From positions 2,848,001 to 2,912,000 of the forward strand of contig OY970067.1 of the NCBI GenBank assembly GCA_963705305.1: a stretch of 64,000 nucleotides of DNA, written 5' to 3'. The position numbers were made by a program, and so were the translations under genes. Below the pieces are notes generated by a model. It saw nothing but the letters and a program-made list of their open reading frames with translations, searched no databases and was not told the origin of the DNA. Positions 1 to 64,000 of the stretch are shown here, piece after piece (within the stretch, counting starts at the first letter, position 1; each line of letters starts with the position of its first letter). Source of the DNA: an uncultured Methylomirabilota bacterium (GTDB lineage: Bacteria; Methylomirabilota; Methylomirabilia; Methylomirabilales; 2-02-FULL-66-22).

Positions 1-73
1 GCGTGAGGCCGTCGGCCAAGAAGACAACCAGCCCGGCGCGCGAGAGCCCGCCACGCCCCATTAGCGAACGCAC
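1..73 (-). CDS. Possible N-terminus of a membrane protein running off the window edge (weakly resembles the start of signal peptidase II)
   Basis: GTG at 73 gives MRSLMGRGGLSRAGLVVFLADGLT...; only 24 codons visible. Confidence 0.2.
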   Translation of the reverse strand, partial: MRSLMGRGGLSRAGLVVFLADGLT

Positions 74-268
74 ATCCCCCGGGGCGTCGTGGCCGCCGGT
101 CACGGGGCATCCCCAGCGCCGAGAATACAGCGAGGCCCCGGGCGCCCGGCAAACAGCCGCACCCAGAGCCTCGCAGACCGGAAAGCCGGAGCCTCCCGGA
201 TCTGTATTCCCTTTCCTCCGTCGTACATCGCCGATGCTATCAGAGAGCCAGCTCCGGCTCACATGGTC

Positions 269-463
269 TCAAGCACCGGTGCTCCAGTTCCCTGACTGGA
301 GCACCGCTCGCGTCCCCTCGTCGTAGGCCGGCTCGTCCGCATCGAAGAGCCCGGGAGTCCCCAGCCGAACGAGGAAGAGGCCCCCCGCCACTAGGAGCAG
401 CGCGAACAGGGTGGCGGCCCCTATCCGGGCGGCGGCAGTCGGACTGCCGGCTGGCCCGGTCAC
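269..463 (-). pseudogene. Truncated N-terminal fragment of an ArnT/PMT (GT39/83)-like glycosyltransferase
   Basis: TM helix then LFDADEPAYDEGTRAVLQSGNW (DExxY motif); stop after 64 aa where ~500 aa are expected. Confidence 0.6.
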
Positions 464-472
464 GAGCCTTCG

Positions 473-1045
473 TCACTGTGCCCGGTGCATCGTCCCTGCG
501 CAGGCATCCCGGACCAGGAACGGATTCGTCGCCTGGGCCAGGAGGAACGGGGGGGTGGCCGCCAGCAGGACGCGCGGGGTCCCGTCCTGCAGGCTGCCGC
601 TCTCACCCCCGCCCTGGTTGGGCGCCTGGTACTCGAAGAGCAGATCGAAGCGGACCTCCTGTCCCGTCGTCGGCAGCTCCATCTTGAAGGGGGCGGACTG
701 CATCGGGCTCAGCACCACGTTGGTCAGGACGTCGCGGGCTTCCGCGACGGTCCTGCCCCGGGCGTTGACGCCGATCACGGTGAACGCGAGCGAGCGGACC
801 TCCGGCTGCATGAGGTTGAAGGCCAGCCCCTGCAGCACGAGCGCCTGGGGCGTGGGCCGTGTACAGTTCCAGAAGACTTCTATGTCCGTGGTGGTTCGCT
901 GATGGGTGAACCCGGGCGGCGGGTAGGGGGCCTGCTCCGCGCCCGGCTGGGCGGGGCCGGGGACCCCGGCGCAGGCGGCCAGGCCGCCCGCCAGGAGGAC
1001 CAACAGCCCGAGGGGAATCCAGCGTCTCCGTCGCATCTTCGTCAC
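473..1045 (-). CDS. Hypothetical lipoprotein
   Basis: GGAGG RBS, basic N-terminus, hydrophobic stretch, lipobox LAAC. Confidence 0.75.
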   Translation of the reverse strand: MTKMRRRRWIPLGLLVLLAGGLAACAGVPGPAQPGAEQAPYPPPGFTHQRTTTDIEVFWNCTRPTPQALVLQGLAFNLMQPEVRSLAFTVIGVNARGRTVAEARDVLTNVVLSPMQSAPFKMELPTTGQEVRFDLLFEYQAPNQGGGESGSLQDGTPRVLLAATPPFLLAQATNPFLVRDACAGTMHRAQ

Positions 1046-1569
1046 CTCCTCTGGGGCCGTCGGCCCCTTCAGCCGGGCGTCTCTGGGGGGGGTGTCCCGG
1101 CCTCCCGGACAGCCGGGACATATCGGCAGGCCGCCCCCGCGATTCCACTGCTCAGCAGGGCTCCCGCCAAGATGTCAGAGGGAAAACGTGCCCCGGGAGA
1201 ATCCGCGACACCCCCCCCAGGACGGCCACGCCGAGAAAAACGGCCGCTTGCCGCGGGTCCCAGGCGGCCTTGGCGGCCTCTCGCCCCCCGCCGCTCCCCC
1301 TTCCCAGTACGCAGGGCGATTCACCGCCGTTTCGCAGGGGGGGCCGGGGCTCCCCCCGGGAGATAGAGAACGCGTATAATCGTGGACGCCGAAGGGGCCC
1401 GCCTGAAACAGGCCGGGGGAAGCGGGCGTACTGTGAGGGTACATGGGCTCTGGGAGGGCGGGGGAGCCCGGACGGACACGCCGCAGTGACGGCAAGCCAT
1501 GGACGGGCCCCGGACGTGGAAGGCGTGGTGGGCCAGAGCTGGGGAACGTCCGGTACCGGGAGGCAGGAC

Positions 1570-2733
1570 ATGTTCCGCAGCCAGCGGGAAGCCCGCAGGT
1601 CACATGGCACCTTCCCCCTGAGTCATCTCCTCCTGGTGGGTGCCCTGCTGGCCTGCGCCGGCGTGGCCCATGCCGAGGCTCCGAGCCGGGCCGCGGCAGG
1701 CGAGTGCACGGTCTCGCTCCCCGAGATCTACAACCGGGTGTCCCCCGCGGTGGTCCGGATTACCTCCTCGGCAATCAACCCGTACAACGTCGCCAATCGG
1801 GTGAGCCGGGCCATCGGGTCGGGGGTGATCATCGATCCCGGTGGCCTCGTCCTCACGAACGCCCACGTCGTCTTCGGCCGCCAGGCGATCACGGCGACCC
1901 TGGATGACGGCACCACCATCCCGGCCGAGGTGATCGGGAGCGACCCCCTCTTCGACATCGCCGTCCTCCGAATCCCGCAACCGGCCGCCGGCACCCTGCC
2001 GGTGGCGGTGGCCGGGAGCTCCGGCCGCCTGCGCGTGGGGGAGGAGGTGGTGGCGATCGGGAATCCGCTGGGCTTGGACCAGACCATGACGCACGGGGTG
2101 GTCTCGGCCATCAACCGGGTGCTGCCCGAGATGTCCCTTGTCGGGATGGAGCCGCTGATTCAAACGGACGCGCCGATCAACCCCGGGAACTCCGGCGGCC
2201 CCCTGGTGAACCGTTGCGGGGAGGTCGTGGGGCTCACGGCCGCCTTCCTCTCCGATGCCCAGAACATCGGCTTCGCCATTCCCATCGACCTCGTGAAGGG
2301 TGTCCTCCCGGCGCTGCTCACAACGGGGCGGATCATCCGCCCGTGGCTCGGGATCCAGGGACAACTGGTGGCGCCGGCCCTGAAAGCCCTCCTGCGCGTG
2401 CCCCTGGCGCCGGGATTCCTGGTCGAGGTTGTGGAGCCGGGGAGCCCCGCCGAGCAGGCCGGGATCCGGGGCGGGCAGCTGGATGTCATCATCGGCACTC
2501 AGGAGTTCCTCCTGGGCGGCGACATCATCACCCGGGTCAACGGGCAGCCGGTGGATACGCCCGAACGGCTCACGCACGTGCTGCACGGCTGGCAGGTGGG
2601 GGACACGCTTCACCTAGAGCTGGCGCGAGACGGCCAGCCCCTGGAGCTGACGCTGCTGCTCGTCGAGCGGCCGATTCTCCCCCAAGACATTCACCCCGAC
2701 GGCTCCATGGCGCGGACGTCACGCCGGCCGTGA
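1570..2733 (+). CDS. HtrA/DegS-like S1C serine protease with one PDZ domain
   Basis: Signal peptide; TNAHVV, DIAVL, INPGNSGGPL triad motifs; C-terminal PDZ; start chosen at ATG 1570. Confidence 0.9.
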   Translation: MFRSQREARRSHGTFPLSHLLLVGALLACAGVAHAEAPSRAAAGECTVSLPEIYNRVSPAVVRITSSAINPYNVANRVSRAIGSGVIIDPGGLVLTNAHVVFGRQAITATLDDGTTIPAEVIGSDPLFDIAVLRIPQPAAGTLPVAVAGSSGRLRVGEEVVAIGNPLGLDQTMTHGVVSAINRVLPEMSLVGMEPLIQTDAPINPGNSGGPLVNRCGEVVGLTAAFLSDAQNIGFAIPIDLVKGVLPALLTTGRIIRPWLGIQGQLVAPALKALLRVPLAPGFLVEVVEPGSPAEQAGIRGGQLDVIIGTQEFLLGGDIITRVNGQPVDTPERLTHVLHGWQVGDTLHLELARDGQPLELTLLLVERPILPQDIHPDGSMARTSRRP

Positions 2734-2860
2734 GGAGGACGCGGCGGGGAGCGGCCTGGTGAACCGCTCACGCGGGAGCGCGGCGACGATTGATGGCGGC
2801 GCGCCGCGGGCTCGGGCAATCCGAGCTGGCGGGCGGGAGCGCCTTCGAGGAGGGTTGTGC

Positions 2861-3355
2861 ATGGCGGATCGAAGATCCTTGCGGGGGATTCTTCTGGCAG
2901 TGGGCCTGGTGGTCGGCGCCGGAGGGCTCGGCGCACCCGGGGCCGCCGCGGCTCAACCGGCGCCCGAAAAGCCGGTGATCTATAATTGGAGCCTGGAGCC
3001 GGGGGCCGTCTTGGATGAGATCATGCACCAGACCTATGACGCCGCCTTCCAGGTGGTGGACTTCACGGATCGCGATCACATCTACGTCCCGCCCCACCTG
3101 ACCGCAGAGACCGCACCCATCGCCCCCGTGGATGCCAGCGGCCGGCTGATCGAGGGGAAGGTGGTCGTGTTCTTCATTATCACGGCGGCCGGGCGGGTCG
3201 CGCACCCCGTCATTCTCAGGTCCAGCGACCCGCGCCTGAGCGCGGCGGTGCTGAAGGCGCTGGCGCACCGGGTGTATGAGCCTGCCTGGATCGATGGCCG
3301 AAATGTGGCCATGGCCACCGGGGAGGAGGTTGGCCTCCCTCCGTCGGAGTTATGA
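2861..3355 (+). CDS. Secreted protein with TonB C-terminal-like domain
   Basis: Signal peptide; IEGKVVVFFIITAAGRV...SSDPRLSAAVLKAL...YEPAWIDG pattern. Confidence 0.65.
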   Translation: MADRRSLRGILLAVGLVVGAGGLGAPGAAAAQPAPEKPVIYNWSLEPGAVLDEIMHQTYDAAFQVVDFTDRDHIYVPPHLTAETAPIAPVDASGRLIEGKVVVFFIITAAGRVAHPVILRSSDPRLSAAVLKALAHRVYEPAWIDGRNVAMATGEEVGLPPSEL

Positions 3356-3547
3356 AACGGGCCGGTCCGGACGCCTCGCGGCAAGGAGGCCCGCCGGGGA
3401 AGCGGGGCTGAACTGAACGCTGGCCTACTGGCTATGGGGATTGTGTCGGACCCGCGGGGCCGTGGGAGGGGGTTTCTGAGTACAAACTACAGGGACAGCT
3501 GCTGGGAGGGACCGAGCGGGACACCCAGGCATCCAGCGCACATTCAG

Positions 3548-3605
3548 GGTGCCGGGGGAGGGACTCGCACCCTCGTGGGTCTCTCGGGCGGGCACTTCGA
3601 GCCAC
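3548..3605 (-). pseudogene. Degenerate 3' half of a tRNA-Leu-like gene (att-site remnant)
   Basis: Minus strand ...GAGGG-TGCGAGT-CCCTC-CCCCGGC-A-CCC: intact T stem, T loop one mismatch from TTCGAGT, acceptor 3' strand with discriminator A; no matching 5' half. Confidence 0.55.
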
Positions 3606-3688
3606 GCTCATGCAGATCGGTCCGAGGTCACGGACGCCATTGTACGGGTCAAGCAGCGCCAGGAACTCAGCGGTCAAGAGAGAGTGGC

Positions 3689-4267
3689 TCACGAGCTTGC
3701 ACCAGTGCTGGACAGCCCTCCGGGACTTCCGGGGCGTCGGAGGGGCCAACTCGCACCAGTTCTCTTCTGTTGCGAGTTGTGGAGGAGCTGGGTGAGGGCA
3801 TTGGCCGCCCGCAGCTTGTCCTCCTTGGTGACCCTGGCGTCGATCGTGGTCGCCTTGATGCTCGCGTGCACCACTTACTCCTGGACGACCGCCAGGTCGT
3901 TCCCGCTGGCCCGGTCCAGGTGGGTGGCGTAGGTGTGCCGACAACTGTGAGTGGCGTACCGGGGATCCAGCCCCACGGCCGCCATGAGGCCTTTCACCAC
4001 CCGCCAGACCCCCTTCCGGGTGAGGGGCCCCCGCTGGCCGAGGAAGACCGGGGCCTCCTCGGACACATTCTCCCCAAGGTCCCGCTTCCAGGTCAGGAAG
4101 GCTTTCAGGTGCGTCTTGAGGTCCGGGGGGATGAAGACCTCCCGCTGCTTGTTCCCCTTGCCCTGGCGGACCGCCAGTGAGGCCTGGCCGTAGCCCAGGA
4201 GGCAGTCCCGGACTTGGGGGCCGGCCACCTCGGAGGCCCGGAGGCCGGAAGAGAGAAGGGGGTCGAG
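3689..4267 (-). pseudogene. Tyrosine recombinase pseudogene, C-terminal part
   Basis: GLRASE, GKG, HSCRHTYAT, HAS motifs; in-frame TAA at 3875-3877; expected catalytic Tyr reads Asp (TTIDAR); interrupted by IS at 4268. Confidence 0.85.
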
Positions 4268-4458
4268 TGGCCGCAACACCATAGACGTCGTCACCTTTCA
4301 CCACGACGGCAGTCGTCACCGTCAGTGATCGTTCATCCGGTGGTTCCCTTTCTCGAGAGGCCCGCCTAGGTTCGGTCCAACTTACCTCCCGGTATCCATC
4401 CTGAGCGGAAGCCCGGCCCATCGGGTACGGTGTCGCCTTCCATCTGGGAGGTGAATCG

Positions 4459-4785
4459 ATGCCCCGAGCTCCGCGGCGCCGACGGTGCCCCTTCTGTCAG
4501 ACTCTCTTCCGTCCGCATCCCCGCCTGGGGCCGCGGCAATGGACCTGCGGGGCGCCCGCCTGTCAGCAGCAGCGGCATGCCGCCAGCTGTCGGGCTTGGC
4601 GCCGCCGGAACCGTGCCGTGACCCGCACGCACTACCGGGACTACGTGCACCCGGCCCGGGCGCGGGCCGCGCCCACGCCGGTCTCCCCGCGCCAGGTGGC
4701 GAGCTTCCTGCGCGGCGTGCTCCCTGCGATGCGAGACGCGATTATGGCGCAAGGGCAACCCCCATGCGGGGTTCGGGCCCCCTAG
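4459..4785 (+). CDS. Small basic Cys4 (zinc-finger-like) protein inside the IS21 element
   Basis: GGAGGTG RBS; CPFC-x16-CGAPAC followed by an Arg-rich helix. Confidence 0.7.
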   Translation: MPRAPRRRRCPFCQTLFRPHPRLGPRQWTCGAPACQQQRHAASCRAWRRRNRAVTRTHYRDYVHPARARAAPTPVSPRQVASFLRGVLPAMRDAIMAQGQPPCGVRAP

Positions 4786-4956
4786 AATGCACCCCGGACG
4801 GCGCGAGACGCGATCTGGTCGGTTCGGGCTGGGTTCCCGCGGGGTTACACCCTCCTAACTGCATGAGGGCGCGAGACGCGATCTGGCGTCAAGCCCTGAT
4901 CCCACGGGCCCTTCGCCCCCGTTAGTGCGCCGCGGGAAGGTGATACGAGACGCGAT
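4731..4956 (+). repeat. Array of four exact CGAGACGCGAT repeats with ~70-bp period
   Basis: 11-mer at 4732, 4804, 4872, 4946 (spacing 72, 68, 74), separated by different 57-63 nt spacers. Confidence 0.9.
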
Positions 4957-5009
4957 AGGCGGATCGGGAGTTCGGTGGTACACCCGGGGCATCCGGAAGG
5001 AGGTGCCCC

Positions 5010-6509
5010 ATGCTGGCCGCCGCGATTCAAGCCGAGATCCTCCGGCTCCGCTATGCCGAGCGCTGGGGCTACAGCCAGATCGCTCGCCACCTCGGCATCC
5101 ACCGGGAGAGCGCCCGGAAGGTGGCGCTGCGCCGGAGCGTGGCCTTGGTGCCCGCGCCGCCGGCGCCGCGGACCACGGTGGTCACGCCGTTCCGGGCCCG
5201 CATCCAGGCGCTGCTCACCGAGGACCCGGCGCGCTCGGCGGTGACGATCTTCCAGGTGCTCCGGCAGGAGGGCTACCGGGGCGGCAGCAGCGCGCTGCGG
5301 GGCGCCGTGCGCCGGCTGCGGCCGAGTGCCGCGCCAGCTGCCATGGCCACGCTCAGCTTCGGCCGCGGGGAGGCCGCCCAGGTGGACTGGGGCGAGTTCG
5401 GCGACGTCTTCGGGATCGGCCGGGCCGTCCATGCCTTCGTGCTCGTCCTGTGCTACTCCCGGCTCTTGACCGTCACCTTCACCTTCAGCCAGACCCTCGA
5501 GGCGTTCCTGCGGTGCCACGAGGCTGCCTTCGCCTTCGTGGGCGGCTGCCCAAAGGAGTGCTGGTACGACAACCTGGCGACGGCGGTGGCCGAGCGGCAC
5601 GGGAAGCTCGTCCGCTTCCACCCGCGCTTCCTGGCGTACGCCGGCCACCACCGCTTCCGGCCGGTGGCCTGCAACGTGGGCAAAGGGAACGAGAAGGGGC
5701 GGGTCGAGGACGCCATCAAGTACCTCCGGACGAACTTCTGGCCGGGGCGGACCTTCCGCGATCTCGCCGATCTGAACACGCAGGCCCAGGCGTGGCGGGA
5801 CACGATCGCGAACCAGCGCGAGCACCGCGTGACCCGGAAGATCCCCGCGCTCCTCGTCGCCGAGGAGCGGCCGGCCTTGCTCCCACTGGGGGAGCCGTAC
5901 GACACGGACGAGGTGCGGAGCGTGGTGGTGCCGCCGAGCTTCCGCGTGGCCTTCGACGGGAACCGGTACTCGGTCCCCTGGCGCTTGGTGGGGAAGCCGC
6001 TCACGCTGCGAGCGGATGCGGACACGGTGACCCTCTGGTATGGCACCCATCGCGTGGCGCGGCATGGCCGCTGCTGGCGGCGCGGGGTGGAGGTGGTGCT
6101 CCCGGCCCACGCCGACGGGCTCCTGGCCACCAAGCCCGGTGCGCAGGCCCACTGGCAGGTCGAGGCCGTGCAGGCGCTGGGGCCCGCGGCCCGGCAGTAC
6201 CTGGAACTCATCCGGGCGGGGACGCGCTCGCTCCGGACGGAGTTGGACCACCTGCTGCTCCTCACGACCCTCTATGGCCCGGCCGCGGTGGAAGCCGCGC
6301 TCGCCGCGTGCCTCGCCCAGGCCATCGTCGGGAGCCACCAGGTCGAGCAGTGGCTCCGGCTCCAGGACACGCCGCCCGTGGCGCCGCCCCCACTCACGCT
6401 CGGGGATCCCCGATTGAGCGTGCCGCCGGTGCGCCCCAACCTGCAGCGGTACGATGCCCTGCTCCTCGACGCCGATCCGGAGGACCATGATGGCAACCCC
6501 GACGCTTGA
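5010..6509 (+). CDS. istA: IS21-family DDE transposase
   Basis: N-terminal HTH, GEAAQVDWG, YDN, KGRVE motifs, DGNRYSVP; AAGGAGG RBS. Confidence 0.95.
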   Translation: MLAAAIQAEILRLRYAERWGYSQIARHLGIHRESARKVALRRSVALVPAPPAPRTTVVTPFRARIQALLTEDPARSAVTIFQVLRQEGYRGGSSALRGAVRRLRPSAAPAAMATLSFGRGEAAQVDWGEFGDVFGIGRAVHAFVLVLCYSRLLTVTFTFSQTLEAFLRCHEAAFAFVGGCPKECWYDNLATAVAERHGKLVRFHPRFLAYAGHHRFRPVACNVGKGNEKGRVEDAIKYLRTNFWPGRTFRDLADLNTQAQAWRDTIANQREHRVTRKIPALLVAEERPALLPLGEPYDTDEVRSVVVPPSFRVAFDGNRYSVPWRLVGKPLTLRADADTVTLWYGTHRVARHGRCWRRGVEVVLPAHADGLLATKPGAQAHWQVEAVQALGPAARQYLELIRAGTRSLRTELDHLLLLTTLYGPAAVEAALAACLAQAIVGSHQVEQWLRLQDTPPVAPPPLTLGDPRLSVPPVRPNLQRYDALLLDADPEDHDGNPDA

Positions 6510-7257
6510 GGAGAAGCTGACCCAGCTCCAGCTCATGAGTGCCCCCGCGTTCCTCGCCGCGTGGGGCGAGCGGCATCCCGCCGAACGCGCGGCAGTCCGC
6601 GCGGTGCTCGAGGGGCTCGTCGATCGGGAGCTCACGCGGCGGAGCGAGCAGAAGGTGGCGGCGCGGATCAGGGCCGCGCGCTTCGTCCAGCTGCAGACGG
6701 CAGACACGTTCAACTTCGAGTACAGCGTCGCCACCCGGAAGCTCCGGAGTCGCTACCTGAACCTCTTGGCCACCGACCTCGTGGTCGAGGGGATCGGGGC
6801 GCTGTTCGTCGGGGGGAGTGGCTTGGGGAAGACGCATCTCGCCCGGGCCTTGGGCTATGCCCAGTGCCAACGCGGGCAGAGCGTCCTGTTCACGTCGCTC
6901 GCCGCCATGGTGAACCACCTGAGCGCGGCGGAGGCGACGAAGACCTTGCACCGGGCGCTCAAGACGTACCAGAGCCCCGGGTTGCTGGAGATCGACGAGG
7001 TCGGGTACGTCAGCCTGCGCCAGCCGGAGAGCCACCTCGTGTTCCAGGTGATCTCCGTCCGGCATGACCGGCGGAAGCCAACGGTGGTCACCACGAATCG
7101 CACGTTTGGCGAGTGGAATCAGATCTTCGCCGACGACGCCGTGGCGCACGCCATCCTGGACCGGCTCGCGGAGCGGGCCGAGGTCTTCCACCTGGAAGGG
7201 ACGAGCTATCGCGAGACCCACCGCCGCCCCGCGCCGAAGGTCGCGACACCTTCGTAG
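6487..7257 (+). CDS. istB: IS21-family AAA+ helper ATPase
   Basis: Walker A GGSGLGKTHLA, Walker B IDEVGY, TTN, AILDRL, GTSYR; overlaps istA. Confidence 0.95.
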   Translation: MMATPTLEEKLTQLQLMSAPAFLAAWGERHPAERAAVRAVLEGLVDRELTRRSEQKVAARIRAARFVQLQTADTFNFEYSVATRKLRSRYLNLLATDLVVEGIGALFVGGSGLGKTHLARALGYAQCQRGQSVLFTSLAAMVNHLSAAEATKTLHRALKTYQSPGLLEIDEVGYVSLRQPESHLVFQVISVRHDRRKPTVVTTNRTFGEWNQIFADDAVAHAILDRLAERAEVFHLEGTSYRETHRRPAPKVATPS

Positions 7258-7420
7258 TCGGGGTCCGCTGCCCGCGTCTCCCTGCGACGGGCGTGTTGGC
7301 GCCTCAAATCTCCCGCGCCTGCGCACCCGTCTGCCTCGCGCCTCACAGTGCCGGGATCCATCGTGGCGCTGCCGGTGCCCTTCCCGCCGAAAAGCGACGA
7401 TCTCGATGGTGGCGCCTCCA

Positions 7421-7559
7421 GTCGAGCAGGCCCCAGGACCGGATCGGCCCTGTAGTGCCCTGCTGGCGGGCCTGGGTTGCCCGAGATTCGGCGAACCGGC
7501 GGAGGCGGGTCAGGTTCCTCCGCGGTCAGAGAACGGATCTCGTGCTGGACGGTAGGCAT
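7421..7559 (-). pseudogene. Tyrosine recombinase pseudogene, N-terminal part
   Basis: AAGGAG RBS; MPTVQHEIRSLTAEE / frameshift near 7514 / LTRLRRFAESR...WGLLD joins PLLSSGLRASE once the IS and one target copy are removed. Confidence 0.75.
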
Positions 7560-8116
7560 GAGCGCATCTCCTTGCATCGCAGCTGACCCGACCGCCGCCG
7601 GCCGCGCGCCAGGGTGAAGCTCATTCCCCGGGACCCCCGGAGCGGCTACATGCGCCACCCCGAGGCGATCGGGCGTCAGGCCAGAGTGTTCGCTGGGCGG
7701 CCTCGGGCAGAGCGGGCGGTCCGGAGGCGGTCTGCCGCCGCGCGCCGTTGCTCCACGGTCCCCGCCCGACCGGGCCCTGGCCGGCGCACTCGGATCGCGG
7801 GGAGGGGAACCACCCAGAAGGCCGAGGTCGCCTTCCCGTCGCGGCCCAGCGGCTCTCCTCTCCCGTTTTGCCTTCCAGTTGCGCGGGGACTGCGCCGCCG
7901 TTCATCAGGGTGCTAACCCCACTCCGGAAAAATCTCACCGCCACGTCGCCAAGAATGCCATGGTTGAAATGGACGGATCACCCAGGGACCGGACGGCGGC
8001 GAGTTCCCTGGGGGCGTCTCGGAGCACGGAGGAAAGCCAGCTGAACGACTTGCATCGAGGAGCCTTGGCGCCATGGTGGTTCAAGCGTTTCTATGGTGCA
8101 GGGCTCATTTTTGATT

Positions 8117-8146
8117 TTGACAGGCCGGGTCACGTGTGATACCCAT
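8117..8146 (+). promoter_or_regulatory. Candidate sigma70 promoter for the lysA operon
   Basis: TTGACA at 8117-8122 after a T-rich tract; weak TGn-TACCCA -10 at 17-bp spacing. Confidence 0.4.
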
Positions 8147-8212
8147 TCCCCGAATTGGCCGGCATTCACGCCGCCGTTCCCCTCTCCCCATCGGGAAGAA
8201 AGGCGTTGCGGG

Positions 8213-9472
8213 ATGCACGAGTTTCGTTTTCGCGGTGACGCATTGCATTGCGAGGGGGTCCCCGTCGCGAAGATCGCGGCGGAGGTCGGCACCCCGGCCT
8301 ACGTGTACAGCCATGCGACCCTGACCCGCCATTTCCGGGTGTTCGACGAGGCCTTCGCGTCGGTCCCCCACCTGGTCTGCTTTGCCTTGAAGGCCAACGC
8401 CAACCTGGCCGTCCTGCGGCTGTTCGCCGGATTGGGCGGTGGCCTGGACGTGGTGTCAGCCGGCGAGCTGTTCCGGGGGCTCCGGGCGGGGGTTCCGCCC
8501 CAGCGCATCGTCTATGCCGGCGTCGGCAAATCGCGGGACGAGATCGCCTACGCCCTGAAGTCCGACATCCTCATGTTCAACGTGGAGTCGGAGCAGGAAC
8601 TGCGCCTGATCCACGAGGTGGCCTCCGGCATGGGGAGCACGGCCCGGGTAGCGCTGCGGGTGAACCCCGACGTGGATCCCAAGACCCACCCCTACATCTC
8701 CACGGGCCTGCGCCAGAGCAAGTTCGGGATCGCCATCGACCAGGCGGCGGACCTGTACGAGGCGGCCCGCCGCCTCCGGTCCCTGGAGGTGGTGGGGATC
8801 CATCAGCACATCGGATCGCAGATCACCAGCGTGCGCCCCTTCGTGGATGCCCTGGAGAAGACGGCCTCGCTGGTGCGGAGGCTGCGCGATCGGGGGACGC
8901 ACATCCGCTACGTCGACGTGGGCGGCGGGCTGGGGATCACTTACAAGGACGAAGAGCCGCCGCTTCCCGGCGACCTTGCGCGAGGCCTGCTGGAGATCGT
9001 GCGGGATCTGGGCGCCACGCTCCTCCTCGAGCCGGGGCGGGTGCTGGTCGGCAACGCCGGGATCCTGGTCACGCGGGTCCTGTACACCAAGGAGACGCCG
9101 GCCAAGAACTTCCTGGTGGTGGACGCCGGGATGAACGACCTGGCCCGGCCGAGCCTCTACGGCTCGTACCACGCCATCCAGCCGGTGCAGCGGACGGCCG
9201 GCCGGCCCGAGGTGACGGTGGACGTCGTGGGACCCATCTGCGAGTCTGGGGATTTCCTGGCCAAGGAGCGCCGGCTGCCGGCCTGCGAGCCCGGGGAGCT
9301 CCTGGCGGTGATGTCGGCCGGGGCCTACGGCCACACCATGTCCTCCAACTACAACGCACGGCCGCGGGCACCGGAGATTCTGGTGCGCGGGGACCGGTAC
9401 TACGTCGTGCGCGAGCGGGAGACGCTCGATGATCTGATCCACGGGGAGCACACTCTGGACGAGCTGGCGTGA
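8213..9472 (+). CDS. lysA: Diaminopimelate decarboxylase
   Basis: FALKAN (PLP Lys), HIGSQ, GGG, EPGR, CESGD, MSSNYN. Confidence 0.97.
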   Translation: MHEFRFRGDALHCEGVPVAKIAAEVGTPAYVYSHATLTRHFRVFDEAFASVPHLVCFALKANANLAVLRLFAGLGGGLDVVSAGELFRGLRAGVPPQRIVYAGVGKSRDEIAYALKSDILMFNVESEQELRLIHEVASGMGSTARVALRVNPDVDPKTHPYISTGLRQSKFGIAIDQAADLYEAARRLRSLEVVGIHQHIGSQITSVRPFVDALEKTASLVRRLRDRGTHIRYVDVGGGLGITYKDEEPPLPGDLARGLLEIVRDLGATLLLEPGRVLVGNAGILVTRVLYTKETPAKNFLVVDAGMNDLARPSLYGSYHAIQPVQRTAGRPEVTVDVVGPICESGDFLAKERRLPACEPGELLAVMSAGAYGHTMSSNYNARPRAPEILVRGDRYYVVRERETLDDLIHGEHTLDELA

Positions 9473-9516
9473 GAGGCCGGCGGGCAGCCCACGTAAAGGC
9501 GGGGGGAGGTAGGGCC

Positions 9517-10404
9517 ATGGCACAGCGGGTATTCCAGGGGTCGATCGTCGCGCTGGTGACGCCGTTCCGGGACGGGAAGGTGGACGAGGTTGCGCTGAAG
9601 GCTCTGGTGGAATTCCAGATCCGCGGGGGGACCGACGCCATCGTCCCGTGCGGAACGACGGGGGAGTCCCCTACCCTGGACCACGAAGAGCATCGCCGGG
9701 TGATCGACCTGGTCATCCAGACGGCGAACAGGCGCGTCCCGGTCATCGCCGGGACCGGCTCCAACAGCACGGCCGAGGCCGTCAGCCTCACCCGGCACGC
9801 CAAGGCGTCGGGGGCGGACGCTGCCCTGATCGTCCTTCCCTACTACAACAAGCCGACCCAGAAGGGGCTGCTGGAGCACTGCCGCGCCATCGCGGATGCG
9901 GCGGACCTGCCCCTGATCCTGTACAACATCCCCGGCCGGACCGGGGTGAACATGCTGCCCGAGACGCTGGCGCAGCTGGCCGACCATCCCAATATCGTGG
10001 GGGTGAAGGAGGCCACGGGGAACCTGGAGCAGATGACGCAGGACATCGTCCTGTGCGGTAACAAGCTGAACTACCTGTCCGGCGACGACACGCTGACCCT
10101 GCCCCTCATGGCCGTGGGGGGGGGCGGGGTCATCTCCGTGGTCGCCAACATCGTCCCCCGGGATGTGGCGGACATGACCCACGCGTTCCTGGGCGGCGAC
10201 TGGAAGCGCGCGTGCGAGCTGCACCTCAAGCTGTTCCCGCTCTGCCAGGCCATGTTCTACGAGACGAATCCCATCCCTGTGAAGACCTCCCTGGCCATGA
10301 TGGGGCAGATCCGCGAGGAGTTCCGCCTGCCGCTCTGCGCCATGAGCGATGTTAACCGCAAGCGGCTGGAGGCGGCGCTCAGGAGCTACGGCCTTCTGGC
10401 GTGA
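9517..10404 (+). CDS. dapA: 4-hydroxy-tetrahydrodipicolinate synthase
   Basis: GTTGES, PYYNKP, YNIPGRT, GVKEA, NPIPVK. Confidence 0.97.
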   Translation: MAQRVFQGSIVALVTPFRDGKVDEVALKALVEFQIRGGTDAIVPCGTTGESPTLDHEEHRRVIDLVIQTANRRVPVIAGTGSNSTAEAVSLTRHAKASGADAALIVLPYYNKPTQKGLLEHCRAIADAADLPLILYNIPGRTGVNMLPETLAQLADHPNIVGVKEATGNLEQMTQDIVLCGNKLNYLSGDDTLTLPLMAVGGGGVISVVANIVPRDVADMTHAFLGGDWKRACELHLKLFPLCQAMFYETNPIPVKTSLAMMGQIREEFRLPLCAMSDVNRKRLEAALRSYGLLA

Positions 10405-10447
10405 TGGCAGGCGGACAGGGCCTGGTGTGCAGGACGAGGAGGGCAAC

Positions 10448-11255
10448 ATGGCAATCAAGGCCGTGGTCGCGGGGGCGGCGGGGCGAATGGGCAGGCGCCT
10501 GATCGCCCTGCTGCGTGAGAGCGCGGACTTTCAGATCGTCGGGGCCGTGGAGCGGGCGGACCACGTGGACCTGGGGCGGGACGCGGGAGAGGTGGCCGGG
10601 GTGGGGCCGGTGGGTGTTCCGATTGTCGGGGGCGCCGAGGCGGCCCTCCACGGTGCCCAGGTTCTCCTGGACTTCACCGCCTCCGCCGCGGCCATGCGCC
10701 ACCTGGAGGCCGCCAGCCGGGCCGGAGTCGCCATGGTGCTGGGGACCACGGGTCTCGGCCAGCCGGACCTGGATCGGGCCCGCGACCTGTGCGCCCGGGT
10801 CGCCTGCGTGCAGTCGCCCAATATGAGCGTGGGGGTGAACGTCCTGTACGGCGTCCTGGCGCAGGTGGCCCGAACGCTGGGGGACGGCTACGACGTGGAG
10901 ATCATCGAGGCCCACCACCATTTCAAGAAGGATGCCCCCAGCGGCACCGCCGAGCGGATGGCCCAGGTCATCGCCAAGGCGCTGGGACGGGACCTCGGGG
11001 CGGTCGGGGTGTACGGGAGACACGGTCTGGTGGGGGAGCGGCCCCCGCGGGAGATCGCCGTCCACGCCGTCCGGGCCGGGGACATCGTGGGAGAGCACAC
11101 TATCATGTTCGGCGGGATGGGGGAGCGGATCGAGATCGTTCACCGCGCGCAGAGCCGGGACAACTTTGCGTGGGGGGCGCTGCGCGCGGCGCAGTGGGTG
11201 GTGGGGAAATCACCGGGCCTCTACGACATGCTGGACGTTCCTGGGGCTGAAATAG
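10448..11255 (+). CDS. dapB: 4-hydroxy-tetrahydrodipicolinate reductase (apparent 1-bp insertion five codons before the normal stop)
   Basis: GAAGRMG, EAHHHFKKDAPSGTA, GDIVGEH; ...YDMLDV then LGLK* continues one base out of frame, TAG 11253-11255. Confidence 0.92.
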
Positions 11256-11291
11256 GCGCCCCGGGCCGCGACACCTTCACAGGGAGCAGGC

Positions 11292-12470
11292 ATGGCTGGC
11301 TATCCGCAGGCCGCGAGATTGCAGGCACTCCCCCCGTACGTCTTCGCCGAGCTGGACCGGATGAAGCAAGAGCAGGTGAAGAAGGGGGTGGACGTCATCA
11401 GCCTGGGGATCGGGGACCCGGATCTTCCGACCCCGGCCCATATCATCCAGGCCCTGGCGGGGGCCGCCCAGGATCCCAAGAATCATCAGTATCCCTCCTA
11501 CGAGGGCATGGCGAGCTTCCGCCAGGCGGCGGCGGATTGGTATGGGGGCCGCTTCGGCGTGGCGCTGGATCCGGCCCACGAAGTGCTCGCGCTGATCGGG
11601 TCCAAGGAAGGCATCGGCCACTTCCCCCTGGCCTTCATCAATCCCGGGGACGTCGTGCTGGTCCCGGACCCCGCCTACCCCGTCTACCAGGCCGGCACGC
11701 TGTTCGCGGGGGGCGTTCCATACGCTATGCCCCTGACCCCGGCGCGCGACTTCCTTCCCGACCTGAAGGCGATCCCGCCGGAGGTCCTCAGCCGGGCGAA
11801 GATCCTCTGGCTGAATTACCCCAACAATCCCACCGGCGCAGTGGCTCCGCGGGCATTCCTGGCCGAGGCGGTGGCTTTTGCCCGGCAGCACGGGTTGATC
11901 CTAGCTCATGACGCCCCCTACTCCGAGGTCGCCTTCGACGGCTACCGGCCCGAGAGCGTTCTCAACATCCCGGGCGCCAAAGAGGTGGCCGTCGAGTTTC
12001 ACTCCCTCTCCAAGACCTACAACATGACCGGATGGCGGATCGGCTTTGCCGTCGGCGGGGCGGACCTCGTGGCGGCCCTCGGCCGGGTCAAGACCAATCT
12101 GGACTCCGGGGTCTTCCAGGCGGTGCAGCACGCCGGCATCGCGGCGCTGACCGGCCCCCAGCAGTGCGTGGCGGATAACTGCCGCATCTACGAGGAGCGG
12201 CGGGATGCCCTGGTGGCGGGGCTGCGGGAGATGGGGTTCGACGTCCGGCCGCCCAAGGCGACATTCTACCTGTGGTTCCCGGTGCCGACCGGCTTCACCT
12301 CCGGCAGCTTCTGCGCCGAGCTCTTGTTGAAGGCAGGGGTGGTGGTCACCCCGGGGAGCGGATTCGGCGCAGCCGGAGAGGGATTCGTGCGGGCGACCTT
12401 CACTGTCAGCGTGGCCCGCATCCGGGAGGCGGTGGAGCGAATACGGAAGCTGGGCGTCCGGGGGAATTGA
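11292..12470 (+). CDS. dapL: LL-diaminopimelate aminotransferase (class I/II PLP)
   Basis: LGIGDPD, GSKEGI, NYPNNPTGA, HSLSKTYNMTGWRIG, KTNLDSGVF; lys/dap context. Confidence 0.88.
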   Translation: MAGYPQAARLQALPPYVFAELDRMKQEQVKKGVDVISLGIGDPDLPTPAHIIQALAGAAQDPKNHQYPSYEGMASFRQAAADWYGGRFGVALDPAHEVLALIGSKEGIGHFPLAFINPGDVVLVPDPAYPVYQAGTLFAGGVPYAMPLTPARDFLPDLKAIPPEVLSRAKILWLNYPNNPTGAVAPRAFLAEAVAFARQHGLILAHDAPYSEVAFDGYRPESVLNIPGAKEVAVEFHSLSKTYNMTGWRIGFAVGGADLVAALGRVKTNLDSGVFQAVQHAGIAALTGPQQCVADNCRIYEERRDALVAGLREMGFDVRPPKATFYLWFPVPTGFTSGSFCAELLLKAGVVVTPGSGFGAAGEGFVRATFTVSVARIREAVERIRKLGVRGN

Positions 12471-12542
12471 GGGCAGGCGTGGGGCCGCTCCGCGGTTCGG
12501 CAGTCTGGCCGGGCCGCCGGGCTGCCGAACAGGCGAGCCGCC

Positions 12543-12902
12543 ATGGTCGATCGCATTCAGCTGCACGGAATCCAGTTCTACGGGTACCACGGCGTCCACG
12601 ATGAGGAGCGCAAGCTCGGCCAGCGGTTCCTGGTGGATGTGGAGCTCCAGGTGAACCTCCAGCCCTTCGAGACAAGCGACGACCTGGCGGCCGGCGTGGA
12701 CTACAGCCAGGTCCACGCCGCGGTGCTGGAGATCGGGACGGGGGACCGGTTCCGGCTGATCGAGACCCTGGCGAACCGGATCGCCTCGACCCTCCTTCGG
12801 CGATTTCCTCCCATCCGGCAGGCCACGGTTCGGGTGACCAAGCCCGCCCCGCCCCTCCCCGGCATCCTGGCCGGCGTCTCGGTGGAGGTCACCCGGCCGT
12901 GA
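12543..12902 (+). CDS. folB: Dihydroneopterin aldolase
   Basis: YGYHGV..EE..LGQRF.VD, VDY, LIE, KP motifs. Confidence 0.95.
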   Translation: MVDRIQLHGIQFYGYHGVHDEERKLGQRFLVDVELQVNLQPFETSDDLAAGVDYSQVHAAVLEIGTGDRFRLIETLANRIASTLLRRFPPIRQATVRVTKPAPPLPGILAGVSVEVTRP

Positions 12903-13399
12903 CGGGGCAGGCGTACATCGGGATCGGCTCGAACCTGGGCGACCGGCAGGCCAATTGCCGCGCGGCGGTGGAGGGGCTCGGCCGCCTGCCGGGCACCGTG
13001 GTGCCCCGTGTCTCGCCGCTGTACGAGACGGCGCCGCAAGAGGGGGCCGCGGGCGGCCCCTTTCTGAATGCGGTGGCGGCCATCGCGACCACGCTGACGC
13101 CCTACGGCCTGCTGGAGGGACTCCAGGGGCTGGAGGAGTCCCTGGGGCGATCCCGTCCGCATGCGCCCGGCGAGGCGCGGATCATCGATCTGGATCTCTT
13201 GCTGTACGATAACGTGGTGATTCACCAGCCGGATCTGGTGGTTCCGCATCCCCGGATGGCAAGGCGGAAGTTCGTCCTGGCTCCCCTGGCGGCCATCGCG
13301 CCGGAGGTTCGTCATCCCGTGCTCGAGCTGACGGCGGCCGAGCTATTGAACCGCCTCGATTCGGAGATCCTCCGGCCCGTGTCGGAGGTCCTGCGATGA
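12899..13399 (+). CDS. folK: HPPK (2-amino-4-hydroxy-6-hydroxymethyldihydropteridine diphosphokinase)
   Basis: IGIGSNLGDR, FLNAV, RIIDLDLL, VPHPRM..R.FVL.PL. Confidence 0.95.
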   Translation: MTGQAYIGIGSNLGDRQANCRAAVEGLGRLPGTVVPRVSPLYETAPQEGAAGGPFLNAVAAIATTLTPYGLLEGLQGLEESLGRSRPHAPGEARIIDLDLLLYDNVVIHQPDLVVPHPRMARRKFVLAPLAAIAPEVRHPVLELTAAELLNRLDSEILRPVSEVLR

Positions 13400-14052
13400 T
13401 CGTGCAGAACTGCCCGCCTCGGTACATCGTGGTGGAGGGCCCCATCGGGGTCGGGAAGACCAGCCTGGCAGAGCGGGTGGCTGATCGGCTGGATGCCCGC
13501 ACGCTGCTGGAGGTCGCCGACGACAACCCGTTTCTCCCCCATTTCTACCGGGACCGGCGGCACTACGCATTCCAGGCGCAGCTCTGGTTCCTGCTCAACC
13601 GCTTCCGCCAGCAGCAAGAGCTGGCCCAGGCCGATCTGTTCCGCCAGACCCTCGTCAGTGACTACCTCTTCGCCAAGGACCGCATCTTCGCGTATCTCGC
13701 CCTGGAGGACCATGAGCTGGCGCTCTACGAGCGCGTCCACGCCCTGCTCCAGGTTCAGGTGCCGAAGCCGGACCTGGTGATCTTCCTGCAGGCCAGCAGC
13801 GAGGCGTTGCTGCAGCGGATCGCCCTGCGCGGAAAGCCGTACGAGAAGGAGATGGACCGCCGCTACCTGGAAGAGCTGAACGCCGCCTACGCGCACTTCT
13901 TCTTCCACTACACGGCGTCGCCCCTGCTGGTGGTGAACACCAGCGAGATCGACTTCGTGAACCGCACCGAGGACCTCGAGGATCTGGTCAAGGAGATCCG
14001 CGAGGTCCGGGCGGGCACGCACTACTACGTTCCGCTGGGGTCCCGCCGGTAG
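13396..14052 (+). CDS. Deoxynucleoside kinase family protein
   Basis: EGPIGVGKTSL, NPFLPHFY, PDLVIFLQAS; usual position after folK. Confidence 0.9.
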   Translation: MIVQNCPPRYIVVEGPIGVGKTSLAERVADRLDARTLLEVADDNPFLPHFYRDRRHYAFQAQLWFLLNRFRQQQELAQADLFRQTLVSDYLFAKDRIFAYLALEDHELALYERVHALLQVQVPKPDLVIFLQASSEALLQRIALRGKPYEKEMDRRYLEELNAAYAHFFFHYTASPLLVVNTSEIDFVNRTEDLEDLVKEIREVRAGTHYYVPLGSRR

Positions 14053-14138
14053 GCGCCGGGGAATCGATCAGACCGCCGAAGACTGGCACACCCTTCGCCC
14101 CCGCGCGGGCCCGCGCCGGGGGAGCGGAAGGAGCACGC

Positions 14139-15008
14139 ATGGACATCATCCAGAGCGCGGCGCGGATGCAGCAGGTCGCCGAGGAGGCGCGCACCGCCGG
14201 GCGGTCGGTCGGCCTGGTCCCGACGATGGGGGCGCTGCACGCGGGCCATCTCAGCCTGCTGCACCGCTGCCGGGCTCAGAACGATGTGGTGGTGATGAGC
14301 CTGTTCGTGAACCCGACGCAGTTCGACCGGCCGGACGATCTGGTGCGCTACCCGCGAGACCCCGAGCGGGATGCGGAGCTGGCCCGCGAGGCCGGGGCCG
14401 ACATCATCTTCGCCCCCGCGGCGGACGGGATGTACCCGTGCGGGTATGCGACGTATATCGGGGTGGAGGGGCTCACGGCGCGCTGGGAAGGCGCGGCGCG
14501 GCCGGGCCACTTCCGCGGGGTCGCCACGGTCTGCACGAAGCTCTTCGCGATCTGCCGGCCTCATCGAGCCTACTTCGGGCAAAAGGACTACCAGCAGTCG
14601 CTGGTCGTCCGGCGCCTGGCCGCCGATCTGAACCTCGGCCTGGAGATCCTGGTCCTGCCGACGGTCCGCGAGCCGGACGGCCTGGCCCTCAGCTCTCGCA
14701 ACGTGCTGCTGAATCCGGAGGAGCGCCGGCAGGCGCGGGCCCTCTCGCAGGGCCTCTTCGCTGCCCGGGCGGCGGCGGAGCGCGGCGAGCGGGACGGCGG
14801 GGCCCTGACGCGAGCCATCGAGATTGAGATCGGGAAGGCGCCGCTGGCGGTCGTGGAGTACGTCGGGATCTGCGACGCGGACACGCTCGAGCCGCTGGAG
14901 CGGCTCGCCGACAAGGCCGTGGCCCTGGTGGCCGCCCGCTTCGGCTCGACCCGGCTCATCGACAACATCCTCCTGGAGGTGGGGCCGGGTGCGCGGAGTA
15001 GTGCGTAG
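14139..15008 (+). CDS. panC: Pantoate--beta-alanine ligase
   Basis: PTMGALHAGH, FVNPTQF, RPGHF, FGQKDYQQ, SSRN, RLIDN. Confidence 0.97.
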   Translation: MDIIQSAARMQQVAEEARTAGRSVGLVPTMGALHAGHLSLLHRCRAQNDVVVMSLFVNPTQFDRPDDLVRYPRDPERDAELAREAGADIIFAPAADGMYPCGYATYIGVEGLTARWEGAARPGHFRGVATVCTKLFAICRPHRAYFGQKDYQQSLVVRRLAADLNLGLEILVLPTVREPDGLALSSRNVLLNPEERRQARALSQGLFAARAAAERGERDGGALTRAIEIEIGKAPLAVVEYVGICDADTLEPLERLADKAVALVAARFGSTRLIDNILLEVGPGARSSA

Positions 15009-15153
15009 GGAATCTCTCGGCCTTCCGTTATCCTGCATCCCGGCTCTCGTGATGATACGCTCCAACGGAGTCAAGATGATCTTCCTTTACGCCGGCGAAC
15101 GCCGAGTTCCTAATCAGGGGGCAGTTCAAAGTCCGGCTCCTTGGCTCGGGGCA

Positions 15154-15195
15154 TGAGCCGTTCCACTTCGCTCATCACCCTAAGCCGATCGAAGG
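15154..15195 (-). repeat. Degenerate REP-like element (CCTTCGACnnGCTCAGG type)
   Basis: Minus strand CCTTCGATCGGCTTAGGGTGATGAGCGAAGTGGAACGGCTCA resembles a dispersed repeat I recall; single copy in this window. Confidence 0.4.
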
Positions 15196-15361
15196 ACCAG
15201 TCTGGGGCCTTGCGTCGGACGCAGGAGTTCGCAAGAGTAGAGGTGCGCTGGGCGCATATATATATTGGAACCTCAACCATACCCGGGTGAGTAATCATCA
15301 CGGGATTTCTCCCCTCCCACAACTTTTTCCCCGCCTCCGTGTGTCGCCATGAACTGCGGCT

Positions 15362-15569
15362 TGCCAAAAGTATCCACTCGTATGGACCCCCTGGTTTGAC
15401 AGGCGGTTAGCCCGACAAACGACGCCCCTGCGTGCCGGCCCCGGCCTTTCCTCGGCCGACCGAGCTTCCCTGCCGACCATCTCCGTTGTCCCCATAAATG
15501 CCTGTGTTTTCAAAAGATAGCGATGAAGGGTGCAGGTGCAGCCTGCGTCGGCACGATGCATGCCTATAT
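15362..15569 (+). promoter_or_regulatory. Sigma54-type promoter 1 with upstream activator site and IHF-like site
   Basis: TGCCAAAAGTATCCAC 15362-15377; TTTCAAAAGATAG 15508-15520; GGCACG-ATGCAT-GC (GG-N10-GC) 15550-15563. Confidence 0.7.
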
Positions 15570-15592
15570 TCCGGCTGAACATGGAGGGCAAG

Positions 15593-16048
15593 ATGCAATC
15601 ACCGGATGACAAGGCGGAGGCTCATCGACCCGGGCGGGTCCGCGTTTTGGTCGTCGATGACGATCCCGGACTCCGGGAGGCGATTCTGCGGGCCTTCCGG
15701 GAGCACGGGTACCAGGCGGCTGGAGCCGTGGACGGCATTCAGGCGATCCACCATCTCCAGCACGATCCGTTTGACGTGGTGGTCACGGACCTTCAGATGC
15801 CGCGCCTGGACGGCCTCGGCCTTATCCGGGAAGCCCGCCGGCTGGGATTCGGCCAGCCGATCGTGGTTCAGACGACCGTCCTGGACAACTCGCTGGAGGT
15901 TGTCCTCCGGTGGGCAGGGGCCTTCCGGGTGCTGGTGAAGGGTGGGCCATTCGGAGCGCTGCTCCGCGTGGTGGAGGAGGCGCGCCAGCTCACGCCGGCC
16001 GCCGCGGCCACGCTGCCGGGCGGATCGCCGCACTCGGGGCAGGCATGA
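15593..16048 (+). CDS. Stand-alone response regulator receiver protein
   Basis: LVVDDD, VVTDLQMP.LDG, T and K positions; no output domain. Confidence 0.85.
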   Translation: MQSPDDKAEAHRPGRVRVLVVDDDPGLREAILRAFREHGYQAAGAVDGIQAIHHLQHDPFDVVVTDLQMPRLDGLGLIREARRLGFGQPIVVQTTVLDNSLEVVLRWAGAFRVLVKGGPFGALLRVVEEARQLTPAAAATLPGGSPHSGQA

Positions 16049-16277
16049 GGGTGGAGGGGAATCACCGTGCTAGGATCGATGCCCCGCTGCCCTTCGGTCG
16101 GTCATCGGCTCGTGAGTGAGGCGGTTCAGGTAGAAAACACGATCCGGATCGGGGCGGCATACAAGACATCGCGCGGGTGACGGGAGTTCGGACGAGTGGT
16201 GTACGTGGGCAAGGCAGGCCGCATCAGGAGCGAAGCCGGGCGGTGAATTGCCGACCCGGCATCAAAGGAGGAAGGCA

Positions 16278-16844
16278 ATGCACGCTGGAAAGATGACTCT
16301 AATGATTCTGGCAGCCGGCGCGCTGGCGCTCGGGCTGGGAAGCGGGGCGGTCTTGGCGGCCACGGATGGCGCGATGACGCCGGGAACCGCCACGACCTCC
16401 GCCGTCAAGGCTTCGACGGATGCGAAGCCCGCAGTGACGAACGGGCAGCACTCGACCGAGGCAAGGGAATCAAAGGGCATGCAAACCACGGAGCGCGCCG
16501 CCGCCCGGCGGACCGCCGATCGGGAGGTGCGCGGGGTGGTCACGCACGTGGACCTCGGCTCGCATCCAAAGACCCTGGTGATGAACGCCACGCGTTTTGC
16601 GCTCGCCACGAACCCGAAAGCCGTGACCGATTACCCGGCACACGGGTCGAATGCGCTGGTCATCGGTGTGGATATCCTGCCGAGTAGCCGGATTGTACAA
16701 GGGAAGCGAGCGGTGGCGCTGTCCGCCGTCCGGGGAGGGGATGAGATCTGGATGAAGTACGACCGGACATCGGACCACCTGCGGGCGGATCAGATCCGGA
16801 TCGTCAAGCCGGCGACCAGCATGGCACGGGTAGAGAGCAAGTAG
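16278..16844 (+). CDS. Hypothetical secreted protein (possible OB-fold-like beta domain)
   Basis: AAGGAGG RBS, signal peptide ending VLA-A, low-complexity linker, beta-rich C-terminus. Confidence 0.75.
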   Translation: MHAGKMTLMILAAGALALGLGSGAVLAATDGAMTPGTATTSAVKASTDAKPAVTNGQHSTEARESKGMQTTERAAARRTADREVRGVVTHVDLGSHPKTLVMNATRFALATNPKAVTDYPAHGSNALVIGVDILPSSRIVQGKRAVALSAVRGGDEIWMKYDRTSDHLRADQIRIVKPATSMARVESK

Positions 16845-16904
16845 CCTTTCTGGCCTGTGGGCCGCGTACCTGGCGTGTGGCCCACAGGCCCCCTTCAGGG
16901 CGAG

Positions 16905-17498
16905 ATGGATGCGAGGAGACAGGGTTCCGACACGCGAAGCCGCCTGCGGTGGTGGGCCCTTTGGGGTCTCCTGACCGCCGCAGTGCTGGGGGCAGGGATC
17001 CTTCTCGCCGAGACGTTCGTGGTGCAGATCCTGACCGTGTCCTCCGGATCGATGCTGCCGACGCTCCGGCCCGGGGACTCGGTCCTCATCAATCGCTTGG
17101 CCTACGCGCTCTCGTCCCCGCAGCGGGGGGATATCATTGCCTTCCGCTTTCCGCGGGCGGCAGGGAGAGAATTTCTCAAGCGCGTCGTCGGGCTGCCGGG
17201 GGATGTCGTTGCGGAACTCGATGGACGGTTCTGGATCAACGGGGTTCCGCTGGGCGTCCTGCTGATGCGCGTCCCTCCCGTCCAGGACGACACGCCGCCG
17301 CTGAACTTGGCCCCCCGGCGGGTCCCGGCGAACCATCTGTATGTGCTGGGGGACAACCGGAATGCCAGCCTGGACAGCCGGTACTGGGGAATGGTGACCG
17401 AGCGCGATGTGATCGGAAAGGCCGTGGCGATCCCCTGGTCGGAGGGCAGGCACTGGTGGGACGTTCGGTGGGTCCGGGTAGGGCACCGGCTGCGCTGA
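16905..17498 (+). CDS. lepB: Signal peptidase I
   Basis: SGSMLPTL, FLKRVVGLPGD, GDNRNASLDSRYWG. Confidence 0.92.
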   Translation: MDARRQGSDTRSRLRWWALWGLLTAAVLGAGILLAETFVVQILTVSSGSMLPTLRPGDSVLINRLAYALSSPQRGDIIAFRFPRAAGREFLKRVVGLPGDVVAELDGRFWINGVPLGVLLMRVPPVQDDTPPLNLAPRRVPANHLYVLGDNRNASLDSRYWGMVTERDVIGKAVAIPWSEGRHWWDVRWVRVGHRLR

Positions 17499-17647
17499 CC
17501 CGGTCAGGGGAGATGCGAGAGGCGGCAGGCAGCCCCGCCGGCCGGACGATGGGGCCGGCAACGTGAGAAGCGGCACGGAGCGATCTGTGGATTTTCCGGG
17601 CGTCCCGACCCGGGGCGCCAGGCCAACAACACGAAGGAGAGTGCGAG

Positions 17648-19102
17648 ATGCGAACAATACTGCTCAAGAAGCGATGGCTCTGGGTGGCAGCATTCCTGGT
17701 GCTCGGCGCCGGAGCCCTGTTCTGGTCGGTCAACAGCGTCACCGCCACGACGACCGCCCCGACCGACCTCTGGACCAACGGCACGGCCGTGGTTCCCAGC
17801 GTGTCCTCGGTGTGGGAAAAGGTGGCCAAGCAGGACCTGCCGGCGGTGGTCAACGTCAGCACGACTGCCGTGGTGAAGAACCCCATGGCCTCCGAGCTGG
17901 AGCAGTCCCCCTTCTTCCAACAGTTCTTCGGAAACGTTCCGCAGAACTACACGGAACACAGCCTCGGATCGGGCTTCATCATCCGCTCGGACGGCTACAT
18001 CGTGACGAATAACCACGTTGTGGACCATGCGACGAAGATCGTGGTGAAGCTCCCCGACGGGCGGTCGTTCCCGGCGAAGGTCGTCGGCCGGGACGCCCAG
18101 ACCGACATCGCCCTGCTGAAGATCGACGCCACAGGCCTCTCGATCGTCCCGCTGGGGGACTCCACCTCGCTCCAGATCGGCCAGCCGGTCATGGCCATCG
18201 GCAATCCTTTCGGCCTGAACGGGACGGTGACCACCGGGATCATCTCGGCCGAGGGCCGGGTCATCGGTGATTCGCCCTACGACAACTTCCTCCAGACCGA
18301 TGCGCCCATCAACCCGGGGAACTCCGGCGGTCCCCTGGTGAATGCCGCTGGCGAGGTGGTGGGGATCAATACCGCCATCATCTCCCAGTCCGGCGGCTCG
18401 GTAGGCATTGGCTTCGCCATTCCCATCCGCGAGGCCAAGGCGATCCTTCCCCAGCTGGCGGCCACCGGCCATGTGACCCGCGGGTGGCTGGGTGTCGGCA
18501 TCCAGCGGCTGACCCCGGAGCTGGCCAAGGCCATGCACCTCAGCTCGGACCAGGGCGTGCTCGTCTCGCAGGTGATGCCGGACTCCCCTGCGGCGAAGGC
18601 TGGCCTCCAGGCGGGCGATGTGATCGTGGAGTTTAACGGCCACAAGGTCAATCGAATGAGCGAGCTGCCGATGCTGGTGGCCGAGACTCCCATCGGCCAG
18701 CAGGCCAAGATCCAGGTGATCCGGAACGACAAGACCGTCGATCTCACAGCGCGGATCGCAGAGAAGGCGACGACCGAGCAGGTCGCCGAGAAGACGCCCC
18801 AGCGGGAGAAGCTGGGGCTCAGCGTCCAGCCGTTGACCCCAGCCCTGGCGAGCCAGCTCGGCCTGTCGGACCAGCATGGGCTGGTGGTGATGGCGGTCAA
18901 GGACGGCAGCCCGGCGGCGGACGCCGGCATTCAGACCGGCAACGTCATCGTCCAGGTGAACCGAAAGCCGGTGCAGGATATCCCCGAGCTGCGGGCGGCC
19001 CTGAAGGCCCAGGCCAAGGATAGCCCGACGCTGTTCCAGATCCACCGGAAAGACATAAACCTGTTCGTGGCCGTCCAGGCGTCGGGAACGGCCCGCGGGT
19101 GA
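17648..19102 (+). CDS. Do/DegP/DegQ-family serine endoprotease with two PDZ domains
   Basis: GSGFII, TNNHVV, TDIALLKI, INPGNSGGPL, two PDZ repeats. Confidence 0.95.
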   Translation: MRTILLKKRWLWVAAFLVLGAGALFWSVNSVTATTTAPTDLWTNGTAVVPSVSSVWEKVAKQDLPAVVNVSTTAVVKNPMASELEQSPFFQQFFGNVPQNYTEHSLGSGFIIRSDGYIVTNNHVVDHATKIVVKLPDGRSFPAKVVGRDAQTDIALLKIDATGLSIVPLGDSTSLQIGQPVMAIGNPFGLNGTVTTGIISAEGRVIGDSPYDNFLQTDAPINPGNSGGPLVNAAGEVVGINTAIISQSGGSVGIGFAIPIREAKAILPQLAATGHVTRGWLGVGIQRLTPELAKAMHLSSDQGVLVSQVMPDSPAAKAGLQAGDVIVEFNGHKVNRMSELPMLVAETPIGQQAKIQVIRNDKTVDLTARIAEKATTEQVAEKTPQREKLGLSVQPLTPALASQLGLSDQHGLVVMAVKDGSPAADAGIQTGNVIVQVNRKPVQDIPELRAALKAQAKDSPTLFQIHRKDINLFVAVQASGTARG

Positions 19103-19136
19103 GCCGGATGTGTTGCGTGAGGAGGCGACCGATCTC

Positions 19137-19613
19137 ATGAAGGAGCGCGATCTCATCGAAGGGCTGAATCGGGACTTGGCCCAGGAACTCGGGGCGATCT
19201 GCCGGGCGATCCAGCAGATCGCCCTGGCCCGGGGGACCGCGGGCCATGAGCTCCGGGTCCTGCTGAACGTCGAGATCATCGACGATGTATTCCACGCGCT
19301 GTTTCTGGCCGAGAAGATTGCAGCCTTGGGTGGGGTCCCCGCGGTCATGCCGGCGCCGTATCCGGAGAGCCTGGCGGATACCCGTGCCATGGTGGAGTAC
19401 GATCTGGCGGCGGAGCATCAGGCCATCCTGCAGTACACGGAGCGCCTCGAAGAGGCGGCGGCCTCGTGGGCCATCGGACTCAAAACCCGCCTCGAGCGGA
19501 TCCTGGCCGAGGAGGCCGCACACGAAAGCGGGCTCCGCCGCCTGCTGGAGAAGAGCCGGGCGGAGCGCGGGAAACCACCCAGGCAAAGGGACCTCGTGGA
19601 TCCCGCTGCATGA
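19137..19613 (+). CDS. Ferritin/bacterioferritin-like four-helix protein
   Basis: LNRDLAQELGAI, DDVFHA, LGG.P, DLAAEHQAI, EEAAHE pattern. Confidence 0.8.
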   Translation: MKERDLIEGLNRDLAQELGAICRAIQQIALARGTAGHELRVLLNVEIIDDVFHALFLAEKIAALGGVPAVMPAPYPESLADTRAMVEYDLAAEHQAILQYTERLEEAAASWAIGLKTRLERILAEEAAHESGLRRLLEKSRAERGKPPRQRDLVDPAA

Positions 19614-20078
19614 AATACGCGGAGAGCGGAGATAGCTGTCGGCGCCGGGCTTCGGGAGTCGCCGGCGCGGCGGCCGCCGGGGCAGGGGAAGACGAGTCGG
19701 GATATGGGGGGGGCTTCGGTCCGTGGGGAACGAGCCGGGGCTCTTCACCGTTCTTCCCGAGGGCGCCCGGGTTCGGCTCTTCGTGCGCTCCCGCCACCCC
19801 GGCCCCTCGCTTCCGTGGGACGACGCCGACATGGTCTCTCCAGGCTTCTCTGCTCCTGCGACAGCCGCGGCGGCATCCGCTGCCGTACGGCTGCTCTCCC
19901 CGAGTGATCTGCGATTCCGCGAAGGATCCCCTGCTCCACGCCTCTGGATGTGGCATGTTGTGACAATGGAGGGGTGCTGCCTCGACTCTTGGATGAGGCA
20001 GGAACCAACCGCAACGCCTGTGGACGGAACCGGCGAGGCCGTCGGCCAAGAGAAGGGCCTGATGGTTTGAGAGGTCCC

Positions 20079-21452
20079 ATGGCTCTCCGTATCTTCGGTC
20101 GTCGAGGCCGCTGGGGCGGGGCCTGTCGAAGACGCATCTTGATGGCTTCCTTGACGGGGCTCCTGTCGGCCGCGACTGCGCTGGCAGGCCCCTTCACCGA
20201 GCCGGCAGGGACCGCCCGGGCTCCCCTGCGCCTCCGGGCACCGGCCATTCCCGTGACCGCCGGTCTCGTCGCGCAGAAGGCGATCCCGCTCGAAATCCAG
20301 GCGATCGGCACGGTGCAGGCCTACTCCTCGGTGACGGTCGAGAGCCAGGTGGACGGACGGATCGGTCAGGTGCACTTCACCCAGGGGCAGGAGGTGAAGC
20401 AGGGGGACCTCCTGTTCACGCTGGACCAGCAGCCCTTCCAGGCCGCCCTGGCTCAGGCCCAGGCCAACCTGGGGCGGGACACCGCCCAGCTCCAGCAGGC
20501 CGAGGCGGCGGTCGGGCAGACGCTTGCGGCGCACACCCAGGCCGAGGCCGACCTGGCACGCGATCAGGCGCAGCTGGAGTATGCCAGGGCGGAGGATCGC
20601 CGCTACCAGGAGCTGATCGTCGAAGGGGCCATCTCGAAGGAGCAGTACGGCCAGGTCCACGCCGCGGCCCTGGCGGCGGAGGCGACGATCCGGGCGGATC
20701 AGGCCGCCATCGACAATGCCGCGGCCTCCATCCGGGCGGCCCGGGCCACCGTGGAAAGCGCCCGGGCGGCCGTGAAAGCCGACCAGGCGGCGGTGGAGAC
20801 GGCCCGCATCCAGCTGGGATACACGCTCATCCGGGCCCCCATGGACGGCCGGACGGGGAGTCTGCTGGTCTTTCCGGGGAGCGTGGTCAAGGGGAGCACG
20901 ACCAACCTGGTGGTGATCAACCAGGTCCATCCGATCTACGTCTCCTTCTCCGTCCCGGAGCAGGACCTGGCGGAGGTGCGGAAGTTCCGAGCCGCGGGGG
21001 ATCCGGCGGTGGCGACCTATCTCGCCGGGGAGGCCCGGCCCGCTGCATACGGGACCCTGACGTTCATCGACAACACGGTGAACGCGACCACCGGGACGAT
21101 CCAGCTCATGGCGACCTTCCCGAACCGGAATGATTCGCTCTGGCCGGGACAGTTCGTCAGCGTGGTCCTCACCCTCGCCATCCAACCCCACCGCACCGTG
21201 GTGCCATCCCAGGCAGTCCAGATCGGGCAGCAAGGATCTTACGTGTTCGTCATCAAGCCGAACCGCACCGTGGAGGTCCGCCCGGTCGTGGTCGGACAGA
21301 CACTGGAGTCGGAGACGGTCGTGGAGCAGGGTCTCCACCCCGGCGAGCAGGTGGTGACCGACGGTCAGTCGCGCCTCTATCCCGGTGCGCACGTTGAGAT
21401 CAAGGCGTCGCTCGGCGGCGGGGCGCCCGCCGGTGCCGGAGGGATCCCATGA
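20079..21452 (+). CDS. RND efflux periplasmic adaptor (MdtA-like) with long coiled coil
   Basis: Lipoyl half-motifs (GQEVKQGDLLFTLD; IRAPMDGRTG), IDNTVNATTGTI, LWPGQFV; start uncertain. Confidence 0.9.
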   Translation: MALRIFGRRGRWGGACRRRILMASLTGLLSAATALAGPFTEPAGTARAPLRLRAPAIPVTAGLVAQKAIPLEIQAIGTVQAYSSVTVESQVDGRIGQVHFTQGQEVKQGDLLFTLDQQPFQAALAQAQANLGRDTAQLQQAEAAVGQTLAAHTQAEADLARDQAQLEYARAEDRRYQELIVEGAISKEQYGQVHAAALAAEATIRADQAAIDNAAASIRAARATVESARAAVKADQAAVETARIQLGYTLIRAPMDGRTGSLLVFPGSVVKGSTTNLVVINQVHPIYVSFSVPEQDLAEVRKFRAAGDPAVATYLAGEARPAAYGTLTFIDNTVNATTGTIQLMATFPNRNDSLWPGQFVSVVLTLAIQPHRTVVPSQAVQIGQQGSYVFVIKPNRTVEVRPVVVGQTLESETVVEQGLHPGEQVVTDGQSRLYPGAHVEIKASLGGGAPAGAGGIP

Positions 21453-24400
21453 GCATTCCCTCCCTGTTCATCCGCCGTCCCGTCATGACCACCCTGGTGA
21501 TGCTGGGAATCCTGTTCTTCGGCATCGTGGCGTTCCGGATGCTGCCGGTGAGCGACCTGCCCAGCGTGGATTTTCCCACCATCCTGGTTTCCGCCAGCCT
21601 GCCGGGGGCCAGCCCGGAGACCATGGCCTCCGCGGTGGCAACCCCCCTGGAGCGGCAGTTCTCGACCATCGCCGGCCTGAACAACATGAGTTCCACCAGC
21701 GCCCTGGGGACCACGCAGATCACGCTCCAGTTCGATCTGAGCCGGAACATCGACGCGGCCGCCCAGGACGTCCAGGCGGCCATCTCCGCGGCGGGGAACC
21801 AGCTGCCCCCGGGCATGCCCATGCCCCCGACCTACAGCAAGGTGAACCCGGCCGAGGCCCCCATCCTGTACATCGCCGTGCAGTCGCCGACCCTTCCCAT
21901 CTCCACCGTGGACGAGTACAGCGAGACCCTCCTGGCCGAGCGGATCTCCACGGTCAGCGGTGTCTCCCAGGTTGCCGTCTTCGGCTCGCAGAAGTACGCC
22001 GTTAGGGTCCAGGTGGACCCCCGGCTGTTGGCCTCGCAGGGGATCGGCATCGACCAGGTCGCCGCGGCCCTCGCCCACGGGAACGTTAACCTGCCCACGG
22101 GGAGCCTGTCGGGGACCAGCCAGGCCTTCACCCTGCAGGCGACGGGACAGCTCACCGACGCGGCGGCGTACCGCCCTCTCATCGTGGCGTACCGGAACGG
22201 GGCGCCGGTACGGCTGCAGCAGCTGGGGCGGGTGCTCGACAGCGTGCAGGATGACCAGGTGGCGGCCTGGCACGATAACGTCCGGGCGGTGGTCCTGGCC
22301 ATCGAGCGACAGCCGGGTACCAATACCGTCGGGGTCGTGGACGCCATCCGGCAGATCCTGCCCAGCCTGCGCCAAGAGATCCCGGCATCGGTCCAGATGC
22401 AGGTCCTCTACGACCGGTCGCAGACCATTCGCGCCTCGGTCGCCGACGTGGAGTTCACCCTCCTCCTCACCGTCTGCCTGGTCGTCCTCGTGATCTTCCT
22501 GTTCCTGCGAAACGCCTCGGCGACGATCATCCCCAGCCTGGCCCTCCCCATGTCCATCGTGACCACGTTTGCCATCATGTACCTCCTGGGCTACAGCCTG
22601 GACAACCTCTCCCTCATGGCGCTGACCCTGTCGGTCGGCTTCGTCGTGGACGACGCCATCGTCATGCTGGAGAACATCGTGCGCCACCTGGAGATGGGAA
22701 AGGGGGTCATGCAGGCGGCCTTGGATGGATCCCGCGAGATCGGGTTCACCATCGTCTCCATGACCCTCTCGCTGACCGCCGTCTTCATCCCGGTCCTGTT
22801 TCTGGGGGGGATCGTGGGCCGCCTGTTTCGCGAATTTGCCGTAACCGTGGCGGCCGCCATCCTGGTTTCCGGCTTCGTCTCCCTGAGCCTCACGCCCATG
22901 CTGGCCAGCCGGTTCCTGCGACAGGCCGGCGCCCAGCGGCACGGCCGGCTATATCTGTTGGGGGAGCGGGGATTCGACGCGATGCTGGCGGCGTATCGCC
23001 GCACGCTGGAATGGGCGCTGGAGCAGCGCCGGACTATCGTGGCCGTTTTCGCTCTCCTTCTGGTGGGCACGGTCTATCTCTTCGCCGTGGTGCCGAAGGG
23101 CTTTCTCCCCAGCGAGGACAACGGCCAGATCTTCGCCTTCACCCAGGCAAGCGAGGGGATCTCCTTTGACGACATGGTCCGGCACCAACAGGCGGTCACG
23201 GACATCATCGCCAAGGATCCGAACGTGGGCTCCTTCTTCTCGGCCGTGGGGGTGAGCGGGTCCTCCGCCACCCTCAACATTGGCCGGGCCTTCATCCGCC
23301 TGAAACCCCGCTCGGAGCGGCTGCCGGTGGACGAGGTGATCCAGGAGCTCAGGCCCAAGCTGGCGCGCGTGCCAGGGATGCAGGTCTTTCTCCAGAACCC
23401 TCCCACCATCCAGCTCGGCGGCCGTCTGACCGAGAGCCAATACCAGTACACCCTGCAGGGCCCCGACACGGCGCAGCTTTTCCGGCTGGCTCCCGTACTC
23501 GAATCCAAGATCGCAACCCTGCCGGGCGTGCAGGATGTGACCAGCGACCTCCAGATCCGCGATCCGCAGGTGCTCGTCCAGATCAACCGGGACAAGGCCT
23601 CGGCCCTGGGGGTGACGGCGGATCAGATCGAGACCGCCCTGGCGGACGCCTACGGGTCGCAGCAAGTCTCGACGATCTACACTCCGACCAACGAGTACTG
23701 GGTCATCCTGGAGGTCTTGCCCCGCTACCAGCTGGATCCGGCCGCCCTCTCCGATCTCTACATCCAGTCGTCGACGGGCCAGCTGGTTCCGCTGGGCGCC
23801 GTGGCCACTCTCACCCGGGGTGTCGGGCCCCTGACGATCAATCACCAGGGCCAGCTCCCCGCCGTGACCATCTCCTTCAACCTGAAGCCCGGCGTCGCCC
23901 TGGGGACGATCGTCGACGAGATCCAGACGCAGGCGCGATCCATGCTGCCGGCCACGATCATCGGGAGCTTCCAGGGGAGCGCCCAGGCTTTCCAGTCCTC
24001 GCTCCGGGATCTCGGCCTCCTCCTGATCATGGCGATCATGGTCATCTTCATCGTCCTGGGGATCCTCTACGAGAGCTTCGTTCATCCGTTGACGATCCTG
24101 TCGGGCCTGCCCGCCGCGGGGGTGGGGGCCCTGGCGACGCTCCTGCTCTTTCACGTGGATCTGAATATCTATTCCTTCATCGGGGTGATCATGTTGGTGG
24201 GCCTCGTCAAGAAGAACGCCATCATGATGATCGACTTCGCCCTGGAGGCCGAACGTCAGGGCAAGAGCCCGCACGACGCCATCTACGAAGGGTGCCTCCT
24301 GCGCTTCCGCCCCATCATGATGACGACCATGGCCGCCCTGATGGCCACCCTTCCGATCGCTTTCGGAACCGGGCAGGGGGCGGAATCGCGTCGGCCGCTC

Positions 24401-24577
24401 GGGCTTGCGGTAGTGGGAGGATTGCTGGTCTCGCAGCTGTTGACGTTGTATATTACCCCCGTCATCTACACCTACCTGGACGCCTTCCGCGAGTGGGGCA
24501 AGGGACATCTCCTGTGGCTGCGACCCGCACCGGCGGGCACGCCCGTGCCGGACCTGGACTCGCGCGAGGGAAAGTGA
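21449..24577 (+). CDS. RND efflux permease (MdtB/MdtC-like)
   Basis: 1042 aa; FIRRPV, GFVVDDAIVMLEN, GLVKKNAIMMIDFA, RFRPIMMTT. Confidence 0.95.
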   Translation: MSIPSLFIRRPVMTTLVMLGILFFGIVAFRMLPVSDLPSVDFPTILVSASLPGASPETMASAVATPLERQFSTIAGLNNMSSTSALGTTQITLQFDLSRNIDAAAQDVQAAISAAGNQLPPGMPMPPTYSKVNPAEAPILYIAVQSPTLPISTVDEYSETLLAERISTVSGVSQVAVFGSQKYAVRVQVDPRLLASQGIGIDQVAAALAHGNVNLPTGSLSGTSQAFTLQATGQLTDAAAYRPLIVAYRNGAPVRLQQLGRVLDSVQDDQVAAWHDNVRAVVLAIERQPGTNTVGVVDAIRQILPSLRQEIPASVQMQVLYDRSQTIRASVADVEFTLLLTVCLVVLVIFLFLRNASATIIPSLALPMSIVTTFAIMYLLGYSLDNLSLMALTLSVGFVVDDAIVMLENIVRHLEMGKGVMQAALDGSREIGFTIVSMTLSLTAVFIPVLFLGGIVGRLFREFAVTVAAAILVSGFVSLSLTPMLASRFLRQAGAQRHGRLYLLGERGFDAMLAAYRRTLEWALEQRRTIVAVFALLLVGTVYLFAVVPKGFLPSEDNGQIFAFTQASEGISFDDMVRHQQAVTDIIAKDPNVGSFFSAVGVSGSSATLNIGRAFIRLKPRSERLPVDEVIQELRPKLARVPGMQVFLQNPPTIQLGGRLTESQYQYTLQGPDTAQLFRLAPVLESKIATLPGVQDVTSDLQIRDPQVLVQINRDKASALGVTADQIETALADAYGSQQVSTIYTPTNEYWVILEVLPRYQLDPAALSDLYIQSSTGQLVPLGAVATLTRGVGPLTINHQGQLPAVTISFNLKPGVALGTIVDEIQTQARSMLPATIIGSFQGSAQAFQSSLRDLGLLLIMAIMVIFIVLGILYESFVHPLTILSGLPAAGVGALATLLLFHVDLNIYSFIGVIMLVGLVKKNAIMMIDFALEAERQGKSPHDAIYEGCLLRFRPIMMTTMAALMATLPIAFGTGQGAESRRPLGLAVVGGLLVSQLLTLYITPVIYTYLDAFREWGKGHLLWLRPAPAGTPVPDLDSREGK

Positions 24578-24773
24578 GGGATAGGGGAATCGGGAAGGGC
24601 GCGCAGGCGCGAATCAGGCAGCCTCCTGCCCGTGCGGACTCCTGCGTCTGGGGCGTGCCAACCTGGTCGGGGCGATCCGCTCTCCGATGGGACCGTGCTC
24701 GGTCAGGTGCAGCCGGTCTCTGGGTGTGTGCCCGCTGGGCCGGGTCGCGCGAATCCCGAGGAAGACGCGAGAC

Positions 24774-26339
24774 ATGCCACAGGAATCCAACGCCTCTATT
24801 CCCGCGATCAACCCATGGGTCATCGCGTCCGCGGTGATGCTGGCCACCTTCATGGAGGTGCTGGACACCACCGTTGTCAACGTGTCGCTGCCCCACATCG
24901 CCGGGAGCCTCTCGGTCAGCGTGGATGAGGCCACCTGGGCGCTCACATCCTACCTGGTGGCCAACGCCATCGTCCTGCCCATCACCGGCTGGCTGTCCAA
25001 CTATTTCGGCCGCAAGCGGCTACTCATCGCCGCGGTTACCGGATTCACTGCCGCGTCCTTTCTCTGCGGCCTGGCGCCCAGCCTGGCGTTTCTGGTCATC
25101 TTCCGGGTCGTCCAGGGTGCCTTCGGGGGTGCGCTCCAGCCCATCTCGCAGGCGGTCATGCTGGAAGCGTTCCCGCCCCGGGATCGCGGGAAAGCCATGG
25201 GATTCTGGGGATTGGGCATCGTGGTGGCGCCCATGCTGGGGCCGGTCCTGGGCGGCTACCTCACCGACGTCTATAGCTGGCGCTGGGTGTTCTACATCAA
25301 CATTCCCGTCGGCATCTTGTCCTTCTTCATGACTCAGCTGTTCGTCTTCGATCCTCCCTACATTCGCCGGCGATCGGCGGGGATCGATTACTGGGGCATC
25401 GGCATGCTGGCGGTGGGGATCGGCTCCCTTCAGGTCGTTCTGGACAGGGGACAGGAGGCGGACTGGTTCGGATCACGCTGGATCACCAATCTTGCGGTTC
25501 TGTCGGCGGCGGCATTGATTCTGTTCCTGGCACACGAGATGATCACTCGGCATCCGGTCGTGAACCTCCGGGTGTTCAAGCTCCGTACGTACAGTGTCGG
25601 CATCGGGCTGATGACGGTCCTGGGATTCGTTCTGTACGGGACGCTGGTGCTCGTGCCCATCATGTTGCAGACCCTCATGGGCTACACGGCGCTGGAGGCT
25701 GGATATGCGATGTTTCCCCGCGGCCTGGGGTCGTTCATCGCCATGCCCATCGTCGGTATCATCACGGCCCGGTTCGATCCGCGGAAGCTCCTGACACTGG
25801 GATTTGCAGGAGGCGCCCTGTCGCTCTTCCAGCTCTCCTGGCTGAACCTGAATGCCGGATACTGGGATATTTTCTGGCCGCAATTCATCCAGGGTGTCGC
25901 CTTGGCACTCCTGTTCGTTCCCCTCACCACGGTGACCATGGACCCCGTGCCGAAGGAGGAGATGGGCAACGGCACCAGCATCTTCAACCTGGTGCGCAAC
26001 ATCGGGGGCAGCATGGGAATCGCGGGCGCCACGACCATCCTTGCCCGGGCCACTCAGGTCTACATCAACATCCTGGGCGTCCACGTCACCCCCTATAGCT
26101 TGCGCACGCAACGGGCCTTGGGGGGCCTGCGCACATATTTCCAGGGTCATGGATCGGATCCGGTCACGGCGTCGCAGCAGGCTTATTCTGCGCTGTTCGG
26201 CATGGTCCAAAGCCAGGCCTCCATTCTGTCCTTTCTGCAGTCCTACCGGGTGCTCGGGATTCTCTTCCTCGTCGCCATGCCCCTCATTTTCTTCCTGGGG
26301 AAGCCGGCCCATCAAGAGAAGCGGGCCGCTCTTCACTAG
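24774..26339 (+). CDS. DHA2-family (EmrB/QacA) MFS efflux permease
   Basis: MEVLDTTVVNVSLPHI, APMLGPVLGG, WRWVFYINIPVG, RNIGGSMG. Confidence 0.93.
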   Translation: MPQESNASIPAINPWVIASAVMLATFMEVLDTTVVNVSLPHIAGSLSVSVDEATWALTSYLVANAIVLPITGWLSNYFGRKRLLIAAVTGFTAASFLCGLAPSLAFLVIFRVVQGAFGGALQPISQAVMLEAFPPRDRGKAMGFWGLGIVVAPMLGPVLGGYLTDVYSWRWVFYINIPVGILSFFMTQLFVFDPPYIRRRSAGIDYWGIGMLAVGIGSLQVVLDRGQEADWFGSRWITNLAVLSAAALILFLAHEMITRHPVVNLRVFKLRTYSVGIGLMTVLGFVLYGTLVLVPIMLQTLMGYTALEAGYAMFPRGLGSFIAMPIVGIITARFDPRKLLTLGFAGGALSLFQLSWLNLNAGYWDIFWPQFIQGVALALLFVPLTTVTMDPVPKEEMGNGTSIFNLVRNIGGSMGIAGATTILARATQVYINILGVHVTPYSLRTQRALGGLRTYFQGHGSDPVTASQQAYSALFGMVQSQASILSFLQSYRVLGILFLVAMPLIFFLGKPAHQEKRAALH

Positions 26340-26586
26340 TCTCCCGCCCGTAAAGATCGTGCGATACGTTGGTTGCCTCCGGGGCTCGGATGTGCGATGC
26401 GAACCATCGGGACGGCATGCGAGCCCGCGTTCTTCACGAGCAGTGCTCGTGACTATTGGGGGAGTGACCAAAATCATTGGATCCTCGGGACTGACCCGTC
26501 CTTTGTGAATAATACCGGCTGGCCTCTTGCCCCCCGTCCGGACGGCGGCCGCGCTGCGCCGCACATGTATCCTCCTGAAACAACAC

Positions 26587-26790
26587 TGCCAAAAGTATCC
26601 ACGGCCCTGGCCCTCTTGAAATGACGGGAGGTTAGCCCTGCCGCGGAGCCATCCATGTCTCTCGCGGATCGGGCGGTCCCGCCATGGCCGACCGGGCACA
26701 TCCGCCCTCCTGCGACTGGACCCTCGTCTTTTCAGCCAGTTGGCGCGGGGGGAGGCGGCCGGGAGGTGTCGGCACGCCGAATGCCTATAT
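26587..26790 (+). promoter_or_regulatory. Sigma54-type promoter 2 with the same upstream site and an IHF-like site
   Basis: TGCCAAAAGTATCCAC 26587-26602; TTTCAGCCAGTTG 26730-26742; GGCACG-CCGAAT-GC 26771-26784. Confidence 0.7.
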
Positions 26791-27028
26791 GCCCATCCAG
26801 CCGGAGGCGAGGGCGGAGGAGGCAGGATAGCGGCAGGGGAAGGCGCTGAAGGGTCCCGGGGCGGGCGACCCCTGCGCGCGGACGGTATAGGCCTCCGACC
26901 CTTGCCCCCGGAGAGGTGGAGCGACGAATGCCTTCGGCCCCAGGAGGTGGGCCGGGTCCGCGGCCGGGCGCTGCGGCTGAACAGAACTTCTCCCGAAAGC
27001 GGGGGATAGGGGAAAGGAGCGAGGGGCG

Positions 27029-27229
27029 ATGCGGTATGGTTATTGGTGGATCGAGGCTCTGGCGGGCGTCTATCTGATCATCGCGCCCTACCTGGAGCAT
27101 TTTGCCTCCCAGGAGGCGGCCCTGTACACGGATGTGCTCCTGGGGATCGCCTTGGTGATCTGGGCCCTGGTGGGATTCTACTGGCATACGAGCGAGGAGG
27201 GGCCGAAGAGCCATCCGTCTCGGGCCTGA
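27029..27229 (+). CDS. Small two-TM membrane protein (SPW-repeat-like)
   Basis: W...LAGVYLIIAPYL.. and a second hydrophobic helix; purine-rich RBS. Confidence 0.65.
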   Translation: MRYGYWWIEALAGVYLIIAPYLEHFASQEAALYTDVLLGIALVIWALVGFYWHTSEEGPKSHPSRA

Positions 27230-27581
27230 TTTGCCGGAATGGGGCGGCGACTCGTGTCTGGGACTGGAGGTCGCAAATCCATGAGGGCTCAGCAGGGACA
27301 AGGAACAACCAAGATTGAAGCGACGCTCCACACGACCGTCTCGGCCGTGAAGCAGGAGCTGTAAGTCGAGGGGTCGCGCGCGGCCCCTCCCTCTTGCCGG
27401 ATATGGCCGGCAGGGACGCTCTCGGGGTGTCCGTGATGCCCTGCGCGGCGGGGACTCGTGGCGGACAGGGTTCTTCGGGCCCGTGGAGCCCCGAAGGCTT
27501 CCTCACAGGTCGCCTTCCGCCCGCCGACAGGCTCACGGCATCCCGGGACGACTCTTCACGAGAGGCGAGGAAGGACGGGAG

Positions 27582-28706
27582 ATGAGCCGGCAGACCATAC
27601 GCCTGGGACGCATCCTGGGCATCCGCATCGACCTGGACTACACCTGGTTTCTGGTATTCGCCCTGATCACCTGGACGCTCGCGGCCGGCACCTTCCCGGC
27701 GGAATTCCCACGATGGTCCCCGGCCGAATACTGGGGGGTGGCGGCGGTCACGGCTTGTCTGCTCTTCGGCAGCGTCCTGCTGCATGAGTTGGGGCACTCG
27801 GTGGTGGCAATGCGGTATGGCGTCCCGGTCAAGCGCATCACCCTCTTCCTCTTCGGCGGGGTGGCCCAGATCGCCACCGAGCCGCCCAGTGCCGCGGCGG
27901 AATTCTGGATCGCCGTGGCCGGTCCCGCCGTCAGTGCCTGCCTGCTGCTCGTGTTCGGCGGGCTGGAGGCGTTGATGGCGGGAGTGGGGCCGCTGCTGGC
28001 CCTCACCGAGTATCTCGCCTATATCAACGGCGCCCTCGTCCTTTTCAACCTGATTCCGGGGTTCCCGCTGGACGGCGGCCGCGTGCTCCGAGCGGTCATC
28101 TGGGGGAGCACGCGGAGCCTCCACAAGGCCACGCTCGTGGCCGGCAACATCGGGCGGTTCATCGGCTTCCTGTTCATCCTGCTGGGCGTGTGGCAGGCCT
28201 TGGCGGGCAATCTCATCAACGGAATGTGGATTGCGTTCATCGGCTGGTTCTTGGAGAGAGCAGCGGTGGGGCAGATCCAGCAGCAGAGGCTCCAGGACGT
28301 CTTAAGCGACCACAGGGTGGCGGATGCCATGAACCCACATTACGCCGAGATCTTCGCCGCCGACACGCTCCAGGAGCTGGTGGACCGGCACGTCCTGCTG
28401 AACGGCCGGCGGACCTTCATCGTCAAGCGGGGGGATCGGGTCAGCGGCCTCCTCACCCTGCACCGCGTCAAGGCGCTTCCTCCGGACACCTGGTCCCACA
28501 CGACGGTGGCGGAGGCCATGATTCCCATGGATCAGATGAAGCGCGTGGGGCCCGAGACACAGCTGTGGGCCGCCTTCCAGGAGATGGACCGGGACGGCGT
28601 GAATCAGCTCCCGGTCATGACCGACGGGCAGGTTCTCGGCATGCTCAGCCGCGATGACATCATCTCGGCGCTACGAAGCTGGCGCGTCTTCTCCACGAAC
28701 TCCTGA
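27582..28706 (+). CDS. Site-2 protease (M50) with CBS domain pair
   Basis: HELGH, AGP, FNLIPGFPLDGGR, two CBS repeats. Confidence 0.93.
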   Translation: MSRQTIRLGRILGIRIDLDYTWFLVFALITWTLAAGTFPAEFPRWSPAEYWGVAAVTACLLFGSVLLHELGHSVVAMRYGVPVKRITLFLFGGVAQIATEPPSAAAEFWIAVAGPAVSACLLLVFGGLEALMAGVGPLLALTEYLAYINGALVLFNLIPGFPLDGGRVLRAVIWGSTRSLHKATLVAGNIGRFIGFLFILLGVWQALAGNLINGMWIAFIGWFLERAAVGQIQQQRLQDVLSDHRVADAMNPHYAEIFAADTLQELVDRHVLLNGRRTFIVKRGDRVSGLLTLHRVKALPPDTWSHTTVAEAMIPMDQMKRVGPETQLWAAFQEMDRDGVNQLPVMTDGQVLGMLSRDDIISALRSWRVFSTNS

Positions 28707-29008
28707 CACATCTCCCACCGACGACTCTTTCCCGTCCCGCGGCCGGCCGGAGCGGCTCGCCGCCTCGATCCGCATCCGGAGCGACCTTTCCGGAGGCGTC
28801 CGGCGGCTGGAGGTGGGCTGGCGCAGGATTCCGTGCGGCATCCCGCCCGTGGGATGGTAGAATCGAACACAGGCCGCGGGGCGCCCGGGTGGGGACCGCC
28901 GGGGTCCGGCGGCAGGGGGGGCATCCGATCGCCCGGCGGAGACAGAGGCCGGAAGCACCGGGATGAGGGGCGAGGGAGGGCGAGATCCCTCGCGGAGAGG
29001 AGGAGGCC

Positions 29009-29590
29009 ATGGCTGCCAAGAAGATCCTGATGCTGGTCGGCGACTTCGTCGAGGACTACGAGGTGATGGTTCCCTTCCAGGCCCTGCTGATGGTCGGGCA
29101 CATGGTGCACGCAGTCTGTCCGGGCAAGAAGGCCGGTGAGAGAGTTCGGACGGCCGTTCACGATTTCGAGGGGGATCAGACCTACAGCGAAAAGCCCGGC
29201 CACCAGTTCGCGCTGAATGCCACCTTCGAAGAGGTGAAGGCGGAAGGGTATGACGCACTGGTCATTCCGGGCGGGCGTGCGCCCGAGTACATCCGCCTGA
29301 ACCCGAAGGTCCTGGAGTTCGTCCGGCATTTCGCAAAGGCCAACAAGCCCATCGCCGCGATTTGTCACGGCGCCCAGGTCCTGGCGGCCGCCGGGGTGCT
29401 GGCGGGGAAGCACTGCTCTGCCTATCCGGCCGTGGGGCCGGACGTGACGCGCGCCGGGGGCACGTACATGGACATTCCCGTGGATCAGGCCCACGTGGAC
29501 GGGACGCTGGTGACGGCGCCGGCCTGGCCGGCGCATCCCGTCTGGCTGGCCAGGTTTCTGGAGGTGCTGGGGACCAAGATTCAGCCGTAA
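29009..29590 (+). CDS. DJ-1/PfpI family protein
   Basis: [30 protein letters not shown]. Confidence 0.93.
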
Positions 29591-29728
29591 CCGCACGACG
29601 CCCGGCCCGGGGTGCGCGGGGCGGCCAACACCCGGCAGACGGCCTGCCGACAAAGGGGCTTGCGGTCAGCCGGGTGTTCTTCTATAACAGCATCGCTGCG
29701 TTGGCGTCTGCCGATCGGTGGAGGGGGT

Positions 29729-32552
29729 GTGTACGAACTCAAGCTCTCTGATCCGGCCGCCCGCGACCTCCCGCTCCGGCGGGACATCCGGCTCCTCGGC
29801 AATTTGCTGGGGACGGTCCTGGTCGAGCAGGCGGGGCGCGCGCTGTTCGAGAAGGAGGAGGAGATCCGGAATCTCACTAAGGATCTGCGCCGGGAGTTCA
29901 CGCTCCAGGGCGAGGCGGCCATCGCCCGCCTCACGGAAGATCTGGACCTGCGCGCAGCCACCCAGATCATCCGGGCCTTCACCACCTTCCTCCAGCTGGT
30001 GAATGTCGCCGAGCAGATCCATGACATCCGGAAGTCCCGCTTCCAGGAGCTGCTGGCCCCGGCGGCGCCGCGGCCGGGGTCGCTGGCGGAGGCAGTTGCC
30101 CGCTGCCGCGCCGCCGGCCTCACGGCCGCAGCGCTGCAAGACATCCTCGGCCGGCTGGAACGTCACGCTGGTGCTCACGGCCCACCCGACGGAGGCCAAG
30201 CGGCGAACCATTCTGGGGAAGACCCGCCGCATCTCCGCCCATCTGGCCGCCGTGGATCATCCCCTCGTCACCGCGCAGGAGCGACAGGAGCTGGAGGAGG
30301 CCGTTCTGCGCGAGATCGCGGCCATCTGGCAGAGCGACGAGGTGCGCGCGCGGCGTCCGACGGTCCAGGACGAGGTGCGGAACGGTCTCTTCTACTTCGA
30401 CCAGGTCCTCTGGGAGGTGCTGCCATCCCTCTATCGGGACCTGCGGCGGGCCTTGGCCGCACACTATCCCGAGGCCCGCTTCGCCATTCCTCCCTTTCTC
30501 CGGTTCGGATCGTGGATCGGAGGGGATCGGGACGGAAACCCCCATGTCACGGTGGAGGCGACCTGGGAGACGCTTCGCCTGCACAAGGAGCTGGCCCTGC
30601 GCAAGCACCTGGAGGGACTGTCGCGGCTGTGGGGCGCGCTGAGCCAGTCGGTGGCACAGATGGGAGCCAGCGCCGAGCTGCGGGCCTCCGTGGAAGCGGA
30701 GGAGGCCACCCTCGGCGAGGCGGGACTGTCGCTCCAGGATCGGGACGAGCGAGAGTTCTACCGGCGCAAGCTGGTTTGCATGCACCTCCGTCTGGAGGCG
30801 ACCCTGCGGGCCACCAGCCGGGAGGTCGCCACGGCCCCTTCTTGGGCCTATCGGCGCGCCGCGGAGCTGGCGGCCGATCTCGCCCTGATCCAGCAGAGCC
30901 TCGCAGACAACCGGGGTGGTCGCTGGGCGGATGGGCCGGTCCAGACGGCCATGGATCAGGTGCGGATCTTCGGCTTCCACCTGGCCCCGCTGGATCTCCG
31001 GCAGGATGCCGCGGTCATCCGCGCCGCACTGGCCGAGGTGGCGCGAGCCGTCCGCCTGACGGAGGGCGATCTGCGGGACCTTCCCGAGGCAGAGCGGGCA
31101 GCCCTCCTCACTCGGGAAATCCAGTCGCCGCGCCCCCTCATCCCGCCCGCGCACCTGGCACGATTCAGCCCGGAAACGACCGAGGCGATCGCGCTGTTCC
31201 ACCTCATCCAGCGGGTCTGGACGGAGGAGGCTCCGGAGGCGATCGGCGCCGTCATCCTCAGCATGACCCGGCAGCCCAGCGACCTGCTGGCCACGCTGCT
31301 GTTGGCGAAGGAGGCCGGGCTCCTGGTGCGGGACGGGGAGGAGACGCGGAGCGGCATCGATCTGGCTCCGCTCTTCGAGAAGATTCAGGCGCTGGGGGAT
31401 GCCCCGGCCATCATGAACGCCGTGTACGCCAATTCCGCCTATCGCAGCCACCTGGAGGCGCGCGGGGGCGTTCAGGAGGTGATGCTGGGCTATTCAGACA
31501 GCAGCAAAGACGGCGGCTACCTCACCTCCAACTGGGAGCTGTACGTGGCCCAAGAGGGCCTGGCGGCCGGGGCCGCCGCGGCGGGGGTCCGGCTGCGGCT
31601 CTTCCACGGCCGCGGCGGTACCGTGGGCCGCGGCGGCGGGCCGATGCACGAGGCCATCCATGCGCAGCCGCCGGGGACCGTGCGGGGACGGATCAAGATC
31701 ACCGAGCAGGGGGAGATGATTCATTACAAGTACGGGGATGCGGCCGTGGCCGCGCGCAACCTAGAGTTGGTGGCCTCGGCGGTCCTAGAGACATCAGCCG
31801 GGATCCAGGGGACCACCGCGCTGGATCCGGCTTGGCCCGCCATGATGGCGGCCCTCTCCGAGCGTGCATGCCGGGCCTACCGGGGGCTGGTCGTGGAAGA
31901 TCCCGGCCTCTTCCGGTATTTCCAGGAGGCGACCCCGGTGCAGGAGATCAGCCGGCTGAACATCGCCTCGCGCCCCGCCTGGCGGCGGGCTGCCGGAACC
32001 CTGGAGGACCTCCGTGTGATCCCGTGGGTGTTCGCCTGGGTGCAGAGCCGGCACTACCTGCCCGGCTGGTACGGCCTGGGGGCGGCGCTGGGAGAATTTG
32101 TGGCCGAGGATCCCGTGCGCCACCTGGCGATCCTGCAGCAGATGTATCGCGCCTGGCCGTTTTTTTCCCGGCTCATCGACAACGCGCAGATGACGATGTG
32201 CAAGGCTGACATGGGGATCGCACACCGCTACGCGTCGCTGGTGGAGGACCCTGTGGTGCGCGAGCGGATCTTCGGCCGCATCCGGGAGGAGTACGAGGCG
32301 ACCCGGGCGGTCCTGCTGCGGATCACCCTGCAGCAGGAGCTCCTGGACAACGACCCGGCGCTGCAGCGGTCGCTCCAGCTTCGGAACCCCTACGTGGACC
32401 CGCTCTCGTATATCCAGGTGAGCCTGCTGCGCGAGCTGCGGGCCCTGCAGAAGGCCGGCGTGGGGACCCGGGCGCGCGAGGAGGAGGCCCTGCGGGAGCC
32501 GCTACATCTGACCATCAACGGCATCGCCACCGCCATGCGCTCGACCGGCTGA
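29729..32552 (+). CDS. ppc: Phosphoenolpyruvate carboxylase (apparent 1-bp insertion near 30160)
   Basis: LRRDIRLLGNLLG...NVAEQ in one frame; VLTAHPTE, SWIGGDRDGNP, MLGYSDSSKDGG, FHGRGGTVGRGG, MRSTG in the next. Confidence 0.92.
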
Positions 32553-32593
32553 GATGCGGAAAGGCGGAGGGGGTGCCGTAGGAGCGGAGAGCC

Positions 32594-32785
32594 GTGGCCG
32601 GTTCCGTCAGCAGGCTGGTCTGGCTGAACGGCGAGTACGTGCCCTGGGCGCAGGCCACGGTCCACGTGAGCACGCTGGCGGAGTTCGCGGGGTCCAGGGC
32701 CTTCGAGGGGCTCCGCGGCGACTGGAGTCCGGAGGAGCGGCAGGTTTTGCTGTTCCGCCTGCCGAAATACAAACACTGGCTGGCG
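32594..32785 (+). pseudogene. Internally deleted branched-chain aminotransferase (IlvE-like) remnant
   Basis: VWLNGEYVPWAQATVHV...FEGLR...LFRL fused directly to a C-terminal-like KYKHWL. Confidence 0.6.
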
Positions 32786-32939
32786 CCGTGCTGCTGGGAG
32801 CCGCCGAAGATCAGGCTGCGGGGTGGCCGGGGCTCCTGGCGAGCCGACGGCGACCGCGAGGCATTGGCGATCGAGGGTCCCGCCGGGGGCCCGCCACTGA
32901 CGCGGCGTGGGCGGGGAGCCGCGGGGAAAGGAGCGAGCG

Positions 32940-33668
32940 GTGAGCACCTTGAAGAACCGATGGTTGACCGCAGGAATGGCGAGTGTCCTCACGGCGGCCG
33001 CGCTGCTGACACTCGTGGCCGTCGGCATCCGACCGGCGGCGGCCGACGACGCCCAGGATGCCCGCCAGCTGGTCGAGAAGGCCCGACTGACTTTGGAGAG
33101 TTTCCTGGCCGACCCCCAGATGGGGCCGAACCTCCGCTACTATGTCCCCAAGGCCAAAGGGATTCTCATTTACCCGCAGGTCCTGCGCGGCGCTTTCATC
33201 TTCGGCGCATCCGGCGGCAGCGGGGTGTTCCTGGCGCACGAGGCTGTCGGCGGAAAGTGGACCGGTCCCGCCTTCTACACCATCGGGGAGGCCAGCTTCG
33301 GGCTCCAGGCCGGGGCCGACGCCTCCGAAGTGGTCTTGATTGCGTTGACCGACCGGGGGGTCTCGGCCCTCCTGTCGACCAGTGCCAAGCTGGGGGCCAA
33401 CATCAGCATTGCGATCGGGCCGGTGGGGGCGGGCGTGACCGGGGCCACGGCCAACCTCAGCGTCGACATCGTCAGCTACTCGCGCAACAAGGGGCTGTAT
33501 GGCGGGATGTCGCTGGAGGGCGCGGTGGTGGCCGTGAGGCAGTCCTTGAACGAGGCCTACTATGAGCGGCCGGTTACCCCCACGCAGATCTTGATCGAGC
33601 ACGAGGTCTCCAACCCGCAGGCCGCCGGACTGCTCGAGGAGATAACCAAGGTGGCCAAGGAGAAATGA
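32940..33668 (+). CDS. Lipid-binding SYLF (Ysc84-like) domain secreted protein
   Basis: Signal peptide; AKGILIYP, FIFGASGGSG, SFGLQAG, YSRNKGLYGGMSLEG. Confidence 0.88.
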   Translation: MSTLKNRWLTAGMASVLTAAALLTLVAVGIRPAAADDAQDARQLVEKARLTLESFLADPQMGPNLRYYVPKAKGILIYPQVLRGAFIFGASGGSGVFLAHEAVGGKWTGPAFYTIGEASFGLQAGADASEVVLIALTDRGVSALLSTSAKLGANISIAIGPVGAGVTGATANLSVDIVSYSRNKGLYGGMSLEGAVVAVRQSLNEAYYERPVTPTQILIEHEVSNPQAAGLLEEITKVAKEK

Positions 33669-34060
33669 CCGCCCCTGACGCCGTGTGGCAGCCTGGGCGG
33701 CCCGGGAGGCGGCGTATGCCCCACGAGGCTGGATGACCCCGGCCCGCCGGTATCTCATTCCTTCCACGTCATCACAGGGGCGGCCTCCCTGTTCTCATCC
33801 GAAGCCGCTGGTGCAACCCGCTTGACAACCAGACGCTACTCGAATAGATGTGCACATGAGCCAGCGGGGCTGAGAGACGGCAGCGCGAGGCGACGAACCG
33901 CGCAACCCTCAGTTCCTGGTCGGGCCATCGGCGCCCTGGATTCCTGCCTGGGAGGCGAGAGCCGGGCGCTTCTCTCGAGCAGACCTTTACCCGGGGGAGG
34001 GCGGAGGCGAGGCAAACAAAGCGCGGGAGCAGTCCCGTGCGAAAGGGAGGGGAGGACACC

Positions 34061-34510
34061 ATGGATTCGATCCGTTGGTTCCGGAAGAGCTGTGTGACGC
34101 TTGGGATCGTCTTGGCTGTGGGGGGGTTCGGCCTGTTTGCCGTATTCCCCCAGGTCGCTGCGGCGGCGGACGCCATGACCGAGTTGAAGACGGCCCTTGC
34201 CCATGCCGGATACGCCGCTAAATCCGAGGCCCTGCAGCAGGTACACCTGCACCTCCATCACGTGCTCAACTGTGCGGTCGGTCCTCAGGGCATGGGCTTC
34301 GACGCGGCGGCGGGGAATCCATGCAAGGGACAGGGGGACGGATTCCTTTCCGACCTCAAGACTGCGAAGGGTGAGGACGCACTGTACTACCAGGCGTGGT
34401 GGGCGGCCCACATCGCGGAGCAGGGCATCGCGTCAAATAATTTGGGGGAGGCCAAGGCCGCCGCCCACGTCGTATCGCTGGTGCTCGAAGATGCAACGAT
34501 GGCAAAGTAG
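34061..34510 (+). CDS. Hypothetical secreted His/Cys-motif protein
   Basis: GGAGG RBS, signal peptide, HAG...HLHLHHVLNC...GNPC. Confidence 0.78.
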   Translation: MDSIRWFRKSCVTLGIVLAVGGFGLFAVFPQVAAAADAMTELKTALAHAGYAAKSEALQQVHLHLHHVLNCAVGPQGMGFDAAAGNPCKGQGDGFLSDLKTAKGEDALYYQAWWAAHIAEQGIASNNLGEAKAAAHVVSLVLEDATMAK

Positions 34511-34548
34511 AAATACAGGATAGTCCTCGGCGGTGGAGGTCATCGAGC

Positions 34549-34947
34549 GTGCTGTTCCATCCTCTGGTGGTCCATTTCCCTCTGGCCCTCTGGCTCACCG
34601 GCACGCTCTTTGACATCCTGGCCTGGCGCCGCAGGGATCCGCTGTTCCCCCGGGCCGCCTCGTGGTTGGTGGGGCTCGGCCTCCTGGGGGCTGCGGCGAG
34701 CATTGCCCTGGGGTGGGTGGATCTGTTGAATCTGGAGCAGCAGGGGGTGGGGACGGGCCTCGTGCTGCGCCATCGCCTGCACAGCCTGCTGGCGTATGCC
34801 GCCACGCTGGCGTATGCCGTCAATTTCGTGTGGCGCCGGCGGACACCCGATCGGGTCGGCCTCCCGCTCCTCGCCCTGTCGCTGCTGGGGGCGGCGCTCG
34901 TCGCCGTGGCCGGCTATATGGGCGGGGAGCTCCGGATGGTGATGTGA
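34549..34947 (+). CDS. DUF2231-like four-TM membrane protein
   Basis: HPLVVHFPLAL start, conserved His, GYMGGEL end. Confidence 0.82.
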   Translation: MLFHPLVVHFPLALWLTGTLFDILAWRRRDPLFPRAASWLVGLGLLGAAASIALGWVDLLNLEQQGVGTGLVLRHRLHSLLAYAATLAYAVNFVWRRRTPDRVGLPLLALSLLGAALVAVAGYMGGELRMVM

Positions 34948-35181
34948 CAGTCAGGAGGGAGAAAGCCTGCCACCCGTTGGTATTGGAGAGGCGCCCGAGG
35001 GCTGTGCGCGCCTGGACCATCAGCAGTTTCGCGACGGAGGGATCAAGGTAACAACCCGGAAAGGCAGCCATGCCGGGCGGCTCCCAACTCCAGCTACAGC
35101 GAAAAGCCACTCCGATCCCTCCTTCCTGCAGCCAGGCAAACAACTTTAATAAGTTACCTACGTCCCTTAAGGAGGTCGTCC

Positions 35182-35505
35182 ATGGCGTCGGACAATCGGG
35201 TCCTGCTGACGGTCTTGCTCCATCACGATCAATCGAAGACGCTTGAGGAGATCACGACCCACCTCAAGAAGACGGGGTTCTACCGGGACTTCCCTCCGGA
35301 GGGTGCGGAGCTGGTCTCTTGGGTGGTGGCCATGTCCTATGGATTCCTCATCACGATGCGCGTGGAGCCGGGCGCCTTCCGGAGCGTCAACCGCTTCATG
35401 GAGCAGAAGGCCTGGGGCGCCTTCCGCTACGAGGTCTTCCCCGCCTATGATTTTGCCCCCATCGCAGCCCAGCTCAAGCGCGACCACGCCGTCCCTTCTG
35501 CTTGA
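35182..35505 (+). CDS. Conserved-looking hypothetical protein
   Basis: TAAGGAGG RBS; 107 aa with typical codon bias. Confidence 0.75.
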   Translation: MASDNRVLLTVLLHHDQSKTLEEITTHLKKTGFYRDFPPEGAELVSWVVAMSYGFLITMRVEPGAFRSVNRFMEQKAWGAFRYEVFPAYDFAPIAAQLKRDHAVPSA

Positions 35506-35712
35506 GCCTCTCGCCGGCTGCCTCGGGTCCGGGCGGCTGCTCGGCGGTGAGCTGTCTCTCGCAGGAGCAGCCGCCACCCGGGCGGCTCCGGGGGGCATCT
35601 CACACGCCATGAACGCGGGACGGAAGGCGAGGGAGAGCAAGGAACTGCGCGGCCTCTCAGGGCTGTCCAGCATCCTCGATCGGCGGCCGAGGCGGGCCGC
35701 GGAGGGAGCCAC

Positions 35713-36609
35713 ATGTTCGAGGGCTTTGAGCGGACCGAGATTCGGACGAGCGGCGCGCGGATTCATCTGCGGCATGGGGGCAAGGGGCCGGCGCTCTTGC
35801 TGCTGCATGGAAATCCCCTGACCCACGTGTCGTGGCACAAGATCGCAGGTCGCCTCGCCGCCGACTTCCACATCGTGGCGGCCGACCTGCGCGGGTACGG
35901 TGACAGCGCTGGGCCGGAAGACGGCGGGAACAACCACGTCAATTACTCCTTCCGAGCCATGGCCCAGGACCAGGTCGAAGTTATGGAGGCCCTGGGCTAT
36001 ACGGAGTTCTACGTGGCCGGCCATGATCGAGGCGCCCGCACCGTCCACCGCATGTGCCTCGATCACCCGGCGCGGGTCAAGAGGGCGGCCGTCGTGGACA
36101 TTCTTCCCAACTACCACATCTGGACCCATACGTCCAAGGAGTGGGCCATGAAGTCCTGGCACTGGTCCTTCATGGCGCAGCCGTACGACTTTCCCGAGCG
36201 TATGATGGCGGCGGTTCCGGCCCAGTGGTACATGGAGAAAAAGCTCTCCAAGGCTGGGATCGGACTGGGGTGCTTCAGCCCCGAGGCCTTCGCCGAGTAT
36301 GTCCGCTGCTTCACCTGGAAGACAATTCGGGCCTCCTGTGAAGACTACCGTGCCTGTGCGACCTGCGACCTGGAGATGGATACGGCTGACAGGCAGCGGA
36401 AGGTCGCGTGCCCCCTCCTGGTCATCTGGGGGGCCAAGAGCCACACCGGCACCGTATATGGAGATGTCCTCCGGATCTGGGAGGAATGGGGAGAGCAGGT
36501 TGTCGGCGGTCCAATCGATTGCGGCCACTATGTTCCGGAGGAGGCGCCCGAGGGGACTGCCAGCTGGTTCCTTCGCTTCTTTGGTGAGCCACAGGAGAGG
36601 CGGCGCTGA
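35713..36609 (+). CDS. Alpha/beta hydrolase, fluoroacetate dehalogenase-like
   Basis: LLHG.P, DLRGYGDS, GHDRGAR, WHW, EDYRA, GHYVPEE. Confidence 0.88.
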   Translation: MFEGFERTEIRTSGARIHLRHGGKGPALLLLHGNPLTHVSWHKIAGRLAADFHIVAADLRGYGDSAGPEDGGNNHVNYSFRAMAQDQVEVMEALGYTEFYVAGHDRGARTVHRMCLDHPARVKRAAVVDILPNYHIWTHTSKEWAMKSWHWSFMAQPYDFPERMMAAVPAQWYMEKKLSKAGIGLGCFSPEAFAEYVRCFTWKTIRASCEDYRACATCDLEMDTADRQRKVACPLLVIWGAKSHTGTVYGDVLRIWEEWGEQVVGGPIDCGHYVPEEAPEGTASWFLRFFGEPQERRR

Positions 36610-36786
36610 CGGCGCTGCCCGTCCGGTCGTGATCCTGCCGCGGCGTCTGTGGCAGGGTCGGCCGAAGGCTGACGGCTCGTGTGCTCGCAACGGGCCGAGC
36701 CGGAGCGCGCGGGTGGCGAGGATGCCCTCCAGAGGGTGTCCAGGCGAAGGCGTCTCGTCTCGTGCTGCTGTTGTTCCGGCTTCCGC

Positions 36787-37030
36787 ACAAGTTGCGCTTC
36801 CCCCCTATGGTCATGGTCCTGCTGATGGGTATCCTGGGATATGCCTTGAAGCGGCCGGGATTCGACCGCCTCCTGGTCATCCTGGGGCTGGTGCTTGGCG
36901 GGATGTTGGAGACGACCTTCCGCCAGAGCCTGGAGCTGAGCCGTGGCGATCCGATGATCTTCGTGCAGCGGTCGTTGAGTCTGGCCCCGTTCGTTCTCCT
37001 GACGCTCGTTCTGGGAACCCCTCCGATCAT
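36787..37030 (+). pseudogene. C-terminal fragment of a TctA tripartite tricarboxylate transporter permease
   Basis: MGILGYALKR..F....ILGLVLGGMLETTFRQSL.LS.GD..IFVQR; N-terminal ~400 aa absent. Confidence 0.6.
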
Positions 37031-37279
37031 GAGGGCCATTGCGAGTCACCGACAGCACGCATCGTCGACAAGCTCACGTGCTTGCACCACCAGGAGCAAA
37101 TCATGCTCTGGAGCGCGGCCGAATTGCGCTGCCGTCTGTGCGTGGTGTCCTGCCCCACCGGGAAGCGCGAGTTCCAGGAGCCGACGCACCCGGAGAGACG
37201 GTCGGCCGCCGTGAAGGAATTGCAGGACCTCTGGACGGGGGCGAAGTGGTGGAGACACAGCCGGAATGGAGCGTGACCC

Positions 37280-38449
37280 ATGCGGGAATACGAGCGAATC
37301 CGGGCAGCCGTCATCCGCGGAGGGACGAGCAAGGGCCTCTACCTGCTGGCCAATGAGCTCCCGCAGGATCCCGCTCGCCGGGGCCAGGTTATCCTCCGGA
37401 TCTTCGGGAGTCCGGATCCACGGCAGATCGATGGGATGGGCGGAGCCGATCCGTTGACGAGCAAGGTGGCGATCATCGCCCCCTCGCGCCGCGAAGGGGC
37501 CGATGTGGATTACACCTTCGGCTATGTCGGGATCGAGAAGGCCGTCGTGGACTACGAGGGCAACTGCGGGAACATCTCCCAGGGCGTCGGGCCGTTCGCC
37601 GTGGACGAGGGGCTCGTCCCAGCCACCGAGCCGATCACGACGGTGCGGATCTTCAACACCAACACCGAGAAGCTCATCGAGGCGGCGGTCCCAGTCCGAG
37701 AGGGCAGGGCCCTCACGCAGGGCGACTTCGCCATCAACGGGGTTCCGGGGACCGGCGCCAAGATCCTCCTGAACTTCGTGAACTCCGGCGGCTCGAGGAC
37801 GGGGAAGCTCTTGCCCACCGGGAACACGGTGGATAGGCTGGAACTCGCCGATGGCCGCACCGTGCGGGTCAGTCTGGTGGACGCGGCCAACCCCGCCGTC
37901 TTCGTGCAGGCGGCAGACATCGGCTTTACCGGCAAAGAGTTGCCGAGCGACACCGCCGCGAACCCGAAGATCCTGGAGATCATGGAAGAGATCCGCAGCA
38001 AGGCGGCGGTCATGATGCGCTTGGCCTCCAGTCCGGATCAGGTGGGTCCGGCCGTTCCCAAGGTGGCCTTCGTGGCGCCGCCGCAGGAGTACCAAACCAT
38101 CACCGGGCAGACCATCGCTGCAAGCGACTGCGATCTGCTGGCCCGCACCAAGGCCCTGGCCGTCCTGCACAAAGCCTACGCCGTGACGGGGGGGATCTGT
38201 GTCTCCGCCGCCGCCCTCATCGAGGGTACGGTGGTGAGCGAGATCGTGGGCCCGCGGGCCAAGACGACCGGCCTCGTCCGCGTGGGGCATCCCTCGGGTG
38301 TCTCGGAGTACGTCATCACCGTTGAGAAGAGCCTGTCCGGGGATTTCACACTGACCCGATCGGCCATCGCCGGGACGGCCCGCCGGATCATGGACGGGTA
38401 CGTGTACGTTCCGCGCGCGCTCTTCTTCCCGGAGGAGACAGGCGGGTAG
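37280..38449 (+). CDS. PrpF/AcnD-accessory family isomerase
   Basis: RGGTSKG, QIDGMGGADPLTSKVAI, GNCGN, GVPGTGA, HPSG, TARRIMDG. Confidence 0.92.
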   Translation: MREYERIRAAVIRGGTSKGLYLLANELPQDPARRGQVILRIFGSPDPRQIDGMGGADPLTSKVAIIAPSRREGADVDYTFGYVGIEKAVVDYEGNCGNISQGVGPFAVDEGLVPATEPITTVRIFNTNTEKLIEAAVPVREGRALTQGDFAINGVPGTGAKILLNFVNSGGSRTGKLLPTGNTVDRLELADGRTVRVSLVDAANPAVFVQAADIGFTGKELPSDTAANPKILEIMEEIRSKAAVMMRLASSPDQVGPAVPKVAFVAPPQEYQTITGQTIAASDCDLLARTKALAVLHKAYAVTGGICVSAAALIEGTVVSEIVGPRAKTTGLVRVGHPSGVSEYVITVEKSLSGDFTLTRSAIAGTARRIMDGYVYVPRALFFPEETGG

Positions 38450-39019
38450 GGCTCTTAGGACGTTATGACGGGACGTAGGTTCTCAAGTGCATTGTGGTAT
38501 TCCGTCGGGTTCCACAAACGTGAGGACGCCTCCCCGGCCTCAGAAGAGAACCTGCTTTGGTGGACGTTGTTTCCAGGTTGACTTTCGCCCCGCCGCTCCC
38601 GATCGAAGCTCGGCGCAGTCACCCTTCTATCACGCGATGACAATGGGGGACGGGCATGAAATTATGCCTTTCTCCGGTTGCCCCCTCCTGCATTGTTCTT
38701 CCCCGGGCCGAGCGCCGTCGTGCCACCGTGGCTTGTCGAAGCGTGCGGAGCCGCGCAGCCCGGCGATTGCGTCAGGGCTAGGCGGAGGAGGGCAGCCGGC
38801 TCGGGCTATCGGCGCAGGCGGGTGACGAGTCTGTCGCGGGGTGATGCCCGCGAAGGAGCCGGTCAGAGCGGTTGGGCGGCCCGGACGCGCAGCAGGCGGC
38901 CGAAAACCCGGCGGCCAGCCCTGGGGTGGGATGTGATGGGATGGGGGCCAGCCATAGTGCCGCTGTGTAACGTGCCTCACGGAAAGCGCCAAATCATCAA
39001 AAAATCTGAATAAATTCTC

Positions 39020-39049
39020 TTGACAACCGATTTCGTCCAAGTATATTGT
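39020..39049 (+). promoter_or_regulatory. Sigma70 promoter of the dcw cluster
   Basis: TTGACA 39020-39025, TATATT/TATTGT 39042-39049, AT-rich UP-like tract upstream. Confidence 0.75.
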
Positions 39050-39057
39050 GCGCCAAG

Positions 39058-39126
39058 TGGTGGGATGAAGTGGGATAAAATGGTATAGTATCCCATCAAG
39101 TCCCATCGAGTGGAACCTGATGGGTG
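39058..39126. promoter_or_regulatory. MraZ-binding boxes (10-bp-phased TGGGA repeats)
   Basis: TGGGA 39061, 39071; TGGTA 39081; TCCCA 39091, 39101; TGGAA 39111; TGGGT 39121. Confidence 0.8.
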
Positions 39127-39130
39127 TGCC

Positions 39131-39568
39131 ATGTTCCGTGGCCGCGTCGAACATGCCATCGATGACAAGGGGCGCCTGAGCATCCCGGCGAAGTTCCGCG
39201 AGGTGCTCCGGAAGCAGAAGGACAAGACGCTGGTCCTCACCAGCTTCGACGACTACATCACGGCCTTTCCCCTGAAGGTCTGGCGGACGATCGAAGATCG
39301 TATTCGCAGCAATCCCATGTTCAAGCGGGACATGCGTGATTTTCTGCGGCTGGTCTACTCGTCGGCCGAGGATGCGGAGCTGGATCCCCAGGGTCGCATC
39401 CTCATCCCGCAGAGCCTGCGCCAGCGTGCGGGGATCACGCGGGATGTGGTGATCATCGGGGTGATGGATCAGATCGAGATCTGGGATCGGGCCCGCTGGG
39501 GGGCACGACAGGCCGCGGCCCCCTCGCCCGAAGAGCTGTCGGCGAAGCTGGGCGAGCTGGGCGTGTGA
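39131..39568 (+). CDS. mraZ: Division/cell-wall cluster transcriptional repressor
   Basis: IDDKGRLSIPAKFR, LDPQGRILIP, IEIWD. Confidence 0.96.
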   Translation: MFRGRVEHAIDDKGRLSIPAKFREVLRKQKDKTLVLTSFDDYITAFPLKVWRTIEDRIRSNPMFKRDMRDFLRLVYSSAEDAELDPQGRILIPQSLRQRAGITRDVVIIGVMDQIEIWDRARWGARQAAAPSPEELSAKLGELGV

Positions 39569-39645
39569 GGGAGTGCGGCGACGGGCGGCCTGACGGCCTT
39601 CGGCCGCATGCGGGAGGCGAGATGGCAGCGGATCGCAGATGCGAC

Positions 39646-39795
39646 ATGCAGACACTCCGGGCGATGCGGCGCCGGGCGGGATTGGCCCGGCGCGCCGCCG
39701 ACTGGTTCTGGCGAATTCGAGGGGGACGCCTTCCCGAGCCGCCGGCAAAGCCCGTACTGGACATGAACCGGATCCGCCGGATCGCGTACCTCTAG
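39646..39795 (+). CDS. Possible small basic protein
   Basis: 49 codons ending ...LDMNRIRRIAYL*, stop abuts the RBS of the next gene; start uncertain. Confidence 0.35.
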   Translation: MQTLRAMRRRAGLARRAADWFWRIRGGRLPEPPAKPVLDMNRIRRIAYL

Positions 39796-39805
39796 GAGGG
39801 AGCAC

Positions 39806-40180
39806 ATGGACGTTCGCTGGTCCGAGGCGCACAAGGTGGCGGTAATCGACCCGCAAGGCGAGCTGGGCATCCGGACGATGGTGGAGATCAAGAACGCCAT
39901 CGGCAGCCTGCTGCATGATGGATGTCGGACACTGATCCTGGATTGCCGAGGTGTCACGCGGCTGGAGGCCATGAGCCTGGGAGTGCTGGTGGAGCGGTTG
40001 TGCCGCAGCCGCGAGGTCGGCGGAACACTGGCCCTGACCAATCTCAACCCGGACCTGGTAGCGCGGATGCAGGAGCTGCGGGTGCACTCCCTTTTCCAGA
40101 CGTTCGATTCCGTGCCGGCGGCCCTGGAATCCTTGGTTGGGGCGCAATCCGACGCCGTGGCGGCGTGCCTGGCGGCGTAG
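39806..40180 (+). CDS. STAS domain (anti-sigma-factor antagonist-like) protein
   Basis: PQGEL, LILDCRGVTRLEAMSLGVLV, GGTLALTNL, LFQTFDSVPAAL. Confidence 0.82.
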   Translation: MDVRWSEAHKVAVIDPQGELGIRTMVEIKNAIGSLLHDGCRTLILDCRGVTRLEAMSLGVLVERLCRSREVGGTLALTNLNPDLVARMQELRVHSLFQTFDSVPAALESLVGAQSDAVAACLAA

Positions 40181-40237
40181 GTCCGGCCCGCCGGGCGGTC
40201 GATCCCCCTGGGGCGGTCCGGCCAGCGTGATGTCGCC

Positions 40238-41140
40238 GTGAACGGTCATTTGCCGGTCCTCCGGGCGGAAGTGCTCGATTGGCTGCAACCCCGCCCCGGC
40301 GGCCGCTATCTGGACGCCACGGTCGGACTGGGAGGGCACGCGGAGGCGCTGCTGCTGGGGAGTGACCCGGACGGAATCCTCCTGGGGATCGACCGGGATT
40401 CGGCGGCCCTGGCGCTGGCGCGAAAGCGGCTGGCCCCCTTCGGGGCGCGCGCCACGCTGCTGCACGGGGCGTACGAGGATCTTGGGGAGTTGGTCCCGTC
40501 GACAGAGCGGTTCGACGGGATCCTGTTCGATCTGGGGGTTTCCTCCTTCCAGCTGGACACGGCCGAGCGCGGCTTTTCCATCAACCGCGAAGGACCGCTG
40601 GATATGCGCATGGACCAGAGCCAGGGCGAGACCGTAGCCGATCTGATCGGGCGCCTGCCGGAGGGGGAGCTGGCCGACCTGATCTATCGCTGGGGCGAAG
40701 AGCGCTGGTCGCGCCGCATCGCCAGAGCCATCGCGGCGGCCCGGACGGAGGGAGCCATCCGAACCACGACCGACCTGGCGGCCGTGGTGGCCCGGGCCGT
40801 CCCCCGGAGCCGCTGGCCGCGCCACATCCATCCCGCGACCCGAACCTTCCAGGCCCTGCGCATCGCCGTCAACCAGGAGCTGGTGGGCCTCGATCGGTCG
40901 CTGGGGCAGGCCGCGGGACGTCTGCGGCCCGGCGCGCGGCTGGCGGCCATCAGCTTTCATTCCCTGGAAGATCGGATCGTGAAGCAGACCTGGCGGCGGC
41001 TGGCGGCCGCGGGGGCGCTGCGCATTCTGACCAAACGGCCCGTTACCTCGACCGACGCCGAGGTGGCGGCGAATCCGCGGGCGCGGAGCGCCAAGCTTCG
41101 CGTGGCGGAACGGGCGCCGGGAGCGGGGGAGGCCGCCTGA
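40238..41140 (+). CDS. rsmH: 16S rRNA m4C1402 methyltransferase
   Basis: HLPVL, DATVGLGGH, DLGVSS.QLD, PLDMRMD, FHSLEDR, NPRARSAKLR. Confidence 0.97.
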   Translation: MNGHLPVLRAEVLDWLQPRPGGRYLDATVGLGGHAEALLLGSDPDGILLGIDRDSAALALARKRLAPFGARATLLHGAYEDLGELVPSTERFDGILFDLGVSSFQLDTAERGFSINREGPLDMRMDQSQGETVADLIGRLPEGELADLIYRWGEERWSRRIARAIAAARTEGAIRTTTDLAAVVARAVPRSRWPRHIHPATRTFQALRIAVNQELVGLDRSLGQAAGRLRPGARLAAISFHSLEDRIVKQTWRRLAAAGALRILTKRPVTSTDAEVAANPRARSAKLRVAERAPGAGEAA

Positions 41141-41141
41141 T

Positions 41142-41504
41142 ATGGCACGTGCACTGGAGGCAACGCGGCCGACGGTCGGGATCGGCGCTCGCCCGCTGCC
41201 GCGGCGGCGCTGGCAATGGTGGGAGCGGCTGGAGTCGATCTCGACGGTGGGCCTGGGGCTGCTGTTTTTGGCGGGGGCGCTCTTCTACGTCTGGCAGCAC
41301 ACCCTCGTGGTGCGGGAAGGCTATGCCCTGGAGCGCCTGCGGGTGACCCAGGCCAATCTGTTCCAGGAGAACAAGGCCCTGCGGCTGGAGGTGGCCCAGC
41401 TCAGGTCGCTGAGGCGTGTCGAGAAGATCGCACGCACCCGCCTCGGGATGGTGACGCCCGGTCCGGGACAGGTGGTGATCATGCCCGAGGCAAGCATCCA
41501 GTAG
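41142..41504 (+). CDS. ftsL: Cell division protein FtsL
   Basis: Single TM, coiled coil, RVEKIARTRLGM; between rsmH and ftsI. Confidence 0.88.
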   Translation: MARALEATRPTVGIGARPLPRRRWQWWERLESISTVGLGLLFLAGALFYVWQHTLVVREGYALERLRVTQANLFQENKALRLEVAQLRSLRRVEKIARTRLGMVTPGPGQVVIMPEASIQ

Positions 41505-41646
41505 GGGGCGGCGATCGGGGAGTGACGGATGGGGAGTGTGGGCACCGGCGGCGGGATGAGCGCGGCGACCCGCCGTCCGGTGTCCGTGTCGTCCGAGGTC
41601 CGGTCCGCGTGATTCCTCCGACGAGGCGGGGGGAGGCCAGAGTGTG

Positions 41647-43350
41647 ATGAGGGTGCGCATCCTGGGGATCTTCCTCCTCCTCCTGCTGTGCCTCGGCGTC
41701 GTCGCCGCAAAGCTCTACGCCATCCAGATCCAGCAAGGCGACCGCCTGGCCGAGCGCGCCGTCAGCCAGTATAAGCGGCTGGTGCCCCTGATCTCGCGGC
41801 GGGGGACGATTTATGACCGTTCCGGCCGGGAGCTCGCCGTCAGCCTGCAGGTGGCCTCCGCCTTCGCCCAGCCGGCGGCCATCCAGGACGCGGGGGCCGC
41901 CGCCCGGGCGCTGGCGCCCGTCCTCGGGATGACCGTCAAAGAGCTGCTCCCCCGGCTCACCGCCTCGGAACCCTTCGTGTGGCTCCGGCGGCAGCTGGAC
42001 CCCGGCCAGGTGGAGGCGGTCAACGATCTGAACCTCAAGGGCATCGGTCTCTTCCCGGAAAGCCGCCGGTACTATCCGCGGCAGGAGCTGGCAGCCCACG
42101 TCCTTGGGCTGGTGGGGGTGGATGACCGGGGCCTGGAGGGTGTGGAGCGGGAGTATAACGACTACCTGGGCGGCAGGCCCCAGTACGTGCTGGCCCAGCA
42201 GGATGCTCTCGGGCGCATCATCTTCCGCCAGGAGGAGCCGGAGCCGCGCACCCCCCCCATCTTCAATCTCAGCCTGACGATCGACGAGGTCCTCCAATAC
42301 ACCGCCGAGCGCGAGCTCCAGCGCGCCGTGGAGCAGTCCCGCGCAAAGGGGGGGACGGCCATCGTCATGGACCCCTGGACGGGAGAGGTCCTGGCGCTGG
42401 CGAACCAGCCGACCTTCGATCCCAACAACTACCGGAAGAGCAGCATCGCCGCCCGCCGTGACCGGGCGGTTACCGATTACTTCGAGCCGGGCTCGGTCTT
42501 CAAGGTGATCCTGGTGGCGGGGGCCCTGGAGGAGGGGGTCGTCCATCCCGACGACCGGTTCTTCGGCGAGAACGGATCCATCGAGGTGGGCGGGGTCACC
42601 ATCCGGGATCACGAGAAGTACGGCTGGCTGACGGTGCGGCAGATCCTGGCCCAATCGAGCAACGTGGGAGCCATCAAGATCGGCCAGAAGCTGGGCAAGA
42701 GCCTGTACTACCACTATATCAGCGGCTTCGGCTTCGGGAGCCTGACGGACGTGGATCTGCCCGGCGAGACCCCCGGCTTCATCCGACGACCCAAGAACTG
42801 GTCGGCGCTGTCGCTGCCGACACTCTCCATTGGCCAGGAGATCTCGGTGACGCCCCTGCAACTGGCGGCCGCGTTCTCCGCGGTGGCCAACGGGGGGAAC
42901 CTGGTCCGCCCGTACGTGGTTCGCGCCATGCGCACGCCGGACGGGTCGCTGTCGCGCCAGATCGAGCCGGCGGTGGTCCGGCGCGTGATCTCCCCCGAAA
43001 CCGCCCGGACCCTCCTCAACATGCTGACGGCGGTCGTGGACGGAGGGACCGGAAAAGAGGCGGCCCTGGAGGAGTACAGCGTGGCCGGGAAGACCGGGAC
43101 GGCGCAGAAGCTGGATCCCGGGACGGGACGCTATTCTCACCGCCGCGTGGTGGTCTCCTTCATCGGGACGGTTCCGGCCGAGGCGCCGCGCCTGGTGATC
43201 CTGGTGGCGGTGGATGAGCCCGAGGTGAACCGCTGGGGCGGCTCCACCGCCGCCCCCGCCTTCCGGGAGATCGCCCGGGATGCCATGCAGTATCTCCGGG
43301 TTCCCCCCTCCCCGCGGAGGGACGTCCGGCTGGTCCGGGCAGGCGGCTAG
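41647..43350 (+). CDS. ftsI: Class B penicillin-binding protein
   Basis: RGTIYDR, RYYP, GLEGVE, EPGSVFK (SxxK), SSN, KTGT. Confidence 0.93.
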   Translation: MRVRILGIFLLLLLCLGVVAAKLYAIQIQQGDRLAERAVSQYKRLVPLISRRGTIYDRSGRELAVSLQVASAFAQPAAIQDAGAAARALAPVLGMTVKELLPRLTASEPFVWLRRQLDPGQVEAVNDLNLKGIGLFPESRRYYPRQELAAHVLGLVGVDDRGLEGVEREYNDYLGGRPQYVLAQQDALGRIIFRQEEPEPRTPPIFNLSLTIDEVLQYTAERELQRAVEQSRAKGGTAIVMDPWTGEVLALANQPTFDPNNYRKSSIAARRDRAVTDYFEPGSVFKVILVAGALEEGVVHPDDRFFGENGSIEVGGVTIRDHEKYGWLTVRQILAQSSNVGAIKIGQKLGKSLYYHYISGFGFGSLTDVDLPGETPGFIRRPKNWSALSLPTLSIGQEISVTPLQLAAAFSAVANGGNLVRPYVVRAMRTPDGSLSRQIEPAVVRRVISPETARTLLNMLTAVVDGGTGKEAALEEYSVAGKTGTAQKLDPGTGRYSHRRVVVSFIGTVPAEAPRLVILVAVDEPEVNRWGGSTAAPAFREIARDAMQYLRVPPSPRRDVRLVRAGG

Positions 43351-43394
43351 GCGGCCAGGGAACTGGGCGGCAAGGGGGCGGGGCACCGAGAGCA

Positions 43395-43482
43395 TTGTGG
43401 ATACCGGATTGTTGACTGCGGAATGAAAGGAAGTAACCCAGGCACCAGATTCCGCAATCCACAATCCGCATTCCGAAATCGA
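43395..43482. repeat. Imperfect hairpin built of heptamer repeats (ATCCGCA type)
   Basis: ttgtggat..cggattg..tgcggaat opposite ATTCCGCA-ATCCACA-ATCCGCA-TTCCGAA-ATC. Confidence 0.6.
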
Positions 43483-43509
43483 CCGTTGGGAGAGTCCGCG
43501 AGGGGCGGA

Positions 43510-45042
43510 ATGCGGCTTGACCAATTGCTGAGCGGATGGACGGAGGCGCAAGTTGCCGGCCGGACGGATCTCGAGATCACCGGCGTGGGTCACGATTCGC
43601 GCCAGGCCGCCCCCGGCATTCTCTTCGTCTGCATCCGGGGCTTCCGCCACGACGGGCACCGCTTCATCGGAGAGGCCGCGGCCCGCGGCGCCGCGGCCAT
43701 CATGGTCGAGGAGGATCCGGAAGGGCTGCTCCTGCCCCCCGGGCTCACGGTGATCCGGGTGCCCGACACCCGCATCGGCCTGGCCGAAGCCGCCGCGCGG
43801 TTTTTCGACCACCCCAGCCGGCAGCTCCGCCTGGTGGGGGTCACGGGCACCAACGGCAAGACCACGACCGCCTACCTGGTGGAGGCGATCCTCTCGGCGG
43901 CGGGCCGCCTGACCGGCCTGCTCGGCACCATCGAGTACCGCTGCGGGACGGCGACCTTCCCCGGCGAGCGCACCACCCCCGAATCCAGCGATCTCCAGTC
44001 CCTCCTGCAGCGCATGAGGAGCCTGGGGGCGTGGGGGGCGGCGATGGAGGTCTCCTCGCACTCCCTGAGCCTCCACCGGGTGAACGGGTGCGAATTCGAT
44101 GTCGGGATCTTCACCAACCTGACGCAGGATCACCTGGACTTCCACGGCAGCATGGAGGGCTACGCCGAGGCCAAGGCCGGGCTCTTCCGGATGCTGGGAA
44201 CGGAGCGCCACAAGGCCGGCGAGGCCGCCGCCATCCTGAACGGGGACGACCCGTGGGCCGGCACCATGGCGGGGGCTACGCGGGCACGGGTGTTCCACTT
44301 CAGTCTGCGGGGCGCCGCCGAGATCCGTGCGCGCGAGACCCGGCTGGACCTGGGAGGCATCCGCGCCGTGCTGGAGACTCCCTGGGGTCCCCTGGAGGTC
44401 GCCTCGCCGCTCGTCGGCTGGCACAACCTGGCCAACATCCTGGGGGCGGTGGGCGGCTGCCTGCACCTGGGGGTGGACCGGGATGCGGTCGCCCGGGGCG
44501 TCGGCCGCCTGCGCGCCGTGCCCGGCCGCTTCGAGAAGGTGGAGGCCGGCCAGCCCTTCGGGGTCGTGGTGGATTACGCCCACACCCCGGATGCTCTGGA
44601 TCACGTGCTGCAGGTGGCCCGCGAATTTACCCGTGGCCGCGTCATCGTCGTCTTCGGCTGCGGCGGGGACCGCGACCGGGGGAAGCGACCGCTCATGGGT
44701 GGTGTGACCTCGCGGCTGGCCGACGTGACGATCGTCACCTCGGACAACCCGCGCAGTGAAGACCCCCTGGCCATCATCGAGGAGATCGAAGCGGGCATCA
44801 AAAAGGTGTCTCCGGGCGCCCATCAGCATGCTACAATTCCAGATCGGCGCGAGGCCATCAGTGCCGCCCTGGCGCAAGCCAGGGACGGCGACCTCGTGGT
44901 GATCGCGGGCAAGGGGCACGAGACCTCCCAAATCCTCCGAGACCGCACGATCCCCTTCGACGACAGAGTGGTTGCACGCGAGGCACTGGTGACGGCGGGG
45001 TACCGCGCCCCCGGGAGCGGGTCCGCCTGCAGGGACCGCTGA
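43510..45042 (+). CDS. murE: UDP-MurNAc-dipeptide--meso-DAP ligase
   Basis: GTNGKTTT, MEVSSH, DHLDFH, DYAHTPD, SDNPR (DAP-specific motif), GKGHE. Confidence 0.96.
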   Translation: MRLDQLLSGWTEAQVAGRTDLEITGVGHDSRQAAPGILFVCIRGFRHDGHRFIGEAAARGAAAIMVEEDPEGLLLPPGLTVIRVPDTRIGLAEAAARFFDHPSRQLRLVGVTGTNGKTTTAYLVEAILSAAGRLTGLLGTIEYRCGTATFPGERTTPESSDLQSLLQRMRSLGAWGAAMEVSSHSLSLHRVNGCEFDVGIFTNLTQDHLDFHGSMEGYAEAKAGLFRMLGTERHKAGEAAAILNGDDPWAGTMAGATRARVFHFSLRGAAEIRARETRLDLGGIRAVLETPWGPLEVASPLVGWHNLANILGAVGGCLHLGVDRDAVARGVGRLRAVPGRFEKVEAGQPFGVVVDYAHTPDALDHVLQVAREFTRGRVIVVFGCGGDRDRGKRPLMGGVTSRLADVTIVTSDNPRSEDPLAIIEEIEAGIKKVSPGAHQHATIPDRREAISAALAQARDGDLVVIAGKGHETSQILRDRTIPFDDRVVAREALVTAGYRAPGSGSACRDR

Positions 45043-45054
45043 TGGGGTGGGCCT

Positions 45055-45825
45055 GTGCTGATCCGGATCGACGGGCTGGACACCTACTACACGCTGGAGG
45101 GAGACGGGCCGCCGGTGCTCCTGCTGCACGGCTGGGGGGCCTCGGGCGAAAGCCTGGCGGGGCCGGCCGCGGCCCTCGCGGACGCGTTCCGCGTCGCTCG
45201 GGTGGACCTGCCGGGATTCGGCTGGAGCGCGCCGCCGCCGGGGGCCTGGGGCATCGGCCAGTACGCCGGGCACGTCCGCGGGCTAATGGACGCGCTGGGG
45301 ATTCCCCGCGCGGCGCTGGTGGGCCACTCCTTCGGGGGGCGGATCGCCATCCATCTGGCAGCCCGGGAGTCGACGCGAGTGGCGCGGCTGGTGCTGGTCG
45401 CCGGCGCCGGCATCCGGCCCCGGCGGGGACCGCGCTACTACTTGCGGGTGGCGGGCACGAAGGCGGTGAAGCGCATCTTTTCCCTTCCCGGGTGGGGGGC
45501 GCTTGGCGAGCGGGTCAAGGGGCGCTGGCTCGGGCGGGTCGGCTCCCGGGACTATCGGGCCGCGGGGCGCCTGCGGCCGACCCTGGTCAAGGTGGTCAAC
45601 GAGGACCTGCGGCCGCTGCTCCCTGCCATCCGCGTCCCGACCCTGGTCCTGTGGGGGGATCGGGACGCCGAGGTGGGACGTCCGGCCACGGAGTGCCTGG
45701 CCACGGAGATCCGGGATGCGCGTATGGTGGTCTTTCCCGGGGCGGGCCACTTTCCGTTCCTGGATGCCCCGGACGAGTTCCGGCGGCATCTGCGCACGTT
45801 CTTGCTGGAGGGAGCGCGCTGGTGA
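45055..45825 (+). CDS. Alpha/beta fold serine hydrolase
   Basis: LLHGWG, DLPGFG.S, GHSFGG, WGDRD, GHFPF. Confidence 0.9.
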   Translation: MLIRIDGLDTYYTLEGDGPPVLLLHGWGASGESLAGPAAALADAFRVARVDLPGFGWSAPPPGAWGIGQYAGHVRGLMDALGIPRAALVGHSFGGRIAIHLAARESTRVARLVLVAGAGIRPRRGPRYYLRVAGTKAVKRIFSLPGWGALGERVKGRWLGRVGSRDYRAAGRLRPTLVKVVNEDLRPLLPAIRVPTLVLWGDRDAEVGRPATECLATEIRDARMVVFPGAGHFPFLDAPDEFRRHLRTFLLEGARW

Positions 45826-47498
45826 CTTCCCGGGAACGGGTCGACCTGTCGAGGTGGCCGCGCCAGCTGGCGGGGATTCTGGCTCCCTACGGTCTGGTGG
45901 CTGCGGGGCGCCATCTGGACTGCCTCTACCTCCTCCAGCTGGAGCGCTACAAGCCGGACCGGTACGTCCGGTGGGTGCGGGCGCACTGGCGCCGACTGCT
46001 CACGCCCTTCGAGATCGGCCTGCAAGCTGCCACCACTCTCGGCGTGGCCCTGCTGGCCTGTCTGGGGACCCCTTGGCCGGTGCTGTACATCGGCTGGATC
46101 GCGAGTGGCGCGCTGCTTCTCCGGCGCTGGCGGTCCCTGCAGGTCAGCCAGCATCTTCAGTGGACCTCGCGGGCGGTGCGCGCCGCCGCCGTCGCCTGCG
46201 GGATCAGCGCCTGCCTGGTGGCGGCGGGCGTGCTCGTGGCCGGCTGGACCGGCGGTTCTGCCGGCTGGACGGCGCGACTCCTGGCAGGGGGCGTCGCCGG
46301 CATGGCGCTGGCGGGCCTCCTGGCGCCGGTCAGCGTGCTGGGGGCCGGCCGTCTGCTGGCCCCGGTCGAGCAGGCCATTGCCCGGCGCTTCCTGGGCGAG
46401 GCGGCCCGGCGCATGCGGGCGTATCCGGGGCGGGTGGTCGGCATCACGGGAAGTTACGGGAAGACCACCACCAAGCACATCCTGGGCGATCTCCTGGCGT
46501 CGCGCTACCGGGTGTTGAAGACCCCCGCCGGCGTGAACACCACCATGGGCATCACCCGGGTCGTGCGCGAGGAGCTCAAGGACGACCAGGAGATCTTCGT
46601 GGTGGAGATGTCGGCCTACGGTCCCGGGGAGATCCGCGAGGTCTGCGACCTGGTCCATCCGTCGCTGGGAATCCTCACCGCCGTGGGCGTGCAGCACCTG
46701 GAGCGCTTCGGGACGCCCGAACGAATCGCCGAGGCCAAGTACGAGCTGGTGGCGGCCCTGCCGGCCGGGGCGCCGGCCGTGATCAACGCCGACGATCCCG
46801 TCTGCGTCCAGCTGGCCCGGCGGGCCCGGGCGGAGGGGAAGCGGGTGCTGCTCTACGGGCTGGGGGAGCCGGGGCGGGAGCTGGCCGTGTGCGGTTTGGA
46901 TCTGACTGCGGGTCCGCGGGGCAGCCGGTTCCGGGTGGTGGTGGCGCAGGGCGGTTCGGAGACGTTCGAGACCCCCCTCCTGGGCCGCTGGAACATCTCC
47001 AATGTCCTGGGGGCGATCGCGGCCGCCCTGGAGTGCGGGCTGTCACTCGACGGCCTGCGGGGGCCGGTGGCGGCGCTCCAACCGGCCCCCCGGCGGCTGG
47101 AGATCAAGGAAGAGGGGGGCATCCTGCGGATCCTGGATGTGGCCAACGCCAATCCCAGGGGTGCCGAGATGGCCCTGGAGGTTCTGGGGCAGTTCGCGGG
47201 GGGCTCCCGCATCCTGATCACGCCCGGCATGGTGGAGCTGGGCCCGCTCGAGGCGGAGGAGAACCGGCGGTTCGGCCAGCGGGCGGCGGCGGTGTGCGAT
47301 TACGTGGTGCTGGTCGGGCCGGCGCAGACGCGACCCATCCGGCAGGGGCTGCTGGAGGCGGGATTCGCCGAGGAGCGGATCCGCACGGCTCGGCATTCCG
47401 GCGAGGTGGCGGACCACCTGGCGGGGATCGTCCGGCCGGGGGATGTCTTGCTGTACGAGAACCGGCTTCCGGATACCTATCTCGAGGTGGAGCCATGA
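45822..47498 (+). CDS. murF: MurF-like ligase with N-terminal multi-TM domain
   Basis: LQLERY then ~4 hydrophobic helices; GITGSYGKTTTK, VVEM, NANP, TPGMVELG. Confidence 0.8.
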   Translation: MTSRERVDLSRWPRQLAGILAPYGLVAAGRHLDCLYLLQLERYKPDRYVRWVRAHWRRLLTPFEIGLQAATTLGVALLACLGTPWPVLYIGWIASGALLLRRWRSLQVSQHLQWTSRAVRAAAVACGISACLVAAGVLVAGWTGGSAGWTARLLAGGVAGMALAGLLAPVSVLGAGRLLAPVEQAIARRFLGEAARRMRAYPGRVVGITGSYGKTTTKHILGDLLASRYRVLKTPAGVNTTMGITRVVREELKDDQEIFVVEMSAYGPGEIREVCDLVHPSLGILTAVGVQHLERFGTPERIAEAKYELVAALPAGAPAVINADDPVCVQLARRARAEGKRVLLYGLGEPGRELAVCGLDLTAGPRGSRFRVVVAQGGSETFETPLLGRWNISNVLGAIAAALECGLSLDGLRGPVAALQPAPRRLEIKEEGGILRILDVANANPRGAEMALEVLGQFAGGSRILITPGMVELGPLEAEENRRFGQRAAAVCDYVVLVGPAQTRPIRQGLLEAGFAEERIRTARHSGEVADHLAGIVRPGDVLLYENRLPDTYLEVEP

Positions 47499-48754
47499 CG
47501 CGCGTCGGCCTGATCTTCGGCAGTCGGTCGGTGGAGCACGAGATCTCCGTGACCACTGCCAGCAAGGTGTATGAGGCGCTGCGGCAGCTGGCGGGCGAGG
47601 TGGAAACCGTTCCCCTGTACATCAACAAGTCGGGCGTCTGGCTGTGCGGGCCGGGGGTCGTGCGGCTGCTGGAGGTGGAGGCGGAGGGCCGGGCCGCCCA
47701 GGACCCGGGCCGGCGGCAGGAGCTGCAGCGGGTCTACGAGGCCCAGCTGCGCGGTCTGGAGCGGGGGACGGGCGGGGGCGGGGTGGAGCAGCTCTTCGTG
47801 GCGCCGGACGCCTCGCTGCGGGCGCTCTGCGGCCATCCGGCGGCCGCCTCGTGGTTCAAGAAATCCGTGCGGCCGGGGCTGGACGTGGCCTTTCCCGTGG
47901 TGCACGGCACCCACGGCGAGGACGGAACGCTGCAGGGCCTCTTCGAGCTGGCCGATTTGCCCTACGTGGGTCCCGGCCTGGCGGCCTCGGCCGTGGGCAT
48001 GGACAAGATCCTCTCCAAGCTGGCCTTCCGGGGCGCGGGCCTGCCGGTGCTGGAGGCCACCTGGTTCGCACGGCGGCGCTGGCTGGAGGACGAGGCGGCG
48101 GTGGCCAAACAGGTGGAGGCCAGCCTGCCCTACCCCGTGGTGGTCAAGCCGGCCGTGGCCGGCTCCAGCGTGGGCATCGCCCGCGCGGCCGACCCGACGG
48201 AGCTTCTCCGGGCCCTCCGGCAGGCCATCCACTTCAGCACCCGTGTCCTGGTGGAGCGGGCGGTGGACGACCGGCTGGAGGTGCAATGCGCCGTCCTGGG
48301 CAATCACGCCCTGATCGTTTCGGAGTGCGAGGAGCTGGCGCGGGCCGTCGGCATCGTGAGCTTCGACGACAAGTACCTGCGCGGGGCCGACCAGCGGGCG
48401 GCCGCCGACCTGGCGCCGAGCCACATCCCCGCCCGCATCCCGGCCGAGCTCAGGGAGACGGTCCGGGGGCTGGCGGAGAAGACCTTTCGGGCCATCGACG
48501 CGCGGGGCATCGCGCGCGTGGACATCCTGGTGGAGCGGGAGAGCCGGCGTCCGTTCGTGAACGAGGTGAACACCCTGCCCGGGTCGCTGTGCCTGCGGCT
48601 GTGGGAAGCGAGCGGCATCCCGCCCGTGGATCTGGTCCGCCGGCTCCTGGCGCTGGCGCGGGAGGCCCACGAAGAGAAGGCGGCAACCCGGTTCGAGTCG
48701 TCGGAAGGCAAAGGGCTTGTGGACCGGAAGCATCTCATGAGTCCGGGAAAGTAA
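47495..48754 (+). CDS. ddl: D-alanine--D-alanine ligase family protein
   Basis: FGSRSVEHEIS, HGTHGEDGTLQG, GSSVGI, FDDKY, NEVNTLPGS. Confidence 0.88.
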   Translation: MTRVGLIFGSRSVEHEISVTTASKVYEALRQLAGEVETVPLYINKSGVWLCGPGVVRLLEVEAEGRAAQDPGRRQELQRVYEAQLRGLERGTGGGGVEQLFVAPDASLRALCGHPAAASWFKKSVRPGLDVAFPVVHGTHGEDGTLQGLFELADLPYVGPGLAASAVGMDKILSKLAFRGAGLPVLEATWFARRRWLEDEAAVAKQVEASLPYPVVVKPAVAGSSVGIARAADPTELLRALRQAIHFSTRVLVERAVDDRLEVQCAVLGNHALIVSECEELARAVGIVSFDDKYLRGADQRAAADLAPSHIPARIPAELRETVRGLAEKTFRAIDARGIARVDILVERESRRPFVNEVNTLPGSLCLRLWEASGIPPVDLVRRLLALAREAHEEKAATRFESSEGKGLVDRKHLMSPGK

Positions 48755-48762
48755 GGAGGAGG

Positions 48763-48852
48763 GCCATCAGCCATCCACCTTCAGCGATCAGCCACGCGCA
48801 AGCGTCCGAGTTCTGGCTGACCGCTGACCGCTGACGGCTGACGGCTTCTGAC
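48763..48852. repeat. Imperfect hairpin of heptamer repeats (TCAGCCA / GCTGACC)
   Basis: gccatcagccat..tcagcgatcagcca opposite tggctgaccgctgaccgctgacggctgacggc. Confidence 0.7.
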
Positions 48853-48855
48853 ACC

Positions 48856-49938
48856 GTGCTCTATCACCTATTGGTGCCGCTGGCCCACCGATTCGGTCCC
48901 TTCAACGTCTTCCGGTACGTCACCTTCCGGGCGGCGGGGGCGTTCCTGACCGCCCTCCTGGTGGCGCTGATCCTGGGGCTGCCCATCATCCGCAAGCTCT
49001 CCAGTCTGCGGGCGGGCCAAATCGTGCGCGAGGACGGTCCCCAGAGCCACCTGAAGAAGGCCGGCACGCCGACCATGGGCGGTGTCCTGATCCTCCTGGC
49101 GGTGGTGGTGGCCACGCTGTGCTGGGCGCAGCTCACCGACCACTTCATCTGGCTGGTCCTGCTGGTGACGCTGGCCATGGGGGGCGTGGGTTTTGCGGAT
49201 GACTACCTCAAGCTCAGGCGGGCCACCAGCACGGGGCTCAGGCCCGCGCAGAAGTTCCTCTACCAGATCCTGATCGGTCTGGCCGCGGGAGCGTATCTGT
49301 ACCTGTTCCCCACCGACATGTTCACCACCCGGCTGGCCATCCCGTTCTTCAAGCGCTGGATGCCGGAGCTGGGCATCTGGTACATCGGCTTTGCCATGCT
49401 GGTGATCGTGGCGACCTCCAACGCGGTGAACCTCACCGACGGCCTGGACGGCCTGGCCATCGTTCCCACCCTCATGACCGCCGCCACCTTCACGCTGTTG
49501 GCCTACGTCGCCGGCCATGCGGCCATTGCCCGCTACCTCCAGGTGGTGTTCGTGAAGGGGGCCAGCGAGCTGCCGGTTTTCGGGGCCTCCATCGTGGGGG
49601 CGAGTCTCGGCTTCCTCTGGTACAACGCCCATCCGGCCCAGGTGTTCATGGGGGACACGGGCTCGCTGGCGCTGGGGGCCGCCCTGGCCACGGTGGCCCT
49701 GGTCACCAAGAACGAGCTGGTCCTGGTGCTGGCCGGCGGCTGCTTCGTGGTGGAGGCCCTGTCGGTGATCGTCCAGGTGGCGTGGTACCGCCGGACCGGA
49801 CGGCGCGTCTTCCGGATGGCGCCCATCCATCATCACTACGAGCTGAACGGCCTGCCGGAGCCGAAGATCATCGTTCGTTTCTGGATCGTGTCGTTTGTCC
49901 TGCAGGTGCTGGCACTGACGACGCTGAAGTTGCGTTAG
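48856..49938 (+). CDS. mraY: Phospho-MurNAc-pentapeptide transferase
   Basis: KAGTPTMGG, DDY, NLTDGLDGL, FMGDTGS, MAPIHHHYE. Confidence 0.97.
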   Translation: MLYHLLVPLAHRFGPFNVFRYVTFRAAGAFLTALLVALILGLPIIRKLSSLRAGQIVREDGPQSHLKKAGTPTMGGVLILLAVVVATLCWAQLTDHFIWLVLLVTLAMGGVGFADDYLKLRRATSTGLRPAQKFLYQILIGLAAGAYLYLFPTDMFTTRLAIPFFKRWMPELGIWYIGFAMLVIVATSNAVNLTDGLDGLAIVPTLMTAATFTLLAYVAGHAAIARYLQVVFVKGASELPVFGASIVGASLGFLWYNAHPAQVFMGDTGSLALGAALATVALVTKNELVLVLAGGCFVVEALSVIVQVAWYRRTGRRVFRMAPIHHHYELNGLPEPKIIVRFWIVSFVLQVLALTTLKLR

Positions 49939-50011
49939 GGCCGGGAGGCCCCCTCGGCCTGTGAGCTCGAACGGTGGCCGGACCGCCCCGCGGGGGGCCG
50001 CACAGGATCGC

Positions 50012-51400
50012 ATGAGCAGCCTGGAGTTTCAGGGAAAGCGGGTGACGGTGGTGGGGCTGGCGCGAAGCGGGTATGCCGCGTGCGCGCTGTTGGCGGACCG
50101 CGGAGCCAGCGTGCTGGCCACGGACCGCTTTCCGCGCGAGCGGCTGCGCGGGGATCTGGAGGCGCTGGAGCGGCGAGGGGTGCGGATCGAGACGGGGGGC
50201 CACCGGCCCGAGTCCTTCCTGGAGGCGGATCTGATCGTGGTCAGCCCGGGCGTGGAGGCGAATCTGCCCCTGCTGCGGCAGGCCCAGCGGCGCGGCATCC
50301 CGATCTGGGGTGAGGTGGAGCTGGCCTACCGGATCACACCGGCCCGTTTCCTGGGGGTGACCGGGACGAACGGGAAGAGCACCACGGTGAGCCTGCTGGG
50401 GGCGATGCTCCAGGCCGGACACATCCCCTCGCTGGTGGCGGGCAACATCGGCACGGCGCTCTGCCAGGTCATCGCCGATCTCAGTCCCTCTCACTGGGTG
50501 GTGGCGGAGCTCTCCAGCTTCCAGCTGGAGACGATCGTCGCCTTCCGGCCCCACGTGTCTGTCCTGCTGAACCTGGCCCCGGATCACCTGGATCGGTATC
50601 CGGATGTCGGCAGCTACTACACCGCCAAGGCGCGCATCTTCATGCAGCAGGGGGCCGAGGACTTCGCGGTGCTCAACGCCGACGATCCGCTGGTGCTGGA
50701 GTACGCGCGGGGGAGCCGGGCGCGCCCTCTCTTGTTCAGCCGCACCCGGACGGTGGGGGACGGGGCCTTCGTTCGGGACGGCCGCGTGGTGCTGCGGCGA
50801 GAGGGCCGGACCCAGGAGGTGTGCCCCGCCGCCGACATCCGCATCCAGGGGCCGCACAACCTGGAGAACAGCCTCGCCGCCGCCGCCGCCGCGGCGGCCA
50901 TCGGGACGCCGGCGGACGCCATCGCCGCAGCCCTGCGCAGCTTTCCCGGGCTCCCCCACCGGCTGGAGCTGGTGGCCGAGGTGGACGGGGTCCGATACAT
51001 CAACGACTCCAAGGGAACGAATGTGGGGGCGGTCCTGAAATCGCTGGAGGGGTTCTCCCACGGCGTGATCCTGATCGCCGGGGGCAAGGACAAGGGGGGA
51101 GATTTCGCGCCCCTGCGGCCGCTGGTCCAGAGCCGGGTGAAGACCGCGCTGCTCTTGGGGCAGGCCCGGACGACGATTCGCGCCCAGCTGGCGGGGGCCT
51201 GCCCGATGGAGGAGGTGGCCACGCTGCCGGCGGCGGTCGAGCGCGCCGGTGCCATTGCCGCCCCCGGAGACACCGTGCTGCTGTCCCCGGCCTGTGCCAG
51301 CTTCGACATGTTTCGCGACTTCGAGGAGCGGGGCGAGGTGTTCCGGCAAGCCGTGCGCGACCTCGAGGCGGCAAGGAGATCCCGTGGACGCCGCCGCTGA
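50012..51400 (+). CDS. murD: UDP-MurNAc-L-Ala--D-Glu ligase
   Basis: GLARSG, SPG, GTNGKST, ELSSFQL, DHLDRY, NDSKGTN, SPACASFDMF. Confidence 0.97.
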   Translation: MSSLEFQGKRVTVVGLARSGYAACALLADRGASVLATDRFPRERLRGDLEALERRGVRIETGGHRPESFLEADLIVVSPGVEANLPLLRQAQRRGIPIWGEVELAYRITPARFLGVTGTNGKSTTVSLLGAMLQAGHIPSLVAGNIGTALCQVIADLSPSHWVVAELSSFQLETIVAFRPHVSVLLNLAPDHLDRYPDVGSYYTAKARIFMQQGAEDFAVLNADDPLVLEYARGSRARPLLFSRTRTVGDGAFVRDGRVVLRREGRTQEVCPAADIRIQGPHNLENSLAAAAAAAAIGTPADAIAAALRSFPGLPHRLELVAEVDGVRYINDSKGTNVGAVLKSLEGFSHGVILIAGGKDKGGDFAPLRPLVQSRVKTALLLGQARTTIRAQLAGACPMEEVATLPAAVERAGAIAAPGDTVLLSPACASFDMFRDFEERGEVFRQAVRDLEAARRSRGRRR

Positions 51401-52589
51401 GCGATGGTCCGGGACGGCTCCCCCCCCGGCGCCGCCGGCGGCAGGGGCCCAGGCCGCACGCGGCTGGCGGGCGCTCCTGCCCGCGCGCAGCACCGCCGCG
51501 GGCCAGTCGAGGGCGGACCGGCTGCTCTTGCTGGTGACCCTGCTCCTGGTGGGGTTCGGGATCGTGATGGTCTACAGCGCCAGCGCCATCCGGGCCCAGG
51601 ACCGGTTCCACGACCCGGCCTTCTTCCTGAAGAAGCAGCTGGTCTGGGCGGTCCTCGGCCTGCTGGTCATGGCCTGGGCGATGGAGCGGGATCTGCAAAA
51701 GCTTCAGCGCCGGACAGCGCTCTTTTTCCTGGGGAGCCTGTTCTGCCTGCTACTGGTCCTGGTGCCGGGGGTGGGCGTCCGGGTGAACGGGGCCACCCGT
51801 TGGATCCGGCTCTTCGGGCTGTCCTTCCAGCCGGCCGAGTTCGCCAAGGTGGCCCTGATCCTCTTCCTGGCCAGCTACTTCTCGCGCCGGCAGGATCGCC
51901 TGGACAGCTTCCTGGACGGCTTCCTTCCGCCGCTCATGCTCACGGCTCTGGTGGCGGCGTTGATCATCCTGCAGCCCAACTTCGGGACCGCCTCCGTCCT
52001 CCTGGTGGTTGCCGGCATTCTGTTCTTCGTGGGCGGGGCGCGGATCAGCCACCTGATCCTGACGGCCGCCGCCGCCGTCCCCGCCCTGCTGGTCTTGATG
52101 CTCCGCTCGCCGCACGGACGGGCGCGGCTGCTGGCCAAGCTGTATCCGGCCACGGCCTCGGTCAAGGCCACCTACCAGCTGGACCAGTCGTTCAACGCCC
52201 TGGGGCCGGGCGGATGGCTGGGGCGCGGCCTGGGCAACAGCATGCAGAAGCTGTTCTTCCTTCCGGAGCCGCACACCGACTTCATTTTTGCCATCGTGGG
52301 TGAGGAGCTGGGGTTCATCGGGGCCATGTTCCTGGTCCTGCTGTTCGCGGTGTTCCTGTGGCGCGGGACCCGGACGGCGCTGCGGGCCGGCGATCCCTTC
52401 GCCAGCAACCTGGCCGTCGGGATCACCAGCCTAGTGGTTGGGCAGGCAGCGCTGAACATGGCCGTGGTGAGCGGCCTGCTTCCCACGACGGGAGTGCCGC
52501 TGCCGTTCGTGAGCTTCGGCGGCTCCTCCCTGGTCTTCATGCTCTTCGGGGTGGGGCTGCTGTTGAATATCTCGCGCCGCTCGACGTGA
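51384..52589 (+). CDS. ftsW: SEDS peptidoglycan glycosyltransferase
   Basis: MVYSAS, NGATRWI, QPAEFAK, LPEPHTDFIFA..GEE, PFVSFGGSS; start uncertain. Confidence 0.95.
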   Translation: MDAAAERWSGTAPPPAPPAAGAQAARGWRALLPARSTAAGQSRADRLLLLVTLLLVGFGIVMVYSASAIRAQDRFHDPAFFLKKQLVWAVLGLLVMAWAMERDLQKLQRRTALFFLGSLFCLLLVLVPGVGVRVNGATRWIRLFGLSFQPAEFAKVALILFLASYFSRRQDRLDSFLDGFLPPLMLTALVAALIILQPNFGTASVLLVVAGILFFVGGARISHLILTAAAAVPALLVLMLRSPHGRARLLAKLYPATASVKATYQLDQSFNALGPGGWLGRGLGNSMQKLFFLPEPHTDFIFAIVGEELGFIGAMFLVLLFAVFLWRGTRTALRAGDPFASNLAVGITSLVVGQAALNMAVVSGLLPTTGVPLPFVSFGGSSLVFMLFGVGLLLNISRRST

Positions 52590-53752
52590 GCGGCGCGGGG
52601 ACGCTCTGCGAAGGACCCCCGGGTCCTGGAAAGGCGGGCAGGCCGGTGCGGGTGGTGATCGCGGGGGGCGGAACGGGCGGCCATCTCTTCCCGGCCCTGG
52701 CGGTGCGGGAGGCGCTGGTCAAGCGGCAGCCGGACGCCCAGGCGCTCTTCGTGGGGGCGACGCGCGGAGTGGAGGGAGCCATCTTGGGCCGATTGGGGCT
52801 GCCCTTTCGCGGTCTGGAGGTCTCACGGATCAGCGGGGCGGGGCTCTCCGGGCAGACCCGGACGGTCGTCCAGCTCCCCTGGCTGGTCCGGCACGCCGCC
52901 CGGATCCTCCAGGAGTTTGCGCCCCAGGTGGTCCTGGGGGTCGGCGGGTATGCTTCGGTCCCGACGGTTGTGGCCGCACGGCTCCGGAGGACTTCTGTCG
53001 TGCTGCACGAGCAGAACGCCATTCCTGGCCTCGCCAACCGATGGTTGGGACGCCTGGCTGCGATGGTGGCGGTCTCTTTTCCCGCCACCGCGCGCTTCTT
53101 CCCGGTCGGACGCGTGGCGGTGACGGGGAATCCGGTCCGGGCCGAGATCCGGCCGGGGGATGCGCGGGACGCGCGCGCCCGGCTGGGCCTGTCGCCGGAT
53201 CGCCTGACCGTCCTTATCTTCGGAGGCAGCCAGGGCGCGCGCCGCCTCAACGCCAGCCTGCTGGAGGCGTTGCCGCGGCTGGCCGCCGAGGCGGCACGCA
53301 TCCAGTTCGTCCACGCCACGGGCGAGCGGGATCTGGCCGAGGTGCGGGCTGCCTATCGCGCACACGGGCTGCGTGCCTGCGCCGAGCCCTTCTTCGACGA
53401 CATGGCCACCGCCTATCGGGCTGCGGATTTTGCGATCTGCCGGGCGGGGGCCGGCACCATCTTCGAGTTGGCGGCCATGGGAAAACCGGCCCTCTTGGTG
53501 CCCTATCCCTATGCGGCCAACGACCACCAGCGGCTGAATGCCGAGGCCATGGTGACGGCGGGGGCGGCCTGGACGCTGCCCGACGATTTCTGCGACGGGC
53601 CGCGGATTGCCGCCACACTGGAGGCGGCGCTGGAAAAGCCGGATCTGCTCCGCTGCATGGGGGAGCAGGCGCGATCCCTGGCGCGGCCGGATGCCGCGGA
53701 TCGGATTGTGGATCTGCTGGAGCGAGCGGCGGGGCGGCTAGCAGGCTGCTGA
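52586..53752 (+). CDS. murG: Lipid I N-acetylglucosaminyltransferase
   Basis: GGGTGGHLFP, GGY, HEQN, GNPVR, GGSQGA, RAGA, HQRLNA; alternative start 52646. Confidence 0.96.
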   Translation: MSGAGTLCEGPPGPGKAGRPVRVVIAGGGTGGHLFPALAVREALVKRQPDAQALFVGATRGVEGAILGRLGLPFRGLEVSRISGAGLSGQTRTVVQLPWLVRHAARILQEFAPQVVLGVGGYASVPTVVAARLRRTSVVLHEQNAIPGLANRWLGRLAAMVAVSFPATARFFPVGRVAVTGNPVRAEIRPGDARDARARLGLSPDRLTVLIFGGSQGARRLNASLLEALPRLAAEAARIQFVHATGERDLAEVRAAYRAHGLRACAEPFFDDMATAYRAADFAICRAGAGTIFELAAMGKPALLVPYPYAANDHQRLNAEAMVTAGAAWTLPDDFCDGPRIAATLEAALEKPDLLRCMGEQARSLARPDAADRIVDLLERAAGRLAGC

Positions 53753-53938
53753 AAAAGGCCCATCTGCGGACACCCAGCTTTTGGCCGGGTACCCGCGCGC
53801 TCGCGCGGCGCTGCGGCGTACGAGGGAAGTACGCCTCGCACCGGCACCCATCCTCCGGATGGGTACCCGGCGCGCCGCCTTGCATCTGGACCTTTTTGAA
53901 CCGCCTGGGCGAAAACAGGTATTTCAGCAGCCTGCTAG
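53738..53938. mobile_element. MITE-like non-autonomous element (201 bp)
   Basis: Perfect 17-bp inverted ends CTAGCAGGCTGCTGAAA ... TTTCAGCAGCCTGCTAG, nested internal palindromes, no transposase. Confidence 0.8.
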
Positions 53939-53965
53939 GCGCCTGCGGGGTTACGGGGAGCGGAC

Positions 53966-55345
53966 GTGTTCAAGAAGATCCGCCACATTCATTTCGTCGG
54001 CATCGGCGGCGTCGGAATGAGCGGCATCGCCGAGGTGCTGCACAACCTGGGCTACGGTGTGTCCGGATCGGACAGCCGGGAGTCCGACACCACCCGGCAC
54101 CTGTCGGCCCTGGGGATCCGTGTGGCCGTCGGGCACGCGGCGCAGAACGTGCAGGGGGCCGACGTGGTGGTTCGCTCGTCGGCGGTGGGCCAGGACAATG
54201 TGGAGTTGACGACGGCGCGCCAGGGGCTCATTCCCGTGATCCAGCGGGCGGAGATGCTGGCAGAGCTCATGCGGATGAAGTACGGAGTGGCCGTGGCCGG
54301 GACGCACGGCAAGACCACTACCACGTCCATGGTGGCGACGGTCCTGGCCCGGGGCGGGCTGGACCCGACCATGGTGATCGGGGGTCGGCTGAACGCCCTG
54401 GGGAGCAACGCCAAGCTGGGGCGGGGGGATTTCCTGGTGGCCGAGGCGGACGAGAGCGACGGGTCCTTCCTGAAGCTCACCCCCACCATCGCCGTGGTCA
54501 CTACCATCGACGCCGAGCACCTGGACTACTACCGGGACCTGACGCACATCCGGGACACCTTCGTGGAGTTCATCAACAAGGTGCCCTTCTACGGGCTGGC
54601 GGTCCTGTGCCTGGATCAGGAGAACATCCAGGAGATCCTGCCGCGGGTGGAGAAGCGGTTCGTCACCTACGGCCTGCGCACCCAGGCGGATTTTTTGGCC
54701 CGGGACATCGGGCTCTCGGGCATGACCTCCGAGTTCGAAGTCGTCTGGAAGCAGCAGCCCTTGGGTCGCCTGCGTCTCCGGGTCCCGGGACTGCACAATA
54801 TCTACAATGCCCTGGCGGCCGTGGCCGTAGGCCTGGACCTGGAGGTGAACTTCGCCACCATCCGCGACGCCCTGGGCGAGTTCAGCGGAGTGGACCGGCG
54901 GTTCCAGGTTCGGGGAGAGGTCGGCGGGATCACGGTGGTGGACGACTACGCCCACCATCCGGTGGAGATCCAGGCCACCCTGAATGCGGCCAAGGACGGC
55001 TTCGGCCGGAATGTCATCGCCGTCTTTCAGCCCCATCGCTACACCCGGACCCGGGCGCTGCTCCGCGAGTTCGTCCGGGCCTTCTACCAGGCCGATTGCC
55101 TGTTCGTGACCGAGATCTACCCGGCGGGTGAGCCGCCCATCCCTGGGGTGAGCGGCCAGCAGGTTGCCGAGGGGGTGGCGGGGCACGGCCACAAGAACGT
55201 CAGCTACGTGCCGCGCAAGGAGGATCTGGCGGAGGCGGTGCTGGCGATCGCGCGACCCGGTGATCTGGTGATCACGCTGGGTGCGGGCGATATCTGGAAA
55301 ACGGGGGACGAGATCGTGCGCCGCCTGAGGGCCGGGAGTGCCTGA
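53966..55345 (+). CDS. murC: UDP-MurNAc--L-Ala ligase
   Basis: [40 protein letters not shown]. Confidence 0.97.
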
Positions 55346-55349
55346 GCCC

Positions 55350-56261
55350 ATGCCGATCGCGAGTGCGGGGCTGGCAGAGCGATTGCGGGAGCAGGTGCGC
55401 GGGCTGGTCGCAGCCAACGCGCCGCTGGCCCGCCACACCACCTTCCGCATCGGCGGGCCGGCGGACCTCTTGGTGGAGCCCCTGGATCGAGCCGACCTCA
55501 AGGCTGCCCTGGCCTTTGCCCGACGGGAGGGGCTGGCCGTCCGCGTGCTCGGGGGCGGGAGCAACGTGCTGGTCCGGGACGGCGGAATGCGCGCCCTGGT
55601 GGTCCGGCTGACCTCCTTCCAGGAGCTTGCGCATGCCGGCTCGGAGGTCACGGCCGGGGCCGGCGTGCGCGTCAGCCGGCTGCTGGCCTACTGCGTCAAG
55701 CACGGCCTGGCGGGGCTGGAGCTGTTGAGCGGCGTGCCGGGCACGGTGGGCGGGGCCGTGTGGGGCAACGCCGGGGCGTGGGGAGGCTCGGTGGCGGACC
55801 GGCTCGCCCGGGTGGAGCTGGTCCTGGCCGAGGGGGATGACCTGAGCCTTCCTCGCCAGGCCATCCCGTACCGGTACCGTGCCTCCGGTCTGCCGGCGGG
55901 ATCGGTGGTCGTTCAAGCCGCCTTTGGACTGGAGGCGGGCGTGCCGTCGGCCATTCGTCGGCGGATCTCCGGCTATCTGGTGCAGCGGAACGCCCGCCAG
56001 CCGGTGGAGTTTCGCTCGGCGGGCTCGATCTTCAAGAACCCGCCCGGCGATTTCGCGGGTCGTTTGGTCGAGGCGGCCGGCCTGCGGGGAACGCGCATCG
56101 GCGGCGCCATGATCTCTGAGAAGCATGGCAACTATATCGTGAATCTCGGCGGCGCCACGGCCACAGACGTGCTGGCGCTGGCGGCGCTGGCCCAGGAGCG
56201 CGTGCGGGCGAACACGGGGGTGTCGCTGGAGCTGGAGATTCGGGTGATGGGGGAGGAGTGA
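55350..56261 (+). CDS. murB: UDP-N-acetylmuramate dehydrogenase
   Basis: TTFRIGGPA, GGGSN, GTVGGAV.GNAGA, SAGSIFKNP, SEKHGN. Confidence 0.96.
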   Translation: MPIASAGLAERLREQVRGLVAANAPLARHTTFRIGGPADLLVEPLDRADLKAALAFARREGLAVRVLGGGSNVLVRDGGMRALVVRLTSFQELAHAGSEVTAGAGVRVSRLLAYCVKHGLAGLELLSGVPGTVGGAVWGNAGAWGGSVADRLARVELVLAEGDDLSLPRQAIPYRYRASGLPAGSVVVQAAFGLEAGVPSAIRRRISGYLVQRNARQPVEFRSAGSIFKNPPGDFAGRLVEAAGLRGTRIGGAMISEKHGNYIVNLGGATATDVLALAALAQERVRANTGVSLELEIRVMGEE

Positions 56262-56345
56262 CGGGCGCAGAGGCGCAGGGGTGCGGGGGAGCCGGGGAGC
56301 CGGAGAACGCAGAGGAGCAGGGGAGCCGGGGAGCGGGGGAGAGGA
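56262..56345 (+). repeat. Degenerate purine-rich octamer repeats (GGGGAGCC/GGGGAGCA)
   Basis: gggggagccggggagccggagaacgcagaggagcaggggagccggggagcggggga. Confidence 0.55.
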
Positions 56346-56397
56346 ATACCTTGGAACGTGAAGGCGGGGTGACGAACCCGGGAAGGGCCAGAGCAGC

Positions 56398-57204
56398 GTG
56401 ATTCAGGACTATCACCGAAAGTCAATCGGCCACGGCGGGCAGCGGCGCGAGTCGCTTTCCCGGCTGGCGCGCCTCTGCCGGATCGTCTTGGTGCTGACGA
56501 TCGTGGGCGGGGTGAGCGTGGGGCTCTGGCAAGGCTACCGGCGCCTGCTCACCCTGCCCTATTTCCGGGTGACCGAGGTTCGAGTTGAGGGCAATCTCCA
56601 GGTTGCCAGCGACGATATCGTCGCGAGCCTCGGTCTCACGCCCGAGACCAGCATCCTCACGCTGGACCTACCGTCTCTCACCCGGCGGGTCCTGAAGAAT
56701 CCCTGGATCAAAGAGGCCTCGATCCAGCGCCAGCTGCCGCTGGCGTTGACGGTCCGGGTGGTGGAGCGGGTGCCGGAAGCCGTGTTCATCGCCGACCGCA
56801 GGTACCTCCTGAGCGCCGACGGCGTGATCCTGGCCGCGCTGGAGGACGGCGATCTGCCGACGTTGCCGACCCTGCGCGCGGGCAGCCAGCACCAGGTCGC
56901 TGTGGGCGACCATGTCCTCAGCTCCGAGATGGCGCAGGGGTTGTCGGTCTGGCGGCAGTTCCAGCTGGCGAACGCCATCCAGGGAGAGCAGGCGCACGAG
57001 ATCGTCATGGCGGGGGACGGGAGTTATGTCGTGAACCTGGGGCCGGACATGCCGGTCATCCGCCTGCGCGCCCAGGATCTGCAGGAGCAACTCCGCCGCC
57101 TGGGCGCGGCGCTGGTGGCCGGCGGCCAGCCGCTGACCCGCTTTCGCGACGTGGACCTTCGCTTCCAGGACCGCGTCGTCTTCACTCCGGTAGGAGGAGG
57201 GTGA
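56398..57204 (+). CDS. ftsQ: Cell division protein FtsQ/DivIB
   Basis: Single TM, POTRA (VRVEGN...PWIKEASIQRQLP), DLRF; directly before ftsA. Confidence 0.9.
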   Translation: MIQDYHRKSIGHGGQRRESLSRLARLCRIVLVLTIVGGVSVGLWQGYRRLLTLPYFRVTEVRVEGNLQVASDDIVASLGLTPETSILTLDLPSLTRRVLKNPWIKEASIQRQLPLALTVRVVERVPEAVFIADRRYLLSADGVILAALEDGDLPTLPTLRAGSQHQVAVGDHVLSSEMAQGLSVWRQFQLANAIQGEQAHEIVMAGDGSYVVNLGPDMPVIRLRAQDLQEQLRRLGAALVAGGQPLTRFRDVDLRFQDRVVFTPVGGG

Positions 57205-58447
57205 AATCGGTGGCCAAGGATAGCAACCTGGTGGTGGGGCTGGACATCGGGACGACCAAGGTCTGCGCCATCGTCGCGGAGGCCGGCGCAGACGGCGCGG
57301 TGGACATCATCGGGGTCGGCCAGAGCCCCTCCCGCGGCCTGCGCAAGGGGGTTGTGGTCAACATCGACGCGACGGTGGACTCCGTGCGTCGCGCCGTCGA
57401 GGACGCCGAGCTGATGGCCGGCGCGGAGATTCGCTCCGTCTTCGTGGGGATCGCCGGCGGCCATATCAAGGGGATCAACAGCCGCGGAGTCATCGCCATC
57501 TCGGGGAAGAATCGGGAGGTCGCCCGCCAGGACATCGAGCGGGTGATCGATGCGGCCAAGGCGGTGGCGCTCCCGGTGGACCGCGAGGTGATCCACATTC
57601 TTCCACAAGAGTTCATCATCGACGACCAGGCGGGCATCAAAGAGCCGTTGGGGATGACCGGGATCCGGCTGGAGGCGGAGGTGCACATCGTGACCGGGGC
57701 GGTGGCCTCGGCACAGAACATCATCAAGTGCTGCAACAAGGCCGGCCTGGAAGTGCAGGACATCGTCCTCCAGCAGTTGGCCAGCTCCGAAGCTACTCTA
57801 ACGTCCGAGGAGAAGGATCTGGGCTGCATCCTGGTGGACGTGGGTGGCGGCACGACCGACGTGGCGGTGTTCGTGGACGGAAGCATCTACCACACCGCCG
57901 TGCTGGCGGTGGGGGGGATACCCTCACCAACGACATCGCCATCGGCCTGCGAACGCCGCGGCCCGAAGCGGAATCCATCAAGCGGAAGTACGGCTGCGCC
58001 CTGGCCTCCATGGTCCGGCCGGACGAGAAGATCGAAGTTCCCAGCGTGGGGGGCCGCCGTCCCCGGGTCTTGGCCCGGCAAACCCTGTGCGAGATCGTCC
58101 AGCCGCGCCTGGACGAGGTGTTCAGCATGGTGCACCGGGAGGTGCACCGGGCAGGGTACGCAGGACGGGTGACCGGCGGGGTGGTGGTGACGGGCGGCTC
58201 GTCCATCATGGAGGGGGTTCCCGAGCTGGCCGAGCAGATCTTCGATATTCCGGTGCGCCGGGGCATTCCCCGCGGGGTGGGCGGCCTCACCGATGTCATC
58301 AACAACCCCATGTACGCCACCGGCGTGGGGCTGGGGATCTACGGCGCGGCACATCGCAGCCGGCGAAAGTTCCGCAAGGTCACGGACCGCAACATCTTCG
58401 ACAAGGTGATTGACCGGATGAAGGAATGGTTCGGGGAGATCTTCTAG
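57201..58447 (+). CDS. ftsA: Cell division protein FtsA (apparent 1-bp deletion in G-run 57911-57917)
   Basis: GLDIGTTK, DVGGGTTD in frame 1; GGDTLTNDIA..L, TGGSS, YATGVGL, MKEWFGEIF in frame 2. Confidence 0.92.
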
Positions 58448-58494
58448 GCAAGGGCGGCCGGCCGGCCGGCGGCGCCCCAGAAAGGGGAAGGCGT

Positions 58495-59670
58495 ATGGCG
58501 ATCAGTCTGGAGATGGAGGCGGAGAAGATGGCCAATATCAAGGTGATCGGCATCGGCGGCGGCGGTTCGAACGCCGTGGGCCGCATGACGGCCTCCAACA
58601 TGTCGGGAGTGGAGTTCGTTGTGGTCAACACCGACGCGCAGGCCCTCCGACACTCCCCCGTGGATCGGAAGCTGCAGATCGGCGAGAAGCTCACCAAGGG
58701 GCTGGGGGCGGGCGCCGACCCCGAGAAGGGGCGCAAGGCCGCCATCGAGGACACCGACAAGGTCCTGCAGTACCTGCAGGGGGCCGACATGGTGTTCCTC
58801 ACGGCCGGCCTGGGTGGCGGCACCGGCGGCGGGGCCGCCCCCATCATCGCCAACCTGGCCAAGGAGATGGAGATCCTCACCGTCGGCGTGGTCACCAAGC
58901 CCTTCCTGTTCGAGGGGAAGCGACGTCTGGATCAGGCCGAGCGATGCCTGGAGGAACTCAAGGCCAACGTGGATAGCCTCATCATCATCCCCAACCAGCG
59001 GCTGATCAGCCATGCCAGCAAGAACACCGGGGTGCGAGAGGCTTACGCCATGGCGGACACCGTCCTGCGGCAGGCGGTGCAGGGCATTGCCGACATCATC
59101 GTGAAGCCCGGCTACATCAACGTGGACTTCGCCGATGTTCGCGCCGTCATGTCGGAACGGGGCTTGGCCATGATGGGGATCGGCGAGGCCGCCGGGGAAG
59201 AGGCGGCCGTCGAGGCGGTCCAGAAGGCGATCAACAGCCCGCTGCTGGAGAACGTCTCCATCAAGGGGGCCCGCGGCGTGCTGCTGAATTTCGCCCATGC
59301 CGCCAGCATGCCGATCTACCAGCTGAACGAGGCGTCCAAGATTGTGCACGACCTGGTGGATCGGGAGGCCAACATCATCTTCGGCGATGTCCTCGAGGAC
59401 GAGATGGCCGAGGTGGTGCGCGTCACGGTCATCGCCACCGGGTTCAGCGAGGCGGAGAATGCGCCCGTGGAGGAGGTGCTGGTCGCAACGCCCGCGGTCA
59501 CGGATCTTCGGACTTACGTTCCCAAGGCCGCGCCCCCCCCGCCGACCCCCGCGGATCGCGGCAGTTATCTGCGCAGGGGGAAGAAGGTCGTCGGGGGACA
59601 GCTGGCCCTGGAGGATCTGACCGAGGAGGTGCTGGATATCCCGACATTTCTCCGACGGCAGGCCGACTGA
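58495..59670 (+). CDS. ftsZ: Cell division protein FtsZ
   Basis: GGGGSNAV, NTDAQAL, GLGGGTGGG, INVDFADV, C-terminal LDIPTFLRRQAD. Confidence 0.98.
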   Translation: MAISLEMEAEKMANIKVIGIGGGGSNAVGRMTASNMSGVEFVVVNTDAQALRHSPVDRKLQIGEKLTKGLGAGADPEKGRKAAIEDTDKVLQYLQGADMVFLTAGLGGGTGGGAAPIIANLAKEMEILTVGVVTKPFLFEGKRRLDQAERCLEELKANVDSLIIIPNQRLISHASKNTGVREAYAMADTVLRQAVQGIADIIVKPGYINVDFADVRAVMSERGLAMMGIGEAAGEEAAVEAVQKAINSPLLENVSIKGARGVLLNFAHAASMPIYQLNEASKIVHDLVDREANIIFGDVLEDEMAEVVRVTVIATGFSEAENAPVEEVLVATPAVTDLRTYVPKAAPPPPTPADRGSYLRRGKKVVGGQLALEDLTEEVLDIPTFLRRQAD

Positions 59671-59849
59671 CGCGGCAGCCGTGGTCTCCGACGGCAAACT
59701 GAGTCGCGCGGCGGCCGGAGGGGTGGCGGGCGCGGCGGCAGGCTACATCTATAACGGGATTCGGAAGGAGTCGACTCCGTAGCGACGGCCACCCGGCTCC
59801 CGGAGACGCGTCGTGCTTCGCGCTCCGGGGGGCGTGGGCCGGCCCGGCC

Positions 59850-60633
59850 TCAGGAGGAGAGGTTGGTGGATCCATTCGCCGCGTCCCCGCCCTCTCGACT
59901 CGCCGGCGGCGCGTCGTCGGTCTGGGCGGCCCGGGGGGATCGCACGGTGGGAGGGCTGAAGCCGACCACGGAGCCCGCCCGCACCCGGACCAGATAGGGT
60001 GAGAGGGTGGTCCCGGGCAGCGTGCGGACGCCGTCCTCGATCTTGATGGGTCCGATGCCGGTCCCCGCGCCGATGATGCAGTGTGCCCCGATTTCCACCA
60101 GGCCGTAGCGGAAGCGGCCCGCGCCTTCGTAGGCGTGCACGGTGACACGGGAGAAGGCGCCGATCAGCGTGTTGTCGCCGATCCAGATGAGATCGGGGCG
60201 GAAGTGGTCCAGCCACACCAACTGCATGATCTCCACATTCCTGCCGATGTGCGCCCCCATCCAGCGGTAGAGCCCGTTCTTCAGCGATCTTCCCCTCATC
60301 ACCAAGGAGATGGCGACCTGGAACCCGACGAGCACTCTGCGCCAGAGGGGAAGGTTCAGCGACCGCCAGTTGATGGCGGCGGGTTCATCCGGGGCGCCGA
60401 GGCCGGAGAACGTGTAGTGGCGGTGGAGGGGCGTGAGAAAGGCGTTCAGGTTGCGGCGTCCCTCCGGCGTGCGCGGATCGAGGGTGGCGACGTTCGACCC
60501 CCTTTCCCCCGGAGGTCTTGCTGAGGTAGACCGGTCTCCCCTTCTTGCGGGCCATCCGGATGGCGCGGAGGATCATCTCCTCGGTGGCGGCCCGCATGGC
60601 CTCGTGGGGAGTCTGGGGCCTGTGATGCCTCAT
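59850..60633 (-). CDS. Hexapeptide-repeat acyltransferase-like protein (apparent 1-bp insertion at 60498-60502)
   Basis: KNGLYRWMGAHIG, PDLIWIGDNTLIG, VEIGAHCIIGAG; this frame stays open upstream to the homopolymer, where it joins ORF 60385-60633. Confidence 0.7.
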
Positions 60634-60920
60634 GGGTCCGTGTGGCCGATCCCGGCCCCCGCCCCCAGTGGGGGCAGAGGGTCGCAGGGAGAGTGGATCG
60701 AAAATAGTATCGTGGCGGCCTTCGGGTCAAGCGGTATCCGCGATGGATGCGGAGGGGGAGGCAACAGGCCGGCTGCGACGCGGGCGGAAAGCCGCTCCGC
60801 CGCCGATCCGTCGAGGCGCTTGCGGACCAGGACTGAGGATAAACTCCTTGAAGGGTCCTGGTTACACTGGTAGCATGCCGCTACGCTGCGGCGGGGCGAA
60901 TCTCCGCCGCGAGGAAGGGC

Positions 60921-62654
60921 ATGAGCTGGCAGTTCAAGGAGAAAGCCCGCCGCCGGCTGGCCGAGGAAACCGGGACCATCGCGAAGGACTGGGGTGGACG
61001 CCTGGCCGTGGCCCTGGTCTTCCCCAACACGTACTACGTGGGGATGTCCAACCTGGGATTCCAGACCATCTACCGGACCCTGAACCAGCGGCCCGACATC
61101 GTCTGCGAGCGGGCCTTTCTTCCGGACCCGGAAGACCTCTCCAGGCACGAGCGGCTGCGCGCGCCGGTCCTCGGTTTGGAGTCGCAGCGGCCCCTGGCCG
61201 AGTTCGACTGCGTGGCCTTCTCCACGACCTACGAGAATGACTATCTCAATCTGCTCCGCATCCTGGAGCTGTCCGGAATTCCGGTCCGCGCCCGCGAGCG
61301 GGGGCCGGGCCACCCGCTGGTCAGCATGGGCGGGGTCTGCGCCTGGGCCAATCCGGAGCCGCTGGCGGACTTCCTGGACTGGTTCTTCCTGGGGGAAGGC
61401 GAGGAGTCCGGCCCGGAGGCCTTCCTGCTGTGGGACGCGGTCCGCCGGGCCGAGCGGGATCCGGCGGCGGCGCGGACGGCCTTCCTCCGGGCGCTCTGCG
61501 GGATCGAGGGCATCTACGTTCCCCGATTCTACGGGGTCGCTTATCGCGAGGACGGCACGCTGGCGGAGGTGGTGCCCCGGGAGGGGGCGCCTCTCCCGAT
61601 CAAGAAGCGGCGCCTGGCGCGCACCGACGATCACGACACCGTCTCCACGGTCCGGACGGCCAACACCGAGTTTGGCGAGATGGCGCTGCTGGAGGTCGGC
61701 AAGGGCTGCGGCCGCGGCTGCCGCTTCTGCATGGAAGGAGAGATCTACCGCCCGGTCCGGCACCGGCACATCGAGGCCATCCTGCGGGCTGCCGAGACGG
61801 CCCTTCCGCGGGGGAGGCGGATCGGCCTGGTAGGGGCCTGCGTCTCGGACTATCCCTGGATCGATGATCTCATCGCCGCTCTGCGGGCCCGCGGGGTGGA
61901 TGTTTCGCTGTCGTCGGTCCGGGCAGACAGCCTGAGCCCCGGCCTGGTCCGCGGACTGGTCGAGAGCGGCACCCGCACGCTGACCATCGCCCCCGAGGCG
62001 GGAACCGATCGGCTGCGCCGGGTGATCCGGAAGAGCCTGAACGAGGAGCGGCTGCTCCAGGCGGTGGATCTGATCGCCGACTCCGGCGTGCCCAGCGTCA
62101 AGCTGTACTTCATGGTCGGCCTTCCCACCGAGACGGAAGAGGACGTCCAGGGCATCCTCCGGCTGGCCAAGGCGGTGCGGCACCGGATCCTCCAGCGCCG
62201 GCGCGATCCCACCCGCGCGAGGGAGCTCACCGTCGGGGTCAGCTCGTTCGTGCCCAAACCCTGGACGGCGTTTCAGTGGTGCGCCATGGCAGGGCGACGG
62301 CGGCTGGAGGAAATCCTCCAGACGCTCGGCCGGGAGCTTCGCCACGCGGGGATCCGCTTCACCCACGATGTTCCCAAATGGGCCTACCTCCAGGGGGTCC
62401 TGGCGCGGGGGGATCGGCGGGTGGGGGGCCTTCTGGAGCTGGCCCTGCATCACCGCGGGGATTGGCGGCGCGCGTTCAGGGAATGGCCGGGCAATCCGGA
62501 TTTCTACGCCTGCCGGGAGCGGCCCCTCGCCGAGCGGTTTCCCTGGGATCATTTCGACGTGGGGACCAGGCGGTCCCGCCTCGAGCTCGAATACCAACGG
62601 GGCATGGGGCTGGCACCCGAGCGGGAGGTTCGATGGAAAGCGTCGCTGGCATGA
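60921..62654 (+). CDS. Radical SAM protein (YgiQ/B12-binding-associated type)
   Basis: FPNTYYVGMSNLG, CGRGCRFC (CxxxCxxC), IAPEAG, KLYFMVGLPTET, FVPKPWT. Confidence 0.9.
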   Translation: MSWQFKEKARRRLAEETGTIAKDWGGRLAVALVFPNTYYVGMSNLGFQTIYRTLNQRPDIVCERAFLPDPEDLSRHERLRAPVLGLESQRPLAEFDCVAFSTTYENDYLNLLRILELSGIPVRARERGPGHPLVSMGGVCAWANPEPLADFLDWFFLGEGEESGPEAFLLWDAVRRAERDPAAARTAFLRALCGIEGIYVPRFYGVAYREDGTLAEVVPREGAPLPIKKRRLARTDDHDTVSTVRTANTEFGEMALLEVGKGCGRGCRFCMEGEIYRPVRHRHIEAILRAAETALPRGRRIGLVGACVSDYPWIDDLIAALRARGVDVSLSSVRADSLSPGLVRGLVESGTRTLTIAPEAGTDRLRRVIRKSLNEERLLQAVDLIADSGVPSVKLYFMVGLPTETEEDVQGILRLAKAVRHRILQRRRDPTRARELTVGVSSFVPKPWTAFQWCAMAGRRRLEEILQTLGRELRHAGIRFTHDVPKWAYLQGVLARGDRRVGGLLELALHHRGDWRRAFREWPGNPDFYACRERPLAERFPWDHFDVGTRRSRLELEYQRGMGLAPEREVRWKASLA

Positions 62655-63481
62655 GGGATGGTCGTCTCCTGCAGCCGGCGTCCGGCTCGCCGGCCGTGGC
62701 GCAGGCGCGGCTCCTCCGGGACTCGGGGACAATCGCGCACGCGTTCAGCACCCGCCTGGGCGGAGTGAGCCGGCCCCCCTTTGCCGCCCTCAATCTGGGA
62801 CTGAGCGTCGGGGACGATCCGGAGGCGGTGCGGGAGAACCGCCGCCGGTTCTTCGGGGCCTTCGAGATTCCGCCCGCCCGGGTCGTCCGGGTCCGGCAGG
62901 TCCACGGCGATCAGGTGCTGGTGGTGGATGCGGCGATCGTGCGGCGGGAGGGCTTCCCGGCCTGTCTGGTGGACGAGGGGGTCGGGTGCGACGCGCTAAT
63001 CACCGATCTGCCGGGCCTGGCCCTGGTCGTCTCGACCGCCGACTGCCTGCCGGTCCTGATCCACGATCCGGGGCACGGGGCGGTCGCCGCGGTCCACGCG
63101 GGCTGGCGGGGCACCGCGGCCCGCATCCCGGCCAAGGCAGTGGAGGCCATGTCCAGGACCTACGGGACCGATCCGGCCGACTGCCGGGCGGCCATCGGAC
63201 CGGGGATCGGGGCCTGCTGCTACGAGGTGGATGCCCGCGTGCGAGAGGCGGCGCTGGCCTCGGGCTTTGCCTGGGAGCGGCACGCCGCGCCTGCGGGTCC
63301 CGACCACTGGCGGCTGGATCTGGCCGGGATGATTCGCACGGGCTTGGAGGAGGCGGGCGTCCGGCCGGATCGGATCGAGGATCTCTCGTTGTGCACCGCC
63401 TGCCGCACGGACCTGTTTTTTTCCCATCGGGCCGAAAAAGGCCGCACCGGGCGGATGATGAACTTCATCTTCATACGATAA
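62651..63481 (+). CDS. pgeF: YfiH/PgeF family protein (peptidoglycan editing factor / purine nucleoside phosphorylase-like)
   Basis: FSTRLGGVS, QVHG, TADCLPV, HAGWRG, IGPGI..CCYEV, FFSHR. Confidence 0.92.
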   Translation: MRDGRLLQPASGSPAVAQARLLRDSGTIAHAFSTRLGGVSRPPFAALNLGLSVGDDPEAVRENRRRFFGAFEIPPARVVRVRQVHGDQVLVVDAAIVRREGFPACLVDEGVGCDALITDLPGLALVVSTADCLPVLIHDPGHGAVAAVHAGWRGTAARIPAKAVEAMSRTYGTDPADCRAAIGPGIGACCYEVDARVREAALASGFAWERHAAPAGPDHWRLDLAGMIRTGLEEAGVRPDRIEDLSLCTACRTDLFFSHRAEKGRTGRMMNFIFIR

Positions 63482-63610
63482 AGGTCGGGGGTCGGCTGCG
63501 CCCGGGACGGGCTCCCGTGCGATCGGGATGGGGCTCCGGGCAAGAATCACGGGGGCACCGCGTCAACTCCGCCGGAGACGGATGAGGCGGGAAATATAGG
63601 GGAGGGTCAG

Positions 63611-64000
63611 ATGCTGATCAGACATGCGCCGAGATTCACGTGGTCCGAGGTCACGGATCGCCGACTCTATCTGAATCGCCGGGAATTCATCGCGGGGGCA
63701 GCCGCCCTGGCCCTCTTTCCGACGGCCGCCGAGGCCGCGGACACGCCCGCGGGGCAGTCCCTGCCGGCTACGCTGAACCCGGCCTACAGCCTGAAAGACA
63801 AGCCCACCAGCTTCCAGAGCGCCACCACCTACAACAACTTTTACGAGTTCGGGGTGGACAAGTCCGATCCCGCCCGGCTGGCGCATACGCTCCGGCCGCG
63901 TCCCTGGGCGGTCCAGGTGGACGGTCACGTGGGCAAGCCCAGGAAATTCGACATCGAGGAGCTGCTCCGGCTGGCCCCGATGGAGGAGCGGATCTACGCC
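63611..64000 (+). CDS. msrP: Periplasmic methionine-sulfoxide reductase catalytic subunit (partial, runs off the window)
   Basis: My translation MLIRHAP...SEVTDRRLYLNRREFI (Tat motif)...TTYNNFYEFG.DK.DP...PW...EERIY; absent from the ORF track because it has no stop. Confidence 0.9.
   Translation, partial: MLIRHAPRFTWSEVTDRRLYLNRREFIAGAAALALFPTAAEAADTPAGQSLPATLNPAYSLKDKPTSFQSATTYNNFYEFGVDKSDPARLAHTLRPRPWAVQVDGHVGKPRKFDIEELLRLAPMEERIYA

Follow-up and report, generated by a model that had tools for sequence, protein, structure and literature searches.

According to the accessible part of the account in PMC10122671, members of the IS21 family have two open reading frames (ORFs) between terminal inverted repeats (TIRs) that are built of the sub-repeats L1/L2 and R1/R2; the statement in the earlier note on this DNA that canonical IS21 elements encode only IstA and IstB agrees with that description (i.e., two ORFs plus TIRs). 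The prototypes IS21 and IS5376 combine tandem genes for the DDE transposase IstA and the AAA+ protein IstB with sub-repeat TIRs, TG...CA ends, and a short target duplication. Structural studies use IS21 as a model of transposases that depend on an AAA+ regulator. In IS1, the small zinc-finger regulator InsA is encoded ahead of the transposase frame and binds the terminal repeats. The operator/enhancer of phage Mu is bound by both the N-terminal domain of the transposase and the repressor, and it stimulates synapsis. Centromere- and iteron-like arrays have periods of ~10 to 22 bp and are bound by small DNA-binding proteins, while parS sites are palindromic.

In the window (i.e., the whole 64-kb stretch of DNA analyzed here), we identified a complete IS21-family insertion sequence of 3,153 bp with TGG...CCA ends (positions 4268 to 7420; forward strand). 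The 5.6-Mb source genome contains three copies of this element. The second is identical to the first across window positions 4266 to 7420 (100% identity), and the third is interrupted by an insertion. Two paralogues of the flanking DNA lack the IS and carry the hexamer GTCGAG once (a 6-bp coordinate overlap). Because these empty-site paralogues join position 4267 to position 7421, the ends of the element are the TGG at 4268 and the CCA at 7420. The hexamer is therefore single in the uninterrupted paralogues and present here as a 6-bp target-site duplication (left copy, 4262 to 4267; right copy, 7421 to 7426). When the left ends of 47 related elements are aligned, they become similar from TGG(C/G)CGCAAC onward. 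A repeat search located the left TIR at 4268 to 4320 (forward strand), with direct sub-repeats L1 (4274 to 4295) and L2 (4299 to 4320) that are kept in relatives; approximately 19 of 28 positions are shared with the reverse-complemented sequence of 7393 to 7420. The right end (7294 to 7420; forward strand) contains sub-repeats at 7294 to 7310 and 7407 to 7420, the latter extending to 7423 in the repeat search, with the end set by the paralogues.

The transposition genes are those expected of the family. The istA gene (5010 to 6509; forward strand; SD sequence GGAAGGAGG at 4995 to 5003) encodes an IS21-family DDE transposase of 499 aa, which matched NCBIfam NF033546 transpos_IS21 (265.1 bits; cutoff, 160) and the Pfam families rve (37.6 bits) and Mu-transpos_C_2 (81.4 bits). 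Directly downstream, istB (6454 to 7257 as listed, forward strand; the ATGs at 6487 and 6490 are candidates for the true start) encodes the AAA+ helper (PF01695 IstB_IS21, 178.3 bits; cutoff, 24.1). An IS21-type IstA, a downstream IstB, TIRs with sub-repeats, and defined ends with a short target duplication are thus all present. The prototype two-ORF organization is not, since a third conserved ORF (4459 to 4785) and a repeat array precede istA. Approximately 740 bp separate the left end from istA, and this region contains the 108-aa ORF and four copies of the core motif CGAGACGCGAT. Because the prototypes consist of two ORFs plus TIRs, as far as the available part of PMC10122671 describes them, we consider the element a member of the IS21 family by its machinery and a variant by its organization.

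The four exact copies of CGAGACGCGAT in the window all lie on the forward strand at spacings of 72, 68, and 74 nt, 465 to 690 bp from the left end of the element. Core 1 (4732 to 4742) overlaps codons R92-D93-A94-I95 of the 108-aa ORF; core 2 (4804 to 4814) is noncoding and lies beyond the stop of that ORF at 4783 to 4785; core 3 (4872 to 4882) is likewise a noncoding exact copy; and core 4 (4946 to 4956) sits in the context TGATA-core-ATAGGC, with the ATG of istA 64 nt on. The expectation for the window is 0.06 exact copies, and none of 100 dinucleotide-preserving shuffles reached four; when one mismatch was allowed, the shuffled mean was 2.8, and the test is uninformative at that tolerance. 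Genome-wide, the 12-mer GCGAGACGCGAT occurs 10 times, with nine occurrences within the three IS copies, while its reversed control does not occur. The array is missing from the output of Tandem Repeats Finder, its units having diverged too far from one another. Cores 1 and 2 are in one frame and cores 3 and 4 each use another, so that the four cores use three frames, with stops between them.

The earlier note had described most of this arrangement correctly. The module lies inside the IS ends, which the identical second copy and the empty-site paralogues fix at 4268 and 7420. The 108-aa basic CxxC...CxxxxC ORF is present at 4459 to 4785, and the four exact copies recur with the period reported (72/68/74), beyond what any of the 100 shuffles produced. 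The first copy overlaps the ORF end (RDAI), and the copies fall in three frames with intervening stops. The claim that the core differs from the terminal inverted-repeat motif was upheld by the repeat search and by the 47 aligned left ends.

The regular alternation of repeats and spacers resembles that of CRISPR arrays. However, the repeats are 11 to 15 nt long here (versus ~23 nt or more), the spacers of different elements share homology and change in a neutral manner, and no cas genes were found among the ORFs of the element (i.e., the zinc-ribbon gene, istA, and istB). Plasmid and phage centromere/iteron arrays are similar in having direct repeats of 10 to 12 bp beside a gene for a small binding protein, and distant relatives of our element add a ParB-like gene (see below). 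They differ in that the period is ~70 bp here instead of ~10 to 22 bp and in that the setting is an IS with no partition ATPase.

The ORF at 4459 to 4785 (forward strand; SD sequence GGGAGGTG at 4446 to 4453) encodes a 108-aa basic Cys4 zinc-ribbon protein with the motif CPFC...CGAPAC. Its homologues form 116 clusters (90% identity) at an E value of ≤0.01, of which 115 have 79 to 132 aa and 58 to 94% identity over most of their length; the remaining one is a 152-aa partial match. A profile search retrieved 1,379 representatives (50% identity) at an E value of ≤1e-3, including 441 at ≤1e-10. The encoding elements reside in MAGs labeled Acidobacteriota/Terriglobia, Armatimonadota, Planctomycetota, Verrucomicrobia, Anaerolineales, and proteobacteria. 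The protein matched no Pfam family (E value, ≤0.01) and no NCBIfam family, and 34 of the 35 family representatives that were scanned also had no Pfam family. In an AlphaFold2 model (mean pLDDT, 78.6), four helices come after a zinc ribbon. A Foldseek search of this model against the PDB returned nothing at an E value of ≤0.001, and the profile gave only a chance-level row against PDB sequences. The nearest ESM Atlas clusters are all annotated as hypothetical proteins without Pfam families, a tblastn search of PLSDB plasmids gave no match, and a search for longer or fused forms yielded two rows, neither of them informative. The predicted two-copy complex scored 0.09 (mark, 0.42), a result that carries no weight either way on oligomerization. 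Since no relative has a known function, a DNA-binding role is suggested by the composition of the protein only. Like InsA of IS1, it is small, has a Cys4 motif, is encoded on the 5' side of its IS, and could plausibly regulate transposase expression negatively. The likeness would be one of function only, since the Pfam search (0 families at an E value of ≤0.01) showed no relationship at the sequence level, and the candidate sites here form an internal phased array that is distinct from the ends.

We compared the window with 85 fetched loci of the close family (i.e., 86 sources in total). The full four-core chain is present in 71 of these loci and in the window (72 of 86 sources). In complete chains, the cores are spaced at 70 to 73, 64 to 69, and 71 to 75 nt (mostly 71 to 72, 67 to 69, and 73 to 74 nt). 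A contig end falls within the array at L056, L062, L076, and L100. Other exceptions are L055, which has three cores, one unit having been deleted core to core, and an intact istA; L118, which has four cores on the opposite strand; L124, which is broken beyond unit 1; and L057, L120, L121, L123, L125, L127, and L131, which are without the full chain. Across 55 distinct aligned arrays, the core columns are nearly invariant. The other held positions are GTT at ~40 nt and TA at ~52 nt from the core start in units 1 to 3 and TGATA, ATAGGC, GTGGTACAC, and the SD sequence in unit 4, the remainder being free. Among the 31 loci with enough of istA, the mean identity to the window was 0.99 for the cores, 0.54 for the spacers, and 0.61 for the 4-fold sites of istA. 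Since the spacers drift near the synonymous rate while the spacing is nearly fixed, spacer sequence appears to be approximately neutral and spacer length constrained. In five of the 72 sources (L013, L109, L111, L112, and L113), cores 2, 3, and 4 all read CGAGACTCGAT (a G-to-T change), while the coding core 1 keeps the G. This concerted change fits what would be expected if a single shared reader recognized the cores.

The coding overlap of core 1 helps distinguish a peptide signal from a nucleic acid signal. In 47 distinct ORFs, R92 is always CGA, D93 always GAC, and A94 always GCG (47/47 each), and the adjacent codons are also held (A97 GCG, 43/44; Q98 CAA, 38/41). At the other conserved Arg positions, two to five codons are used per position, with CGA in no more than nine of the 47 ORFs. 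Unit 2 has lengths of 64, 67, 68, or 69 nt, and unit 3 has an in-frame stop within three codons of RDAI in 10 of 55 sequences. Translation of units 2 to 4 by read-through or frameshifting was considered and rejected in view of the differing frames, the stops, and the length variation. An in-frame tandem peptide repeat is likewise at odds with the three frames, the stops, and the invariance of the synonymous sites of core 1. These patterns indicate that the cores are selected at the nucleotide level, as nucleic acid signals. The frozen codons, the frames, and the stops thus support the earlier proposal that conservation acts on DNA or RNA and not on a peptide.

A scan based on protein alignments added 28 more loci in which the zinc-ribbon domain is 34 to 55% identical. 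In 20 of them, a downstream IstA and/or IstB was found that is 22 to 31% identical to that of the window (with one short segment at 41%), and an ORF of 300 to 480 aa usually lies between the zinc-ribbon gene and istA/istB. For the two loci whose middle ORF was scanned (L029 and L033), the HTH_ParB scores were 23.4 and 21.3 bits (cutoff, 22.6), and the L029 ORF scored 53.1 bits on NCBIfam TIGR00180 (cutoff, 58.45). The element in the window has no ParB-family gene among its ORFs and thus does not belong to a ParB/parS-type system. In 22 of the 28 loci, the 3' end of the zinc-ribbon ORF is accompanied by two to four homologous cores, 68 to 69 nt apart. Their variants include GCGAAAGACCAG, GCGCAAGACGAG, GCGCAATCCGAG, and CGAGACGAGAT, which are homologous to the window core when codon aligned. 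The period of 69 nt equals 23 codons, and most of these cores are in frame. In six loci (L027, L028, L029, L030, L032, and L034), the last core follows at 68 nt and is in a different frame; the motif is exact in two of them and changed by one or two letters in four. In L045, L046, L048, and L051, the third core, at 3879, lies past the end of the ORF at 3827. Since the extent to which the ORF overlaps the array varies while the array does not, the signal appears to lie in the nucleic acid in all subfamilies. The cores always fall behind the part of the ORF that codes for the zinc ribbon and ahead of the next gene. Comparison of these sequences shows that the array and the zinc-ribbon gene have been passed on as a pair over deep evolutionary distances. 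This coinheritance and the 71 of 85 close loci support the accessory module proposed in the earlier note, with the small ORF and the array conserved jointly in a subgroup of IS21 elements. The mostly in-frame distant cores might at first seem to match the in-frame peptide repeats that this note had named as evidence against its proposal, but they show no synonymous variation, and the last core is out of frame in six loci and past the stop in four.

The units share homology with one another and with the ORF tail (RDAI...GV..P*), which indicates that the array arose by tandem duplication. This homology, together with the 23-codon period and the mostly in-frame cores of the distant relatives, would also be expected if the array were a functionless relic, i.e., decayed tandem duplications of the ORF 3' end that derive from ancestral 23-residue peptide repeats. 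We consider such a relic extremely improbable, and the conservation pattern contradicts it: core identity is 0.99 against 0.54 for the spacers, the synonymous sites of core 1 are frozen in 47 of 47 ORFs, the DNA motif is kept in cores that are out of frame or past the stop in 10 distant loci, and the spacing is maintained without coding.

We propose, as our leading explanation and with a confidence that approaches but does not reach an even chance, that the zinc-ribbon protein binds the cores on DNA as a phased operator array that controls the downstream transposition genes. The protein and the array would then form one accessory control module of a large IS21 subgroup. The basic zinc-ribbon protein would recognize each core as double-stranded DNA, and the three to four phased cores would be occupied cooperatively, generating a nucleoprotein complex over approximately 225 bp. 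The last core would lie directly beside the -35 position of the putative promoter that serves the following gene (i.e., istA here and the ParB-like gene in distant relatives). By setting the level of istAB transcription, the protein may hold transposition in check, either as a repressor or roadblock to read-through from the left end of the element or as a regulator that acts close to the promoter. The cores differ between L033 and L039 while the terminal sub-repeats of these two loci are nearly identical, so that core sequence varies independently of the transposase end sites. Arrays that follow the zinc-ribbon gene across very different IstA proteins also argue against recognition of the cores through the end-binding specificity of the transposase. 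The spacings of 68 to 74 bp, which are not whole helical turns, count against an operator on DNA.

Two -10-like boxes are relevant to this proposal. TACGGT (4426 to 4431; forward strand; family GGGTACCGT in the 47 aligned left ends) is located 32 nt ahead of the zinc-ribbon ORF and may belong to a promoter. The extended -10-like box TGGTACACC (4976 to 4984; forward strand), which is near-invariant in the 55 arrays, is 31 nt ahead of the ATG of istA and may belong to an istA promoter. The two boxes are therefore at near-equal distances (31 to 32 nt) from their respective start codons. If TGGTACACC is an extended -10 element, we infer that core 4 would be centered near -40. Among the 17 ParB-type loci shown, eight have CATACTGA past the last core, mostly by 13 nt, and ~25 nt ahead of the ParB-like start. 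The distance from the putative -10 element to the last core is ~8 to 9 nt greater in the window than in these relatives, so no single promoter geometry applies. A scan for sigma-70 consensus promoters and terminators gave no sites in 4200 to 5100, and given this result and the differing geometry, the promoter assignments are putative. A sigma-54 reading of TGGTACAC...GC was also weighed on visual inspection and rejected, the distance from GG to GC being wrong by one.

An alternative that we regard as unlikely is that the cores act at the RNA level, as single-stranded motifs in a polycistronic mRNA, where they would occupy the 3' part of the zinc-ribbon cistron and the istA leader. There they would be bound by the zinc-ribbon protein as a translational or stability regulator, or they would serve as processing marks; Com of phage Mu, an RNA-binding regulator, is a model for such a role. 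In all families, the cores point the same way along the sense strand, and those of the distant relatives are within coding sequence. An RNA signal fits these features as well as an operator does, although tandem duplication also yields a single orientation. A possible stem flanks the SD sequence of istA, and per-unit folds of the array gave small hairpins only. A hairpin count on the alignment paired 74.7% of cells (69.3% in shuffles and 37 to 55% in slid controls), with a covariation score of 0.193 versus 0.126 in shuffles (0 of 500 reached 0.193); the structure was taken from the same alignment, and most pairs are unpaired in one-fifth to nearly half of the 55 sequences, both of which inflate these measures. 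The paired and doubly changed cells of the small hairpins nevertheless exceed those of all 500 shuffles and of the slid controls, which favors an RNA signal, if weakly, and counts against the DNA operator.

Other comparisons point away from RNA. RNAalifold on the 55 arrays predicted a structure of -3.8 kcal/mol with seven pairs and no compensatory changes; the top 40 mutual-information column pairs are mostly non-Watson-Crick and without nested runs; and the spacers evolve approximately neutrally. An Rfam 15 scan of 4200 to 7500 at an E value of ≤5 returned two chance-level rows (E values of 1.5 and 1.9) that are far below the gathering scores, and ARAGORN found no tRNA or tmRNA. We regard the RNA-structure idea as unsupported by these sequence comparisons. 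The earlier suggestion that the array is processed into ~70-nt structured RNAs was not supported, given the lack of Rfam matches and of compensatory pairs and the mostly non-Watson-Crick character of the top mutual-information columns. The AACCCC-CATGC-GGGGTT hairpin that accompanied this suggestion does occur in the window, but it does not represent a general layout, since it was not seen in several relatives and was not predicted by RNAalifold. Metatranscriptomic sequences (two runs from one study; a small share, 0.04, of the sampled words) gave contigs of relatives with 85 to 95% likeness on the left end, the ORF, and the istA start but none on the array, the spacers of which are too diverged for placement at that threshold, so these runs do not bear on transcription of the array. 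Given that no conserved reverse-complement partner of the core was found in the element across the 72 sources, a protein reader fits better than base pairing.

The reader of the cores could be another protein, with the zinc-ribbon protein having some other task. The ParB-like start lies ~50 to 60 nt past the last core in most distant relatives, and a degenerate second relative in the genome (near G000:C1:1709113-1709749) is compatible with recognition in trans by a ParB-like protein; a host DNA-binding protein would be another candidate. We judge this very unlikely, because the family of the window keeps four cores without a ParB-like gene in the element, the cores are direct and nonpalindromic and in this respect unlike parS, and the core consensus shifts between subfamilies along with the overlapping zinc-ribbon gene.

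A role in transpososome architecture is quite unlikely in our assessment. The cores would then be internal sites for IstA, as a second specificity, or for a complex of IstA/IstB with the zinc-ribbon protein, and would time or assemble the synaptic complex in the manner of the Mu enhancer. The Mu-transposase C-terminal domain in IstA, the internal position of the array at 465 to 690 bp from the left end, and the held spacing with free intervening sequence, as for an architectural element, are consistent with this role. Against it, the cores of L033 and L039 differ despite nearly identical terminal sub-repeats, and the arrays follow the zinc-ribbon gene across IstA proteins that are only 22 to 31% identical (apart from the one 41% segment). 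Only 4 of 72 sources have the inverted 8-mer near the right end (7273 to 7280) in the corresponding position. Moreover, the prototype IS21 transposes with two ORFs and TIRs alone, according to the accessible part of PMC10122671.

The preferred reading, in which the zinc-ribbon protein binds the cores as operators, can be extended by analogy to phage Mu. In both, repeated internal sites are located several hundred base pairs from the left end with a small regulator gene adjoining, and the element is Mu-like in combining a DDE transposase with an AAA+ protein. The comparison is one of arrangement, with no homology shown and with cores that are dissimilar to the end sites of the element. In its most far-reaching form, which we consider unlikely, the zinc-ribbon protein and its cores would be the IS21 counterpart of the Mu repressor and operator-enhancer, i.e., an ancient, self-contained switch that wraps ~225 bp and couples the expression of the transposition genes to transpososome assembly, with a ParB-like partner in its older form.

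The literature searches yielded no description of an accessory gene for a zinc-finger or ParB-like protein, or of an internal array of repeats, in an IS21 element. The zinc-ribbon/array module therefore appears to define a large and undescribed IS21 subgroup, which may already have a description in ISfinder. A transposon-encoded candidate regulator that has its own phased sites offers a clean, testable case, and a new protein family gains a predicted target sequence. The distant relatives also reveal an unexpected tie between IS21 elements and ParB-like proteins. If the counterpart of the Mu switch is real, a large IS21 subgroup (1,379 protein-cluster representatives) would follow a regulatory logic that is new to the family, again with the proviso of a possible prior description in ISfinder. 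If the module limits or times transposition, it would be relevant to the persistence of these elements in environmental bacteria at a low copy number.

The IS21-family element of the window lies within a tyrosine-recombinase gene (Phage_integrase, 54.6 bits; window positions 3875 to 4267 and 7421 to 7750), which belongs to a different multi-copy element. Paralogues of this gene without the interruption are present at G000:C1:4766049-4767088 and 3833663-3834457 of the host's own genome, and additional partial copies occur at other places. In the third genomic copy of the IS, istA is broken by approximately 2.7 kb of other DNA (halves at G000:C1:4197908-4199556 [locus L003] and 4202247-4203737 [locus L004]). 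Since 3 bp of IS sequence are common to both halves, the arrangement suggests a second insertion event with a 3-bp duplication. A degenerate relative of the IS is located elsewhere in the genome (G000:C1:1709113-1709749; loci L008, L010, and L022), where a zinc-ribbon fragment (58% identical, with an in-frame TGA) is accompanied by end-like pieces of 38 to 39 nt.

Conserved TAC-boxes (GGGTACCGT, window positions 4426 to 4431; TGGTACACC, 4979 to 4984) are positioned at an equal distance of 31 to 32 nt from their respective start codons; they may represent a promoter type of the host group rather than the sigma-70 consensus. Distant IS21-like elements exhibit the gene order zinc-ribbon protein, ParB-like protein, IstA, and IstB (L029, L033, L039, L026, and about 20 more loci); the MAGs in which they occur carry the labels Acidobacteriota/Terriglobia, Planctomycetota, Verrucomicrobia, Anaerolineales, and proteobacteria. 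The literature searched yielded no account of an IS21-type element with a ParB-like gene inside it.

A single inverted copy of the core 8-mer (CGCGTCTC, window positions 7273 to 7280) is located 16 nt past the istB stop codon and adjoins the inner right sub-repeat. Because it recurs at the equivalent position only in L078, L081, and L082, it is probably due to chance or lineage specific. Within the array itself, a natural variant carries three cores upstream of an intact istA (L055:1340-1550), one unit having been lost by what looks like core-to-core recombination. In one clade (L013, L109, L111, L112, and L113), the noncoding cores 2 to 4 all read CGAGACTCGAT, while the coding core 1 is still CGAGACGCGAT. 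This difference is a concerted change in cores 2 to 4, and it offers a possible handle on the specificity residues of whatever molecule recognizes the cores.
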